A DNA stretch of 59,416 nucleotides, from positions 1-59,416 of IMG/VR virus record IMGVR_UViG_3300025402_000010; one strand, written 5' to 3'. The stretch is from a virus (Duplodnaviria > Caudoviricetes). The notes beneath the pieces were generated by a model that ran no database searches, had not been told where the DNA came from, and saw nothing but the letters and a program-made list of their open reading frames with translations. Shown piece by piece: positions 1 to 59,416 of this stretch. The position numbers and the translations under genes are program-made. The stretch's first letter is position 1, and each line of letters opens with the position of its first letter.

Positions 1-854
1 GGGGTCATGTAGACAGTACCCTGAGGCACTTCGATCGAACGCTGAACCTGGAAACCACCGAACTGCACGATGCGCTCACCAGCAACAACACGGTCCTTGA
101 AGGCCCAACCGGTCTGGTTGATGTCCCACTTGTAGAGGTCACGGTAGTCGATGGGGTTGAACAACAGTCTCGAAGCTTCCAACTGGTGGACTTCGATGAG
201 TGCAACGAGGTCGTACAGCGAGTCAGGGGTGATGTAACCCGAGAGCTCGTTAACGATGTGGTTAGGCGATACAACGTGGTTGGGGTCAACCGCGTAGTTG
301 TTGATAGCAGCCTCGAGCACAGTGATCAAACGGGCGTCTTCCTGCATCATGATTGCCTGCTTGGACATGTCCTGGGCGTACTCCACGATGTTCACGCGGA
401 GGTACCACAGGTCTTCCTTCTTAATCTGGGGGAAGGTAGCGATACGGAACAAGCGGACTGGAACCTTCTTACCTTCGAAGGGGGTCACACGGACTTCACC
501 TTCGTTACCGGAAAGAATGTAAGCCTGACCGTACTCGTCCAAGACGTCGTACATGACGGGAACACCAGGAGTGAGTGGGTCTTCCAGCAGGACGTTACGG
601 GTCATACCCTGGTAACGGAGCTTAAGCTGGATAGGACCAATCATACCCTGACCCAAACGGACCATGTAGTTGTCCTTGTCGGCAAGGATGCCAGCGAGGC
701 GACGTTGCTTCTCTTCACGGGTAGCAGTCTTACGACCAGTAGCCGAAGCGAGACGCTCTTGAGCCTCTACAATGCCAGCGACGTAGTCGTCTGACTTCTT
801 GGCTGTACGGGGAGCAAGGTGCTCAGCAACAGCGCCATTAGGAGTAATTGACAT
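1..854 (-). CDS. Major capsid protein, Bxz1/cluster-C-like (3' end outside window)
   Basis: Not in the ORF track because it has no stop in the window. Manual translation: MSITPNGAVAEHLAPRTAKKSDDYVAG...RLGQGMIGPIQLKLRYQGMTRNVLLED...FEGKKVPVRLFRIATFPQIKKEDL...WDINQTGWAFKDRVVAGERIVQFG, which closely resembles the mycobacteriophage Bxz1 MCP as recalled. GAAAGGA RBS upstream; alternative ATG at 860; strong codon bias. Confidence 0.9.
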   Translation of the reverse strand, partial: MSITPNGAVAEHLAPRTAKKSDDYVAGIVEAQERLASATGRKTATREEKQRRLAGILADKDNYMVRLGQGMIGPIQLKLRYQGMTRNVLLEDPLTPGVPVMYDVLDEYGQAYILSGNEGEVRVTPFEGKKVPVRLFRIATFPQIKKEDLWYLRVNIVEYAQDMSKQAIMMQEDARLITVLEAAINNYAVDPNHVVSPNHIVNELSGYITPDSLYDLVALIEVHQLEASRLLFNPIDYRDLYKWDINQTGWAFKDRVVAGERIVQFGGFQVQRSIEVPQGTVYMT

Positions 855-872
855 TTTCATGTTCCTTTCAGA

Positions 873-1403
873 TTAAGCCTGTGCACCGAATGGTACGAGG
901 CGGATAACGATCTGGGTGGGGCTGATCACGTCAATCAACTCAGCGATAGGCTGGAAGCACAGAGTACCGGAAGTGGCACTTGTGTTCTGGTTTGACGTAA
1001 GCTGACCGGTACCAGAAGCGGCGTACAGGAACTGACGAGTACCGTTCGTAGGAACGTTGTACTGCTGAGTCGTGTCAAAAGCAGGAGCCGTGATCGTGAA
1101 GAAGGCGTTAGAACCACCGAGCCACACAGCCCATGCGTTGACGCCAACCTGAGTCACATCGTCAATGTTGGGGTTGCGGTCAAGACACGACAGACCAAAG
1201 ACACGTGCACCAGAAACGGTAGCACCCGAGCCAGCATTGGCAACGGTGTCAGGACCAGTACGGTACATGGCCATACCCGAGTAGATGTTCGTGGTGTCCG
1301 AAGGATCCAGGAACGTGTTATAGGGTGTAGCTTCGTACTTTTCGTACAATGGGGTGCACGTACGGTGAACCCCAACGTTAGCTACGCTATTAAGTTGCAG
1401 CAT
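873..1403 (-). CDS. Putative head decoration/capsid-associated protein
   Basis: 176-aa beta-rich ORF directly upstream of the MCP with the same codon bias; AGGAG RBS. Confidence 0.6.
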   Translation of the reverse strand: MLQLNSVANVGVHRTCTPLYEKYEATPYNTFLDPSDTTNIYSGMAMYRTGPDTVANAGSGATVSGARVFGLSCLDRNPNIDDVTQVGVNAWAVWLGGSNAFFTITAPAFDTTQQYNVPTNGTRQFLYAASGTGQLTSNQNTSATSGTLCFQPIAELIDVISPTQIVIRLVPFGAQA

Positions 1404-1434
1404 ATTTTCTTTCTCCTGTTAGTAGGGGATTTGG

Positions 1435-3048
1435 TTATAGTGTCATCAGCCAATCGTCAGACTGAATGTCCTGACGAGTAACTGTTGAGGCCGTTGTCAA
1501 CCGACCCATTTCTGGCAATGAGTTATTACCCTTTGCCACTTTCTGGCTCCGGGGTTGACGAGCCCCAGACTCTTCAAACAGCTCCATCGAAGCTACAAAA
1601 CCTGCTAGCTTAGATTCGGACATCTGTTCAAACTTTGCGATGTGCTTAGCACGATCGTCGTGATTGACCATACCCATCTTTTCAAGGCGGTCAACAACCT
1701 CAATAGCAGCGAAGATCTTTTCGCGGCTAGCTTGTACAGCAGCAACTGTACCTGCGTAAGGAGCAATGGCAGGGTTGGTACCATCTTGGAAGTCAAGTTG
1801 CTGCTTGTGAGGGCCATTGCCAGGCTCGATGCCCGTCGTTCCACCATCGTTGTAGAATGGCACGTAGGCAGCATCCTCACCATTGACTTCCTGAGGAACC
1901 AACACGTTTGTGGTGTGGTTAGGCTGCATAACCTTTTGACGGTCCCAGACACCAGCCTGGTCGTCAAGGTCACGGACATCAACAACTTGAAGCGTTTCTT
2001 GGTTACCATTGGTAGCGTAGTAGTAAGAAGCTGTTGTTGGAGCTGGCTGACCATTGCAGTCGGGAATCTTGCAACCAGGACCGGTGCAACCACCCATGGC
2101 TTTATTTCTCTTTCTTTCTTCATGGGTTGCACCAAGACCGGCACCAATTGCAGCACCTGGGAAACCACCCAACAAACTACCGGCTGCAGCACCGGCTGCA
2201 GCGTCAACAACAGGAGACCAAGCAACTTTATCGAAAGAAGCCTTCTTCTTCTTTTTCTTCAAGAAGGCAGGCATGTCATCATCGTCATCTTCGTCTTCTT
2301 CGTCTTCTTCGTCTTCGTCCTTAGCAGACTTCTTGCAGTTCTTGCAGCCTTTGCCCTTGCAGACACACTTCTTCTTCTTGGCAGCAGTCTTCTTGTCGTC
2401 CTCGTCGCCATCGTCTTCTTTTTCTTCTTTGTCGTCTTCACCAGTGGCAGCGACCTTGATGTCCTCAAGAAGACCCTCAAGTGACTTAAGATCAGCAGAG
2501 GCTTGACGGTAGTCACCGTAAGTAGCAAGGTCATTCTCAATGTCAACAACAATGCTTGCAACTGTACCGATGACTTGGTTAACGGTGTCATCTGAGCTAG
2601 CAAAACGCATAACAGTTGAAGCTTCGTTAGCAGCAGTGATCAAGTTAGAGAAATCAAAGTCAACTTGCTCGCTAATAGCATTGCGAATGTCACGGCTAGC
2701 CTTGTACACCTGGTACAAGCTTTCATCAATGACTTGTGTGCTGGCGTACATAGGCTGCTTCTCAGCCCAAACTGCGCTCGAGCCAGGACCACCCATAATC
2801 TCTCCTTCAAGATTATCCAAGTTTCTAACGTCAACAACGTTAGGGCTAGTAGGCTGCAAAGCACCCCATGAACCAACCTCGTCTACTGGAGCAGCAGGAG
2901 CTTGGAACTGTCCAGGTGCTGGATCAGTGCCAACCAAACCAGTTTGGTCATACTCTTTTTGTCTTGGTGTGGTGGTCTTACCTTCACCCACACTATTCTG
3001 ATAAGCATTGTTCGCTTGTCTGACCAGTTCGTTGTCGAAACGGCTCAT
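1435..3048 (-). CDS. Putative capsid scaffold/assembly protein
   Basis: Lies between protease and MCP; acidic and Lys-rich low-complexity tracts, repeated VVDVRxLD motif, helical C-terminus, many [KR]xA motifs. Confidence 0.6.
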   Translation of the reverse strand: MSRFDNELVRQANNAYQNSVGEGKTTTPRQKEYDQTGLVGTDPAPGQFQAPAAPVDEVGSWGALQPTSPNVVDVRNLDNLEGEIMGGPGSSAVWAEKQPMYASTQVIDESLYQVYKASRDIRNAISEQVDFDFSNLITAANEASTVMRFASSDDTVNQVIGTVASIVVDIENDLATYGDYRQASADLKSLEGLLEDIKVAATGEDDKEEKEDDGDEDDKKTAAKKKKCVCKGKGCKNCKKSAKDEDEEDEEDEDDDDDMPAFLKKKKKKASFDKVAWSPVVDAAAGAAAGSLLGGFPGAAIGAGLGATHEERKRNKAMGGCTGPGCKIPDCNGQPAPTTASYYYATNGNQETLQVVDVRDLDDQAGVWDRQKVMQPNHTTNVLVPQEVNGEDAAYVPFYNDGGTTGIEPGNGPHKQQLDFQDGTNPAIAPYAGTVAAVQASREKIFAAIEVVDRLEKMGMVNHDDRAKHIAKFEQMSESKLAGFVASMELFEESGARQPRSQKVAKGNNSLPEMGRLTTASTVTRQDIQSDDWLMTL

Positions 3049-3743
3049 TGTTGCTCCTCGCTATTTTCTGCGTCTTGGGGTTGTGCTTGAAGAGCTGCGT
3101 CTTGTAGTTGCATGCTTCTCATACGAGTAGTTGCATCCATTGAAGCTGCTGCTGCATCGTTTAGAATTGCACCAGGATCATTTTGTTCCTTAGCACTATT
3201 CTTTTTTAATTTAGTTTTTGTATTCTGAATTGCTAATTCCGCTGGGCTTGGAAAGTTGCGACCTCTGTCAACTTTTTTTCTCCACCTAGGATCTATACCC
3301 AGGAACTTGGGTCTTTTAAATCCTGTTGCACCAGCAATTTCTTTCATACATTTAGGATTTGTGCATTGCCCTGAAATTTCACCTTTTTTCAAAGAATCAT
3401 TTTCAAAAGTAATTTCACCACATTCTGGACATTTAACCTTTGTTGCAGCCGAAGACGGGAACATATCAGTAAATGCCAAACTTCTATAAGCAGCTTTTGA
3501 CATTTCATTTTGCTCTGCAAGGCTTTGTTGCTGTTGCTTCATAACCTGCTCAATGCCCATAGCTTTTTGCCATTCAGCAATTGCTTCTTGGACACGAGGA
3601 TCAATGAAAGCACAGTCTGGACAGATACCGTCTCTGTAACCGTTGCTCTGGCACTGAGGGCAGTCACCGAGAACAGTAATTGGTACCTTAATTACTTCCA
3701 ATGCATACTTCTTAATTTCTTCAGATACTTTAAGAATAGGCAT
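3045..3743 (-). CDS. Zinc-ribbon protein in head module
   Basis: CPQC/CPDC and CPEC/CTNPKC pairs; likely start MPILK at 3743, just after the protease stop. Confidence 0.6.
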   Translation of the reverse strand: MPILKVSEEIKKYALEVIKVPITVLGDCPQCQSNGYRDGICPDCAFIDPRVQEAIAEWQKAMGIEQVMKQQQQSLAEQNEMSKAAYRSLAFTDMFPSSAATKVKCPECGEITFENDSLKKGEISGQCTNPKCMKEIAGATGFKRPKFLGIDPRWRKKVDRGRNFPSPAELAIQNTKTKLKKNSAKEQNDPGAILNDAAAASMDATTRMRSMQLQDAALQAQPQDAENSEEQQ

Positions 3744-3745
3744 TG

Positions 3746-4405
3746 TTAGTAACGCTTCTTTTGTAGCAACCAAGCTGATTCGTCTGCTGGCTCAAAAACA
3801 AAGCTCAACTCAAAAAAGTTTGGTTTAATGCAGCTCTCGTAAACAAGACTTTCAATTCTCTTTCCAGCTTTGTATACGGTAACCGTACGTCCTTTAAGAC
3901 GAGGGATGTGGGTGCAGTATTCAGCTGGTTTGCTAGCGTACTTACCGCAAGCTGAGCACTGCGTACCTTCTACGTCAGCACCCATACTGACAGCGTTCAA
4001 GCTACCCTCCATAATGGCATTGGCAAGCTTTGGGAAATTCTGTGCGTCTACTTCCATAAGGCAGTAAACACTGGCGTCTGTAGCACCTGAGGCAAGCTTG
4101 CTCTCACGGTATACAGCATCCAAAATTACACCTCGAGCACGATCTGGATCAGAGTTGTTGTGCTCTACGTAGATTGGGCGACCTATAAAAGTCTTATAAC
4201 TTTTCTTAATTTGGTCTACAGGCCAACCATCGTAATTAGCGTTTACTCTGGAAGAGATGGCTCTAGAAACAGCATAAACAAAATTAGGTTCTGGTTTAAA
4301 ATTGAAGTCATCAAGGGTAACATTGTGTAACTCAATAGGCTGACCAATACCGGCCAGCGTCTCTCTACCCTGTAGAGCAATTGAGGGTGCACCAAATTTA
4401 ATCAT
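3746..4405 (-). CDS. Prohead (capsid maturation) serine protease
   Basis: Motifs NANYDGW, TFIGRPIYVEHN (His), VSMG (Ser), FFELSFVFEPAD, with a CxxC insertion; position between portal and MCP. Confidence 0.8.
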   Translation of the reverse strand: MIKFGAPSIALQGRETLAGIGQPIELHNVTLDDFNFKPEPNFVYAVSRAISSRVNANYDGWPVDQIKKSYKTFIGRPIYVEHNNSDPDRARGVILDAVYRESKLASGATDASVYCLMEVDAQNFPKLANAIMEGSLNAVSMGADVEGTQCSACGKYASKPAEYCTHIPRLKGRTVTVYKAGKRIESLVYESCIKPNFFELSFVFEPADESAWLLQKKRY

Positions 4406-4468
4406 CTGTAACCTTTTTTGCCTTAATAAGACTTTTACATCGTCTTTATAATAAATCTATGTTAAATA

Positions 4469-4864
4469 TTAATGGTGTAGATTGATTTCATCTTCTAATG
4501 CATCTACAAGATTGTGTACTTCTTTGCTTTGTTCTTTTTCAATCTCAAGGATTTGATTAATTTTTATAAGCAATTCTTCAATTGTTTCAAGGCTTTTGCG
4601 CAAAACTTTTGCATCTGCACGAGTTTGCTCGAACATACTTATACCAACAACAGATTCAATAAACAAAGCCATATAAGAGGCCCATACATTCCACCAGCTG
4701 ATCACACCAATATCAAACGTTCCCCATACAGCACAGAACAATGTAATAAAAGTAATAGTGCCAATAAAATACCAATTACGAATAGAGAACTGAATTTTCC
4801 AAGAAATATGTTTGCCAAGGCCTATATCATCGCCCGTAATAGGGTGCCTGAATGTCCTTGCCAT
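4469..4864 (-). CDS. Two-TM membrane protein with coiled-coil tail (DUF1003/holin-like)
   Basis: Two hydrophobic segments (WYFIGTITFITLFCAVW; VWASYMALFIESVVGI) followed by a heptad-rich tail. Confidence 0.55.
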   Translation of the reverse strand: MARTFRHPITGDDIGLGKHISWKIQFSIRNWYFIGTITFITLFCAVWGTFDIGVISWWNVWASYMALFIESVVGISMFEQTRADAKVLRKSLETIEELLIKINQILEIEKEQSKEVHNLVDALEDEINLHH

Positions 4865-4865
4865 G

Positions 4866-5243
4866 TTAGTCCTCGTCTTCGTGTGCTGCTCTTAATCCCT
4901 CGTGGTAGCCCAAGTGACGATCCATCATTTGGCCAATCTTGTCTACTTGCTTTTCAATCTGCATAAGGTGATCAACTTTATTTTCTAAACGATTCCACTG
5001 GTCTTTAGGGCTTGATCCACCATTGGTTTTATACTGACTAAGAATTCTGTCAAACTTCTGATCCATATCTAACTTTGTATTCACTAACTCTTCTTCAATG
5101 CGTTGCAATTCTTTTGAGCTGTGGTGTGTAAAATACTTTTGAACCAATTTAGCTACAGCTGCAAGAGCACCTACAGTAAAAAATGCGTTGGCAATATAGC
5201 CAAACCATACGTTTGATGTGTTAAAAAAAGAGGAGGCAAGCAT
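4866..5243 (-). CDS. Holin-like membrane protein
   Basis: One N-terminal TM, then a coiled coil containing the NGGSS.KD motif typical of actinophage lysis-associated membrane proteins. Confidence 0.55.
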   Translation of the reverse strand: MLASSFFNTSNVWFGYIANAFFTVGALAAVAKLVQKYFTHHSSKELQRIEEELVNTKLDMDQKFDRILSQYKTNGGSSPKDQWNRLENKVDHLMQIEKQVDKIGQMMDRHLGYHEGLRAAHEDED

Positions 5244-5431
5244 TAGTCCTCCAATTTTTCGTAGATACTGTTAGCAAGGTTCAGTTTGTGAGCGTTGCGA
5301 CAGATCCGACCTTCACCTTCTTTAATGATATCCATCTTGACAAGGGGGCTAACTACGTCAAGAAAACTAACCCGGTTAAAGGCAGTTTTTGGCAGCATGC
5401 GAGGCGTCTCGTTATTAAACAGAGTGCTCAT
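5243..5431 (-). CDS. Small hypothetical protein
   Basis: GGAG RBS; TAATG coupling to the next gene. Confidence 0.55.
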   Translation of the reverse strand: MSTLFNNETPRMLPKTAFNRVSFLDVVSPLVKMDIIKEGEGRICRNAHKLNLANSIYEKLED

Positions 5432-5483
5432 GAAAACTCCAAGGAAATTAGTGCGTCTATTAATTAGTGCATTTAATGGTTAT

Positions 5484-7817
5484 TTATAAATCTTCTTTTG
5501 TAGGATCAATTTGTCTACGAGCTGGTTGATCCATGCCACCTTCACCACTGCTGTGTTCGTCAAGGTTGGTTGGTTCTTGAATCATTGGCTCTTCAAGCAT
5601 TGATGCAAGGTGTTTCTTAAATTCATCTTCATTGAATTTTTCGTATGAATTATCAACAATGATCTTCATACCAGAGGCAAGCTTCATGCGCTTACGCTTT
5701 CTCTGCTCAAATGGTACGGCAAACTTCATGCGGTCACCGTATTCAACGCGGCCACTAAAGTCATCAAAGTCGTCCTCATCCCAGCCAGAAACAGATGCTG
5801 TCTTCTTCTTAGGTCCATTCTTAGGACCTTTCTTAGAAGGCTTAGGTTGATCCTTACGCTGTTCGTAGGAGACTTCAGGGCGTTGACGTTGTTGCTGTGC
5901 AGCCATTTCGTTAACGCTTGGGTAAACCTGTGCACCAGCAGCGGCATCGCTATTGCCAGCAGTGTTTCCAGTCATGTTTGGAGCACTTGGAGGAGTAACG
6001 AGACCCGCCATAGCTCCTGGTGCAAGTTGTGCAGCGATGGCAGGATTTTCCATCATTGCTAGGTAGGCCTGGTATTCCTGTACATATTCTGGCGGGATAG
6101 GCAATTGAAGAACCATTAAACGATTGAACAATTCTTTCTTGAACTGTTGTTCAGCAACAACCGTCTTAATTTTTTCTTCTTTACGGGCATGGATCTCATC
6201 ATCAAAGTCAATTGGGATATTAACTGCAAGAGTACTGAGAGAAATTGGAAAGCCAGAAGCACTAAGCTGTTGCAAAAACCCACGCTCAACTGTTTCATCT
6301 CGCAAGTTCATTGAGCGGAAACGGACCTCAGGAATGGCCAGCTTGGGTCGTTCTTCAACATATTCAGCGCCAGTTTCTTCATCAACCATAAGAACAGTTT
6401 CCATAACAGGAACCATTTGGCCGCCCACTTTACGCATCTCATAGTGACCTTGTCTTTCTGCCACTGGTTCCATGCGAGAACGAATAAACTTCTCAATCTT
6501 GTGCTGGTAAGTACTGAGCATTTGTGTAATGAGCTCACGGTTCAAAGCACCTGAAGCATACGTACCATTAGCACCACCTTGGATAAGGTCAGCACCGATA
6601 CCAAAAACACCCATGACGTTTGTCTGCACGCGCATGAAGTCTTGGTCAAGACGTGGCATTGACTCACGGCCAAACGCGTTCTGGATCTGCAAACCGTGGT
6701 GATACGTCATCAAACGGAAGTCTGAGTTGATAGCCATAGACAAGTCATCACGCAATGACTGGAGCTCCATAGCGTCAGGAACCCATGGACCGTCTTGGTC
6801 TACATCAGGAAGACCAAGAGTAGCCAGAATAAGAGGACTGTAGAGACGGTCAGCAATAGCATCCTGGGCTGCATTGAGTGACTCTTCCAACATAAGCATA
6901 CGGAAAGCACGTAGAAGAATAGGAGTACCATGTTCGCTCCAAGGGTTAGTCTTAAACTTGATTTGCTTCATGATGACATCGGAGACGGGGATCTCCTTGT
7001 CCTGTCGTGCCCACGCCACAACGTCTGGGTACATTTGCATAAGCATGGCATATTCTTGTGGAGGGTCACGACGTTCAATAAGTCGCTTGATCTCTTCAGG
7101 AACCTTTACGTGGAACTGGTATGTTCTTAGAGCGCGATTCTTAGCAACAATAACGTCGTTAGGGTTGATGATCTCGTCTTCTTCCCATGCACCAATACCA
7201 TCGTGCCAAGAACCCATGGCAAACACTTCACCAACAGTCCAGTGCTCACGGCCAAGGTCAAACAAGAATTCGTTGTAGTTAAGACCATCAAAGAACAACT
7301 CATTATAAAAATCCGAGATACGCTTGTCTGGGTGAACCAGCTCTACGTCAAGGAGAGGGAAACGAGTGTAGATGTCAATAAGAGAAGGCACAAGGTGGTG
7401 AGTAGTATAAAGAAGACGAGCCCAGTCACGAATTTTGCGTGTTTGCTCATCTGGGTCCTCCATGTTGAACCACCAGGTGCGCTCACGCCAGTATTCAAAT
7501 GGGTCGTGGAGCTTAGGCCAAGCCCATTGAGCATCTGAACCAGTAGCTGCACCGGTTTTACGGTTGGCAGTACGTGCCATACCATTCTCAGCTATAAAGT
7601 CTTTACCAAGACCATTTAGACGCTGTCTGCCCTCTGGTGGTCCACCCATTGCCATAGCCATAGGACCAATTTCATTAAGCATCGATCCACTAGTCTTAGC
7701 TCTATTGAGCATGTCACGTGCAGCGACACGTCCAGCAATAGGGTTCTTAGGGAGAGTAATACCGGCTGTTCTCATGCGGTTAAACTCCGCAGAAGCACTC
7801 CAGTCGTTTGTAGCCAT
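5484..7817 (-). CDS. Portal protein
   Basis: 777 aa upstream of protease and MCP; motifs LIDIYTRFPL, GREHWTVGEVF, WSEHGTPILLRAFR, AQDAIADRLYSPLILATLG as in Bxz1-like portals. Confidence 0.8.
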   Translation of the reverse strand: MATNDWSASAEFNRMRTAGITLPKNPIAGRVAARDMLNRAKTSGSMLNEIGPMAMAMGGPPEGRQRLNGLGKDFIAENGMARTANRKTGAATGSDAQWAWPKLHDPFEYWRERTWWFNMEDPDEQTRKIRDWARLLYTTHHLVPSLIDIYTRFPLLDVELVHPDKRISDFYNELFFDGLNYNEFLFDLGREHWTVGEVFAMGSWHDGIGAWEEDEIINPNDVIVAKNRALRTYQFHVKVPEEIKRLIERRDPPQEYAMLMQMYPDVVAWARQDKEIPVSDVIMKQIKFKTNPWSEHGTPILLRAFRMLMLEESLNAAQDAIADRLYSPLILATLGLPDVDQDGPWVPDAMELQSLRDDLSMAINSDFRLMTYHHGLQIQNAFGRESMPRLDQDFMRVQTNVMGVFGIGADLIQGGANGTYASGALNRELITQMLSTYQHKIEKFIRSRMEPVAERQGHYEMRKVGGQMVPVMETVLMVDEETGAEYVEERPKLAIPEVRFRSMNLRDETVERGFLQQLSASGFPISLSTLAVNIPIDFDDEIHARKEEKIKTVVAEQQFKKELFNRLMVLQLPIPPEYVQEYQAYLAMMENPAIAAQLAPGAMAGLVTPPSAPNMTGNTAGNSDAAAGAQVYPSVNEMAAQQQRQRPEVSYEQRKDQPKPSKKGPKNGPKKKTASVSGWDEDDFDDFSGRVEYGDRMKFAVPFEQRKRKRMKLASGMKIIVDNSYEKFNEDEFKKHLASMLEEPMIQEPTNLDEHSSGEGGMDQPARRQIDPTKEDL

Positions 7818-7828
7818 TGGTTATCTTT

Positions 7829-8014
7829 CTAGAATGCCATGCAGCTGCAGGATTCAACGCCTGGGATTGCTTGGTGGCCGCAAGGGTAATTTGCACTTCT
7901 TGTAGCTCTAATAATACCACCAGATGTATTTTGTGCAATAGGATTGCCATTAAAATCAAAATTAGCGCCAACACGTCTAATAGCTGCTTGTCTAATGTTT
8001 TGTTGTCTTTCCAT
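7829..8014 (-). CDS. Small Cys-containing hypothetical protein
   Basis: AAGGAG RBS; co-oriented in the operon. Confidence 0.6.
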   Translation of the reverse strand: MERQQNIRQAAIRRVGANFDFNGNPIAQNTSGGIIRATRSANYPCGHQAIPGVESCSCMAF

Positions 8015-8023
8015 GGTTTCTCC

Positions 8024-8788
8024 TTAGCCGAAGTAGTTGTGGTTATTGTCTACACTTGAGTAAGGAACGTTTCTTTCACTGTAAACGGTAACTGTCCCGC
8101 CAGAGATTGTGAGGGAGTCAACATCATTGAGGTTTTGTTGACCAATACTGCCGTTAACCCAAGTGGCTTCCTGACCAATCTGCTGTGCGCTAAGGTCAAG
8201 GAACATACCAGGAAGAGTCCAGTCAATAATGCCACTAGCTGTAGCACCGGAAGCAGCAACTCTGTAAACGTTGTAGAAAATGCCACTTGCCACAGGGACC
8301 TTAAGGAGCACCGGTACGCTAGCAGCGGTAACAGAACCAGTTACAATTGTAGTCCAGTTTGTGGAATTGTATAAAGTAGCGTTTGAAGTGTAGTAGGCAT
8401 TTGGAGTAAAACGGTCAAATGTTCCCTGAATAGCCACTGCGGCTGTACCGGTCCAACCAGTCTCTGCGCTAAGCACAGCAGTAAGGGATTGAACATCCTG
8501 CAAAGAAACATTGTTGTCAGGAGCACAGATAAAGCTAACGTCAACGGCACCGTTACCATTGACGTTCAGGTTAAGACCAGGATTTAATGAACCGGGTTGT
8601 GCGTAGCCGATGTTGCCGCTAGTAGTCATGTAACCTACACCACTAGTAGTATTAATTTGCTGGCCATAAGCCACAGCAGGAGAGTATACCGAACCAGGAG
8701 TACCGTCTCCACCATAATTGGTAACGAATTGACCCAATGGCCATGTCTTCTTTGTTTGCTTTGGGCCTTTACCTTCTGCGATGTTCAT
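8024..8788 (-). CDS. Putative virion structural protein (beta-rich)
   Basis: Gly/Thr/Ser/Asn-rich composition, AGGAGAG RBS, strong codon bias. Confidence 0.55.
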   Translation of the reverse strand: MNIAEGKGPKQTKKTWPLGQFVTNYGGDGTPGSVYSPAVAYGQQINTTSGVGYMTTSGNIGYAQPGSLNPGLNLNVNGNGAVDVSFICAPDNNVSLQDVQSLTAVLSAETGWTGTAAVAIQGTFDRFTPNAYYTSNATLYNSTNWTTIVTGSVTAASVPVLLKVPVASGIFYNVYRVAASGATASGIIDWTLPGMFLDLSAQQIGQEATWVNGSIGQQNLNDVDSLTISGGTVTVYSERNVPYSSVDNNHNYFG

Positions 8789-8796
8789 GCTCTCTC

Positions 8797-9414
8797 CTAG
8801 AGGCTCATATAATCTATGCCTAGATCCGGCGTATTAGATTCTTGTAAAAATCTCATGGCGTTTGCGCTGATATCACTATCAGCTACTCCGCCCATTGCCG
8901 GTAAATCTGTTGTTGGTACTGATTGGACTGTCTGTGGTCTTGGCGCTGGCTGAGCTTGTACAGGAGCAGGTGCCGGAGCAACCCTTACAGTCAGTGCCTT
9001 TTCTACCTTGCCTTCAAGAGTCTTAAAGGATGTGGTAACTTGGTTTAGTGCGCTACTTATTGCACGTTCAACCTGTTGCCCAATTGGCTCTTCAGCTTTC
9101 TTTGGCTCAGGTCTAACAAAATATTTTTTGAGAACATCATCACAAAGGTCCCAAGTCAACTTATTGATTTCAGGTCCAGTGAGGCGTTGAATTCTCTTGG
9201 GTTTTTCATCCCATGCATAGTGGTAAACATTACCGTCGTAATCAGTTAGAGTTCCAAAAGAAACACCATCTGCTGATACTTGGAATGTTAAGAACTCTAT
9301 ATTTGCCACCGTTTTATTTTGTGGAAGTGGAGTTTCTTCAACAACGGGGGCTTCAACCTCAAGGACCTCTTCTACAGGAGTAGAAACGATCTTAGTTTTT
9401 CTAGATCTAAACAT
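8797..9414 (-). CDS. Hypothetical protein
   Basis: 205-aa ORF in operon; Pro/Ala-rich linker. Confidence 0.65.
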   Translation of the reverse strand: MFRSRKTKIVSTPVEEVLEVEAPVVEETPLPQNKTVANIEFLTFQVSADGVSFGTLTDYDGNVYHYAWDEKPKRIQRLTGPEINKLTWDLCDDVLKKYFVRPEPKKAEEPIGQQVERAISSALNQVTTSFKTLEGKVEKALTVRVAPAPAPVQAQPAPRPQTVQSVPTTDLPAMGGVADSDISANAMRFLQESNTPDLGIDYMSL

Positions 9415-9417
9415 GGT

Positions 9418-9984
9418 TTATTGAGCAATCACCAATTCGTAGTCGCCCTTGCGCTCAACGGAGGCAGTCTTATCATCCCAAACGACAGCAAATTCACTGT
9501 CGCCAACGGCAATAACTGTACCGGCAATCTTGGTATTAGGCGTTTCAGCAACGACACGGGAGTTAACAATCGTGCCAGTGTTGATGTTTGCAACGATACC
9601 CATCGTAAAACCATCGTAAGCCTGATCACGTCTAAAACCTTGTGACTGTGAAGCAAACTTAGAAGCTTTAACAGGTGCGAGTTGAAGGTCACGAGTGCCA
9701 GCAACTTCTGGTTCCATAACCATCAAAGCACGGTCTTGTGCAGGGTTTGACATGACATTGTTCTGCATACCAATTGCATTGTCGCGGTCAATCTGTGCAG
9801 CCTCACCAGACTTGTACTCATCATAAGCTTGCTGGTTGCGCTGGTAGTCACTCTTGTTATTAACAAAGTCGCCAAGCCACTGCTGGCTAGGGTCTTGAAA
9901 ATTGACATCTGGGCCTTGACCCATTTCGTCAGCAGCTGTTTTAGTAAAAAGATCAGCTACGTTTACGTTTAAACGTGGTTCCAT
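9418..9984 (-). CDS. Hypothetical head-module protein with C-terminal SH3-like barrel
   Basis: GGAG RBS before ATG 9984; KTAA and KFAS motifs; C-terminal GTVIAVGDSEFAVVWDD. Confidence 0.6.
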   Translation of the reverse strand: MEPRLNVNVADLFTKTAADEMGQGPDVNFQDPSQQWLGDFVNNKSDYQRNQQAYDEYKSGEAAQIDRDNAIGMQNNVMSNPAQDRALMVMEPEVAGTRDLQLAPVKASKFASQSQGFRRDQAYDGFTMGIVANINTGTIVNSRVVAETPNTKIAGTVIAVGDSEFAVVWDDKTASVERKGDYELVIAQ

Positions 9985-10043
9985 TGATTTCTCCTGTACT
10001 TGGATACATACACTATGGTACATATCGACTTTAATTACATTGT

Positions 10044-10457
10044 CTATTTGCTAGGTGGTTGTGAAGCACCAGTGTTTGGGTCAGAATATTCTTCTTCAGC
10101 ATTTGCATTTGTCATTGGCTTTACTTTTGGTTTTTTTGCTGTTTCAGTGACATTATCCATGTCTGTGTGAGCAACATAACGCATTTTTGAAGCAAATTCC
10201 CAAATATTTTCTTTTTTGGAAGACGTTCTATTATTAGCGTTTAGATCTTGTAGAGAAAAGTCATGATTATCTTGCTTAAGACCACCTGAATTCATTAAGC
10301 AGTATGCGTGTGAAAACAAAGGACGTTTCCCGTCAACAGCTACACCATCTGATAAGACTCTACCCAAACCTTGTGCACCAGCTGGCATATCACAAAAACG
10401 GCATGGAACACCAGGGGGAGCATCCTTTGGATCTACATAGCTTCTTTTAATTGTCAT
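10044..10457 (-). CDS. Small zinc-finger protein
   Basis: GGAG RBS before ATG 10457; CRFC...HAYC. Confidence 0.55.
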   Translation of the reverse strand: MTIKRSYVDPKDAPPGVPCRFCDMPAGAQGLGRVLSDGVAVDGKRPLFSHAYCLMNSGGLKQDNHDFSLQDLNANNRTSSKKENIWEFASKMRYVAHTDMDNVTETAKKPKVKPMTNANAEEEYSDPNTGASQPPSK

Positions 10458-10458
10458 A

Positions 10459-12807
10459 TTATTCTCCATCTTCTTCTTCACCGATACCAAGCTCTTCAAG
10501 GCCAGAGTTGATATTGTTACCTTCTCTAATTGCTTTTTTAGCTCTCTCGTATTGCTCGGGGAAAAGATCTTTACCTGTAACTTGCTTATAAGTGCTTTTA
10601 ACAACATCCATTGTGGATGACTCTTTTTCTGGAGAAAGCTGCTTTTCTGAATCAGGTGTCATGTCATAGGGGATAGAGTCAAATGGTTTATCGTCAAGTG
10701 TTGGGGTGCTGCTGTTAAAATTCGTTTCGCCTGGTTTTTCAATTTTTTCCAAGCCGTGTGGTTTAAGTTCGTTACCGCCAATTGGTACAACAAGACTATC
10801 TTTGTGGTTGTAGTCAACTGTACCTGTCTGCTTTACACCCAACTGAAGGTCGTTAGCAAGCTCTCGAGACCATTGATCCATGCGTTGTCTAGTTGCTGAG
10901 TCACTAGACCGTACACTGTTTTTAATTTCGTCCTGGCTAAGTCCAATACCGTTTCTATAAACGACATCCATCTTTACTTTTTTAAGCGGATTAATCTTTC
11001 TACCGCCAGGGTAGCTACCTGTGATGTTTGTTGCTGGCAATGTTGATGTAACAACACCAGCATATCCAACCATTGGTGCGTTTGCTGGGGATAGTCTTGC
11101 TAAAGCAGTTTTTGGTACAGAAGTGTGAACCTGCCAGTAACCAACATCATTCAAAGGAGACTTTTCACCAGTAAAATGGGCAATCGATTGGTGAGCATTT
11201 TTAATGTGTGTGATTACATCTTTGTATATTTGTGGTCTTTTGTTAAAACGAGTATCTTCATTTGGGTTAGAAAATCCATCAATGGTTGGTACACCATTAA
11301 TTGTTTTTTCAATTTGAATCTGCTTGTCTGGACGGTCTTGCACTTTACGCCCAAGCTCACCGCTGCGCTCACCACGAATTGCTCCCATTGGACGATAATA
11401 AACAGCAACGTCAGCAGTGTGCTCACCAGCATTAAGAACAATTCCAGCTACTGCTTTGTCACGAGTAGACCGTCCTTGGAACATATTTTCAATTTTTTCA
11501 CGGTCTTCTTTTGTGTACATGCGTTGTTTAGCAATGTGATTAATGTTTCCTTTGTTCATACCACATTTTGCGCATGTATTTTGTGGTATTACACTAGGTG
11601 TTGGTTTAACATTAGGGCTTAATGAATCTGGACCAGGTTGTGGGTTTGTCCAATCTGTTACTTCTGATGTTTCGCCTGTTTGGTGGTTAAGTTCTTGTCG
11701 AGTGTAAGTATCTACAAATTGGTGAAAGCCTTCATCTGGTTTATCCAAAGAATAGTCTGGATCAACCGTGTTCCAGTTGAGGAAATGAACCATGTCATGC
11801 TTACGAATAGGATCATCTTCGTGGCCAGCGGCCATTACAAGAGCTTTGGCAGGTTCTTTATAACGGTCACGAACAGCTATTGGTCTAAGTAGATCTTGAA
11901 TAAATGGACTACTTTTAGAGCGGTTATGCGTATCTTTTTTCTTTACGCTATTAATACCAATTCGTTTACGAATTTGATCAACTTGTGGCTTAAATGCACA
12001 ATCTACGTGACATTTTTTACTTGTGCACCAAGTGTCGTGGAAATTAATAGCAGAATTAATTTGTCTAGCTCTACCAGCAATATCCATTATGCTTGTTTCA
12101 AGCGGTTGTCTCCCAGTTGCTGAATAAACGTAATGTTTTGTTGGTGAAGATATTCTATCGCCAGCTTTAAGCGCACGAAATTCATTAGTTTTTTCATCTT
12201 TAATGCGATAATTAGGATTATCAACTGGTGACCACTTTGTAAGAGTGTGTCCTTGATTCAAACATATTGTGCAAAATTTTTGTTTAGCAAGTTTTTGGGT
12301 CTCATAACCAACGCTTGGATTGCCACCGTTTTTTCTTCCACCGCAGCCACCACCAACTTTCACACCATCTTTATTGTATACAGGATCTGGGCAGCGATAA
12401 GCCTCTGAGTGACGAAGCATATAATCTACAGAAGCATAGGTAGCATTAATTTTCTTTTTGTTTTCTTCATGCTCACGCATATATGCTTGATGGGGGAAAG
12501 AACCAGCGAGACTATCCTTGCCAGGAGAATCACCTCTAGCCCAGCTTGCTTTGACCGCTTGTGCTCTTTGGTGCCAAAAAGCGGCATTCTCTTCCGGAGA
12601 AGCAATATTTTCATTGGGTCTTAATTCTTGGTCTGGTTTTTTAACGTAATAAGTTATTGATTCACCTGATTTTTCATGGTCATCAGAATTATCATTTTCA
12701 AAGTAGTCCTGAACTGCCGGGTCAATATGGACGTTATAATCTTCAAGGCCCCCAAGGCCTCCAAAGTCAATAGCATATTTAGAATTAAATTGTTTCTTAT
12801 CAGTCAT
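10459..12807 (-). CDS. Large Cys/His-containing hypothetical protein (putative internal virion protein)
   Basis: 782 aa; CTIC and CAKC motifs; N-terminus QFNSKYA. Confidence 0.65.
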   Translation of the reverse strand: MTDKKQFNSKYAIDFGGLGGLEDYNVHIDPAVQDYFENDNSDDHEKSGESITYYVKKPDQELRPNENIASPEENAAFWHQRAQAVKASWARGDSPGKDSLAGSFPHQAYMREHEENKKKINATYASVDYMLRHSEAYRCPDPVYNKDGVKVGGGCGGRKNGGNPSVGYETQKLAKQKFCTICLNQGHTLTKWSPVDNPNYRIKDEKTNEFRALKAGDRISSPTKHYVYSATGRQPLETSIMDIAGRARQINSAINFHDTWCTSKKCHVDCAFKPQVDQIRKRIGINSVKKKDTHNRSKSSPFIQDLLRPIAVRDRYKEPAKALVMAAGHEDDPIRKHDMVHFLNWNTVDPDYSLDKPDEGFHQFVDTYTRQELNHQTGETSEVTDWTNPQPGPDSLSPNVKPTPSVIPQNTCAKCGMNKGNINHIAKQRMYTKEDREKIENMFQGRSTRDKAVAGIVLNAGEHTADVAVYYRPMGAIRGERSGELGRKVQDRPDKQIQIEKTINGVPTIDGFSNPNEDTRFNKRPQIYKDVITHIKNAHQSIAHFTGEKSPLNDVGYWQVHTSVPKTALARLSPANAPMVGYAGVVTSTLPATNITGSYPGGRKINPLKKVKMDVVYRNGIGLSQDEIKNSVRSSDSATRQRMDQWSRELANDLQLGVKQTGTVDYNHKDSLVVPIGGNELKPHGLEKIEKPGETNFNSSTPTLDDKPFDSIPYDMTPDSEKQLSPEKESSTMDVVKSTYKQVTGKDLFPEQYERAKKAIREGNNINSGLEELGIGEEEDGE

Positions 12808-12816
12808 ATTTTTTTC

Positions 12817-15414
12817 CTAAACTTCTTGCATTCTAGGCAGCTGTCGGCTGGGGAATCTGTCAATTTCTTTTCTAATCTCTTCGTCATTATCAACGTGCTT
12901 ACCAATTGTCTTCAACAATTCATCGCGAGCAGATTCAAAAGGCTCCCAGTGACTACTGTCATCACTATTGGTTTTTTCTCTGTCTTCTTGGATTCCAGAT
13001 GCTTCTGTGTATAATTTATTCAATGATTCATTAATTTTATCACGGGCATCGCCTTGCAAACCAGTTCTGTCAAGTACCTTTTCAACCCGTTGAATTCTGC
13101 TTTGAACCTTTGGGTGGAAGTTGTTAAGGTCAACTCTTGAATTGTCGGTAAGATTTTCTTTTCTTTCGGCAGACAATGGTGTATTAATTGGAAGAGCTTT
13201 AAACCCTTTAGTGTCAAGAAAATCTTTAACCAATTTCAATTCTCTACTAGAGCCATTGTATGAATAGTTAGGGCTTTTTCTAATAACAGCTGCTTGTTTA
13301 TTTAATGATTCAAGATCTTTTTTAGAAATGCTCACGCCGTTTCTAACAAAACCAAGAACACTTGAATCACCGATAAGTTCACCACTAGGCCATCCCCATT
13401 TTTCACCCATTTTTGAACGTGCCCATTCAGGTAATTTACTTACATTTTTAGGTGGTTTAGCATTGATTGCACCAACAGGCACTACTTTATGCGGATTAGA
13501 ATCTGGATCATCTTTGTAAGCGTTGTGCATAGCAAGTTGGTACATAGATGCTGGAATTGTTATGTGAGTTGGGTGAATCCATTGAGAACCAGCGGGAGCA
13601 ACCATGTGATCTTTCTGGTCATACCAGCCATACGTACAAGGGCATGGTTTGTTATCTACCGTGCGATAGTCGTTCTGGTCTTTACCAGTTTTCTTAGCCC
13701 ATTCTGAGCAGCGTGGGCAAGTGGGATCAGCTGGTTTGTAACCATCTGGTTCGTTTCCATGATTATTTAAACCAGTAACTCTGTAAATAGACAATGTCAT
13801 TGGGTTACCATCAAATTCTTTTACTTTGATATCAAAGCCAGGTTCTCTTGACGATTTACCAACAGTTTTTGTTTTAGTAATAAAACCTGGGTCATCAAGG
13901 CATTTTGGGCAACGGTTGTCTGGCGTAATACGAATTGTTGGGTCAATAACATCACCATGGTTTTTGCATACCATACCAACATTTTTAAAATTGTATCCGT
14001 GTACCTGATTAAGGTTTTTACCCGTGCTTTCGCCAGTTTCATCGTCATAGCATGCTTTACATGGCCCAATTGCTCTTGAACCGGTTGAATCTGTATGGAT
14101 TTTTTGTTTTGTACCCTTACAAGAAGTGCAACGACCAGCATCATCTTTATCAATATACAATAAAGAACCACCCATACCAATAGTGTATGGTTTTAAAACA
14201 ATTTTACCAGTATCTGTTTTAAAAGCCTTGTAATTAATTTTACCCTCTGAACAATCATTGCATGGGATATTATTTTCTCTTTGCAATGCATTGAGTTTGC
14301 CTTTATAACAATCAGGGCATACTGTTTTTTTAGTTACTTCTTTTGGTTCTTCTTTTTCTTCATATTTTTCACCTGATTTAGGATCAATTTTATAACGGGA
14401 AAGTCTAATTGGTTTTACACCAATGTGAAAAACGGGAACTCTGCCGCCAAGGTCTTGAATCTTATATTTTGTGTTGCCATCTTCATCAACAATTGGTACA
14501 GCTGCAACTCGCAAAGAAGAATCCTCTGCTCTGTAAACTGAATTGTCAAGTACGGATCTAAATTCGTGGTGTCCTTCAAGGTGCTCACCAGTTGCATTGT
14601 AGTGATCAATAGCAGATTGTTTTTCTACGTGCTTATCAGCAGGCAAGTGGCATGCTGCGCAAAGATCTTCACCTGGTTTCATTGGTGGGTGAGCTACATC
14701 ATCAGTAAAAATCTTTTGGATAGCAACATCGCCACCATAGTTAGCAATAAGGTTTAAAGGGTGTGTAGGGTCAAACTCAGGTGCATTTAATTTTGGCATG
14801 TTATTTACACGCTTGCGCATATCATTACGCATATTTGCATGGTCAAGTATCTGATGGAATTTACGAAGAGGACCTAGATCGTCATCTTTTGTAATACCTG
14901 CATCACTATTGAATGATTTAATGAATGGACCATTAAATTTATCACTCGCTCTAGGAGTTTCTTTTAATCTGTAACCAATCATACCTTTAGGAGCAAGCTT
15001 AGACAATTCACTATTGGCACCATATTGGCTTGGAGAAATGCCTGGAGTTTTGCTGCCATCTTCGTTTGCATTAGCAATTTCTTCGTAACCATTTTTAGGG
15101 TTCATTACATGCAAACGAATAGAACGCACCATCTCTTGTGCATTACCAAGACTGTGTCCTTGAGCAGTAAATACATCCGGGTGAATAACAGCCCATTTAC
15201 TTGGCCGGTGACCAGCTTCTGTATTAAGGTGACTCATAGGATCACCCATGTGAACTGCAAAGGGTTTGATTAAATCGTCTTCTTTTTCGTTGTGTTCGTC
15301 GCGTTGTTTATCATAACGATCGTTGTTGGCATCATTTGCCTCGATCATTTCACGGGCCCCTATATTGACCCATCTTTCAGCAGCAGTTTTTTTAAAAAAA
15401 GAAAATTTGTACAT
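12817..15414 (-). CDS. Large multi-zinc-finger protein (DnaJ-type CxxCxGxG-like repeats)
   Basis: 865 aa; CPDCYKG, CNDCSEG, CTSCKGT, CKAC, CPKC, CPRC; N-terminus FKKTAA. Confidence 0.65.
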   Translation of the reverse strand: MYKFSFFKKTAAERWVNIGAREMIEANDANNDRYDKQRDEHNEKEDDLIKPFAVHMGDPMSHLNTEAGHRPSKWAVIHPDVFTAQGHSLGNAQEMVRSIRLHVMNPKNGYEEIANANEDGSKTPGISPSQYGANSELSKLAPKGMIGYRLKETPRASDKFNGPFIKSFNSDAGITKDDDLGPLRKFHQILDHANMRNDMRKRVNNMPKLNAPEFDPTHPLNLIANYGGDVAIQKIFTDDVAHPPMKPGEDLCAACHLPADKHVEKQSAIDHYNATGEHLEGHHEFRSVLDNSVYRAEDSSLRVAAVPIVDEDGNTKYKIQDLGGRVPVFHIGVKPIRLSRYKIDPKSGEKYEEKEEPKEVTKKTVCPDCYKGKLNALQRENNIPCNDCSEGKINYKAFKTDTGKIVLKPYTIGMGGSLLYIDKDDAGRCTSCKGTKQKIHTDSTGSRAIGPCKACYDDETGESTGKNLNQVHGYNFKNVGMVCKNHGDVIDPTIRITPDNRCPKCLDDPGFITKTKTVGKSSREPGFDIKVKEFDGNPMTLSIYRVTGLNNHGNEPDGYKPADPTCPRCSEWAKKTGKDQNDYRTVDNKPCPCTYGWYDQKDHMVAPAGSQWIHPTHITIPASMYQLAMHNAYKDDPDSNPHKVVPVGAINAKPPKNVSKLPEWARSKMGEKWGWPSGELIGDSSVLGFVRNGVSISKKDLESLNKQAAVIRKSPNYSYNGSSRELKLVKDFLDTKGFKALPINTPLSAERKENLTDNSRVDLNNFHPKVQSRIQRVEKVLDRTGLQGDARDKINESLNKLYTEASGIQEDREKTNSDDSSHWEPFESARDELLKTIGKHVDNDEEIRKEIDRFPSRQLPRMQEV

Positions 15415-15425
15415 TGTTTACCTTA

Positions 15426-16061
15426 TTACAACAAGTCTTCAGCAGAAGATTGTCCGTACTCTGTTCCAACATCAAACATATCAACATCATTTTCATCTTC
15501 AATCGGGTGTTCAAGATCTGGTTTATACGTAATTGGTGTAGTATCAAGCCCCATATTACGTTTTCTTCTAGAAGCGACTTGTTTATTCCAATTAGTTTTA
15601 ATTTGTTCAAACCGTTTTCTTTTTGCTTCTTTAACCTCGTATGAAGCTTCAGGAGATTCGTTTGGGTTTACATATGGTCTAATATTTAATGAATCATTCA
15701 ATGCTTTCATTTGGTGATAAGCAACAAAAGAAGCATGGTTGATGCATGATGGAGTAGGGCTGGAGCCTTCATAGCAAACTACAGCTGTAGCGTCTGGGTT
15801 GTTAACTTTTTTGTTGTAATCACCCAAACTTTCAAGGTGTTCAATATCCGGATCAAGATCTCCACCGTTTTCACCCAGTGCATCAATATCAGCGCCTACT
15901 CTTCTGTCGTAAACGTCGCATTCACCAACTTGGTCTTTAGGCATACCAAACAATTTTTGAAAAGTTGGTTCATCAAATGATTGTTTAGCTGTATCCCAAA
16001 TACAGCGACCAACGTGAAGTGGCCGACCTGGTTTAATTTTTGTTGGTACTTGCCCTCTCAT
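15426..16061 (-). CDS. Hypothetical protein
   Basis: 211-aa ORF in operon. Confidence 0.6.
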   Translation of the reverse strand: MRGQVPTKIKPGRPLHVGRCIWDTAKQSFDEPTFQKLFGMPKDQVGECDVYDRRVGADIDALGENGGDLDPDIEHLESLGDYNKKVNNPDATAVVCYEGSSPTPSCINHASFVAYHQMKALNDSLNIRPYVNPNESPEASYEVKEAKRKRFEQIKTNWNKQVASRRKRNMGLDTTPITYKPDLEHPIEDENDVDMFDVGTEYGQSSAEDLL

Positions 16062-16063
16062 TG

Positions 16064-18178
16064 CTATTCACCTTCTCTGCACTTATATTGTTCAAGAAGG
16101 AATTTATTCAAAGCATCTGCATGCTCATCAGGATCTTTTATCTGATTAATTTTTTTTGTTCCTTCTTTAAATTCTTTACTATCATTGATAGCTGCAATTT
16201 TTTCTGGATATTCATCTTTATCAATGAGACCAGTCCCCTTGCAGATTGAACACCATTTACCGTGCCCCTGTACCGTATAGGTTGGAGTCTGATCTTTATA
16301 ATCATGGTCCGGCATAGGAGATTTTTCTTTTTCCTCATAGTCTGTATCTGGTTCTTCAGTGTCAACTAGCTCAGGGACATTACTCTCTGGTGTATATGTG
16401 TCAAATTCATCTGGGTTAGGTTCTCTTGCTGTAACAGTTGGTTTTGATCCACCATTAATATCACTAAAATCTTCATCATCATCTTCAACGTTTCTGTTTG
16501 CTTCATCTGGATCAACTTTAACTTTTTTAGCAAAACCTGAGAAATTTGTTTCTGATGCTTTGTGATACCAAGCATTTTCTGCGCCCGACGTTCCACAAAT
16601 TTTACAAGCTTCAGAACCTTCTTGTGGAACGTAAGCATGCGCTTTGTGATAATTAGCGTTGCCATTGCTAGGAACTTCACAGCCTCTGCAGTGCCCTGGG
16701 TGACCTTTGAGCTCAAGCTTTGCGCCAGATTCGTCGTATGGTTCACACTCATGTTCTTTAGTTTCACCATTATTGTATGTAGTCTTGTAAATACCTTTAC
16801 AAGTTACACAGTGATCAGGTCTGTCTTCAATTTCTCCAAAATTTTTGCAAAGATTGCAAACAGTGTCAGGACTACCCCAATAACCACGAAGTTTACCTTC
16901 GCAATTTTGATTTCTTGGATCGTGTCCAAAACAATGTTGGTCTTTATCATATTTGTCACTGCCACAATTGCCATTTTTTTCTTTCATGCAATTTTTGCAA
17001 TGTGGTTCAACCCAATAAGGGTTATCAGGGCGATTATATTGTGATTTGCCTTCACATTCTGGGCATATTCTGTAGTCAGCATCACTTTTTTTAGAATAAT
17101 CTTCAACAGTACCTTGTGTGTCTGCAGTGGAAGATTCACCACCCTGTTCAAGCAAAAAGTGAGCCTCAGGCATCTCTAATTCATCAAGGTGTCTAAAGTT
17201 ATCGTCAGAATCGTAGTCATCCGATGCTGGAGTTTCTACCAATCTGCCTTCATTAAAATAACCGGGGATAATAGAATCAGCAGTTCTTCTAAAACTAGCT
17301 GTTTTACCTGGTTCTTCAACACTGACAGGGTATAACTTTTTATTACTCTTCCAATTGTCAAGAATGTTACGGAAGTGATCGTGAAAAGACAGGCCTTCAT
17401 TAGTATTAGACAATGCTGTATACATGTCTTCTCTAAGCTGAGGGTCAGAAACGTTTTCATTAATCATTGATTGAAGTTTTTGACTAGGCAATGGAAGTTC
17501 TCTTGGGTTAGAACTTATAAGAGCGTTGGGATCACTAACATCAATTTTTTCAGGGTCTTTAATTAAGTGAATACCAAAACCTATATTGTTATCACCTTTA
17601 CAATCTATTTTTTTGCAATATCTACATGCGCCACCGTGATTACCAAAACCACGAAGACCACCAACACATGTTTCCATTGCTCTATTGATTCTAGGGCTAT
17701 CAATATTTTTGGGGTTTGCTAGAACATTTTCATCGTAATTACGGCACTCTGAATCATCAGGGCAACGTGCGTGATCAAATTTACCTTGGCAGTACATGTG
17801 ACCAGGATATGCATTGCCTTCTGGATCTCTTCTACCATTAGTGAGTCTATTGTCTGGAATATACTTATCGCATTTTGAACAGACCCAACCTTTTTCTTGA
17901 TTAAAATAGGCTGGTGAACGGTCATCTACACCATTAAACTTATGATAGGTATACCCTGGGGTGGGGCTCCTATAAGTTTTATGAGCGTCATCCATCTTGG
18001 GCATAGACCCTTTTTCGTAGCTCATGTACCAAAAAGGATTGTCATCTGTAGTTTCGGGACCATCACCATGCTCTTGCATAAATTTTGCAAGTTCTTCAGG
18101 CGATAATTTTGGGTAATTAGGACCAAATAATGGTGCAGCCGATTGCTTGTTAAATGATGAATTAAATGTTTTAGACAT
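16064..18178 (-). CDS. Large multi-zinc-finger acidic protein
   Basis: 704 aa; many CxxC (CSKC, CRYC, CPECEG, CKNC, CNLC, CVTCKG, CRGC, CKICG, CSICKGTG); internal KTASFRRTAD. Confidence 0.65.
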   Translation of the reverse strand: MSKTFNSSFNKQSAAPLFGPNYPKLSPEELAKFMQEHGDGPETTDDNPFWYMSYEKGSMPKMDDAHKTYRSPTPGYTYHKFNGVDDRSPAYFNQEKGWVCSKCDKYIPDNRLTNGRRDPEGNAYPGHMYCQGKFDHARCPDDSECRNYDENVLANPKNIDSPRINRAMETCVGGLRGFGNHGGACRYCKKIDCKGDNNIGFGIHLIKDPEKIDVSDPNALISSNPRELPLPSQKLQSMINENVSDPQLREDMYTALSNTNEGLSFHDHFRNILDNWKSNKKLYPVSVEEPGKTASFRRTADSIIPGYFNEGRLVETPASDDYDSDDNFRHLDELEMPEAHFLLEQGGESSTADTQGTVEDYSKKSDADYRICPECEGKSQYNRPDNPYWVEPHCKNCMKEKNGNCGSDKYDKDQHCFGHDPRNQNCEGKLRGYWGSPDTVCNLCKNFGEIEDRPDHCVTCKGIYKTTYNNGETKEHECEPYDESGAKLELKGHPGHCRGCEVPSNGNANYHKAHAYVPQEGSEACKICGTSGAENAWYHKASETNFSGFAKKVKVDPDEANRNVEDDDEDFSDINGGSKPTVTAREPNPDEFDTYTPESNVPELVDTEEPDTDYEEKEKSPMPDHDYKDQTPTYTVQGHGKWCSICKGTGLIDKDEYPEKIAAINDSKEFKEGTKKINQIKDPDEHADALNKFLLEQYKCREGE

Positions 18179-18210
18179 TATTAACCTATCTAATATTTTA
18201 TAGGTTAAAC

Positions 18211-19035
18211 TTATTGTTTACAAGTATTGCAATTAATTTTGTTTGGGTTTGCTTTGCAATTATCGCAAAAAATTTCATGATTATCTGCAGCGTGTTTAGA
18301 ACCAAGAAGAGCAAGGCCAGCAAGGCCAGCTGCACCAGCACCGAGAGCTGAAGCACAACCGTGGCAAAAGCCTCCAATCAAATTACCAGGAAGGTCGGTG
18401 CCCGCAGGTGCACCAATAACTCTACGTGAAGCATGAACCGTTTCAGGGTGATCTGGGTGGTGCTCTGCGTCTGTGTGCTGGTCTGAGTTATAATCTCTAC
18501 TTTGTGCATCAAGGTCTTTGTGAAGCTGATCATCTTTTTTAATGTAGTGGCTCTTGTTAAGAGCTTCACCAATATAACCACCGACAGCAGCACCACCGGC
18601 AAAACCAGCTGCGCTACCAGCACCAGGTGCAATTAGAGTACCAAGACCCGCACCCATCAAACCGCCTGCAAGTTCACCAGCGCCAATTGCTGCGTGATCT
18701 TTAAGCATTGCTTTACCCGTACCAGGAGCAAGACCAAAAGCAGCTACTTTACACATTTCGCAAGAAGCGTGGCGCAACTGCCACTCATCATAGATAGCGC
18801 GAACCAACTTAGCCTTAGAGTCACTAACGTTAGCAAGCTTGTGGTAAGCAACCTTCTCGATGTCTTCTTCAACCATGCGCATGCGTTGTGCAAGCTCACG
18901 GTCACTGTGGGCGAGAAAAAAGAAATCACCGGTTCTAGTAAGCAAATCGTGCTTAGCAGCTACCAGGCTCTTACCAGCAAACTTGGCATCAAATGCCATG
19001 TTTACTGAATCGTCAAAATCGAACATCGAGGTCAT
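18211..19035 (-). CDS. Glycine-zipper-containing protein
   Basis: AAGGAG RBS; GELAGGLMGAGLGTLIAPGAGSAAGFAGGAAVGGYIG; CxxC motifs. Confidence 0.65.
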   Translation of the reverse strand: MTSMFDFDDSVNMAFDAKFAGKSLVAAKHDLLTRTGDFFFLAHSDRELAQRMRMVEEDIEKVAYHKLANVSDSKAKLVRAIYDEWQLRHASCEMCKVAAFGLAPGTGKAMLKDHAAIGAGELAGGLMGAGLGTLIAPGAGSAAGFAGGAAVGGYIGEALNKSHYIKKDDQLHKDLDAQSRDYNSDQHTDAEHHPDHPETVHASRRVIGAPAGTDLPGNLIGGFCHGCASALGAGAAGLAGLALLGSKHAADNHEIFCDNCKANPNKINCNTCKQ

Positions 19036-19124
19036 CGTGTTACTCCTTGGCTATGCCCTTAAAGGGCGCTGGACAATAGGCAATATATACCTAATACCTG
19101 TTATAAGATAGAGCTTGTTTTAAA

Positions 19125-19208
19125 TGGTCGATGGGGAGAGATTCGAACTCCCGTACCCGAAGGATCTGGTTTACAGCCAGACGCGATTGGCCACTCCGCC
19201 ACCCATCG
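19125..19208 (-). tRNA. tRNA-Tyr(GTA), long variable arm, encoded CCA
   Basis: Cloverleaf: CGATGGG/CCCATCG acceptor, TCTGG-CTGTAAA-CCAGA anticodon arm, GGGAG-TTCGAAT-CTCTC T arm, A73-CCA. Confidence 0.92.
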
Positions 19209-19213
19209 ATTCG

Positions 19214-19246
19214 CTGAGGGAGAAGGACTCGAACCTTCAACAAAGG
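19214..19246 (-). pseudogene. 3' half of a disrupted tRNA (T arm and acceptor 3' strand)
   Basis: CCTTTGTT-GAAGG-TTCGAGT-CCTTC-TCCCTCA-G; the acceptor strand is complementary to the 5' half at 20047-20071. Confidence 0.8.
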
Positions 19247-19317
19247 CTCTGGGGCCTCGGGTCGAACGAGGGCTAGAAGTTCCAAAGACTCCGGTGCTAC
19301 CTTTACACTACCCCAGA
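19247..19317 (-). tRNA. tRNA-Gln(TTG)
   Basis: TCTGGGG/CCCCAGA acceptor, GGAGT-CTTTGGA-ACTTC anticodon arm, CCTCG-TTCGACC-CGAGG T arm, G73; overlaps the last codons of the HNH ORF. Confidence 0.88.
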
Positions 19318-19980
19318 ATGTTTTAAGCGTTTACGCACAGCATTATCTGAAACGCCTAATTTTAATCCAACTTGAGTATAGCTGCTTTCTTCAACCATAG
19401 CAAGCAATGTATAATTATCTGGCCAATTAATTTTATTTTTACGAGGATAGCAGCTTCTACAAGTACCTGTTTTGCTGTTTTGCTGTATGTAATTTTTACA
19501 TTTTTCACATTGGCGTCTTGGTTTTTTGGTGCCATAAGTTTCTGTTTGTGAATGACAATTAGGGCAAAGAAAACGAAGGTTTTTTAAACTATTATCAATA
19601 CGATCACCATTGATGTGATCGATTTGGAGTGTTAATTCTTTCTCATTCCAATTGTTATTGATTCCACAAATTGCGCATTTATATTCGATGCCCATCTCTA
19701 GAAGAGCTCTAAGAAGATGAACACGTTGTGTACGCGATGACCCATAGGGTTTTTTTACTAATATTTCTTCTGGTTTTAATTTATCACGATGAATACCATA
19801 AATATTATTATTAGGCAAAAAATGCTTAGTTGATATACCAGCATCTTTAATCCGCTTTGAGTAGTGCCCATGGGTACCACCATTTGGTGATAACCCTAAA
19901 GACCTTAACGCATGCGATATTGATGGAGAATTAGTTACTGCTTCTCTAAGCTGTTCATCTGTTATTTTTTTTCTGCTCAT
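19303..19980 (-). CDS. HNH homing endonuclease
   Basis: CAICG...LQIDHINGDRIDNSLKNLRFLCPNCHSQT; N- and C-terminal HTH-like segments; AT-richer than neighbours. Confidence 0.9.
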   Translation of the reverse strand: MSRKKITDEQLREAVTNSPSISHALRSLGLSPNGGTHGHYSKRIKDAGISTKHFLPNNNIYGIHRDKLKPEEILVKKPYGSSRTQRVHLLRALLEMGIEYKCAICGINNNWNEKELTLQIDHINGDRIDNSLKNLRFLCPNCHSQTETYGTKKPRRQCEKCKNYIQQNSKTGTCRSCYPRKNKINWPDNYTLLAMVEESSYTQVGLKLGVSDNAVRKRLKHSGVV

Positions 19981-20046
19981 ATTTACTTCTATACTCTAAC
20001 GGCAATATTAAATCATTAATTTATATTTACGTTCGAGTCAGTGAGA

Positions 20047-20071
20047 CGTGTTGCCTTTACACCATCCCTCA
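20047..20071 (-). pseudogene. 5' half of a disrupted tRNA (acceptor 5' strand and D arm)
   Basis: TGAGGGA-TG-GTGT-AAAGGCA-ACAC; pairs with TCCCTCA at 19215-19221. Confidence 0.8.
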
Positions 20072-20072
20072 A

Positions 20073-20149
20073 TGGCGATCTTGATGGGACTTGAACCCAC
20101 GACCCCCTCCGTGACAGGGAGGTGCTCTAACCAACTGAGCTACAAGACC
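20073..20149 (-). tRNA. tRNA-Asp(GTC), encoded CCA
   Basis: GGTCTTGTAGCTCAGTTGGTTAGAGCACCTCCCTGTCACGGAGG...GTTCAAGTCCCATCAAGATCGCCA. Confidence 0.95.
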
Positions 20150-20154
20150 TTAAG

Positions 20155-20226
20155 CTCCCCGGGATGGGATCGAACCACCGACCAAGTCATTAACAGTGAC
20201 CCGCTCTGCCGCTGAGCTACCGAGGA
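20155..20226 (-). tRNA. tRNA-Asn(GTT)
   Basis: TCCTCGGTAGCTCAGCGGCAGAGCGGGTCACTGTTAATGACTTGGTCGGTGGTTCGATCCCATCCCGGGGAG; no encoded CCA. Confidence 0.92.
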
Positions 20227-20236
20227 ATTAAAGCAA

Positions 20237-20521
20237 TTACTTCTTAGGTGTAGCCTTAGCAGCAGGTGCTGGGGTGGGGTCTACAACAGCCTTAGGCTGA
20301 GGCAATGTTCCAAGCAACCAACCAAGGTTAGGGTACTTCTTCTCGAGCTGAGTGATCAGCGTGTAGTACAGACCAGTGGCAACAGGGACCAGTACGGTGA
20401 ACGTACCAGTATTTAGATTACCCCACTTAGTAGCACCCCAAGCAAGCAAAGCACCAACAATAGCTGATGCAAAAGCACGACCTGTTGCTCTAGTTGTTGT
20501 TGTATTAACGGGATTAGACAT
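20237..20521 (-). CDS. Small two-TM membrane protein (holin-like)
   Basis: Two hydrophobic helices and the LEKKYPNLGWLLG motif common in actinophage holin-like proteins. Confidence 0.6.
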   Translation of the reverse strand: MSNPVNTTTTRATGRAFASAIVGALLAWGATKWGNLNTGTFTVLVPVATGLYYTLITQLEKKYPNLGWLLGTLPQPKAVVDPTPAPAAKATPKK

Positions 20522-20523
20522 TA

Positions 20524-20694
20524 TTATTTCTCCTTATTTGTATTTGTAAATTTGACAGACACCTGTACGCCATTAACTTGAGTACGCAAACTATTAAGAA
20601 GGCCAGACATAGTCTCGCTGATCTCTTGGCTTGCTAGCTCGTCGCTTTGTGCGTCACGAGGGTCATAACTAATTGTAATGACAGCTTTTTTCAT
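20524..20694 (-). CDS. Small hypothetical protein (56 aa, below ORF-track cutoff)
   Basis: Manual translation MKKAVITISYDPRDAQSDELASQEISETMSGLLNSLRTQVNGVQVSVKFTNTNKEK; fills the gap. Confidence 0.6.
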   Translation of the reverse strand: MKKAVITISYDPRDAQSDELASQEISETMSGLLNSLRTQVNGVQVSVKFTNTNKEK

Positions 20695-20726
20695 ATTTTT
20701 ACTTTAATGCATAAATTGCACAAAAG

Positions 20727-21275
20727 TCAAGTATTTGGCAATTCTGTTAAAATATTAAAAGCTGCAGCCAAATCAGCTGGCATCATTTGATATGGGTTGC
20801 GGTCAAAAACAATACCACCAGCCCATAGGGATTGAGCTACTACAGCACTACAAATCATAGTGTTGCTATTGGTAAACTGTATTTTAATACCAGTTGCTAA
20901 TTCTAAAGCAATACTCAAGATGGTTAAGAAACCATACTTATCCTTAATAAAACTTTTACAAGCAGCTACCGTTTGATCACGGCTTTGCTTGTTAAGTTTT
21001 GTTGTAACGTAGTAATATTCTACGTTTTTGTACTCACTAATATTGCTAGTAATAACACCACGACCAACAGCCTCAACAATAGTGCCATCCTCGTCAATAA
21101 CCATGGCAGCGTGATTCCAATGAGAATAAGGCTTCATTTTTCCATGATAACGAGTAAATTGACCAAAACGGATAAATTTAGCAAGAATACCATTACTAAA
21201 AACCAATATAAAGTCCCCAGGTACATATTTAATTGGTTCTTTGCCTGCGTCGTATACCTTATATGTTGTAGTCAT
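20727..21275 (-). CDS. Permuted papain-like NlpC/P60 (YiiX/YebB-like) amidase/peptidase
   Basis: PGDFILV, HWNHAAMV (His), MICSAVVA (Cys) in permuted order. Confidence 0.75.
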   Translation of the reverse strand: MTTTYKVYDAGKEPIKYVPGDFILVFSNGILAKFIRFGQFTRYHGKMKPYSHWNHAAMVIDEDGTIVEAVGRGVITSNISEYKNVEYYYVTTKLNKQSRDQTVAACKSFIKDKYGFLTILSIALELATGIKIQFTNSNTMICSAVVAQSLWAGGIVFDRNPYQMMPADLAAAFNILTELPNT

Positions 21276-22281
21276 CTACATCGCCTTCATAATCATATGT
21301 TTCATTCATTCCAAAGATTGAACCGTATGTTGCGCCACCCATTGGGTGATCTCCTACACCAAGTACGTCTAAAGTGTCTCCATAGGGCCCCTCAATGCTC
21401 TGTTTGTCATCTTCAGCTTTAAGGGTAGGGGAGATAATACTATTGGCTACAATGCTGCCAAAAGGTGCTGTAGAGCCATCGTCTTTTAACCGTTCAACAC
21501 CTGGTTGTGTGCCTTGTTCATTGCCTGGTTGAGTAACATACCAGCTAGCACCGCTAATATATGCTCCGCCACCAATGCCAGTAGCTGAATTAGCTCTTTC
21601 GTGTCTTGCACCGCCTCGAGGTGGTTCACCAACGTCTTGGAACCCATTCGGAGTAGTAAGCGTAAAAGAACCACCAGTATCACTATCTACAGCAACGACT
21701 CTAAACCCCATAAACAACTTTGCATGGCTTTTAGCTACTTCAGTGGCATCGCTTCTAACATTTTCATCTACATGTTGATCTTCTTCAGCACCAGGACCAA
21801 AGATCTTTGGGACAATATCACCAGTTAGGTCAGCATAGTGAACGCTAGCATGCCACCCAAGAGATCCATCAGTGTTGGGTCCTATTGTGTATTGAGGGTT
21901 ATGATCTAATGGCACGTTAAGCTTCTCATCTACTCCGCTGTCGCTACCGTGTGGACCAAAACCACCGACAGTGCCTTCGTTTTCTTTATTAGCCTTAGGC
22001 AAACGAAGAATTTGTATCTTACGGATCTCGTCCGCAATGCTTACGCTCTCAATAAACTGATTCCAAAGAATTTTATCCCGAACAGTTGTTGGTGACAGGT
22101 TATCCCCCACCAACAAAGAAATAATAAACCCAGAATCAGTAACAGTTACTTCGGGCTCAGCAAAAAAACCTTCAAATTGAGCAATGACGGAACGAACTAC
22201 GGCGTCCCTGTTGTATTCAGAAACGTATCCATTAAAAATGCATTTAAAGTTCTTGCGTTTAGAAGATTTTGCATTACCCAT
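21259..22281 (-). CDS. Hypothetical protein
   Basis: 340 aa; Gly/Asp-rich C-terminal half; HASVHYA and GFRVVA motifs. Confidence 0.6.
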   Translation of the reverse strand: MGNAKSSKRKNFKCIFNGYVSEYNRDAVVRSVIAQFEGFFAEPEVTVTDSGFIISLLVGDNLSPTTVRDKILWNQFIESVSIADEIRKIQILRLPKANKENEGTVGGFGPHGSDSGVDEKLNVPLDHNPQYTIGPNTDGSLGWHASVHYADLTGDIVPKIFGPGAEEDQHVDENVRSDATEVAKSHAKLFMGFRVVAVDSDTGGSFTLTTPNGFQDVGEPPRGGARHERANSATGIGGGAYISGASWYVTQPGNEQGTQPGVERLKDDGSTAPFGSIVANSIISPTLKAEDDKQSIEGPYGDTLDVLGVGDHPMGGATYGSIFGMNETYDYEGDVDDYNI

Positions 22282-22284
22282 ATA

Positions 22285-23139
22285 TTACATATGCGGGTAC
22301 TTGAGCTTTTTAAACCGTTCAAGGCTCATGCCTTCGTATCTACGGCATAAAGAGTCAAGAGAAACTTGTTGAATGTCATAGCTACCATTATGCACACCAT
22401 GCTTTACAACAATTCCTCTAAAGTGTGCGTTACCCTGCGGCCCCTTGTAGTCCTCATCGTGGAGATAACACGCGCCTGCGACAAGACCGTGCTGAGAATA
22501 AGGTTTAACGCTGTCATTAACATAACGCATACCATATAGGAATGTTTGTTGGTGACCCATAGTAAATGAGTGACCAATTGTTTTCAAACGCGTATCAATA
22601 TTGCCGCCATACGGTACACCAGTCATGTGGTTATAAAAAAAGTGGCTGTAAGCCACTCCATCCAACCATAAAATCTTTTTAAACGGGCTGACTCTCCAAC
22701 CACTTCTTGCGTAATCAAGATCATCAGTGCTGAAAAGACCGTCTATTTGTGCATCCATCTCTGTTGCACGATTAATTCGATCTTCATGGTTCCCAAGCAA
22801 GATGTGACGCTCTGGGTTCCACACAGCGTGTTTATTCTTACGTTTATTATCATTGTAATCATACAAAGGCTTGTTGAGTATATTCCAATGCTCATTAGCA
22901 GCTTCAATATCTGCTTTTACACGGCGCCCTTCCATGCTTTTTTTGCCCTTGTCATACAAAGAAAGAGCAGGCATGTCAGCGTGGTCTCCAAGATGAATAA
23001 TCTTTACATCTTGGTTGTGGAATTCATCTACGATGTAGTTACCAATCCAAGTTAGATGGTCAGTTGGTACACCGTTCTTAGCCTGGGTGTCAGGTATTAC
23101 AATGTGTGTAGCTGGATTGGTTTCCAGTTGATCAGTCAC
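22285..23139 (-). CDS. Calcineurin-like metallophosphoesterase
   Basis: IPDTQ, HLGDHAD, LLGNHEDR, YSH and MGHQQ motifs. Confidence 0.85.
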   Translation of the reverse strand: MTDQLETNPATHIVIPDTQAKNGVPTDHLTWIGNYIVDEFHNQDVKIIHLGDHADMPALSLYDKGKKSMEGRRVKADIEAANEHWNILNKPLYDYNDNKRKNKHAVWNPERHILLGNHEDRINRATEMDAQIDGLFSTDDLDYARSGWRVSPFKKILWLDGVAYSHFFYNHMTGVPYGGNIDTRLKTIGHSFTMGHQQTFLYGMRYVNDSVKPYSQHGLVAGACYLHDEDYKGPQGNAHFRGIVVKHGVHNGSYDIQQVSLDSLCRRYEGMSLERFKKLKYPHM

Positions 23140-23147
23140 TATTGTCC

Positions 23148-23318
23148 TTAGTTGTCGTTTGCATCCTCGGCATCAAAGTCCTGCAAATTCTTAATGCTTT
23201 CGCTAGGTTTGCCTTCATCATTAAGACCAGCAAAATCTTTTGTTGTCTTAATCGGTGAAGTTGGACTATCAGTGATTACCTTGGAATTTTTATCGGGTGT
23301 ATTGCTATACCTAATCAT
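23148..23318 (-). CDS. Small hypothetical protein (MIRYS...)
   Basis: GAGG RBS before ATG 23318. Confidence 0.5.
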   Translation of the reverse strand: MIRYSNTPDKNSKVITDSPTSPIKTTKDFAGLNDEGKPSESIKNLQDFDAEDANDN

Positions 23319-23613
23319 TTTTATGCCTCTCCATGTGTTTGTCAAGCTTTGATGCCAAATTTTCATTTAACATTTTAATTGATCGTACACGGTCTCTTGG
23401 GAGCGAGTTTTCCCAAACAGTTTTGCCGTTTGTTATAGCTTTAATAAAACCAGAGTGTCTATAGTTATCTGTAACTAATACAGCTTGTAAATACAAACCA
23501 CATTTAATACATTTAGTATCATTTATAATTTCTTCAATAAATTCTAATTCTATATTGTTAGAATTATTTTTATTATAAGTAATTCCTTCTGGTAAATTCA
23601 TTTTTTCAATCAT
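23311..23613 (-). CDS. Hypothetical protein with CxxC
   Basis: Overlapping operon gene; CIKC. Confidence 0.55.
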   Translation of the reverse strand: MIEKMNLPEGITYNKNNSNNIELEFIEEIINDTKCIKCGLYLQAVLVTDNYRHSGFIKAITNGKTVWENSLPRDRVRSIKMLNENLASKLDKHMERHKND

Positions 23614-23839
23614 TGTGGTTTAAAGCAAATATTCCTAAATTTTTTAGGAAATCTTCTACGGTTGTACCAGTTAATTCACAATATTTACCAATTGTACTAA
23701 GCAATACACCAGTAATTGTACTAAACAATTGGATAGGATCGCTTTCTAACACCATTGAATACGCAAGTTCTTGCTGTTCACTTGTAATTGCAGTTAACAA
23801 AGCTACTACGTTTTTAATGTTATCTGATACTGAATCCAT
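23606..23839 (-). CDS. Hypothetical protein
   Basis: TAATG-coupled to the Dps gene. Confidence 0.6.
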   Translation of the reverse strand: MDSVSDNIKNVVALLTAITSEQQELAYSMVLESDPIQLFSTITGVLLSTIGKYCELTGTTVEDFLKNLGIFALNHND

Positions 23840-24369
23840 TAGTCCTCAATAGAAGCTTTCAAGAACCAACTCCATTTTTGGTGTTGGTCAATACGCTCTG
23901 CAATAAAATTAGCAACACCTTGCTCATTATCTTTGTTAGCAATATTGAAAAATTCTTTAATGTGTTCAATATATTCTTCATTCATGCTATAAAATTTACT
24001 AGCAAGCTCATGAGGTGTTTTGCCAGGCAAACCAGTTTCTTTTAGCTTGCTTAGACCAACAAGTTCACTCATCGTAAACGGTGCTTGGTCGCCTAACTTA
24101 AGAATATTCTCGGCAATAGGATCAATGTGTTCGTAAATGTCATCTACGATTTCATCAAATAATTTGTGATATTCATAAAAGTCTTCACCTTTTACATTCC
24201 AGTGAAAACCATGAATGGTGTGATAAAGAACATATGCTTCAGCAAGCATTGTCTTTAGAGACGATACAAGATCGTTTTCATTGCTATTGCTATTATCAGC
24301 AATAGTATTTTTGCTGGTAGTGTCGTCTTCTACTGCGCCGACGACTCTAAAACCGTTCCACTCTTCCAT
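23839..24369 (-). CDS. dps: Dps-family mini-ferritin with N-terminal extension
   Basis: HGFHWNVKGEDFYEYHKLFDEIVDDIYEHIDPIAENILKLG (ferroxidase motif) and HQKWSWFL. Confidence 0.9.
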   Translation of the reverse strand: MEEWNGFRVVGAVEDDTTSKNTIADNSNSNENDLVSSLKTMLAEAYVLYHTIHGFHWNVKGEDFYEYHKLFDEIVDDIYEHIDPIAENILKLGDQAPFTMSELVGLSKLKETGLPGKTPHELASKFYSMNEEYIEHIKEFFNIANKDNEQGVANFIAERIDQHQKWSWFLKASIED

Positions 24370-24370
24370 G

Positions 24371-25084
24371 TTAGAGCCAGTTTAAACCATTCCCAAAGGA
24401 ATCGTCAATGGCATCTTGTACAAATGTTGCAGCAAGTTTATTAGCCTTTGCGCTCTTAACAGTACGGAACTCTGCACTTGCGTTTTTAGTTCTGCGGCAA
24501 ATTTCAACATTATCAACAAAGTTATCAATAATTGAAGCACGTTTGACAGTGTCAAGAAGAGGCAATGTTTTTTGTTCAACGTAGTATACGGCAGCTTCAC
24601 GAGTGTCCAGCTGACTGTTGAGCAAACGTGGATTTTGGTCTTCAACCCAAACTTCAGCACCAGCAGTAACAAAGTTAATCCAGTCAGCATCGTAGTACTC
24701 AAATTCAATTGAAGAAGCTGTGCGGTAAAGCAAGCTACCATCATCTTCACCAAGATCACTAGTGCCAGCACTGCTAATACGGTATTCCTTAGCAATGGTA
24801 CCACCGGGGAGGCTATTTAGGTAGTCTTCTGTGTCAAAGTCAACATACTCTGAAGCTAGCTTCTCGAGTGACTCTTTCTCAGCACCAAGCTCAGTTAGAA
24901 TGTTGGCATAACGCTCAATATCTCTAAAGTCAGCATTGGGGTTGCTTGCTGCCATGCGTGTTCTGTCCAAGATATCTTGCAATCTGTCAAGTCTTGTCAG
25001 AATGCTCTCTGATGTTCCGTTAAACCAACGTGTGTCAGCAGCGGCGGTCTTAGCTTCAATTTCAATGTTGTCGTAATTCATCAC
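24371..25084 (-). CDS. Hypothetical head-module protein
   Basis: 237 aa; KTAAA, KLAS and RTAS motifs. Confidence 0.65.
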   Translation of the reverse strand: MMNYDNIEIEAKTAAADTRWFNGTSESILTRLDRLQDILDRTRMAASNPNADFRDIERYANILTELGAEKESLEKLASEYVDFDTEDYLNSLPGGTIAKEYRISSAGTSDLGEDDGSLLYRTASSIEFEYYDADWINFVTAGAEVWVEDQNPRLLNSQLDTREAAVYYVEQKTLPLLDTVKRASIIDNFVDNVEICRRTKNASAEFRTVKSAKANKLAATFVQDAIDDSFGNGLNWL

Positions 25085-25108
25085 AGAATCTTTCTATTCT
25101 CTTATTGA

Positions 25109-25771
25109 CTATTGCGAGTTTTCGTCTGGATTACATCCATCATATACCATGTGTTGCGTGCAAAATTTTTTGCCAAGTGTATCTTCAAGAAGCTCAGCAA
25201 TCTTTTTTCTAGCAGTAGTACCACTGTTTACTGGCGTGTTGCTATTCATGTTTCCAGGTTGCATACCACCAGGTGCTGTAGCTTCTCCTATGCCAGTCTG
25301 ACCAGTGTTGCTAAAGTCTTGTGAACTTGTTGGCTGTGCTTGAACGTTTGTAGACCCTTTAAGATCTGGTGCAGCCGTTGGTGAGGTTGGTGGCTGAGGA
25401 GGCATCAAAGAAGTTGGTGCGCCCATAAATCCTGCTGTAGAATTAACAATCCTAGAAGCAATTTTGTTGTGCTCATGGGCATAAGCGGAGTCAATTGCTC
25501 TTGATTTAGCAGCTTGTTCACCCTCAGAGTCACCTGGTTCAAAGATGTGGCACTTAGCTTTCTTACCAGGACCTTTCCAGCCAGGCATTGGGCCTTGTGG
25601 AGTCTCAACCTTACATTCTTCAATTTCATCAGCAGCTCTAGCAGCAGTAAAGTTAAAACCAAGGTAGGAACTAAGAATTACTCTGCGGCAACCATTGCAA
25701 TAAATTTCAGGGCCAAACTTGCTAGCGGTTCTAACAAGATTACCTTTATTACAAACGTGGCAAGTTTCCAT
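25109..25771 (-). CDS. Zinc-ribbon protein
   Basis: CHVC...CNGC; PGWKGPG segment; GAGGTG RBS before METC. Confidence 0.6.
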   Translation of the reverse strand: METCHVCNKGNLVRTASKFGPEIYCNGCRRVILSSYLGFNFTAARAADEIEECKVETPQGPMPGWKGPGKKAKCHIFEPGDSEGEQAAKSRAIDSAYAHEHNKIASRIVNSTAGFMGAPTSLMPPQPPTSPTAAPDLKGSTNVQAQPTSSQDFSNTGQTGIGEATAPGGMQPGNMNSNTPVNSGTTARKKIAELLEDTLGKKFCTQHMVYDGCNPDENSQ

Positions 25772-25773
25772 TA

Positions 25774-26676
25774 TCACACCTCAAAAAACTTTTGGATAAC
25801 GTCAATAGGAAGCGATGTTGCTCTTCTGCTAGCGGTAGCGTGATTGAACCCATCAGTTAATTCAAGTGGGCCACGGTCGTAATCACCTGGTGTCATTGTT
25901 CCTTGCATTGTGCCACCATCAGTGCGTGGGATTGCATTGCTATTTGGTTTAATATCAAACAAGCTCTGGCCAGCACTTTGTTGTGGCGTCTTGTTGTAGT
26001 ATTTTCTGTCTTGATAACCGTTGTAGTAATCTTTGCTCAACAAAGCCATGTCTTCGTCGAGTGGTTTGCCTTGAATTGCATCCATATTGCCTTGGTAGTA
26101 AAGCTTACTTGCATCGCCACCGTTAGAAGCAAAGATTCTCATGTATTCATCAGAAGCACTAGCAGTTGTAGCTTCTTCTTTAATTATGTCGCGCTTACCA
26201 TCAAGATCACCAATGGTTGGGCCTTCAACATGGCTAAAGTTCTTGTCACCCAAGCCGTGATCATCTTGTGGCTTACCACAACCGCAGTGGGTGCAAGCAA
26301 TACGAGCGCCTGGGAAGTAATTAGTCTCACAGTGGTTGCAGAATGGCTCACCATTCTCCATAACGTACGCAATTCTTGCATTCATGCTCATGTTTGCTCC
26401 AATAATTGTTGAAAGCGATCCTGGTGAGACGCTTGACAACCCTTCATTTCCTACAACTGGTGGTTGACCAGTTACATCAATTTTTGTTACACGTTTTGGT
26501 GCTGAAAGCTCTGTGGAGTTTTCATCCTCATTACCAATGTCTGCAAATCTAAAACTACCAACAGTACCAACTGCAGATTGTCCTGGAATACCAAAACCTT
26601 CTTCATTGTTTTCAATGGCTTTTAACGAGTCATCATTCTCGTAGCTGCCTGCACTGGTGTCCGCGTATTTCATCAA
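25774..26676 (-). CDS. Hypothetical protein with zinc ribbon
   Basis: 300 aa; CNHC...CTHC; N-terminus MMKYAD. Confidence 0.6.
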   Translation of the reverse strand: MMKYADTSAGSYENDDSLKAIENNEEGFGIPGQSAVGTVGSFRFADIGNEDENSTELSAPKRVTKIDVTGQPPVVGNEGLSSVSPGSLSTIIGANMSMNARIAYVMENGEPFCNHCETNYFPGARIACTHCGCGKPQDDHGLGDKNFSHVEGPTIGDLDGKRDIIKEEATTASASDEYMRIFASNGGDASKLYYQGNMDAIQGKPLDEDMALLSKDYYNGYQDRKYYNKTPQQSAGQSLFDIKPNSNAIPRTDGGTMQGTMTPGDYDRGPLELTDGFNHATASRRATSLPIDVIQKFFEV

Positions 26677-26708
26677 TTACTACTGCGTCTCAAGAACCGT
26701 TTTAACTC

Positions 26709-27134
26709 TTATTCCCAAGTAGTGGGAACAACAAAACGATTTTGATCTTCTTCAATAAGTTGTGCAAGTTTTGTGCCCGCAATAGCCGCTGGCAAAGCCA
26801 ATTGCATTGTTGGTTTTGGTCCTTCACACTCTGTTCTACCATCACAACCTCCGCAGTGGCCAGTGTTACGAATACCATCGCAACTACCATCACAACTATT
26901 GCAGTGTGCGTCTTGAGGTTTTGCTTTTGGGCCTAATTGGCTAATAGGGCTGTAATAACTAGTAAATGGGCTAGCATTAGCGTACTCAGATACATTACAG
27001 CCAGGCGTTGGGCATCTAAGCATTTGACCATCTGGAATGCTTAGCGGATTCCTGTGAATAGGGCAAACAAAGTTATTACCCGCCGTTTTTTGTTGTTCAA
27101 GAACTTCTTCAGTTCTCAATGGGATAGTAGCCAT
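26709..27134 (-). CDS. Small Cys-rich protein
   Basis: KTAG followed by CPIH/CPTPGC and CNSCDGSCDG...HCGGCDG. Confidence 0.6.
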   Translation of the reverse strand: MATIPLRTEEVLEQQKTAGNNFVCPIHRNPLSIPDGQMLRCPTPGCNVSEYANASPFTSYYSPISQLGPKAKPQDAHCNSCDGSCDGIRNTGHCGGCDGRTECEGPKPTMQLALPAAIAGTKLAQLIEEDQNRFVVPTTWE

Positions 27135-27862
27135 TATAATTTCCCTAAGTCAGCAGTTAGATCTTCAAGACGCATATTGCCATATGCACCTTTTTCAACA
27201 ATTTCTGGAGTGATGAGAGCCCAACTCTCTTCCATGTAGCTTTGCAGCCATCTCCACGTAATCTGTTGCACTTTACCCCATGTTATACATTGCACGTGAT
27301 CTTTATCGTACCCAACCAGGATGATACAATGGCCACCTTCAATTTGATTATCAGCAGGAGTACCTGTAAGGTCCCATGGTTGGTTGTTTCTGAATTGGTC
27401 GCTAAATGTAACAGGCAGTTGAACGCCAATATACGCAAGTCCATATGAAGCAATAACGCTACGAAGCTCATCAAGGTCAGCGTGATCAGTAGGAGCAAAA
27501 GCAGTAAGTTTACTGCCAAACAAATCATTATTTTGCCAGAACTTGAGCAAATCTGCTTCTACTGCTCCCTGATCCGCTCCTCCCGTATAAGAAAGGTACG
27601 TGTTGACCACATCGGTGTCGGAGGGGAAGGTTTCTGTGATACCCAATACAGCAGCGTGAGCCATTCTGGCGTGTACAATACCAGCAAAAGTGCAATCCCC
27701 ATGAGTGTCATTACCTAACATTCCCCAGTTGTCTACGGTTGGCACTGGTACAGTATCTGGAGCTACTGGCAGTGGGTTGCCTTGGTAATAAGCTAATTGG
27801 TGGAGTCCAGCTGGTCTCCGTGGATCAAGCTTACCTAATTTACCTACAATACGATCTGTCAT
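27134..27862 (-). CDS. Papain-like cysteine peptidase
   Basis: GNDTHGDCTFAG (Cys), EGGHCIILVGYD (His), ITWG. Confidence 0.8.
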   Translation of the reverse strand: MTDRIVGKLGKLDPRRPAGLHQLAYYQGNPLPVAPDTVPVPTVDNWGMLGNDTHGDCTFAGIVHARMAHAAVLGITETFPSDTDVVNTYLSYTGGADQGAVEADLLKFWQNNDLFGSKLTAFAPTDHADLDELRSVIASYGLAYIGVQLPVTFSDQFRNNQPWDLTGTPADNQIEGGHCIILVGYDKDHVQCITWGKVQQITWRWLQSYMEESWALITPEIVEKGAYGNMRLEDLTADLGKL

Positions 27863-27870
27863 TATTCTCC

Positions 27871-28632
27871 TTAATGCTCTCCACTTTTTTCAAGACGATC
27901 AAATTCTTCTGAGGCACCTTCTGGCAATGAACCATGGTGAACAGTTAACACATCGTGACCTAAATGTGTTCCAATGTAAGAACTAGAATCTTGTTTAAGC
28001 TGTGTTAATTCAACCACTTTCCACCCTGGTTGTGGTTTGAAACTATAATCTTTTCCAATTTCTAATCTTGGCCAATCGGCAATTGCTCTAGATGGGGGGT
28101 CATGCTCAAGAATGTATGGTGTGCTTCCATCTTCAGGCATTTGGTGATTTAATAAAACACCTACACTAATTTTCCCATTTTCTTTTTTAGAAAATTGTGT
28201 AAATATTCCAGGCAATTCTAGTTTGCTTCCATCATGAGTTGGAATATCTGAATAACGTCTAAATACGGCATCGTTTTTAAATCTAGGGTGGACAAACAAT
28301 GTTAAATCTTGTGGAGCCATATATAAAGGTTGGGTAGCACCACGTGTTGCATGATATTCTTGAATTAATGGGTGTTTAATCCTATCCCACATTGGTATTT
28401 TTTTATCGAAGTCATCAGCATGTTCAGTGCCAGCAAATGGGTTCTTGGTGTTTTTTCTTCTTCTGTAAACACTTCCAGCTACTCCAGAAAAACCAAAAAT
28501 TCTATCATCTGTATTTCCTGTCGTTGGTGGGCCAGAAAAAGTTGGTTCTTTAGAAAATTCGTCAATGCTTTCAATTTTTAAATGACCTCTACCAGGTACA
28601 GATTCATTAGCGTATCTTCTATTCCAATTCAT
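27871..28632 (-). CDS. Hypothetical protein with MNWNRRYA leader
   Basis: Likely start ATG 28632; carries the shared N-terminal motif. Confidence 0.6.
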   Translation of the reverse strand: MNWNRRYANESVPGRGHLKIESIDEFSKEPTFSGPPTTGNTDDRIFGFSGVAGSVYRRRKNTKNPFAGTEHADDFDKKIPMWDRIKHPLIQEYHATRGATQPLYMAPQDLTLFVHPRFKNDAVFRRYSDIPTHDGSKLELPGIFTQFSKKENGKISVGVLLNHQMPEDGSTPYILEHDPPSRAIADWPRLEIGKDYSFKPQPGWKVVELTQLKQDSSSYIGTHLGHDVLTVHHGSLPEGASEEFDRLEKSGEH

Positions 28633-28846
28633 TACTATCCCCATGAATTAGAGGATCAAGATCTTTGTGGACATAGTTGTCAAGTTGTTGAAGTTCGCGT
28701 TCTTTTTTTCGTTGATCCATTTTGTCAGAAACAATTTTTTGTGTTATAATTGCAACTGGGGTAAGCAATTGAACAATCTCTCTAGCGGTAAGATCAATCA
28801 GCGGATTTGCTAACCGTTCGTTTCTATAACGTTCACTAAAGTTCAT
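28619..28846 (-). CDS. Small protein with MNFSERY leader
   Basis: ATGA-coupled to the upstream gene; carries the shared N-terminal motif. Confidence 0.55.
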   Translation of the reverse strand: MNFSERYRNERLANPLIDLTAREIVQLLTPVAIITQKIVSDKMDQRKKERELQQLDNYVHKDLDPLIHGDSNELE

Positions 28847-29265
28847 TTGATAAGTCCTCTAACATATTTCTCAGCTTCATAGTCGGCTGCAGCGGCTGTA
28901 TGGACGCCACCGTGACCTCTGTGGTGGAATAAGCAGAGCCATTCCAAGTTTTCTGCGCTTTCTACCCATGCACCAACAGTGTCAGGGTCAGATACGCCGG
29001 GATAGTCAACCTCGAGCCACTTAAGATCGACACCATTTTGTAGAGAAAACTCAATGTGAGTGTGGTGAAGCTCCAATGGAGCGTCTAGAGTACATTCACT
29101 AAAATCATTACGGTGCAAACCAACAGCGCACTGAGCAGTGTCTTTCGTTCTAGCTCGGTAGTGGCTGAAATCCACGTAGTGAGGGTCGCTGGTGCGCTCA
29201 GGATGAGCAGGATAGTGAATAGTATAGCGATGGGTAACATTTTGATCGTGTTCTTCTACAGTCAT
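28843..29265 (-). CDS. HNH-like His/Cys nuclease-fold protein
   Basis: CAVG...C...LELHHTHIEFS...NLEWLCLFHHRGHGGVH. Confidence 0.55.
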   Translation of the reverse strand: MTVEEHDQNVTHRYTIHYPAHPERTSDPHYVDFSHYRARTKDTAQCAVGLHRNDFSECTLDAPLELHHTHIEFSLQNGVDLKWLEVDYPGVSDPDTVGAWVESAENLEWLCLFHHRGHGGVHTAAAADYEAEKYVRGLIK

Positions 29266-29675
29266 TGTTCGTCTTCTCTTTTATTTTGAAGATAATCAAT
29301 GACTTCATCAAGACTTTTGAACACGACGACGTCATTTTCATAGTCAAGATCATTGACGTCATCATTATCGTCAATATCTAAGTCAAAAAACTCGTCTAAT
29401 AACATCGTGAAGTCAAATTCATCTACTTCACGGGAATATTCCATGCAAGTTTTAGCAATTTCATCAAATTCTGAGATTGTGATACGAAAAAACTTGTTGC
29501 TTTTAGGTTTTTCGTCGGATTTAGTCAATTTACTGAGAACTTTTGACGAAATATTGCTAGTTTGGGCAATATTTTCCTTAAATCCGGAGATTTTGTCAGT
29601 ATTTTTGACTATTTTCTGTTTATCTTGGTACTTTTCTCTAACAGTACAAGCTTCACAGTCACACTTTTCAGTCAT
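29262..29675 (-). CDS. Acidic hypothetical protein
   Basis: AAGGA RBS before ATG 29675; CDCEAC; Asp/Glu-rich tail. Confidence 0.55.
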   Translation of the reverse strand: MTEKCDCEACTVREKYQDKQKIVKNTDKISGFKENIAQTSNISSKVLSKLTKSDEKPKSNKFFRITISEFDEIAKTCMEYSREVDEFDFTMLLDEFFDLDIDDNDDVNDLDYENDVVVFKSLDEVIDYLQNKREDEQ

Positions 29676-29740
29676 GAAATTTCCTTGAGTTATATATAAG
29701 AGGATTTTTTTGATTTTGTCAAGTATCTTTTTCAAAAATT

Positions 29741-31102
29741 TTATGCCAAACCTCGTTCGTAACCTTCCTCAGTGATATCACCGATACTAATATCGGGTAC
29801 ATTCTCAGGAATAATGTCTGCATGACCAGCAAACAACGAGTCTTCCTGGTCTCTTCTACCCTGTACGGCTCGTTCAGCCCAAAGTTGTGTGTGAGGCTTA
29901 GGCCAATCGTTGCGAAGTGGATCAAGTTTTCCTCTAGGGCCAAGGCTTGACATTCTGTCATCAAGCATTGGGCTGTATCTTGATGGGAATCCTCGGAAAT
30001 ATGCACGCTTAACTGCTTCATCTTTGCTTGTAGCAGCAGCATGGTGGTTTTGAACGTCAATCCAGCTGTCTGAAGGGTGAGCATTTTTGTTTAGAATTAA
30101 AGCAGGGTGGTTACTAAGCACAAAACTTGCTGTTCTTGCATTGTTGTAATTAGTTTGCTCAGCTGGATTTTTAGCATATGTATTTTTAGGATCAAAAATT
30201 GAACTAAAAACACCCTCAATTTCTTTGTGAGCAGCTACACCGGGTTGATCTGGATCGTTGTGGTCATTGTGAGCAAAATGACTAATGGGTTTCATAGTAT
30301 TCCACCATGTCTTTGTGTCAGTTATACCACGGTTTAAAAGGTTGTCAGCAGCCATTCTTCTAAGGTGGTGAATGCCACCAATGGTCACATCAGGGTAAGC
30401 CATCTGTGGTTTATTCTTCTCATCAAAGTATTGACCAATAGCAATAGGTTTATTTGGGTTTTTTGTACCATCTGGGTTTTTACCCCAGCGTACAATGGTG
30501 TTAGGGTTAGAGAAGTAATAGTCAGCAGTAAGATTACGAATCTTGTTTTCGTCTGCGTCACGGCCAGCAGGTTTAAGCTGGATGTTAAGGTATGAACTTA
30601 ACGTGGGCAAGTTTGCCAATTTTGACGTATTAGAACCGTCATTGATGCCTAGATCTTTTAATTGTCTTCTCTTGCAGTCACCGGAGTACATCCAGTTACC
30701 ACGACCTTTACCAGTTTTAGGTTTTACTAGACCAAACGTATCAATTGCCTCTTGAGTAGGTTTGCTAAGACCTTGGTCTTTGTAACCACCAACACAATTG
30801 TTGCGCTCACAAGAGTCATCAATGCGGCATTCCCCTTCAGCGTGATTACAAGCATGGTGACAACCATATAAATAGTGGTGAGCAGCAACTTGAGCACCCT
30901 TGTCAAGACCTCTCTTCATTGGGTCTTGATCAAACGAAGCAAATTGATTAAAGAAGCGCATCTTTAATGGGCCAATTTTTCTCTCTTGCTTAACTGCATC
31001 GTCTGGCACTTGTGGTATATCCGTGGGGATATCATCAAAAATACCTGCAAGAATACTATTAAACGTTTTACGTGTATTCTTACTACTATTGAATATCTTC
31101 AT
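29741..31102 (-). CDS. Hypothetical protein with Cys/His cluster
   Basis: 453 aa; HHYLYGCHHACNH...C...C...C. Confidence 0.65.
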   Translation of the reverse strand: MKIFNSSKNTRKTFNSILAGIFDDIPTDIPQVPDDAVKQERKIGPLKMRFFNQFASFDQDPMKRGLDKGAQVAAHHYLYGCHHACNHAEGECRIDDSCERNNCVGGYKDQGLSKPTQEAIDTFGLVKPKTGKGRGNWMYSGDCKRRQLKDLGINDGSNTSKLANLPTLSSYLNIQLKPAGRDADENKIRNLTADYYFSNPNTIVRWGKNPDGTKNPNKPIAIGQYFDEKNKPQMAYPDVTIGGIHHLRRMAADNLLNRGITDTKTWWNTMKPISHFAHNDHNDPDQPGVAAHKEIEGVFSSIFDPKNTYAKNPAEQTNYNNARTASFVLSNHPALILNKNAHPSDSWIDVQNHHAAATSKDEAVKRAYFRGFPSRYSPMLDDRMSSLGPRGKLDPLRNDWPKPHTQLWAERAVQGRRDQEDSLFAGHADIIPENVPDISIGDITEEGYERGLA

Positions 31103-31168
31103 ACCATTACCTTATATTGTTAAATTTGCATCATGCGCGCCCATAGGAAAAAAGTTCCGAATTTCCAT

Positions 31169-31225
31169 TTTCCCTTATATTACAAGGCTTCTAGATTTTA
31201 CGTTGATTTCCCTTTATTTACAAGG
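31169..31225. repeat. Pair of 19-bp imperfect palindromic direct repeats
   Basis: TTTCCCTTATATTACAAGG (31169-31187) and TTTCCCTTTATTTACAAGG (31207-31225), intergenic. Confidence 0.6.
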
Positions 31226-31227
31226 GT

Positions 31228-32130
31228 TTACATGAAATCAACATCGGAGATTTCATAGGGAGTGTTATCGTCGTGTGCATTGGCTTCATTGAAACATTGT
31301 GGGCATGCAGCATCATTCATAACAGCGGTAAGGGGTACACCATGCTCACAAGTTTCTTCTTGTTGAGTTCTAGGAGCATGGTTTCTCACCATATTATCCT
31401 TCTTATGGTTAAAGTAGTTAGTGAACGGTGTAGGTACTTTAATACCAAGCATGCCTGCGCTACGGAGAGCTGCTAGTGTACCGTCATAAGCTGTTTCTGC
31501 TTCTAGTTTGTGGTCTGGGGTGCCCATAGCCCGCATTCTAAGGATGTCATCAATATCACGGGTGAGGCGTGCATGCTGCTCCGCTAGCTTAGAGTGACGA
31601 GCAGCTGTTTCCTCGTCTAGTTCGTTCTTAGGCTTGTTGCGGAAGTAATTGACAATGTTCTCAGCAGTGTTACCCATGGCATAAGCATTGTGATACTTGC
31701 TAAGAACATTAAAGGCTTTTTTGCTGTGGCCCCAGTGGGTATCTGTAATGTGATCAGTAACATTTGTGTGATTAAGGATTGCTGTACCAATAGTTCTAAG
31801 AACGTGTTGAACGGCGTCGCCCGTTCCCGCAGCAGTCTTTACAGAAGCAGTAGTGGTTCTGTTGATGCCCTCTAGCAATTGTCTCATGTGGTGTAGCTGT
31901 GCATCTCTATTAGAGTCTGCAGAGTCTCTAACACGATCAAGCTCTCCAGTGGTTTTAGCCATTTCACTAACAGCTTGCAAATCGTTATTAAATTTGCCTC
32001 GCATCTGTTGAGCAGTAAGTTCAGCCTGCTCTAGTGCTTCGTTAAAGCTCTCATGCTCACCACGGATAATGCCTGCGGCAGCAGGATTACCCTCAAGCTC
32101 ACTGGCGTAACGTAGTTTCCATGTAGACAT
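31228..32130 (-). CDS. Helical hypothetical protein with MSTWKLRYAS leader
   Basis: 300 aa; variant of the shared leader; internal TASVKTAAG; C-terminal CEHG...CPQC. Confidence 0.65.
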   Translation of the reverse strand: MSTWKLRYASELEGNPAAAGIIRGEHESFNEALEQAELTAQQMRGKFNNDLQAVSEMAKTTGELDRVRDSADSNRDAQLHHMRQLLEGINRTTTASVKTAAGTGDAVQHVLRTIGTAILNHTNVTDHITDTHWGHSKKAFNVLSKYHNAYAMGNTAENIVNYFRNKPKNELDEETAARHSKLAEQHARLTRDIDDILRMRAMGTPDHKLEAETAYDGTLAALRSAGMLGIKVPTPFTNYFNHKKDNMVRNHAPRTQQEETCEHGVPLTAVMNDAACPQCFNEANAHDDNTPYEISDVDFM

Positions 32131-32132
32131 GA

Positions 32133-32486
32133 TTAGTAGCTACCTTTAGGCTTAATGGACTCAAGGATCGTAGGCAGAATACTGCCTCCTTCTCTAACGT
32201 CATCAAAGTTGCGAGCATTCATATTAGGGTTTTCCCAGCTTTTGTGATTGTTAGCAACCTGGCTAAGGTAATCAGCAAGCTGTTTTGATCCTTCATCCCG
32301 GTTGTATCTGTACACCCAGTGAGCTCGAGCAGCACCAATATGTGCATTCATTCTGTCATAGTCACCAACTTTGTTGGCTTCTTGAGCAAGATCAGCGTGA
32401 CGTCTAATATAACGGTCAGTAATTTCGTGCTCTCCAGAATCATCACCAGCAGTACGGATATTCCACATGTCATTAATAAAGGGCAT
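32133..32486 (-). CDS. Hypothetical protein with WNIRTA leader
   Basis: AAAGGA RBS before ATG 32486; first gene of the leftward operon. Confidence 0.6.
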   Translation of the reverse strand: MPFINDMWNIRTAGDDSGEHEITDRYIRRHADLAQEANKVGDYDRMNAHIGAARAHWVYRYNRDEGSKQLADYLSQVANNHKSWENPNMNARNFDDVREGGSILPTILESIKPKGSY

Positions 32487-32523
32487 AATCAATCCTTTCG
32501 TATACTTCCTATACCAAAAAGTG

Positions 32524-32552
32524 TTGCTTTTTACATTGCGGACCTATATACT
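32524..32552 (+). promoter_or_regulatory. Sigma70/SigA-type promoter
   Basis: TTGCTT (32524-29), 17-bp spacer, TATACT (32547-52). Confidence 0.55.
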
Positions 32553-32598
32553 TAATAACACCAAACAAACAATGGTGTGTGTGGTTGGTATGCAACTT

Positions 32599-32646
32599 GA
32601 AAGCCCCTCTCTAGGAAATTCCTGGAGGGGGTTTTCTATTTACTTT
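32599..32646 (+). terminator. Intrinsic terminator
   Basis: GAAAGCCCCTCTCTAGGA-AAT-TCCTGGAGGGGGTTTTC then TATTTACTTT; G:U pairs fit the plus-strand RNA. Confidence 0.7.
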
Positions 32647-32759
32647 AGTGCACTTAGTATTGCAAAAGGGGTCTTAGGCCCCCCGCGATTTTTTTATACG
32701 TGCTTCGTGCCTGCCCATTTGGCCCCCTTCTTGGCCCCTTTTTTAGTGCACCTAGTATT
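32644..32759. repeat. Direct repeat TTTAGTGCACYTAGTATT flanking an inverted AAAAGGGG/CCCCTTTT pair
   Basis: Copies at 32644-32661 and 32742-32759, located at the strand and GC switch. Confidence 0.6.
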
Positions 32760-33162
32760 CAAAGTCCAAAAAGTTGCCATCCTATTATTTGCCTTACTGT
32801 GACGTTTGCATCACCAGCAGAAAAAGATTATGAACTTCTTTTGGTATTCGCCAACTAAGGCGGTACTCCTAACTCAAGGGTGTCCCCGAGAGTGTCACGC
32901 ACGGTATCTCACAGGCATTGTGTGCTGTGAGGGTGTGTGATCGTGCCAGCGTAGACGTAATGCGTCGTGCTGCGTAGTCAAGAGTACTACGAATGCCTCT
33001 CCACGCGTGTGAGCACTGTGCTGCTCAACAATACACGTCTCTGGTGCTGAAGAGTTAGCTGCAGGCGAGGTTCATCAGGAACTACGGTATCCACTACGGT
33101 ACCGTGGTTCGTGATGTGCAACGTATGCACGGGCAGTACCAATAGTCCTGAGGAGGACAACT

Positions 33163-33561
33163 ATGCAGTATTTGGTAATCAACACTTACCGTGACTTCCC
33201 TTTGTTCGGGGGTTGTCACTGGAGTCTTGAGGAGGCTTTCGAGGAAGTCGTCGCTGGTTGGCGCAGTGACATCGAAGAGCCGATCGTCATGAGGCCAACA
33301 ATGGACTACCCATTCGCCAACCGCGTCTCTCTCGAAAAGTCGGGCGAGGACTGGAAGCCAACTCCATTCAAGGCATGGACGACCGGTCCTGACCACCTGA
33401 ACCACTGGTACATCGTGCCATTGTTCGAGTGGGAAGACCGGATGTGCCTTGCAGACGAGCGCACTCCAGAGACAATCGATCAGGGTGATGAGCTCAAGGC
33501 ACAACTCCGTAGGGAGTTCAGCGAAGAGCTTGTCTTCTCCCCAGACGTTACGTCATTGTAA
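33163..33561 (+). CDS. Hypothetical acidic protein (first gene of plus-strand block)
   Basis: GAGGAGG RBS; biased codons. Confidence 0.7.
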   Translation: MQYLVINTYRDFPLFGGCHWSLEEAFEEVVAGWRSDIEEPIVMRPTMDYPFANRVSLEKSGEDWKPTPFKAWTTGPDHLNHWYIVPLFEWEDRMCLADERTPETIDQGDELKAQLRREFSEELVFSPDVTSL

Positions 33562-33675
33562 CATCCGGTGGATGCACTGACTCACGTACAGGATCATTTG
33601 TACGTGGGTTGTGTGGGTCAACCGGGACTCAGTGTCATAGTGGTCGTGCTATGGCGCTTGAAAGGAGGTGAAATC

Positions 33676-33969
33676 ATGACTAAATTTGATGTTTACAAGG
33701 CTGCTAGGGACGCTGCTGAGGCTAAGGTCGAAGCTGCTTTGGCTGCTTACGACGATGCTGGGGCTACGTACTACCCTGCTTTGGCTGAGCTCTGCGCTGC
33801 TCAGGCTGAGCTCGAGGCTGTTAAGGCTGCGTGCAAGGCTGCGTACGACGCTGCTGCGCTCAAGGCTGCTTCGGCTAAGTACAAGGCTGCTTTGGCTGAG
33901 CTCTACGCTGCTAAGGCTGCGTACGACGCTGCTTGGGCTGAGTACAAGGCTGCTAAGGCTGAGCAGTAA
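33676..33969 (+). CDS. Alanine-rich helical repeat protein
   Basis: AGGAGGTGA RBS before ATG 33676; repeated AAYDAA, ALAEL and KAA units. Confidence 0.75.
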   Translation: MTKFDVYKAARDAAEAKVEAALAAYDDAGATYYPALAELCAAQAELEAVKAACKAAYDAAALKAASAKYKAALAELYAAKAAYDAAWAEYKAAKAEQ

Positions 33970-34081
33970 ATAGTCCGGCTCATGCTAGGACCCACGAAGG
34001 AACATCGTCGTGGGTCTCATGGGTCAGTCGGACCCAGTGATCATGACGGTCGTGTCATGACACTTGAGAGGAGGTGAAATT

Positions 34082-34240
34082 ATGACAAATCGTCGCCGCA
34101 GGGCATGGCGCCCCTCTGAGCTGTCTCAAGTCACAGCTCGGTACATCACATTAATTGGATGTGGTGCTGCGATTGCTGCTTCTGCAGTAGTCAGCGTTTG
34201 GATCTTTGTAGAGACTCTTCGTCTCTGCTTCGGTCACTAG
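34082..34240 (+). CDS. Small single-TM protein (52 aa, below ORF-track cutoff)
   Basis: AGGAGGTGA RBS; MTNRRRRAW...LIGCGAAIAASAVVSVWIFV... Confidence 0.65.
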   Translation: MTNRRRRAWRPSELSQVTARYITLIGCGAAIAASAVVSVWIFVETLRLCFGH

Positions 34241-34321
34241 TTCTTCGTTGGGTTCCCACCCAGCACTGCGTGTGTTAGGCAAGCACGTGGTTTAGTAAGT
34301 GCCTAGAAAGGAAACGATACC

Positions 34322-34657
34322 ATGGAATACTTTTACAAGGTTACCTGGTCGTATCAGTCAACCGTCGGTCGGATTGACGAAGACAACTACGAAAGGGTTA
34401 AGTATCGTCCATACATTGGTGTAGTAGAGCCAATGGTCCGCTACTTCAAGTCACTTGAAGACGCAATGGAGTTCTACTCTTCTTACGACTTCACATTCAC
34501 TGTGGACTACGGCCTCGTGGTTGGCGAGCGTTTTGACACGGCAGAAGAACCCTTCTTCCCAGTCAGCGTGGACAACGAGCTCATTGAAGAAGAGACCACC
34601 ATCATCACCACCACTCTCGTTGTAAAGCGAGAGTGCTTCACTGAGATTACTTATTAG
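34322..34657 (+). CDS. Hypothetical protein
   Basis: GAAAGGA RBS. Confidence 0.65.
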   Translation: MEYFYKVTWSYQSTVGRIDEDNYERVKYRPYIGVVEPMVRYFKSLEDAMEFYSSYDFTFTVDYGLVVGERFDTAEEPFFPVSVDNELIEEETTIITTTLVVKRECFTEITY

Positions 34658-34731
34658 TTTCTCATCCGTTCATACGGTATGCGTTGAGCAAACATGCCGT
34701 GCAGTAAGTGCTCAGAAAGGAGGGGGTCATC

Positions 34732-34938
34732 ATGAAGACCAAGACCACCCCACGCACCGCAGTTAGCATCGCTACTGCTCCCAAGTGCTCCTGTGGCTAC
34801 ATCCCCTTGTTCGTCGACTCAACTGTTTGGGTTGACCGCGAGGGTAACAAGCTCCCAGGTATTGTTCCAGTATCCATGACGATCGATGGAGTCCAGCACT
34901 CCGTTGAGAAGTGCGGTACTGAGACCAAGCGCAAGTAG
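34732..34938 (+). CDS. Small Cys-containing protein
   Basis: AAGGAGG RBS before ATG 34732; CSCG. Confidence 0.65.
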   Translation: MKTKTTPRTAVSIATAPKCSCGYIPLFVDSTVWVDREGNKLPGIVPVSMTIDGVQHSVEKCGTETKRK

Positions 34939-35048
34939 TACTCAGGTAGTGCCCTGGCAGGGGGCGTTGTACTCTGCTATCCCATCAACCAACTATAGGT
35001 CCAGTGACTAGGTTTGTCATAGCCTAGCACTGTAGAGGAGGTGAAATT

Positions 35049-35360
35049 ATGACTAAGTCAACCCGCAACATGCGCTTTGCGCAGGTAGTGAAGGAGGAGC
35101 TCTCAGACGTCCTCGTTCGTCCTACCGTGCTCAGCTTCGATGCTATCCAGGAGAAGATTGCTTACTTCGACTCCATGATGGCTCTCGACGCTGACGGTGT
35201 GTGGAAGAAGTGGTACCCACGTACCACTCGTATCACACGCGCTCGCAAGCTTGAGGCCCACTTCTGTGTGGAGAACCCCAAGCAGATCGACGCACGTTCC
35301 AAGAAGGAGCGTCGCCTCGTGTTCTGCGAGACCTGCATCGAGTTCGAGGCAGGACTGTAG
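35049..35360 (+). CDS. Hypothetical protein with C-terminal CxxC
   Basis: AGGAGGTGA RBS; strong codon bias. Confidence 0.7.
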   Translation: MTKSTRNMRFAQVVKEELSDVLVRPTVLSFDAIQEKIAYFDSMMALDADGVWKKWYPRTTRITRARKLEAHFCVENPKQIDARSKKERRLVFCETCIEFEAGL

Positions 35361-35540
35361 TAGGTAACCCATCTAGGTAAGCCCGTGTGCCTAGACGCTG
35401 ACTGTGTAGTACGTGCAGTCAGTGGGTGGGGGTCACTCCCCACCTGGGTACGGTTACCCACGGGTAACCCCCGGCGACTGGGTTAAGTCGAATTATCACA
35501 CGAACGTATTGTGTGACGTAACAAACATTAGGAGACTGCC

Positions 35541-36416
35541 ATGAAGGCATCTACTTTTGTGTCCCTGTCCACCCTCGACTTCAACGAGGAGGAGCTGTCA
35601 ACTGACCTTGACATCCTTCTCTTCGCTGACGAGGAGACGTCCGCTCAGTCAGACGGAGCCGTGCGTGTAGCGCGTCTCAACAAGACTGAGGCCATCACCC
35701 TGTCAGGTCTTTCTACTGACCTGGTGATCGGTCGCGGGCTCGCTGACTTCCGCAAGGAGTACTTCGACTGTGTCGTTGACTCCGAGGGGAAGATTGGTAG
35801 CTTCGTAGGCAAGCCCCTCCCCCAGGGTATTGTCTTCGACGCCACCTCCAAGCGTGACCGTGCGTACGGTACCCACGTGTACAACATTGCAGCGGCTCTG
35901 TCGCCTGCCTCTGTTGTCCACAGCGGTATGGTCTACGGTAAGTCGTTCCTGGCTAACCGTATGCAGGTTCAGATTGCATCTGACTTGCAGACCGACCCTC
36001 GTACCGGTGAGAAGTTCTACTTCATCGGTGTGCGTCGCTTCGGTATCCTCTCAGAGGCTACTGACTTCGCGTACCGTGACACCGGTCGTGGTGGCGTGCA
36101 GGCGCGTATCAAGTTGTACACCAACGTTGAGAAGGGTACCTTCTACTTCAAGGTGTTCAACAAGCTCACGCAGAAGCACGACCGCATCTACCAGGTTCCT
36201 GGTGACGTGCAGTGGTACGACCTCGTTAAGACTCGTCTTAACATGGCTCTGCCATCCGGCGCGTCGCGGTTGGACATCTACACCTCCGAGCTCAACAAGC
36301 TCGACGAGAACGTTGCTGAGGACCTGCGTGGTACCCAGCTGATGTTCTTCGAGGTGTACAAGACTGCCAAGGCTGCTATCATCGCGGCCAAGGTAGTGGA
36401 CGCCCCACAGGCCTAG
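35541..36416 (+). CDS. Hypothetical protein, apparently highly expressed
   Basis: 291 aa; AGGAG RBS; very strong codon bias. Confidence 0.75.
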   Translation: MKASTFVSLSTLDFNEEELSTDLDILLFADEETSAQSDGAVRVARLNKTEAITLSGLSTDLVIGRGLADFRKEYFDCVVDSEGKIGSFVGKPLPQGIVFDATSKRDRAYGTHVYNIAAALSPASVVHSGMVYGKSFLANRMQVQIASDLQTDPRTGEKFYFIGVRRFGILSEATDFAYRDTGRGGVQARIKLYTNVEKGTFYFKVFNKLTQKHDRIYQVPGDVQWYDLVKTRLNMALPSGASRLDIYTSELNKLDENVAEDLRGTQLMFFEVYKTAKAAIIAAKVVDAPQA

Positions 36417-36575
36417 TCAGCCCCCAGTCCTGAGTCAGACTGGGTTACCTTAAACTGACTCGCCCCCACACCCACAGATGTTGTGTGTGCCCTCGAAGGG
36501 AGTGTGGGGGTCTATGCCGCAACGTATGCAGCAGAACATGTATCATACATACATGTAGTAGTAAAAGGAACAAGC

Positions 36576-36857
36576 ATGGATGCATTCCGTGTTATTGCAA
36601 TCGAACGCAAGTTCGGTAAGGTAGTCAACCGTACCATGTTGGGAGATGTATATTCCAACGTGAATCGTGCCAAGTATCAGTTGCGTACTTGGTATGGAGT
36701 GAAACGGTTCAACGAAGTGGCGGACAGGCTAATTGTGGGCTCATGCCGCCCCAGGTGGCACACAAAGCTCACGTTCGTCATCGCGCAACAGTCTTACTAC
36801 GAGGAGATCGCTAGCTACACCAGCGATGAGCTCGAGGAGATTGCAGCTAATGGCTGA
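36576..36857 (+). CDS. Hypothetical protein
   Basis: AAAGGA RBS before ATG 36576. Confidence 0.6.
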   Translation: MDAFRVIAIERKFGKVVNRTMLGDVYSNVNRAKYQLRTWYGVKRFNEVADRLIVGSCRPRWHTKLTFVIAQQSYYEEIASYTSDELEEIAANG

Positions 36858-36926
36858 GGAGTACACCGATTGGTGGAGAGTATTCAACCAGGTGCCTAGG
36901 GTCTAGGGCCTAGTTGTAACTCAAAT

Positions 36927-36942
36927 TGTTTCACGTGAAACA
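36927..36942. promoter_or_regulatory. parS: parS site 1 (ParB/Spo0J loading site)
   Basis: Perfect palindrome TGTTTCACGTGAAACA, the canonical chromosomal parS consensus. Confidence 0.85.
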
Positions 36943-36962
36943 TATGTGTTTGTCTAAGCATA

Positions 36963-36978
36963 TGTTTCACGTGAAACA
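36963..36978. promoter_or_regulatory. parS: parS site 2
   Basis: Second perfect TGTTTCACGTGAAACA, 36 bp after the first. Confidence 0.85.
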
Positions 36979-37377
36979 TTCCCCGCATGGGGGGATATAT
37001 TTAGCTAAAGCTAACTCCTCCCATTGCATTTATGTTCATTGATGCGTACGTAAGGCATCGCAATACCATACCAATGTATGTTAAGTGGGTGGGTTCTATG
37101 AACCCGAGGTATGCTTGTTGACCTTGATGGCCCTAAACGTATCCTGCCATGTATACGTGCATACATACATGACTGTGCATGGCTAAGCATTTTTCCGTAT
37201 GTTAACGGGTATGTGCCTACATTGGTGTGGTATTGGGATGTCTTAAAATTTTTATGTGTGTTTAGACACACATGACATCCTCATATTCCTGCTCTAGTTG
37301 GATTTATATAGCAGGGGTATGGTTGTATATGTACTTACTAAGTAAGTAAGCTACAAATAGTATCAAAGGAATAACCC

Positions 37378-37596
37378 ATGGCAATAGTAACTGCCGAAGA
37401 GGTGCTGTCCAAAATATTGGCCAATGCCTGCCCTAGCAAACTACTCGATGGTGAGTACAAGTTGTTTCTCATAGAGACACACTGCGTCAATTGGCACGTG
37501 CAAGCCAAAATCATCCAAGAACCCTCGGACGACCAAGGTTGGTTGTTCGAAGTGCGTTCAATCGAGCCAGTAAACGAGGTGGTATATGATGACTGA
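37378..37596 (+). CDS. Hypothetical protein
   Basis: AAAGGA RBS. Confidence 0.6.
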   Translation: MAIVTAEEVLSKILANACPSKLLDGEYKLFLIETHCVNWHVQAKIIQEPSDDQGWLFEVRSIEPVNEVVYDD

Positions 37597-38074
37597 CCCT
37601 ATCCAGGCGTTGTTCGACCGCATCATGGAGGATGCACGTGATCAAAAGAGGGCAGAATCAAGTTATTACAACCTTGGTGACTTGATCGATGCCCTCGAGG
37701 GGATTGATTCAACTCTCCCCGTTGAGTTCACGTCAGCTGATAACAGGTACGGCAACGACCAACCAGGTGAGTTCTTCAGCTGGCGTGGTGACTACCACGA
37801 GCTTGCTCTTGGCTATTGCACCTCTAAGGTATACGACTGGAACACCAGTGAATACATCCCAGTTCCACCGCCCACCGTTGGTAGCTTGCTTGCTCGATGC
37901 ATTGCCGCTGATGGTGCTACCTTTGAGGGTTACAAGGGTGGTGACTTCACAATGAATCGGTCGTGCAGGATCTTTGTAGAGTTTGACCAGTCTTACTACA
38001 ATGGCCCGCAGATTGCTGATGTAACTGTGGTCGATGGCAAGTGCCTCATCAAGCTTGAGAACTGGACTGAGTAA
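37586..38074 (+). CDS. Conserved phage hypothetical protein
   Basis: LGDLIDAL...SWRGDYHELA...FEGYKGGDFTM motif seen in many phage early regions. Confidence 0.7.
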   Translation: MMTDPIQALFDRIMEDARDQKRAESSYYNLGDLIDALEGIDSTLPVEFTSADNRYGNDQPGEFFSWRGDYHELALGYCTSKVYDWNTSEYIPVPPPTVGSLLARCIAADGATFEGYKGGDFTMNRSCRIFVEFDQSYYNGPQIADVTVVDGKCLIKLENWTE

Positions 38075-38297
38075 CAATGTACCATCACTCAGCTCTATGC
38101 AAGTGTGGTGAGTATTACTTGCTTGATGTTTGTTGCGGTGAGTATGTTCGTCGAGTTTCTACTGACGAACTAATCAACGAAGTACATGTTGACATCGGAA
38201 ACCATGCACCTACTGGGTGCAACGATGAGTACCGCAACCATTAAGCAGTAACAATACCCAAGTAGGGTAGTAGTAAACAAACACATGGAGATCCCCT

Positions 38298-38735
38298 GTG
38301 GACATAGTAACACCAAGCAGTGCCCCCGACTCGTTCGGGTTCATACCAATAGATGCTGAGACCAGCACTGATAACGAGTACCAAAATTGGGTTAAATGCT
38401 TGTGCAAATGTGGCAACTGGTTTGAGCTGGACTTTGGTGACGAGACTACGGATTTGATTGTTCACCGCGAACGCCCAGGTAATGAAGCAGTTATCAGTAT
38501 TGTTCTTTCCAAGCCTGAGCTTGAGAAGTTGCTCGAGCTTGTGCAGAAAGCATTGGCTGGGCAACCAGAGGCTACAAAAGAACCAGACGAGAAAGAACCA
38601 TTTCATCCATATCCTGATGCTGTAGAAAAACATTACTGCAGTTATTGTGACTGTGAGTACTACAAGCTTGAGGATGGTACGATAACGCCTTGTTGTTGCA
38701 CTGATGATGAAACAATTGAACAGGAGGAATGTTGA
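38298..38735 (+). CDS. Hypothetical Cys-containing protein
   Basis: GGAG RBS, GTG start, AAGTA hairpin upstream. Confidence 0.65.
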   Translation: MDIVTPSSAPDSFGFIPIDAETSTDNEYQNWVKCLCKCGNWFELDFGDETTDLIVHRERPGNEAVISIVLSKPELEKLLELVQKALAGQPEATKEPDEKEPFHPYPDAVEKHYCSYCDCEYYKLEDGTITPCCCTDDETIEQEEC

Positions 38736-39013
38736 TGAGCAGAACACACATCAAACCAAAGTCCAAACTGTGGTGGAAAAAGGTTGCTGCTGCTTGGGAA
38801 GAGCAAGAGCGCCCGGATGCACCACACGCTGGTACTGCGTGGCCTAAGCAGATAGAGAAGCGGCACAGGAAGCGCACTCTACGAGCAGACAAGAAGGGTA
38901 ATCCCTTTCGTATCTGGTGGTCTGATGACCCACCCCAGAAGCCAGTGGCTCACAAATGGGAGCGTCGAGTACGTAAGCAACAGGTGCTACGTGAACAACT
39001 AGAGGAGGAATAA
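38735..39013 (+). CDS. Basic hypothetical protein
   Basis: TGATG-coupled; Arg/Lys/Trp-rich. Confidence 0.6.
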   Translation: MSRTHIKPKSKLWWKKVAAAWEEQERPDAPHAGTAWPKQIEKRHRKRTLRADKKGNPFRIWWSDDPPQKPVAHKWERRVRKQQVLREQLEEE

Positions 39014-39222
39014 TGTTCATTGTTACTGAATACAACTACGATGAAAACATCGTGGGTGCGTATCATACTCTTGATGATGCTAAGGATATTATCCAAAGCA
39101 ACTTGCCAAGTTTAACTTGGGAATGGTTGGTTGACCCTATCAAACCAAAGAGGACATACGCATTGACTAACAAAGTCATACTCTTTGTTATCGATGAAGA
39201 AAACAGCTGGCCTGTTGATTGA
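39013..39222 (+). CDS. Small hypothetical protein
   Basis: GAGGAGG RBS; IVGAYHTLDDA motif, similar to 53961-54155. Confidence 0.6.
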   Translation: MFIVTEYNYDENIVGAYHTLDDAKDIIQSNLPSLTWEWLVDPIKPKRTYALTNKVILFVIDEENSWPVD

Positions 39223-39285
39223 TCTGATGTTCGCAGTACCAATTACCCAAGTAGGGTAGCAACAAATAAACACAAGGAGATTCTT

Positions 39286-39615
39286 GTGGAAGTAACAACA
39301 ACAAACAATGCCACCGGCTGGTTCGGTGGTTTGCCAGTAGGTAAGTGCACCCGCTGCCAGCAGGATATCAAGATGTACAGCGAGAATCAACCAAGGGACG
39401 GTATGCACTTGCGCTTGTTTGATGGCTACGGCATGTTCACTGACAGTTGGGAAAAACCGCTCGAGGACATCATCCTTTGCCACAATTGTGTTCTGTGGTT
39501 CTTGGAAGGTTTCCCAGAAGAATACAAGCAACAGTTCATAGGCGGTCACGGTCCTGGCGGTGATTGCTCACCTGCTTGCGAGTACGCATTCAATCTAAGA
39601 GAGGATATGCAATGA
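39286..39615 (+). CDS. Zinc-finger hypothetical protein
   Basis: CTRC...GYGMFTD...LCHNC; AAGGAG RBS. Confidence 0.65.
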   Translation: MEVTTTNNATGWFGGLPVGKCTRCQQDIKMYSENQPRDGMHLRLFDGYGMFTDSWEKPLEDIILCHNCVLWFLEGFPEEYKQQFIGGHGPGGDCSPACEYAFNLREDMQ

Positions 39616-39908
39616 AAGTATGGGCAGTAGATACAACGGTTAGTGCTCATGCCCATGAAGAGGGCATGAATATCCTATCCATTAAATGGTTTGGTTTCTT
39701 CAAGGAATTGAAGGATGCCCAAACTTCAGTGGAGCAGTGGTACTCAACCCTTCGGCCAGGCAAAAAAGTCTTGCCCATTGGCAAGGGATGGAGTCTTGAT
39801 GATGATGGCGATTACATTGCCTCGTTCATTGAGTATGACATCATCGACGGTGAGAAGATGAGTCAAGAAGCGCATGTAGTACGCATTTCCAAGCACAAAG
39901 TGCAGTAA
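39612..39908 (+). CDS. Hypothetical protein
   Basis: ATGA-coupled start at 39612. Confidence 0.6.
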   Translation: MKVWAVDTTVSAHAHEEGMNILSIKWFGFFKELKDAQTSVEQWYSTLRPGKKVLPIGKGWSLDDDGDYIASFIEYDIIDGEKMSQEAHVVRISKHKVQ

Positions 39909-39960
39909 CAAAGTAGTACCAGTAGCAAGTAGCTACGCATTTAGTAGAAAGATACACGCC

Positions 39961-40431
39961 ATGAGTGATCTGTTTACAATCAACAACATAAATATGGAAG
40001 AGGGTGAGAACCTGTTTGAGCCTACTTGTTTCAAGTATCGCTTTGACAAGCTCTACCACTTCCACATGGCAGTCGTCGACTGCTGTGACGTATACGCAGC
40101 TGTGCTTATGCAAGCTGCTGAGGCAGGAGGTACATGGGAAATCAAACAGAACATACCAGTGCTGAGGGAAGACATTCCAGCATTGGACTTACGTGCGATC
40201 GATAACCCGCTTGACATTGTGCTGCAATACTTCCAGCGCCTCAAGCGTGACGTGCGTGATGGTCAACTTAACCTTGACATTACGCAATTGATTTCTTGTC
40301 AGGACATACCAGGCAAGATTGCGATGTCATTCAAGCACGTCTTGTTCAATCAAGGACAAGACTTGTTTAACCCACGGCTTCACGGTTGGGGTGACATCAA
40401 AACAATAGAAAGTGAGACATCATGTCACTAA
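39961..40431 (+). CDS. Hypothetical protein
   Basis: 156-aa ORF following an AAGTA hairpin. Confidence 0.6.
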   Translation: MSDLFTINNINMEEGENLFEPTCFKYRFDKLYHFHMAVVDCCDVYAAVLMQAAEAGGTWEIKQNIPVLREDIPALDLRAIDNPLDIVLQYFQRLKRDVRDGQLNLDITQLISCQDIPGKIAMSFKHVLFNQGQDLFNPRLHGWGDIKTIESETSCH

Positions 40432-40700
40432 ACATACAACGACTCATCGATGCAGGGTTTACAGATGAAGACATCCGCGTTGTCTTTACTGCGTTTGAGA
40501 CAACGATGTCTGAAATGAACAAAGCAATTGAAGAGATGAAAGACAATCTTCCGTTCAGCGATGAGATGATAAAGGGAGCTAACAGACGTTCAGAAGAAAT
40601 TATTGAACGCATTAAGTTGTACAAACAACGTTCAACTAATGACATCGATCAACTCTTTGGCATCTGGGCACAGATGGCAATAAACGGTGACGCAGACTAA
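40422..40700 (+). CDS. Hypothetical helical protein
   Basis: Overlapping operon gene. Confidence 0.6.
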   Translation: MSLNIQRLIDAGFTDEDIRVVFTAFETTMSEMNKAIEEMKDNLPFSDEMIKGANRRSEEIIERIKLYKQRSTNDIDQLFGIWAQMAINGDAD

Positions 40701-40791
40701 CAGTTCTCAAGGCCTCACCACTCAACAGTGAGTGGTGGGGTCGAGACCGTAGCTAAGTAAGCTACAAATTACCAAGTAACAAGGAGTTACA

Positions 40792-41094
40792 ATGGCTATT
40801 TCAATGAAGCAAGCAGCACCAGCACCAGCTGCGCAGGGTTCAACCATAAGTAAGTTGTTCCAGGAACGTCGTCTGACGCTCATGGAAAACCCTGGTGTGT
40901 GGTACGAATACAGCAACAATCTGCGAGCTAACACCATGGGAAGCGTTCTTTCCAGCCTTTGTGGTGTCAAGCTCCCTGCTTTAAAGGGAATTGATCGTAA
41001 GCTGTTGCCCTACCAGGTGGCATCACGACGTATGGAAGACGGGACCTATTCGGTCTTTGCTCGTTACGTGGGTGAACAACAAGAGTGGGTATAG
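40792..41094 (+). CDS. Putative small DNA-binding protein
   Basis: LMENPGVW...VASR...VFARYVG pattern common in actinophage early proteins; AAGGAG RBS. Confidence 0.55.
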   Translation: MAISMKQAAPAPAAQGSTISKLFQERRLTLMENPGVWYEYSNNLRANTMGSVLSSLCGVKLPALKGIDRKLLPYQVASRRMEDGTYSVFARYVGEQQEWV

Positions 41095-41188
41095 CCCCGC
41101 TACTGTGTGTGGAACCTAACTCCACACATATCACGCACGTAATGTAAACTGGCTTGGTGGGAGCCAGCACAGAATCCCACCATCTAAC

Positions 41189-41758
41189 ATGAAAGGTACA
41201 AGGTACATGCGTAAACTGACAAGTTTGCTGTTGCTGAGTGCTTTTATTGTTGTCGGTGTTGATGTTAATAGCATTGGCGATAAGGGGCATGCTCCAAACG
41301 CCAGTGTCTATGTGACACCAAGGTTACCTGCTCCCGCATTTCAGGTGCAGGATGTCACGATGGCTAATATTCAAGCATACGTGATGAGCCAACCACGTGT
41401 GGTTGTTGAACCTACGCAACGATGGAACACTAAGCGCAGTGACCCAACAGCAACATGGCCTGATGCTACTGACCCAACGCGGCGATTGCCGATGGCAGTG
41501 CAAGTTAAGTTTGCTTGCATTCGTTATCACGAGAGCCGCAACCATCTACATTCTGTTGAGATACACAGTGGTGCTGGTGGTTGGTATCAGTTCATCCCAT
41601 ACATTTGGGATTATGCAAGGGCGAACATACCTGGTTTACCAGCGTTAGCTTCACAAGCTACCGGTGATGAACAATCTAAGGTAGCAATGTGGTATTACAA
41701 ACGTAACAACGGATTCACTCCCGAGTGGAGTGCAGACGCAGGCGTTTGCAACCTGTAA
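41189..41758 (+). CDS. Secreted/anchored lysozyme-like transglycosylase (Rpf-like)
   Basis: Signal/TM segment (LLLLSAFIVVGV); C-terminal CIRYHES...GAGGWYQF...W...ASQATGDEQ...W...C; start may be the MRKL ATG. Confidence 0.75.
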   Translation: MKGTRYMRKLTSLLLLSAFIVVGVDVNSIGDKGHAPNASVYVTPRLPAPAFQVQDVTMANIQAYVMSQPRVVVEPTQRWNTKRSDPTATWPDATDPTRRLPMAVQVKFACIRYHESRNHLHSVEIHSGAGGWYQFIPYIWDYARANIPGLPALASQATGDEQSKVAMWYYKRNNGFTPEWSADAGVCNL

Positions 41759-41815
41759 GTTATACAGGCGGTATGGGCTCCACCGTGACGGGCCTACTCA
41801 CCCAAGGAGGGCATT

Positions 41816-42127
41816 GTGATTGAATCAATTGACAATTTATCAATGAGCAAAGAACTTATTGAACGTTGGCAACACGTTGAACAAGCACTTACTGAGTGTT
41901 TGGAGCTAGCATTAAAAGAATCAAATGGTCAAGAAGATGTATGGATTCCTGATTGGGCTGTGCCTCTTTTTGAAAGAATGCAGGAAAACACTGATGAAAA
42001 CACTGATGACAATCAGGATGCACGTATCCAAGCTGCGTTGAAAGATTATCAGGAGAATCCTGAAGAGTACACATACGCTGACCTTGAAGCTATCTTTGAG
42101 GACCGTGACCCAGTGGAGTTTCTTTAA
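41816..42127 (+). CDS. Acidic hypothetical protein
   Basis: AAGGAGG RBS; C-terminal DRDPVEFL. Confidence 0.65.
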   Translation: MIESIDNLSMSKELIERWQHVEQALTECLELALKESNGQEDVWIPDWAVPLFERMQENTDENTDDNQDARIQAALKDYQENPEEYTYADLEAIFEDRDPVEFL

Positions 42128-42128
42128 C

Positions 42129-42386
42129 ATGAGTATTACAAACACAATCTCAGGAAATTACTTGGACTTTGAATCCAAGTGCCAATGCGGCGACGAACGA
42201 TGCCACAGTTTGTGGGTTGGCAATGGCACACCACAATTGGATGGCAGTCTTGAGTTTGTTTCAATTGCACCGAATAAAGAAAATGGTGAAGGCGTAATGC
42301 TTCACTTTTCTCAGGTTCTTGAACTGTACAAGAAACTAGATCAGTTTGTTGCATCAGTTAAGTACCACGGTACAGAAAACAGGTAG
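42129..42386 (+). CDS. Hypothetical protein
   Basis: ATG 42129 directly after the preceding stop; CQCG...CH. Confidence 0.55.
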   Translation: MSITNTISGNYLDFESKCQCGDERCHSLWVGNGTPQLDGSLEFVSIAPNKENGEGVMLHFSQVLELYKKLDQFVASVKYHGTENR

Positions 42387-42529
42387 CAACAAGCAGGGCC
42401 GGGTGTTGTACTGCCCGGCTACTGCGATGTATACACGAGCAATCATGGCTGTTCGTGTATACATCGGAGTAGTCATAAACCCTGCTACTCTGTATCAAAT
42501 TAGTAAGGGCAAACATCAAGGAGAAATCC

Positions 42530-42976
42530 ATGAGCGTTAACAACATGAGTCAGATTATTAAGAACGTGCTGGAAGTTACAGACACGGTTCTTGAACGTCC
42601 TGCTACTCGCAACGAAGTAATCAAGGTGCTCGAGCTCATCGAATCATTTAAGATGGGCAAGACAATTGACAACGCACTTCCAATGCCAACACCACAGCCA
42701 GTGGATGTTGTCAAGGTTGAACGCAAGAAGCCAATGCGTCCAGCAACCAGCATTCGTTGGAAGCAGCACAAGGAATGGCTTGACGCTATTCTTGACGGTC
42801 AGCCGCACATCATTCCGTATTCCAACCTTGAATTGGTGATCCCATTCAAGAAGTTTGGTAACGACAACATGCGCACTCGACTGTACCGTGAGGCTGTCAA
42901 GCGTGGTTACAAGACAGCGACTATCTCATTCGACAACAAGTCGAAGTCGTTGTTTGTGCAGGCTGTAGCCAAGTAA
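42530..42976 (+). CDS. Hypothetical (possibly DNA-binding) protein
   Basis: AAGGAG RBS; basic C-terminal domain. Confidence 0.65.
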   Translation: MSVNNMSQIIKNVLEVTDTVLERPATRNEVIKVLELIESFKMGKTIDNALPMPTPQPVDVVKVERKKPMRPATSIRWKQHKEWLDAILDGQPHIIPYSNLELVIPFKKFGNDNMRTRLYREAVKRGYKTATISFDNKSKSLFVQAVAK

Positions 42977-42982
42977 CAGGTC

Positions 42983-43053
42983 ACTGCAGTAGCTCAATGG
43001 TAGAGCAACCTGGTTAACCAGGTAGGTTGTGGGTTCGATTCCCACCTGCAGTA
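42983..43053 (+). ncRNA. tRNA-like RNA with non-canonical palindromic anticodon arm
   Basis: ACTGCAG/CTGCAGT acceptor, GCTC-AATGGTA-GAGC D arm, GTGGG-TTCGATT-CCCAC T arm; anticodon arm is ACCTGGTTAACCAGGT with no 7-nt loop. Confidence 0.8.
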
Positions 43054-43123
43054 CGGTTCACATACCAACCCAGGTATGTGCCCGGTGTTCCCAAGCACCG
43101 TTAAACACAGGGAGAAACATATT

Positions 43124-43882
43124 ATGACCACTGAATTCATCGAGGGAATCCCGGTTCCCCAGTGCTTCATTGACCTTAACGATGTACTTGCTGCAGGTTG
43201 CAAGCGTGTCATCCTCTACGGTCCCCCCGGCACTGGTAAGACGTATTCAGCTCAGACCCTGCATGTCAATGCAGCTGGGTTCGAGACTCTCCTTTGCTCC
43301 GAGGACATGAGCAATGCTGACATTGTCGGCGCCATGCTTCCTAACGAGCGTGGTGGTTTCTCGTACGTCAAGGGCATCGGTCCAATCACCTGGGATGGTG
43401 ACGGTACTGTTGGTGGTCGTCTCGTTGTTGACGAGATCAACCGTGCCAGCGGTGACGTTGTCACCACGTTGATGAAGTTCCTCGACAGTCCGGAGTCGGC
43501 GGTCTGGAAGAATCCTTACACTGGTGAAGTTCACTTCCCACGTGAGGGCTTCTCTGCCATCATGACCACCAACTTTGAGGATCCCAACGAGATCGAGGGT
43601 CCGCTGCGTGACCGCTTCCCGGTTGCAATCAAGATTGACGCTGCTCACCCAGCTGCGTTGGTCTCTGCATTGCCACCAGAGTTGCGCATGTTGGCTGCGA
43701 CTATCGTTGCTGGTCGTCCCGGTGAGCGTGCTTCGCTACGTGCCTGGAAGGAATTCCAGACGCTGCGCAACAGCCCTCTGTTCACCACTGAGCGTGCTGC
43801 CAAGCTGGTATTCGGTAAGATGGCTGACCCCATCATCGATGCCATCCGCATCGGCACCCTTAACACGGAAGTGTCACTGTAA
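43124..43882 (+). CDS. MoxR/CbbQ-family AAA+ ATPase
   Basis: Walker A GPPGTGKT, Walker B LVVDEINR, sensor MTTN, arginine finger LRDRF; GGGAG RBS before ATG 43124. Confidence 0.88.
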   Translation: MTTEFIEGIPVPQCFIDLNDVLAAGCKRVILYGPPGTGKTYSAQTLHVNAAGFETLLCSEDMSNADIVGAMLPNERGGFSYVKGIGPITWDGDGTVGGRLVVDEINRASGDVVTTLMKFLDSPESAVWKNPYTGEVHFPREGFSAIMTTNFEDPNEIEGPLRDRFPVAIKIDAAHPAALVSALPPELRMLAATIVAGRPGERASLRAWKEFQTLRNSPLFTTERAAKLVFGKMADPIIDAIRIGTLNTEVSL

Positions 43883-45345
43883 TGGTTGACGAGCAGAAGC
43901 CCCTTGTAGGGGCAATCACTGCGTTCCGTGACGACGTAGCTGAGCCGATTGACTGGACTATTCAGCCCACTGTGGGTCAGAATGGTGTCGGTGTCGACTG
44001 GGCTGCAAAGGTACTGGCCGTCCCCCTTCGGGGGGACGACTGGTCCCGTCGTACGCAGCTCCGTGAGCTTATCCGTGCTCGTATATCACCTACGACTGGT
44101 GATGTAGCCAGGGTATTGGCCGATGGTTACAAGAACCAAGGGGTCAACAATGCTCTTCTCAATCTTGCAGAGGAGGCTCGTATCAACGCTGTTACTGAGC
44201 CTTTTGCCAAGATTAAGGGTCTTGAGCTTGACTCTACCGGTGCGGAGAAGAAGTCAGGTATCCGTATGGCAACGTCCGGTAGCCCTAACGACTGGGAAGA
44301 TGCAGTCGACTTCACTGTTCGCAACTACGCCAACAAGTCAGCATTCGACTCGTTTGCTGCTGGCGTACGTTCTGTGAACCCAGAGTGGAGTGACAGGCTA
44401 CGTAGGCTTGCTGGTCGCCTTGATAGTATCTTTGAGGGTACGCCGGATGACATTGGTTCTACCATGCCGTATTACTACAGTAGTGACGTGGTTGGTCCAA
44501 GGGGTTACAACAATACTCTTGTTGCAGCCTCTGAGATTGCCATCTATGCCAATGGCAAGCGCGCTCCTAGTGATGTTAAGCAACAGCGCCAGGATGATGA
44601 CGACAAGGCTCTTGAGGAGTATGGTGAGACGGAGCAGGAAACCAACCGTCTTAATCCTGACCAGACAATGCTCGAGGACGAGTTGCCTAACGACTTTGAG
44701 TTCCCTCACGACGAGAACGGAGATTTTGCGGAGCTTGTCATTGACGACACGCTTCCACTATCTGTCCAAGTCGAGGGGTTCATGAAGCGTAAGCGTAAGC
44801 CTGTTCTTGTCGGTCGTAAGATCGGTAACATTACCAGGTTCTACACTGACCCCGAGCGTCGTATCTTTACCCAGAAGATGCGTGTCAAGGGTGGCATGGT
44901 CATCATCGACATCTCAGGTTCTATGTCTCTGTCGCAGCAGGACATTGAATCAATTGTCGAGGCAGCACCTGCTGCTACCATCCTTGCATACAGTCAGACT
45001 CACTACCTTGACGCTAACGCGTGGCTCCTTGCCAAGCGTGGCTGGCGTGTACGTGAGATTCCATCTATCGGTGGTGCTGGTAACGGTGTTGACGGTCCTG
45101 CTCTGGTATGGGGCATCAAGAATCGTCACCCTAACGAGCCAATCATCTGGGTAACAGATGGTGAAGTCACTGCTGACGGTGGTGGTCAGAACGACCGCAT
45201 CATTATTCAGTGTGCTCAGTTGGTCAAGAAGCACAAGATCATCATGATTCCTTCTGTTGCAGAAGCAGTCAAGATGTTCAAGTCCGGTAAGCTTATCAAC
45301 AAGCCTGCCGGTCCGATTCGCAAAGCGCTTCTTGGTCGTCTGTAG
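43882..45345 (+). CDS. VWA-domain protein (MoxR partner, CobT-like)
   Basis: MIDAS motif IIDISGSMS...GGAGN...WVTDG; TAATG-coupled to the ATPase. Confidence 0.8.
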   Translation: MVDEQKPLVGAITAFRDDVAEPIDWTIQPTVGQNGVGVDWAAKVLAVPLRGDDWSRRTQLRELIRARISPTTGDVARVLADGYKNQGVNNALLNLAEEARINAVTEPFAKIKGLELDSTGAEKKSGIRMATSGSPNDWEDAVDFTVRNYANKSAFDSFAAGVRSVNPEWSDRLRRLAGRLDSIFEGTPDDIGSTMPYYYSSDVVGPRGYNNTLVAASEIAIYANGKRAPSDVKQQRQDDDDKALEEYGETEQETNRLNPDQTMLEDELPNDFEFPHDENGDFAELVIDDTLPLSVQVEGFMKRKRKPVLVGRKIGNITRFYTDPERRIFTQKMRVKGGMVIIDISGSMSLSQQDIESIVEAAPAATILAYSQTHYLDANAWLLAKRGWRVREIPSIGGAGNGVDGPALVWGIKNRHPNEPIIWVTDGEVTADGGGQNDRIIIQCAQLVKKHKIIMIPSVAEAVKMFKSGKLINKPAGPIRKALLGRL

Positions 45346-45461
45346 TACAAAGTCTTTGAGTAACTAGATACTCAAGTCACTGGGTGTAGTCACACACGTA
45401 TGAGGTGTGACTACACCCGGATGCACCAAGTAGGTGCAACATTAAACATTGGGAGATAATC

Positions 45462-45839
45462 ATGGAAGATTTCAACTTCGGTGACCTTACCCTCGACGAA
45501 GCAACAGTTTCACGTGTTGCTCATGCAGAGTTTCTTAACTCTATTAAAGAATGGGGTTCCAAGATGGGCATGGTATTACAGCCCTTCATTGGTGTAGCCA
45601 ACATTCTTATGGAGGATGAGATTCCAGAAGATCAGTTGGACAAAATTTCTGTTGCGTTCCCACTTGGTTTGCGCCTTGCGCTTAACCACATGAACTCTCT
45701 GTATGACATCATGCAGAAGGAAGCAATCAAGGTACTCGGTGCACCTTTTGCTATCCACGGTGAGCACCACCCAGAGTGCGATGGCACCAAGGATGGCTGT
45801 GGTCACCAGGACCACTGGCTAGAGAAGGAAGGAGAGTAG
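45462..45839 (+). CDS. Hypothetical protein
   Basis: GGGAG RBS; His/Cys C-terminus. Confidence 0.65.
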   Translation: MEDFNFGDLTLDEATVSRVAHAEFLNSIKEWGSKMGMVLQPFIGVANILMEDEIPEDQLDKISVAFPLGLRLALNHMNSLYDIMQKEAIKVLGAPFAIHGEHHPECDGTKDGCGHQDHWLEKEGE

Positions 45840-45840
45840 T

Positions 45841-46008
45841 ATGAACGAAGCAGAAGCTTACAAAGAGTTAAGCCTTAATCTACTGTACGTAATTGAGGAG
45901 ATTGTTGACGCGCTCAAACCTATTGGTCTTGACTTGTCTTCATTGCCTCACTACGAAGAGATGATTAACAATGCCCGCGCAGTATTGGGTGATAGCTCTA
46001 ACGACTAA
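45841..46008 (+). CDS. Small hypothetical protein (55 aa)
   Basis: Manual translation MNEAEAYKELSLNLLYVIEEIVDAL...; AAGGAG RBS. Confidence 0.6.
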   Translation: MNEAEAYKELSLNLLYVIEEIVDALKPIGLDLSSLPHYEEMINNARAVLGDSSND

Positions 46009-46700
46009 CTCCACGCGTTTCTCACAAGTGTAGTTAGTAACAACGCGCAGTGTATGGTGATGCCCGTCAATTATCATGTAGATAATAGCACCAGCCTCTT
46101 ACCATTGCATTGCACAACGCAGCATAAGGTATGAAGCTTATGTAGTGGTGGTCCAGTAACACTTAAAACTGGGATGCGCGGTCGTGCTATGGACCCAAAA
46201 AGCATAGCGGTGTCATCCACCCCTTAACGGATGAGCCTATACATTATTCATTTGATGTATAGGCGCTGTCCAATGGTGGCGCTGGACGAAGCACCCACCC
46301 GCTAGCAACGTACTGCTAAACTCAGCACATGGGGGAAGCCGGTGCAGGAAAGTGGTGGATGCCTATTTAAAGAACACACGCAGAGGAGCGACAGAATCCA
46401 TACTTATCGGTTGGAAGGAAGAGTAACCGTTGTGCAAGGGAGCGCGTGTACGGTGAAGACGCTCACACCACCTGGACATGTGGTTAAACTGTCCCTTTTC
46501 TTGTTAGCAATGATGTACCGGCTTATGAGCCCATGAGATCATTATTTAACGGACTCACCATAAGGGGAAGTTTATGGAGGTAACCTGAAGCCTACTGAAT
46601 AGATGGGGTAACCAGCACTCAGTCTGGACTGCTACACCGAGGGCGCGGTGTGTAGGGTATGGGTTCCACCCGAACTTCCAACGGGCCCACACAACCCACT
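46009..46700 (+). ncRNA. Candidate large structured non-coding RNA
   Basis: ~700 nt with no credible ORF; long-range helix 46110-46119/46428-46437, many hairpins and at least three pseudoknots. Confidence 0.6.
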
Positions 46701-46717
46701 AGTAAGAAAGAAGCATC

Positions 46718-46960
46718 ATGCAAATTGAATGTAATCAGCAAGGGCCTAACTTGCAAATCAACATCACGTTTGATGAACCTGAACAGTCACGTATTTTTCA
46801 TGAAAAGTTTAATAAAATGCTTGAAGATTTGGCTAATGAAATGAATGGCATGATGCTGACTGTTGATGGTGACAACCAAGAAATTAATAAAGAAGTAGCC
46901 AAGAAAGCTATGGAAGAAGCAATTAATATGTTTGTACCTAAGGAGAATAATGGTAGATAG
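46718..46960 (+). CDS. Hypothetical protein
   Basis: 80-aa ORF starting the next operon. Confidence 0.6.
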   Translation: MQIECNQQGPNLQINITFDEPEQSRIFHEKFNKMLEDLANEMNGMMLTVDGDNQEINKEVAKKAMEEAINMFVPKENNGR

Positions 46961-47360
46961 ACAATTACAATGGAGACGTTCTTATGCGTATGATGATTTA
47001 ATTTGGACAGCAAAAACTAAACCAGATAATCGTTGGTATGCGCACAGAGTAGATTTATCTTTTACTTTGAAAGCTGGTTTTCACGGTGGCATTGTTAATA
47101 AAAATGCTGTTCTTATAGTTAAAAAATGTGCTGAGGGTAAAAAAGTAGCTAACATTGTTGTTATGAAAAAAGAATTTATAAACAGTTATATTGCAAAATC
47201 TTTTTTAGATTCTTTGTTGTATGCTTCAACTATTATGTTTGATACAGTTGAAAAAGGAGAAGAATGGTTCCTTAAACAATTGAATGATTATAAAGATGCT
47301 CCACCACCAGAACAAAGAACTTCTTTGCCAAGTTCAATTAGTGCTGGTTACCCAATCTGA
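46950..47360 (+). CDS. Hypothetical protein, paralog of 48177-48791
   Basis: AAGGAG RBS before ATG 46950; FDTVEKGEEWFL. Confidence 0.65.
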   Translation: MVDRQLQWRRSYAYDDLIWTAKTKPDNRWYAHRVDLSFTLKAGFHGGIVNKNAVLIVKKCAEGKKVANIVVMKKEFINSYIAKSFLDSLLYASTIMFDTVEKGEEWFLKQLNDYKDAPPPEQRTSLPSSISAGYPI

Positions 47361-47406
47361 TAATTGACCGTTTATCAGGTAAAACAACAAGGTCAGAAAG
47401 AATATC

Positions 47407-47796
47407 ATGGATAATGAAATCCAATTGTCAGATGAAGTAAAGCTTGCAATTATCAAGAAAGAACTATTAAACCTAGTTGATATTGTAAAAGTATTATTCA
47501 CTGTTAACACAACTCTTGAAGTTCACAGACAAGAGTTAACAGGTGAAATTCCTGAACAATTTAAGGAATTAATTGAATCAGATATATACAAAAAATCTAT
47601 TCCTCTTGCTATCAATGCAAGTAATGAATTGCTTAATAATCTTGTTGTGTTTACTAATAATTTAGCAGGTGTATTTGATATTGATTTTATATCACAGTTA
47701 CCTACTAATGAACAAGAATTTCTTAATATGAATAAAACAATGCATAAAGATTTAGAAAATAAAGTAATGCGTGAGTATGGTTGGGAGACCGAATGA
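47407..47796 (+). CDS. Hypothetical helical protein
   Basis: 129-aa ORF, AT-rich. Confidence 0.6.
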   Translation: MDNEIQLSDEVKLAIIKKELLNLVDIVKVLFTVNTTLEVHRQELTGEIPEQFKELIESDIYKKSIPLAINASNELLNNLVVFTNNLAGVFDIDFISQLPTNEQEFLNMNKTMHKDLENKVMREYGWETE

Positions 47797-47978
47797 TTGA
47801 TTTAACTAGTAAGATTATTGCTTACGAGCAAGATGAGCTCAGCTATGAGGAGACAGTTGAACTGTTCCAAGAGCTTATTGATAACGGTATGGCCTGGCGT
47901 TTGCAAGGTCATTACGGTCGTATGGCAATAGCACTCATTGAGAGTGGTGACTGCACCCCAAGTAAGGAGAATGTATGA
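47793..47978 (+). CDS. Conserved small phage protein
   Basis: IIAYE...LFQELIDNGMAWRLQGHYGR motif, widespread in phages. Confidence 0.7.
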   Translation: MIDLTSKIIAYEQDELSYEETVELFQELIDNGMAWRLQGHYGRMAIALIESGDCTPSKENV

Positions 47979-48109
47979 GTGATATTCCAAGAGAAGAAGT
48001 GATTGAGATGCTTACGCATATTGAGATGCTTCTTCTTGCAATGCAGGATCAGGATGCGTGGTCGTATACACACATCCTGCTTAAAGCCATCAAGGATGGT
48101 GAGTATTAA
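47975..48109 (+). CDS. Small hypothetical protein (44 aa)
   Basis: AAGGAG RBS; ATGA-coupled. Confidence 0.5.
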   Translation: MSDIPREEVIEMLTHIEMLLLAMQDQDAWSYTHILLKAIKDGEY

Positions 48110-48176
48110 TACGCAAGTAGCGTAGGTAGAGTTGACCGTCTGCCATTATTAATAGGTCAAATGAGAAAGGTAACCT

Positions 48177-48791
48177 GTGTCAAAAGACATGGTTTGGCTT
48201 AAGAAAAAGGACGGTAGAGGTTGGACTTCCAACCGTACCCGTGACGTGATTGACTATGCTTTCACGGTAAGTAACAATACGCCATGCAAAGTTGAGATAA
48301 GAAAATCATGGCGACCAAATGGTAGAGCTAACAATACGTTTGCTAGCTTGACGTTTGAAACTCCTGAGATTGCTAAAGCAACTATTGAGCACTTAGTTAA
48401 TACAGTGCGTGATTGCTTTGACACTCAGACTGAAGGACGTAAATGGTTCTTGGAAACCATGCTTGCTAAGTGTGTTGACGATGGCCGTGCAGAAGTATGG
48501 ATGCCTAACTCTAGCAACACTAGTAGTGTTCGGGTAGGCAAGATGGGGTATACTCCACCTGCTACTCCACCGCCATTAACTGCTATTACTCCACCTCGTG
48601 TAATAGCACCAACCTGGCCAGCTAAACCAACAGCAGAAGATGTTGAAGAGATGATTAATATCATTACTGAAACATCTAGTGCAACTGATGAAGCGACTGT
48701 TGAACCTGAGATTGTTGAACCTGTAGTTGTTCAGCAACCTAAAACCATTGTTATCAATGGTAAAGAAATTCAAATCGGCTGGCCTCAGTAG
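48177..48791 (+). CDS. Hypothetical protein, paralog of 46950-47360
   Basis: GAAAGG RBS, GTG start; FDTQTEGRKWFL; Pro-rich tail. Confidence 0.65.
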   Translation: MSKDMVWLKKKDGRGWTSNRTRDVIDYAFTVSNNTPCKVEIRKSWRPNGRANNTFASLTFETPEIAKATIEHLVNTVRDCFDTQTEGRKWFLETMLAKCVDDGRAEVWMPNSSNTSSVRVGKMGYTPPATPPPLTAITPPRVIAPTWPAKPTAEDVEEMINIITETSSATDEATVEPEIVEPVVVQQPKTIVINGKEIQIGWPQ

Positions 48792-48860
48792 TAAATGTAG
48801 TAAGCACCTGGGTATGTGTCTAAACTGCCCACTTAAACCCACAAACAGTTAGGATACAAA

Positions 48861-49253
48861 ATGAAGTATGCAATTACAGTTACCGCAGAAAACAAGCTTG
48901 ACATCATTGATTTTGATGAATCTAAATCATATGAAACAATCAAAGCAGCTATTGGAGGCGGTACAATTCAATGCATTCACATACCATCATTGGATGTTGA
49001 CATGTGGATTGATGACGAAGGTAAGTTGGTTAATGAACCAGTAATCAATGCGTTTGGTTCTGCACTATGGGTTGACTCATATGGTATGACTGATCTTATT
49101 GTTGGTGACATCATTGTTACTGGTGGTGTTGATGATGAAGGTCATACACTTGGTCTTACGTTTGATAAAGCCGCTAATGTTTACAAGCGAGTTCATGAAG
49201 TTATGAAAAAAGCAATTGCAGAAGATAATGAAATTGAAACCGTAACCAAGTAA
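48861..49253 (+). CDS. DUF3846-like protein
   Basis: IKAAIGGGTIQ...MWIDDEGKL...N...IVGDIIVTG. Confidence 0.7.
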   Translation: MKYAITVTAENKLDIIDFDESKSYETIKAAIGGGTIQCIHIPSLDVDMWIDDEGKLVNEPVINAFGSALWVDSYGMTDLIVGDIIVTGGVDDEGHTLGLTFDKAANVYKRVHEVMKKAIAEDNEIETVTK

Positions 49254-49266
49254 GAAAGGAACATAC

Positions 49267-49908
49267 ATGCCCAATCATGTATACAATTCAGTAACATTAA
49301 CCGGTAGCTTTAGAGACCTTACAAGGTTAAAAATGCTACTTAACATGCCTCATGAATGTCAACATGTTCATAATGATACTGATATTTCACAGTTTAATTT
49401 TTTCAGTTTACTAGCACCAGATAAATCTGTATGGGATGAATACTATGGTGAAGAACCTAGTTATAAAGACCTTGCAGAAAGAGTGCGCCATTCTACTAAT
49501 CATTGGTACGATTGGAACGTTCGTAACTGGGGTACTAAATGGAATGCTTATGACATTGATTACTCAGATACATTTGACAATGATGACATTGATAATAACC
49601 AACACAGTATTAGTTATCATTTTAATACTGCTTGGTCACCACCATATGGTATCATTACTGCTCTTTCTAAAAAGATTGAAGAGCTTAAATTAAACGTTAC
49701 GTTTAGTTGGCACTACGAAGAAGAGCAGGGTTGGGGTGGTGAATTTGAATACGATGGCAACACATTAAGTGTTGTTGGAGAGTGGGATATACCCGCAAGC
49801 CATGCTGATTATCAATCACGAGACAAGGTAGAAAATTGTGTTTGTAGTTGGTCAGACGACATGGATGATTGGTTTGAGGATTGTCCTCGACCAGAAGAAA
49901 GTAAGTAA
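49267..49908 (+). CDS. DUF1281/Api92-like ferredoxin-fold protein
   Basis: MPNHVYN...WYDWNVRNWGTKWNA...FNTAWSPP...YEEEQGWGG. Confidence 0.75.
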   Translation: MPNHVYNSVTLTGSFRDLTRLKMLLNMPHECQHVHNDTDISQFNFFSLLAPDKSVWDEYYGEEPSYKDLAERVRHSTNHWYDWNVRNWGTKWNAYDIDYSDTFDNDDIDNNQHSISYHFNTAWSPPYGIITALSKKIEELKLNVTFSWHYEEEQGWGGEFEYDGNTLSVVGEWDIPASHADYQSRDKVENCVCSWSDDMDDWFEDCPRPEESK

Positions 49909-49913
49909 ATAAT

Positions 49914-50462
49914 ATGGGACTTGATCAGTATCTATACGGTGTTCAGGCACACCCTGATAACACTGATTTTGATGTATCACCAGAAGCTAAGTACCTTGGC
50001 ATCTCTACTTGGCGTAAGCACCCTAACCTTGAAGGTTGGATGGAAAAGCTATTCAATATTAAAGCTGATGCTCAAGGTTATAAAGGTCAAACAGATTTTC
50101 CTGACTCTGTAATTGCTAAGGTTGTTGGTAAGATTGATGAAGATAAAGTTACTCCTGAGTTGCTTGAACAAGCATCTATGCAAGATGATATGCAACAACT
50201 AATTCTTGAACAACAATATATATCTGCTACTGCATCTCTTAATAAGAAACGTATGTTTAACAACCAGTATTTAAAGTTGAACATGGGTGATCTTGATCAA
50301 CTAGAGATGGCAGTTAAGTTAAGTGAATTGCCACCAACAACAGGGTTTTTCTTTGGTGATGACTCTAGTGATGAGTACAAGGAACAAGACCTAGCAGTTA
50401 TTGAAATTGCCCGTGATGCTATTAGGCATGGGGTTGATGTCTACTACCGCAGTTCGTGGTAG
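49914..50462 (+). CDS. Conserved phage hypothetical protein
   Basis: MGLDQY...WRKHPNLEGWM...LPPTTGFFFG...YYRSSW. Confidence 0.75.
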   Translation: MGLDQYLYGVQAHPDNTDFDVSPEAKYLGISTWRKHPNLEGWMEKLFNIKADAQGYKGQTDFPDSVIAKVVGKIDEDKVTPELLEQASMQDDMQQLILEQQYISATASLNKKRMFNNQYLKLNMGDLDQLEMAVKLSELPPTTGFFFGDDSSDEYKEQDLAVIEIARDAIRHGVDVYYRSSW

Positions 50463-50512
50463 AAACGTTAGCAAGTAGCTAACACGCAGTAAACAAACAG
50501 TAAGGAATAATC

Positions 50513-50854
50513 ATGGGTGACCGTGGACAAGTAGAGCTGGTTATGCCAGAAGGTAGCATCTTTCTATATACGCATTGGGGCGCTGAAGGATTGCCTTGGG
50601 TTGTAGCCAAAGCATTAGACCGTGGTCGTAGCCGTTGGGGCGACGATGAGTATCTCAACCGCATCATCTTTTCACAGATGATCAAGGATGAAGTCATGGA
50701 AGAAACCGGCTATGGTATTAGCCTTGGTGAGCATGGTGACACATGGCGTTTAGTACGTGTTGATTATAACGACAGCACAATTACTGTTGTAGACAATGGA
50801 CATTCCGGCCCTGAACTTACATTCGATGAGTTTGTAAGTATCCATGGAAATTAA
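50513..50854 (+). CDS. Conserved phage hypothetical protein
   Basis: MGDRG...LYTHWG...RWGDDEYLNRI...GYGI. Confidence 0.7.
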   Translation: MGDRGQVELVMPEGSIFLYTHWGAEGLPWVVAKALDRGRSRWGDDEYLNRIIFSQMIKDEVMEETGYGISLGEHGDTWRLVRVDYNDSTITVVDNGHSGPELTFDEFVSIHGN

Positions 50855-50863
50855 GGAGCAAGT

Positions 50864-51112
50864 ATGAGTGAAGAATGGCGTGAACAAGCCAACTGTCGAG
50901 GCAAGGATATCAGTATATTCTTTGCAGAGAAAGGAGATGCTGGCATACAAGCTGTTAAGTTAGCCAAAGAACTTTGCAGTGTTTGCGTAGTGCAACAACA
51001 ATGTCTTGACTATGCAATTGACAACAACATTAAAGATGGCATCTATGGTGGATTACCACCTAAGCAACGTTGGGCATACAAGCGTGAAAGGAAAAAGAAT
51101 GCAGTTAAGTGA
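50864..51112 (+). CDS. whiB: WhiB-family Fe-S transcription factor
   Basis: WREQANCRG...FF...AKELCSVCVVQQQCLDYA...GIYGGL; four Cys and the G[IV]xGG turn. Confidence 0.9.
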   Translation: MSEEWREQANCRGKDISIFFAEKGDAGIQAVKLAKELCSVCVVQQQCLDYAIDNNIKDGIYGGLPPKQRWAYKRERKKNAVK

Positions 51113-52159
51113 TTATGGTTTGCTACCACCAACAAACTTGGTAGAAGCATATCTAGTGATTGAGAAGTTACTAGATCGTTGTGACCAACTCAATGAAGTA
51201 ATTGATATTATGGAGGAAGAACTATGAAAGTATATGAAGTAACATGCGGGTTAACCGTAGTGTTGGAAGCAGAGACTCAGGAAGATGCTGAGAAAGCAGC
51301 TCGCCAGTTAGTTGATGGTGAGTTGGGTAGCCAGGTAGGCAAGATGATGTGGTACCAAGTAAAGGATAATAATGAATCTAAGTGAGAAACAATTGCGTTG
51401 TCTTCTAGAAATTATAGAAGCTGACATGGAATATGCTGAGATGACTGCGGACATGGAGTTTCGTGGTTTTCTTGGTGAGCTACACACAGAATTACAATCA
51501 GAGTTGTACAACAAAATGAAAGTGAAGTAATCATAATGGATAATCCAAATGAACCAAAGAACTGTCCACGCTGTAAGCAAATCTATGTAGGGTTCCCCGC
51601 CCTATCTAGGTTGGATAACAAGTCACGCATCTGCTCGCCCTGTGGTATGGACGAAGCATTGCAGGACTTTACATGTGTACCACTAACCAATTTCCTTGAG
51701 GAGGAAGAATGAGAAAGTATGAAGTCACGTTAGTCATGGAGCTAGAATACAATCCTGATAAATGGGATTGGGGTTCTCTCTTAGATTTAAACGTCACTGA
51801 GACACTTGAGTCAGTCAAAGTAGAGGAGTTATAATGAATTCAGAAACATCAATCATCTCAGGTGCAAAGTCATTAGTCCTGTGGGCTATTGATGATGCAA
51901 AAAGGAATGGTAGTTTGGAACACGCTATCCATAACCTTAAGCGCATCTACGCATTCCTGGCAGACGAAGAGTTTGTAACAGAAAAACAAGGAAAGGAGGC
52001 ATAATGGATGAAGTAACTAAAGATAACCTAGAAGAATGGTTTGAAGAGATTGATTTTACTGATTTAGATCAAGATGATCTTGATGAGTTGAACAATGAGT
52101 TGGACAAAGCTCGGGCATCAGTCTTTGAAACATTCCTCAATGAGTTCCCAATCAAGTAA
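51099..52159 (+). other. Run of about seven tightly coupled small ORFs (40-60 aa)
   Basis: Manual reading finds starts at 51099, 51224, 51372, 51536, 51709, 51834 and 52004, mostly with GGAG/GAGG RBS and overlapping stop/start codons. Confidence 0.6.
51536..51712 (+). CDS. Small zinc-finger protein
   Basis: CPRC...PALSRLDNKSRICSPCG...EAL, a common phage motif. Confidence 0.7.
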   Translation: MDNPNEPKNCPRCKQIYVGFPALSRLDNKSRICSPCGMDEALQDFTCVPLTNFLEEEE

Positions 52160-52169
52160 GGAGTAAGTT

Positions 52170-52571
52170 ATGATATGTGAACCATGTGATCATGGACCTA
52201 CTGTATATGAAAACTATTGTCAACATTGCAATGGTTTATGCCCCATATGTAGTGAGATGGGTGAGTGTGACACCTGTGGTAGAGAATATGAATTAGCTAG
52301 CCGTGATGGTCGTTGTGGTGACTGTGGTGACTGTAGTTCATGTTGTACACATACTGAGGAGGAAACAATGAGTAAGTACCTTATCCGTGACTGGATGAAC
52401 AACATCCTGTTTGATGGTATTGAGTTTGATAGTTTTGAGGAAGGGTGGGATTGGTTGTATGCCAACCACCCTGAGCCAGATGAATCAAGCCCCGACTGGG
52501 TTGACGGTTGGAACGACGACTGGTTTGTAGTAGAGAAAGGTTACAGTGTAACCGGAAAGAAGGAGGAATAA
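52170..52571 (+). CDS. Cys-rich protein, possibly two fused genes
   Basis: Many CxxC in the first half; an internal GAGGAGG RBS precedes in-frame MSKYLIRDW. Confidence 0.55.
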   Translation: MICEPCDHGPTVYENYCQHCNGLCPICSEMGECDTCGREYELASRDGRCGDCGDCSSCCTHTEEETMSKYLIRDWMNNILFDGIEFDSFEEGWDWLYANHPEPDESSPDWVDGWNDDWFVVEKGYSVTGKKEE

Positions 52572-52573
52572 CA

Positions 52574-52738
52574 ATGGCTAAGTATCAAACGTCATTTGTT
52601 ATTGATGTAACAATCAATGCAATTAACAGGGACGAAGCCCAAATAATTATAGATGAGATTGTTTTTGATGTTGCCTCAAGGGGTGGCAAAAAATATAAAT
52701 ACAATTTGCATCAGACCCTAGACATGAAAGAAGAATAA
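52574..52738 (+). CDS. Small hypothetical protein
   Basis: AGGAGG RBS; MAKYQ...VTINAINRDEA. Confidence 0.55.
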   Translation: MAKYQTSFVIDVTINAINRDEAQIIIDEIVFDVASRGGKKYKYNLHQTLDMKEE

Positions 52739-52740
52739 CA

Positions 52741-52917
52741 ATGGATAAATGGACTAGGTTCACCTACGTTTGCGAAGACATTGATGAGTGTGATACGCTT
52801 GTTCAAGCAACGTCCCGCAAAAAGGAACTGTACTATACGTGGTGCCTTGCCTGCGGCAAGCGTCTTAACCTTATTAACATGGAAGACGCAACAGTAGAAG
52901 AAGTAGAGTTAGAATAA
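52741..52917 (+). CDS. Small zinc-ribbon protein (58 aa)
   Basis: Manual translation MDKWTRFTYVCEDIDECDTL...WCLACG. Confidence 0.55.
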   Translation: MDKWTRFTYVCEDIDECDTLVQATSRKKELYYTWCLACGKRLNLINMEDATVEEVELE

Positions 52918-53017
52918 CAACTAACTCCTATCATTACATATACTAAGTATTGCACATAAGTTGGTGCCTGCTAAGTGTTGTAGATCGCAGTAAATAAACA
53001 AACAAGTAAGAGGGAAT

Positions 53018-53254
53018 ATGGAAGATAGTAAGTTATTTCAAGCGCACGCTGCAGTAGTTCAGATACATGAGCTAGCAGGTCGGTTTGATGAGTTGCTTGA
53101 TGGCTTTAAGTTGTATGACGAGTACAAAGGCAACTTAGATATCGACGTGTACGAAAAAGCTCTCGAGCTATACCGTAAAGCTATGAACGCCATGGATGAG
53201 CAATGTAAGTTATTGCATGCTGTGGCTAACTGTCTTGATGATGTGTTTAAATAA
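53018..53254 (+). CDS. Hypothetical helical protein
   Basis: GAGGG RBS. Confidence 0.6.
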   Translation: MEDSKLFQAHAAVVQIHELAGRFDELLDGFKLYDEYKGNLDIDVYEKALELYRKAMNAMDEQCKLLHAVANCLDDVFK

Positions 53255-53272
53255 ATAAGGAGGCAGTAATGT

Positions 53273-53959
53273 ATGGATAAATTAGATAATGTAGTTAGCA
53301 AAATTGAAAAGTTGCTAACTCTAGCCGGTCGCTCCCCATTCCCGGGCGAAGCAGAAGCAGCTCAGGCACTGGCTCAAGAACTAATTACTAAATATCAAAT
53401 TGAGCAGGGTCGACTGTATAATCGTGACACTAGCTCTGGTATAGGTAATAGGAAGATTAATACTCCAGCGCCGTATGACGTAGACAAGAGTGTTTTACTC
53501 AATGCTATAGCTAAGAATAATTTCTGTAGAGTGCTACGCGGTGACGGTTACTGTTACCTCTATGGTACTGAAGATGATATTAAGCTATGTTTAGCATTGT
53601 ATAATACGCTTGTGGTGCATATGATTAGTGAGATGCCCGCCAAGCTAGCTAAAGCTAAGCAAAATAGTGATACTACGTTCCATAAGCGGACATGGATCAC
53701 TAGTTTCTTTGGCGGCTATTGCCTATCAATTGCAGAGCGTCTTAAAGCTATCAAGGATAAAACCATAGCAGATCAAGTTAAGGTTGATGCTTCGGTTAGT
53801 CTAGTAATACGTGATAAAGAACACGCTATAGAAGAGTTTTATCAAGGTATTGATCGTGATCCCGGCTACCGCCGTAATCTTAGCTCAGAATCAGGTTATG
53901 AATACGGTAGGGAAGCAGGTAACGAGGCAGACTTACTACAGACCAAGCTAAAGGAGTGA
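53273..53959 (+). CDS. DUF2786-domain protein
   Basis: KIEKLLTLA...EAEAAQALAQELITKYQI; SFFGGY...I.ERL; GYEYGREAG. Confidence 0.8.
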   Translation: MDKLDNVVSKIEKLLTLAGRSPFPGEAEAAQALAQELITKYQIEQGRLYNRDTSSGIGNRKINTPAPYDVDKSVLLNAIAKNNFCRVLRGDGYCYLYGTEDDIKLCLALYNTLVVHMISEMPAKLAKAKQNSDTTFHKRTWITSFFGGYCLSIAERLKAIKDKTIADQVKVDASVSLVIRDKEHAIEEFYQGIDRDPGYRRNLSSESGYEYGREAGNEADLLQTKLKE

Positions 53960-53960
53960 T

Positions 53961-54155
53961 GTGCAACTAATTTACGCTTTACTATATGACACAAGCTACA
54001 ATAGCATGGAGATCTCAGGTCTCTATGCAAGTTTAGATAAAGCTAAGGCTGCTGTGCCTGGCGCAGAGTGGAAGAAGCATGAGAATTTAGCTATGTGGGA
54101 AGCTATTACTGGTGAACAGTATTGGTGTATTACTGTGCATGCTATGTTAGATTAA
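53961..54155 (+). CDS. Small hypothetical protein (last gene of plus-strand block)
   Basis: AAGGAG RBS, GTG start; GLYASLDKAK. Confidence 0.6.
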   Translation: MQLIYALLYDTSYNSMEISGLYASLDKAKAAVPGAEWKKHENLAMWEAITGEQYWCITVHAMLD

Positions 54156-54177
54156 TTCTGCTATTCCAATTAATACT

Positions 54178-54762
54178 TTACCTTGGATCGTATAAGAAGT
54201 CAAAGTGTTTAGGTCTAATTACACCAGGTTGTAGCTTATATGGTTGAGTAGTGTTGTTTTTAAATGTTGGATGATTCATTTCTTTCTTCCAACCTCCGCC
54301 TTGCTGAGCCCAAGTAACACTTCTAAGGTGGCTAGCTGGTACCTCGCCTTGCACTACAGTAAAACCATTTGGACCAAATTGGCCACCCTCACCTCTGCGT
54401 ATACCATGCGTCTCAACACTGGTGGGGCTTATTCCTACCCAGTCACCACGATAAATAGCAGGTACGTGGTCTGCATCCTGAGCGCGATAAATAGTGATGG
54501 GAGCATTAGGTTTACCATGCACTTGTTTAATCATATTCATTAATTCATCATGTTCACTTGATGGAATATCATCTCGTCTAATACCAGGAGTAGGGTTTAA
54601 ATAAAGATTCACTAGTGAGTGCAAGTTACCACCAGGTTGTAAGTGGGGCCAAAGCTCGTGCAGAGGCACACCAATCATTGCATCTCGAGGGCTTAACTGA
54701 TCAGCAGGTATGTTAGGCGTAACTGCATTTATTGCTTCAGCGTAACGTAAATTCCAATTCAT
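54178..54762 (-). CDS. Putative internal virion protein with MNWNLRYA leader (possible ART-like fold)
   Basis: Shared leader; ITIYRA...GDWVGISP...HG pattern. Confidence 0.6.
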   Translation of the reverse strand: MNWNLRYAEAINAVTPNIPADQLSPRDAMIGVPLHELWPHLQPGGNLHSLVNLYLNPTPGIRRDDIPSSEHDELMNMIKQVHGKPNAPITIYRAQDADHVPAIYRGDWVGISPTSVETHGIRRGEGGQFGPNGFTVVQGEVPASHLRSVTWAQQGGGWKKEMNHPTFKNNTTQPYKLQPGVIRPKHFDFLYDPR

Positions 54763-55691
54763 TGTATCGGTTTATCCCATTTAAGTTCTTTACCCAATGC
54801 ATCAGAGAATGGAGAAAACTTTTTATGTCTTTCCCACATTCCATAACGTTCTAGTATATAGTTTTTATGCCATTCTGCATGTGCTTCAATTAAATTACTC
54901 TCGCCATACCCACTAATAGAATTAGTTTGAAGAACTTTCTTTAAACTATCAGGTGCATTGTCTTTCATTGCTATATATTGATCATTCATAGAATCAATAT
55001 CTGTGCCAGTATGTGCTGCGAGTGTGCTTGATACATGATCTAAAATAGGTTTCTTGTCTACTCTATCTTCAAATCTTGCGGTAGCGTTGTGGCGATCAAC
55101 AAGCATATCAGTGAACTTAAGTAGTTCGTCTGGTTTTCTAATAGCTCTGGTGTGTCCAAGTTCATGGGCAAGTGTTTGAGACAATACCATAGAATTTGTA
55201 GTATCATTCTCTTCTGCATACGGTATAGAAGAGTTGACATTTTTGCTGTCATTCGCAGACATTATGCCTGGGTCTTCAAAAAGATTGCCTATGTGTTCAC
55301 CGTGTCTAGTGAACCTAAAACTTACATCTCTGGCCAAAAGATCTAAAGCACTTAACGTATCACGAATTGATTCTGGATGATTGATTGGATTCCAATAAGC
55401 TCTTCTAGTATTTTCGTTCATCTTAGAGTGATCATAAATTAATGCAGTGTTGCCGGTGGCTCTATTGATTAACTTATGTACATCAGGTGTTTTTACTTTA
55501 TTGCGTCGAGCAAATGGTGAAGGGTCACCAAATGTTGGCTCTTCCCCTTCTCTTTTACTCCATTCCTGCGGAGCAAACCAATGTTCACCGTCTGGCTGTC
55601 CTGTTGTCTGGATCTCCCACCCTTCGGGCAGTACCGTTTCAAGCTCCCGTCTACTCTTGCGTGTTGTAGCGTAACGGGTAGACCAATTCAC
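54759..55691 (-). CDS. Zincin metallopeptidase-like protein with MNWSTRYA leader
   Basis: TLAHELGH (HExxH) and SGYGESNLIEAHAE (third-ligand Glu region). Confidence 0.7.
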   Translation of the reverse strand: MNWSTRYATTRKSRRELETVLPEGWEIQTTGQPDGEHWFAPQEWSKREGEEPTFGDPSPFARRNKVKTPDVHKLINRATGNTALIYDHSKMNENTRRAYWNPINHPESIRDTLSALDLLARDVSFRFTRHGEHIGNLFEDPGIMSANDSKNVNSSIPYAEENDTTNSMVLSQTLAHELGHTRAIRKPDELLKFTDMLVDRHNATARFEDRVDKKPILDHVSSTLAAHTGTDIDSMNDQYIAMKDNAPDSLKKVLQTNSISGYGESNLIEAHAEWHKNYILERYGMWERHKKFSPFSDALGKELKWDKPIQ

Positions 55692-56026
55692 GATTGCTCT
55701 CTCCCCACCATTAAACCGTGAATTGTAGTGTAACTTGCATTATCAATACTAGGCCCATGTACTACTGTGAATTTTCCACCTTTATGACCATCAAGCCCAT
55801 TAGGGTCATAAATTGCAGTATCTTCACTAGACTTTCTACATCCACCATTTGAGCAATGATGAATTATTGCCATAAACGGACGCCATTGCTCTCGGTACAT
55901 TTTTTCATTGCTTGTACCAGGCACTCTTCGCCATTGTTTATTACCAAAATTAAACTCATAGGCATTACTTAAACCACCTATGAACCTAGTGTTATCGTCA
56001 CTAGAGTAACGTAAATTCCAGTTCAT
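55688..56026 (-). CDS. Small protein with MNWNLRYS leader
   Basis: ATGA-coupled to the terminase; carries the shared leader. Confidence 0.6.
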   Translation of the reverse strand: MNWNLRYSSDDNTRFIGGLSNAYEFNFGNKQWRRVPGTSNEKMYREQWRPFMAIIHHCSNGGCRKSSEDTAIYDPNGLDGHKGGKFTVVHGPSIDNASYTTIHGLMVGREQS

Positions 56027-58758
56027 CGTCTACCTGGCCTTCCCCGAGACATACCACCGTAATCACGCTGTGAACGCTGCGCACCAAACACACGTAGCCT
56101 ATCTCTAGCAGAGACAGGTTGCATATCGTTAGCGTTGCGGGTGTGGTAGCCACCCTGAGAACCAGACAATAGCTGTGTTTGACCAAGTTTATCACGCATT
56201 TCTAGCTTAACAAAGTTATCTTCTAGTAGAGAATCAACAATAACCATGAGGCAGTCAGATAAGTCTTCTGTACGGATAGGTCCAATATCTTGCTTCTTAA
56301 CTCGACCATTGACCTCTTGCAAGAACTTTAGCTCTTGCTCTAGCAAACTTGTTCCATTGGGGCCATACACATCACGGAACGAGTGTACCCAATTCATACC
56401 CAATGCAGATTTGAATCGTTCAGCACGACGCATGTTGCTTTCTTTGGTAAATTTTTCTTCACGCACCTTAACCTGGTGGGCAGGTCTAACCTGTTGCAAA
56501 CGCTTTTTTAATCGTGGCAATGTAACAAACGCACCGTATTGGTCAAATGAGAAAACCTTAGTTGTACGGAAATTGCATAACGTATCAACTAATTCCTCCT
56601 CTATCTCTTCGTAGTCGATCTGATTATCAGGGTAGTTTTCGGGGTCCCATACCTTGATCCAGTCAATAACAACGTGGTACCACTCTTCACCGTCTTCAGG
56701 GTCAGCGATCTTTTCTACGTGACCAATCATGGCTGCTGTATTAGCACCGGATTTTGATGGGTCGCAGTGGCCCGTGTAAACAATGCTAAATTTGCCTTCG
56801 TGCTGTAGCTCAAGCTCTCGAAGCTCACCATTAGCATCAATAAACGGATCAAACATACGCTCAACCATTTTTGGATTGAGGTAAGCATTAGTAACTTCAG
56901 CCCATTGGCTTAGACGCTCAACCCTAAACGTGTCAGGCTCACGCTTTTCCATGGATTGCATTTGTTCGTCGTAGCTCTGAGGTGCACGACGGTAAAACGA
57001 AACAAATCTTGGGTCATCCCAGTCTTCGTATGGCCCCCACGATGGTAGCTGTGCCATCATCATGTTTGGATACATGGGTGCACCGTCTTCATTCTTCTCT
57101 AACGCAGACTCGTACAGGCTGTATGCTTTACCAACCTTGGTATTGTGGCTAAACATACCAGCAGCAAGCAATGTGCTAGTAGAAGTACCCAGAGCAATAA
57201 CATCGCGGTTGCCCGCATCTTCTATGGACTCAACAGTAACATACTTGGACGTCTTATCATAAATTCTTGTGCCATAGAATTGGTTAGTAAATTTTGAGAG
57301 TAAACGACGTGGTCGGATTGAACCGAGGAACTTCATCTTTTCCGATGAACCACCATTGATAATAATATCAATGCAATCTCTTCCTTCTTCTTTTAATGTT
57401 GTGCTAATATCACAACCACGTTCGATAAGTAACTCAACGATGTTATCTAATACTGGGCCTTTATTCTGTGCTATGCCGAGCAAACCCTGCTTAGAATAAT
57501 AACCTTCGCCATCGAATATCCCTGAAAGATAACCAGCATCGTATGATTTGTCTGTTTCCCATGTATCCGTGTAACGAATCATGTCACCCGGCTTAAGATT
57601 TTTGGTTTTAACCCAGTTTAATTCAGAAGAATAAGGCTTCTTTGTTAGCCAAAGGTGCTCACCGGTGCAAACAACTTCAGGACCATCAGTTTTTAATTTA
57701 AGTGTTGGAGCGTTGATAATAGATGTTTCTTCAACGACTGCTTGACGCCAGCTTCTACCGTTGCCCTTGCCACCTGGAGCATACTCATCAAAACCAATTA
57801 TCTTATCCCCGACTTTTAATGAACCGACAGGAACCCACGTGAGGTCTTCTAGAAGGACCGGAGTCTCCGGTACCAAACAAAACGGTGATGTGGGTACGTA
57901 AATCAAACCATCTTTACCCATCTGGTCCAATGCAGGGGTAATAGCGTTGTATACTTCGTCAGACGTTCTTGCACCACCCGTACCGACCAACATGTGTGCA
58001 AACTCGTCGAACATAACGCCAAAGGCAGCAGCACCACGCGAGGCTTTAGAGTTACTCGTCACAGCCATGTTACGGATACTAGCGATCAAACGGCTAGGTC
58101 TGATGTCTCTCGATTCAAATGCGGCGATGCGTCTGATGTCAGCAGGCGTACGCAAAGCAAGAAAGTGCTCCTTAGCGTCAGCAATATATGGCTGGAAGCA
58201 TGGAGCATTAATGATGGTGTTTGCAAGGTCAGCAAACTGGTATTTCTTAGCCTGTTCAATGTTCGTAGCAACGCAAAACAGGTAAAGGTCTTTTGACTTG
58301 TCAATGTTGTAGTAGTACTGGGGGTCGTCAAGCATAAGCAGTTCCCAGTTTTTATATGCACCCAGGATTCCGCCAATGTGGCCCTTACCGCCACGACGAC
58401 CCGTGATGTTTACCACTTCACGAAAATGCTTGTAACCATTTGCTTTCAAGTATGCGATCCGGTCAAGGATGTCCGGGCTTACGCCTATTCTATCACCGTT
58501 AAAATCAAAATCTTTGGTCCACTTATCAATGATTTCGTAGTCATAATCGTCAAGGTTTTCTGTCTCAAGCATGATAAGTTTAAGAAGCGTGCGTTGACGT
58601 GGGAAAAGCTTACTACCACCCAAGAAGCTTGGGTGCTCAGCAAACGTGACAATATCAGGTAGATCAGCCTTTTCTTTGAGGCTTTTCTTGGCTATCTCAA
58701 AGAAGTCTTGCTGTCCACGAAGAATGTTAGCATTACTATTCTTTGTAATTTTAGGCAT
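56023..58758 (-). CDS. terL: Terminase large subunit (intein-containing)
   Basis: Adenine-binding FPRQ, Walker A GRRGGKG, Walker B VMFDE, nuclease HCDPS...FDQY...EDLSD. Confidence 0.88.
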   Translation of the reverse strand: MPKITKNSNANILRGQQDFFEIAKKSLKEKADLPDIVTFAEHPSFLGGSKLFPRQRTLLKLIMLETENLDDYDYEIIDKWTKDFDFNGDRIGVSPDILDRIAYLKANGYKHFREVVNITGRRGGKGHIGGILGAYKNWELLMLDDPQYYYNIDKSKDLYLFCVATNIEQAKKYQFADLANTIINAPCFQPYIADAKEHFLALRTPADIRRIAAFESRDIRPSRLIASIRNMAVTSNSKASRGAAAFGVMFDEFAHMLVGTGGARTSDEVYNAITPALDQMGKDGLIYVPTSPFCLVPETPVLLEDLTWVPVGSLKVGDKIIGFDEYAPGGKGNGRSWRQAVVEETSIINAPTLKLKTDGPEVVCTGEHLWLTKKPYSSELNWVKTKNLKPGDMIRYTDTWETDKSYDAGYLSGIFDGEGYYSKQGLLGIAQNKGPVLDNIVELLIERGCDISTTLKEEGRDCIDIIINGGSSEKMKFLGSIRPRRLLSKFTNQFYGTRIYDKTSKYVTVESIEDAGNRDVIALGTSTSTLLAAGMFSHNTKVGKAYSLYESALEKNEDGAPMYPNMMMAQLPSWGPYEDWDDPRFVSFYRRAPQSYDEQMQSMEKREPDTFRVERLSQWAEVTNAYLNPKMVERMFDPFIDANGELRELELQHEGKFSIVYTGHCDPSKSGANTAAMIGHVEKIADPEDGEEWYHVVIDWIKVWDPENYPDNQIDYEEIEEELVDTLCNFRTTKVFSFDQYGAFVTLPRLKKRLQQVRPAHQVKVREEKFTKESNMRRAERFKSALGMNWVHSFRDVYGPNGTSLLEQELKFLQEVNGRVKKQDIGPIRTEDLSDCLMVIVDSLLEDNFVKLEMRDKLGQTQLLSGSQGGYHTRNANDMQPVSARDRLRVFGAQRSQRDYGGMSRGRPGRR
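57142..57879 (-). mobile_element. Intein with LAGLIDADG homing endonuclease in terL (246 aa)
   Basis: Begins CLVPETPV after PTSPF; block B CTGEHLWL; YLSGIFDGEG; ends FSHN followed by Thr. Confidence 0.9.
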
Positions 58759-58761
58759 GTA

Positions 58762-58998
58762 TTACCAGTCTGCGTCGAGATCCATGTAATCGTTGCGCCA
58801 GTCGCTTGGGTCTAAGCTAACATTACCATGTTTGTGTGCCATCATAGCTTTGAATGCTTCGATAGCTTTCTCACGGCTATCATGATGAGACAAGACCTTA
58901 CCCGTACCTTTTTGTATGATGACCCACTTACCATCACGCTCTTTAATGTATTGGTAGTGGTCTTTCTTTTCTTTAGCATAACGCTCGTTGAAGTTCAT
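58762..58998 (-). CDS. Small putative head protein with MNFNERYA leader
   Basis: Shared leader; IKERDGKWVI...GKVLSHHDSREKA motif often found in phage head-associated proteins. Confidence 0.6.
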   Translation of the reverse strand: MNFNERYAKEKKDHYQYIKERDGKWVIIQKGTGKVLSHHDSREKAIEAFKAMMAHKHGNVSLDPSDWRNDYMDLDADW

Positions 58999-59013
58999 TA
59001 GAAACATATATAA

Positions 59014-59416
59014 TCAACCTTGATAAGGGCAATCTGGTCCATGATAATTAGTGGTGCTCAAATCTACACCACAACCACCGCATGGTTGTTTATATGAAAT
59101 TGGTTCACGAGAACGTCTGAATTCGTCATTATCAATTTGAGAACGTCTGAATTCATCCATTTGAGAACGTCTGAATTCGTCATTATCAATATAACTCTGG
59201 TCGGGTATCGACATGTTGCCCTGGTTTTCACCATAAAAATCAGAAGCTTCCTTCTTGTTATCCCCGCCGCCATGCTTCTTTACAATGCTTGCAGCCCATG
59301 ATGCACCAGCGTCACCGCCCCATGCAAGCCATGCAACCTTACCGGGACTGTCGTTGTTCCAGTCCTTACCCTTCTTGTCAACACGGTGACGTGAAAAGTA
59401 TGAGTGCATACGCTTA
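59014..59416 (-). CDS. Putative head-associated protein (5' end outside window)
   Basis: Frame is open to the edge (KRMHSYFSRH...SPGKVAWLAWGGDAG), a motif seen in phage head-module proteins; KKEAS; internal tandem repeat. Confidence 0.65.
   Translation of the reverse strand, partial: KRMHSYFSRHRVDKKGKDWNNDSPGKVAWLAWGGDAGASWAASIVKKHGGGDNKKEASDFYGENQGNMSIPDQSYIDNDEFRRSQMDEFRRSQIDNDEFRRSREPISYKQPCGGCGVDLSTTNYHGPDCPYQG
59109..59190. repeat. Three-copy intragenic tandem repeat (DEFRRS)
   Basis: GAGAACGTCTGAATTC at 59109, 59139 and 59163; periods of 30 and 24 nt, in frame. Confidence 0.85.

Follow-up and report, generated by a model that had tools for sequence, protein, structure and literature searches.

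GOLLD and ROOL are large ornate RNAs of phages and prophages; GOLLD was first seen in lake metagenomes. The 3' untranslated regions of flaviviruses contain tandemly duplicated nuclease-resistant and dumbbell modules, which are pseudoknotted, comprise approximately 70-200 nt and differ in copy number among related viruses. In sponges of the CsrB/RsmZ type, a repeated hairpin with a conserved purine-rich loop binds several copies of one protein. Large structured RNAs of unassigned function are rare, and every class so far has opened new RNA biology.

The locus described here is located in a viral DNA of 59,416 nt, the whole of which is referred to as the window. Judging from comparisons with related phages, the plus strand of 46009-46717 very probably encodes a conserved structured RNA of approximately 700 nt that lies outside Rfam and is confined to one clade of uncultured freshwater phages. 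With GOLLD (RF01998) and ROOL (RF03087) this array shares a length of hundreds of nucleotides, pseudoknots, multi-stem junctions and its residence in phages. By contrast, it does not possess one fixed fold but paralogous modules varying in number and order, and it is embedded between protein genes. The modules of flaviviruses are analogous inasmuch as they are pseudoknotted, arranged in tandem within a viral non-coding region and variable in copy number. However, those viruses are eukaryotic RNA viruses whose modules resemble the array neither in sequence nor by model, and the conserved hairpin (head) that opens each module of the array has no counterpart there. Unlike the CsrB/RsmZ sponges, the arrays have only two to six scored heads; neighbouring heads are separated by 142-309 nt, a space occupied by large conserved domains with pseudoknots. 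Distinctive features are the changing number and order of paralogous pseudoknotted domains, the marking of every domain by an invariant hairpin of fixed geometry and the single fixed genomic place across a clade of uncultured phages.

A catalogue of csRNAs published in 2023 (PMC10690425), for which the intergenic regions of IMG/VR 3.0 were mined by covariation, contains 8495 unnamed DNAVirus_N candidates with lengths of 29-151 nt. The word "tandem" does not occur in its main text. Single hairpins or sub-modules of the array may be among these candidates. Literature searches yielded no description of the array.

The source phage and its gene-poor region

The source record (IMG/VR, 59,416 bases) has an estimated completeness of 39%, and the 20 sequencing runs found to contain the stretch are all of freshwater DNA, with no RNA run among them. 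The phage encodes a large terminase and a portal protein (phrog_2833, 2.3e-164) that matched 227 phage records. The best matches, approximately 40% identical, belong to the Gordonia phages SCentae and Pupper and to Mycobacterium Bixzunavirus. Since every one of the 227 matches is below 60% identity, kinship with the large actinobacterial myoviruses would be a distant one.

The region had been noticed as the longest gene-free stretch of the early gene block, and its gene-free character was borne out. With a threshold of 70 aa, the largest ORF-free gap of the window is 45840-46717 (878 nt), compared to 589 nt for the runner-up, while at 50 aa the sole gap of at least 200 nt in the window is 46009-46341. 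The second-largest gap (51581-52169) contained neither an Rfam match at gathering score nor a match to the head model R1 described below. The longest plus-strand ORF of the region (64 aa, 46342-46536) is interrupted by in-frame stops in six of six homologous stretches, and in four of the six the length of the frame differs by a non-multiple of three. As far as can be judged from its sequence, 46009-46717 is ORF-poor and non-coding. The GC content amounts to about 0.45-0.55 up to 46700 and to 0.26-0.35 across the next three small genes (46700-47800), which suggests a mosaic junction.

Architecture of the array

The region is composed of a short two-hairpin leader and, in tandem, three modules that are paralogous to one another and each 200-230 nt long (Table 1). 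The head of a module is followed by a hairpin of the AGG...CCU type, by one H-type pseudoknot or two, and by further hairpins that have kept their loop sequences while their stems covary. The stop codon of the upstream gene p55 falls within the first leader hairpin. From 46009 to 46039, the leader is 93.5% identical to that of the closest relative, L002, and a similar element was recognised by eye in L039. At the equivalent place of the second leader hairpin, GGGUU-AUCGUCAA-AACCC was seen in L002, L034 and L039 (by eye, no formal count). Many arrays (leaders of L003, L006, L039, L043 and L083) open with a hairpin having a long pyrimidine-tract loop (…GUGCUUUUCCUUCUUGUUGUUGCA…), and linkers resembling CCCUUUCUUGUG recur within modules, including 46485-46497 of the window. 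Homologues of the downstream gene d80 occupy the equivalent position in L002, L003, L039, L044, L049 and L028.

Table 1. Array features and adjacent genes with their positions in the window
Feature	Position	Strand	Basis or remark
AAA+ ATPase (MoxR/AAA_5-type)	43076-43882	+	Pfam AAA_5, 4.5e-15
vWA protein	43882-45345	+	vWA fold
p125	45462-45839	+	Upstream block, 43076..45839
p55, 55-aa gene upstream	45841..46008	+	ORF list; homologue in L002 75% identical
Leader hairpin ACUAACUCCAC / GUGUAGUUAGU	46004..46038	+	Inverted repeat
Leader hairpin AUGGUGAU-GCCCGUCA-AUUAUCAU, CGUCAA-type loop	46054..46077	+	Read from sequence
10-bp long-range complement, 5' arm	46110..46119	+	Partner 46428-46437; exact, unconserved
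Module 1	46114..46316	+	R1 18.9 bits, E 0.061; alignment A6
Module 1, variant head: ACGCA, 8-nt loop GUAUGAAG	Stem 46122-28/46137-43	+	R1 match
Module 1, AGUG/CACU	46144-47/46160-63	+	Alignment A6
Module 1, H-type pseudoknot	46180-46208	+	GGUC/GACC crossing GCUAUG/CAUAGC; alignment A6
Module 1, hairpin with CUUAAC loop	46213-34	+	Alignment A6
Module 1, 12-bp hairpin	46235-64	+	Alignment A6
Module 1, GUCCA/UGGAC	46268-87	+	Coordinates read from sequence
Module 1, UAGCA/UGCUA	46303-18	+	Coordinates read from sequence
Module 2	46317..46549	+	R1 21 bits, E 0.018; alignment A5
Module 2, head: bulged stem, GGGAAG loop	46325-45	+	
Module 2, AGG/CCU	46346-67	+	
Module 2, CGC/GCG	46379-90	+	
Module 2, helix	46406-31	+	
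Module 2, GAGCG/CGCUC	46440-64	+	
Module 2, GGACA/UGUCC	46474-94	+	Pyrimidine-rich linker follows
Module 2, two-tier hairpin	Outer stem 46511-14/46538-41	+	
Module 3 (terminal)	46550..46692	+	R1 45.6 bits, E 5.5e-9; ~90% identical to L002
Module 3, canonical head: ACUCA, loop GGGAAG, AGG	Stem 46558-64/46571-77	+	
Module 3, AGG/CCU	46578-93	+	
Module 3, CCAG/CUGG	46612-27	+	
Module 3, ACACCG/CGGUGU	46634-51	+	
Module 3, terminal GGGUAUG...GCCCAC element	46655-90	+	
d80, 80-aa gene downstream	46718..46960	+	Start ~25 nt past terminal element

Several hairpins listed in the original prediction are indeed present, namely GCATAAG/CTTATGT (46122-28/46137-43), TCATCC/GGATGA (46213-18/46229-34), an exact 10-bp hairpin (46235-44/46255-64) and, as read from the sequence, GTCCA/TGGAC (46268-72/46283-87). 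The prediction had moreover assumed a single fold of about 700 nt, in which a perfect 10-bp helix (46110-19/46428-37) encloses some 310 nt. The complementarity of the two arms is exact, but the helix is not conserved: in eight homologous modules the best upstream complement comprised 0-8 nt at unrelated positions. Long-range complements in homologous modules corresponded to the shuffled expectation (means 2.9-5.9), and a shuffle of the window also reached 10 nt. The number and order of the modules vary among the relatives, which suggests beads on a string instead of a single globular architecture.

The head motif

The head consists of ACUCA, a stem of exactly 7 bp, a GGGAAG hexaloop and AGG. 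ACUCA together with the GGGAAG-loop hairpin, which the first relatives had in common, served as a search pattern and was encountered in 11 viral, 47 metagenome and 6 bacterial-genome stretches. Among the 47 metagenome matches, 39 were judged to be genuine, while eight without stem complementarity (L020, L022, L025, L026, L031, L040, L046, L051) were set aside as chance matches. The six bacterial-genome matches, showing neither stem complementarity nor a match to R1, look like chance as well. Strict GGGAAG hairpins lie on a single strand throughout and nearly all have exactly seven stacked pairs.

For the analysis of covariation, 57 distinct heads were collected from the relatives, whereby a GGGAAG loop and at least six stacked pairs were required. 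Since the heads were thus selected for pairing, their pairing percentage is given by construction, and the evidence lies solely in how varied the pair types are. All seven stem pairs revealed two-sided changes (104 of 392 cells); slid controls paired at 16-58%. The outermost pair is a wobble in 30 of 56 cases. As such wobbles would be A-C mismatches on the opposite strand, it is the plus-strand RNA that folds.

A covariance model of the head, R1, gave 72 matches at E <= 1 in 346 kb, all of them on the strand of the array. Only three matches were found in the window (at 46114, 46317 and 46550). Two of these are weak (E values in Table 1), and one head has an 8-nt loop instead of the hexaloop. 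Further degenerate heads were seen by eye in the relatives. In three whole phage records of 93-123 kb, the heads are confined to a single array. The most distant array (L089, 7522-8120; 38% vWA identity) has kept one canonical head and the terminal element and contains additional head-like hairpins with other loops, e.g. GGAAAG, so that the family may reach past the detection limit of R1.

Conservation and genomic context

Through the vWA protein encoded next to the array, six viral contigs were found, of which L002 is the closest (85% amino-acid identity). The order of the locus is AAA+ ATPase, vWA protein, p125, sometimes p55, array and small genes including one for a DUF7417 protein. This synteny holds in all 16 loci with a flank of sufficient length, and in every relative the array takes up all the space that separates the same genes. 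The order of the modules and even the combinations of sub-modules differ between the loci. The window shows the combination that we propose as the mark of the family: two or more R1-type heads that share a strand and are spaced at 140-430 nt, with the ATPase, vWA and p125 genes upstream of them.

A survey of vWA homologues (79 loci, 895 kb) yielded 44 R1 matches. Sixteen loci have a vWA identity of 38% or more, and 15 of these account for all 44 matches, whereas the sixteenth ends at the vWA gene. In the other 63 loci no R1 match was obtained. The gaps of the distant vWA loci L096, L098, L109 and L127 are unrelated to the array. In L098, a gap of 537 nt after the vWA gene (7393-7929) is filled with repeated GC-rich palindromes of the ATCGCGC...GCGCGAT type and has no R1 heads. 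No match was obtained when the region was compared with 50,697 phage records by blastn or when cultured relatives were sought with the vWA protein by tblastn, and R1 had no matches in two cultured distant relatives, genomes which had been matched by the portal protein.

Within the region, 46320-46716 is 83% identical to L002 (blastn), the alignment containing 1-nt and 3-nt indels, whereas 46040-46320 is far more diverged. In the relatives, the terminal GGGUAUG...GCCCAC element always lies shortly before the ribosome-binding site of the following gene, and it is unchanged even though the genes at this position come from two or more unrelated families.

Covariation of the modules

The folding energy of the region is unexceptional. 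On the plus strand an MFE z-score of -1.34 was calculated, with 2 of 20 shuffles folding equally well, and the minus strand scored better (z = -2.82). The case for structure therefore rests on the comparison with relatives.

For the class of module 1 (alignment A6, 16 modules), 35 pairs were determined, which were 99.8% paired, and two-sided changes occurred in 22 of them. The observed covariation score was reached by none of 500 shuffles, slid controls paired at 26-47% and wobbles made up 48 of 528 cells. The supported set includes the hairpin with the CUUAAC loop, the 12-bp hairpin and both stems of a pseudoknot (46180-46208) that had already been suggested on the basis of the window and for which compensatory changes were detected in the relatives. 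Of a second suggested pseudoknot (46144-73), the stem AGUG/CACU covaries in two of its four pairs, while the second stem, CCAG/CUGG, was by eye only conserved.

The class of module 2 (A5, seven modules) comprises 40 pairs (93.7% paired) with two-sided changes in 14. A possible pseudoknot, GUGGAU/AUCCAU (46355-60/46396-401), and a helix, GUG/CAC (46432-34/46469-71), were rejected, since the alignment of the seven modules did not support them, and a resemblance of this module to RNase P was dropped because it is not conserved. For module 3, RNAalifold proposed 34 pairs on six sequences, five of them with two-sided changes; in this set the head was supported and the rest more weakly. A pairing of ACUCA with a downstream UGAG, which had been hinted at by RNAalifold and by the ACGCA/UGCG variant of the window, turned out by eye to be inconsistent across modules.

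Altogether, 43 helix pairs of the heads and the classes of modules 1 and 2 show compensatory changes, a count that does not represent independent events because paralogous modules were aligned together and the phage lineages that contributed them are few. The original prediction of a large structured non-coding RNA of a class outside Rfam is thereby backed.

Comparison with known RNA classes

Searching the whole window against Rfam 15 at gathering scores detected five tRNAs and nothing else. At E <= 10, two meaningless matches on the minus strand were obtained for 45800-46900. Thirteen related loci (43,723 nt) yielded seven sub-threshold matches at E <= 1, of which none lies within a module array and none concerns GOLLD, ROOL, an intron or a riboswitch. 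Two weak matches to microRNA models were located in the leader regions of L063 and L047, and a weak partial match to a tmRNA model approximately 4.5 kb from the array of L063. As no Rfam family matched, the array is not a GOLLD, ROOL, tmRNA or intron RNA. Membership in GOLLD or ROOL, which had been contemplated initially, was not supported, since neither RF01998 nor RF03087 gave a covariance-model match in the window, in 45800-46900 at E <= 10 or in the 13 loci at E <= 1. In the original prediction, no tmRNA ends or intron cores had been recognised. ARAGORN found five tRNAs and no tmRNA, and matches to the tmRNA clan or to group I or group II introns of Rfam were absent from the region. An intron is also contradicted by the flanks: the small genes on the two sides are distinct from each other, have starts and homologues of their own, and on the downstream side belong to different families in different loci.

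In CRISPR arrays, direct repeats that are almost identical (23-50 nt) are separated by spacers unrelated to each other. The array does not correspond to this pattern: the head stems vary within it, the intervening 150-250 nt are conserved and structured, and the direct-repeat families of the window are matches of 70-90% over 10-20 nt. In type III toxin-antitoxin systems, the antitoxin RNA (ToxI-like) consists of almost identical units of about 34-48 nt repeated in tandem, and the gene for an endoribonuclease toxin follows immediately downstream. The units of the array, by contrast, are non-identical and measure 142-309 nt, and the downstream proteins have no family match except DUF7417. No aptamer model of the riboswitch classes in Rfam matched in the window, the region or the 13 loci; the array may represent a ligand-binding class outside these riboswitches.

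Neighbouring proteins as possible partners

The block of ATPase, vWA protein and p125 contains a match to phrog_33218. The AlphaFold model of the vWA protein (pLDDT 74.6) gave only weak vWA/integrin-I matches, and no domain other than vWA was recognised in this protein. In RNPs of the Ro60/Y-RNA type, a TROVE ring precedes the vWA domain N-terminally. Such a ring was not found in the neighbouring vWA protein, Ro60 is absent among the 44 structure matches listed for it, and it had no Pfam match at E <= 0.1 and no PDB sequence match to Ro. The protein p125 is predicted to fold into two long helices (a helical hairpin) with a His/Cys tail. The C-terminal motif H-x2-H-x3-C-x6-C-x-H-x2-H is invariant (13 homologues), and by its sequence the tail looks metal-binding. 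For p125, there was no Foldseek match to the PDB at E <= 0.001, no Atlas lead and no family match. Pfam, PHROGs and NCBIfam revealed nothing RNA-related for the neighbouring proteins, and no candidate partner was found among the neighbouring genes.

Possible functions of the array

The array is probably transcribed within a rightward operon because there is no space beside it for a promoter or a terminator, and no promoter-like or terminator-like sites were detected on the plus strand of 45300-46900. Due to their fixed stem length, invariant loop and conserved single-stranded flanks, the heads can be read as repeated sites for one sequence- and shape-specific protein, which might bind them or cut them as an endoribonuclease and might come from the phage or from the host. 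The transcript would then be a multivalent platform. Either cleavage at the heads would release stable pseudoknotted RNAs of approximately 200 nt, or the transcript would hold several copies of the partner. Taken as one statement, a structured modular RNA that is transcribed within the operon and recognised at its heads is on balance the probable case. The mechanism alone, i.e. repeated recognition of the heads by one protein through binding or cleavage, is put forward tentatively and is favoured over a cis-acting leader. As a candidate for protein recognition or processing, the array is specific enough to be put to the test. Its natural variants may disclose which parts are needed, and the modules are compact structure targets of about 200 nt.

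Nearly as likely, and hence a possibility to be taken seriously, is a cis-acting intercistronic leader. The array would stay in the mRNA, where its stacked pseudoknotted modules could protect or regulate the downstream genes, e.g. through a block to exo- or endonucleolytic decay or through translational control of the following gene. A leader of this kind would be comparable to the nuclease-resistant modules arranged in tandem in some viral untranslated regions. A varying number of modules would be expected of additive protective units, but the invariant head loop and the exact 7-bp stem suggest specific recognition over generic stability. The missing promoter-like and terminator-like signals fit a leader, and so does the extent of the array, which reaches from the p55 stop codon to a point some 25 nt short of the following start codon. 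The terminal element, although constantly located just upstream of the next ribosome-binding site, remains the same in front of at least two unrelated gene families, and by eye no pairing of the array with this binding site was seen.

The array might also be a trans-acting viral RNA of a new class, a rather unlikely role in our estimation. Such an RNA would be a string of two to six or more pseudoknotted domains resembling aptamers, which the invariant GGGAAG hairpins would serve to release or display. In the course of infection it would be a multivalent decoy for a host RNA-binding protein or nuclease or even for small-molecule immune signals. The phages could tune the dose through gain, loss and reshuffling of modules. 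If a trans-acting function is true, the array adds an RNA-based tool to phage host takeover.

An ornate RNA that assembles without protein in the manner of ROOL or GOLLD is improbable. Loop-loop or loop-receptor contacts, intra- or intermolecular, between the conserved loops GGGAAG, CUUAAC, YUUCRUUG and GACCCAAAAA would give rise to a higher-order particle, and cage-forming large phage RNAs have been described (10.1101/2024.12.08.627333). Many loops are in fact conserved in sequence while their stems covary. The head loop of module 1 (GUAUGAAG) can pair over 5 nt with the loop of the long hairpin (UAUUCAUUUG; AUGAA/UUCAU), but this complementarity is missing in several modules (L063, L039). 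Both the varying number and order of modules among close relatives, unlike a fixed protomer, and the lack of Rfam matches to ROOL and GOLLD speak against self-assembly.

Still less plausible is an element acting at the DNA level, for instance an origin of replication, a site of packaging or recombination or a cassette of promoter hairpins. Such an element would agree with the single locus per genome and the sharp boundary in composition at 46700 (GC ~0.5 upstream, 0.26-0.35 downstream), and the shuffling of modules recalls recombination hot spots. It is contradicted by the covariation of the pseudoknots and by the frequency of strand-specific wobbles both in the module 1 class and in the outermost head pairs; iterons and an AT-rich unwinding region are not evident. 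Finally, a functionless, fast-evolving spacer with chance hairpins, to which the insignificant plus-strand z-score and the fortuitous long-range helix would correspond, can be dismissed, as the region is ~83-90% identical to L002 compared to 85% amino-acid identity of the vWA protein, as compensatory changes affect 43 helix pairs and as the position of the array is kept down to 38% vWA identity.

Outside the arrays, two further possible RNA elements attracted attention. A tRNA gene (42983-43054, plus strand; 60 bits in Rfam) lies directly upstream of the ATPase gene in the window; its anticodon loop is odd, and ARAGORN calls it tRNA-???, the "anticodon" at position 33 having only two bases (ta). 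In L062, approximately 2.6 kb downstream of the array, the type II hammerhead ribozyme was matched below threshold at positions 4019-4076 on the plus strand (32 bits compared to a gathering score of 37, E 0.0095).
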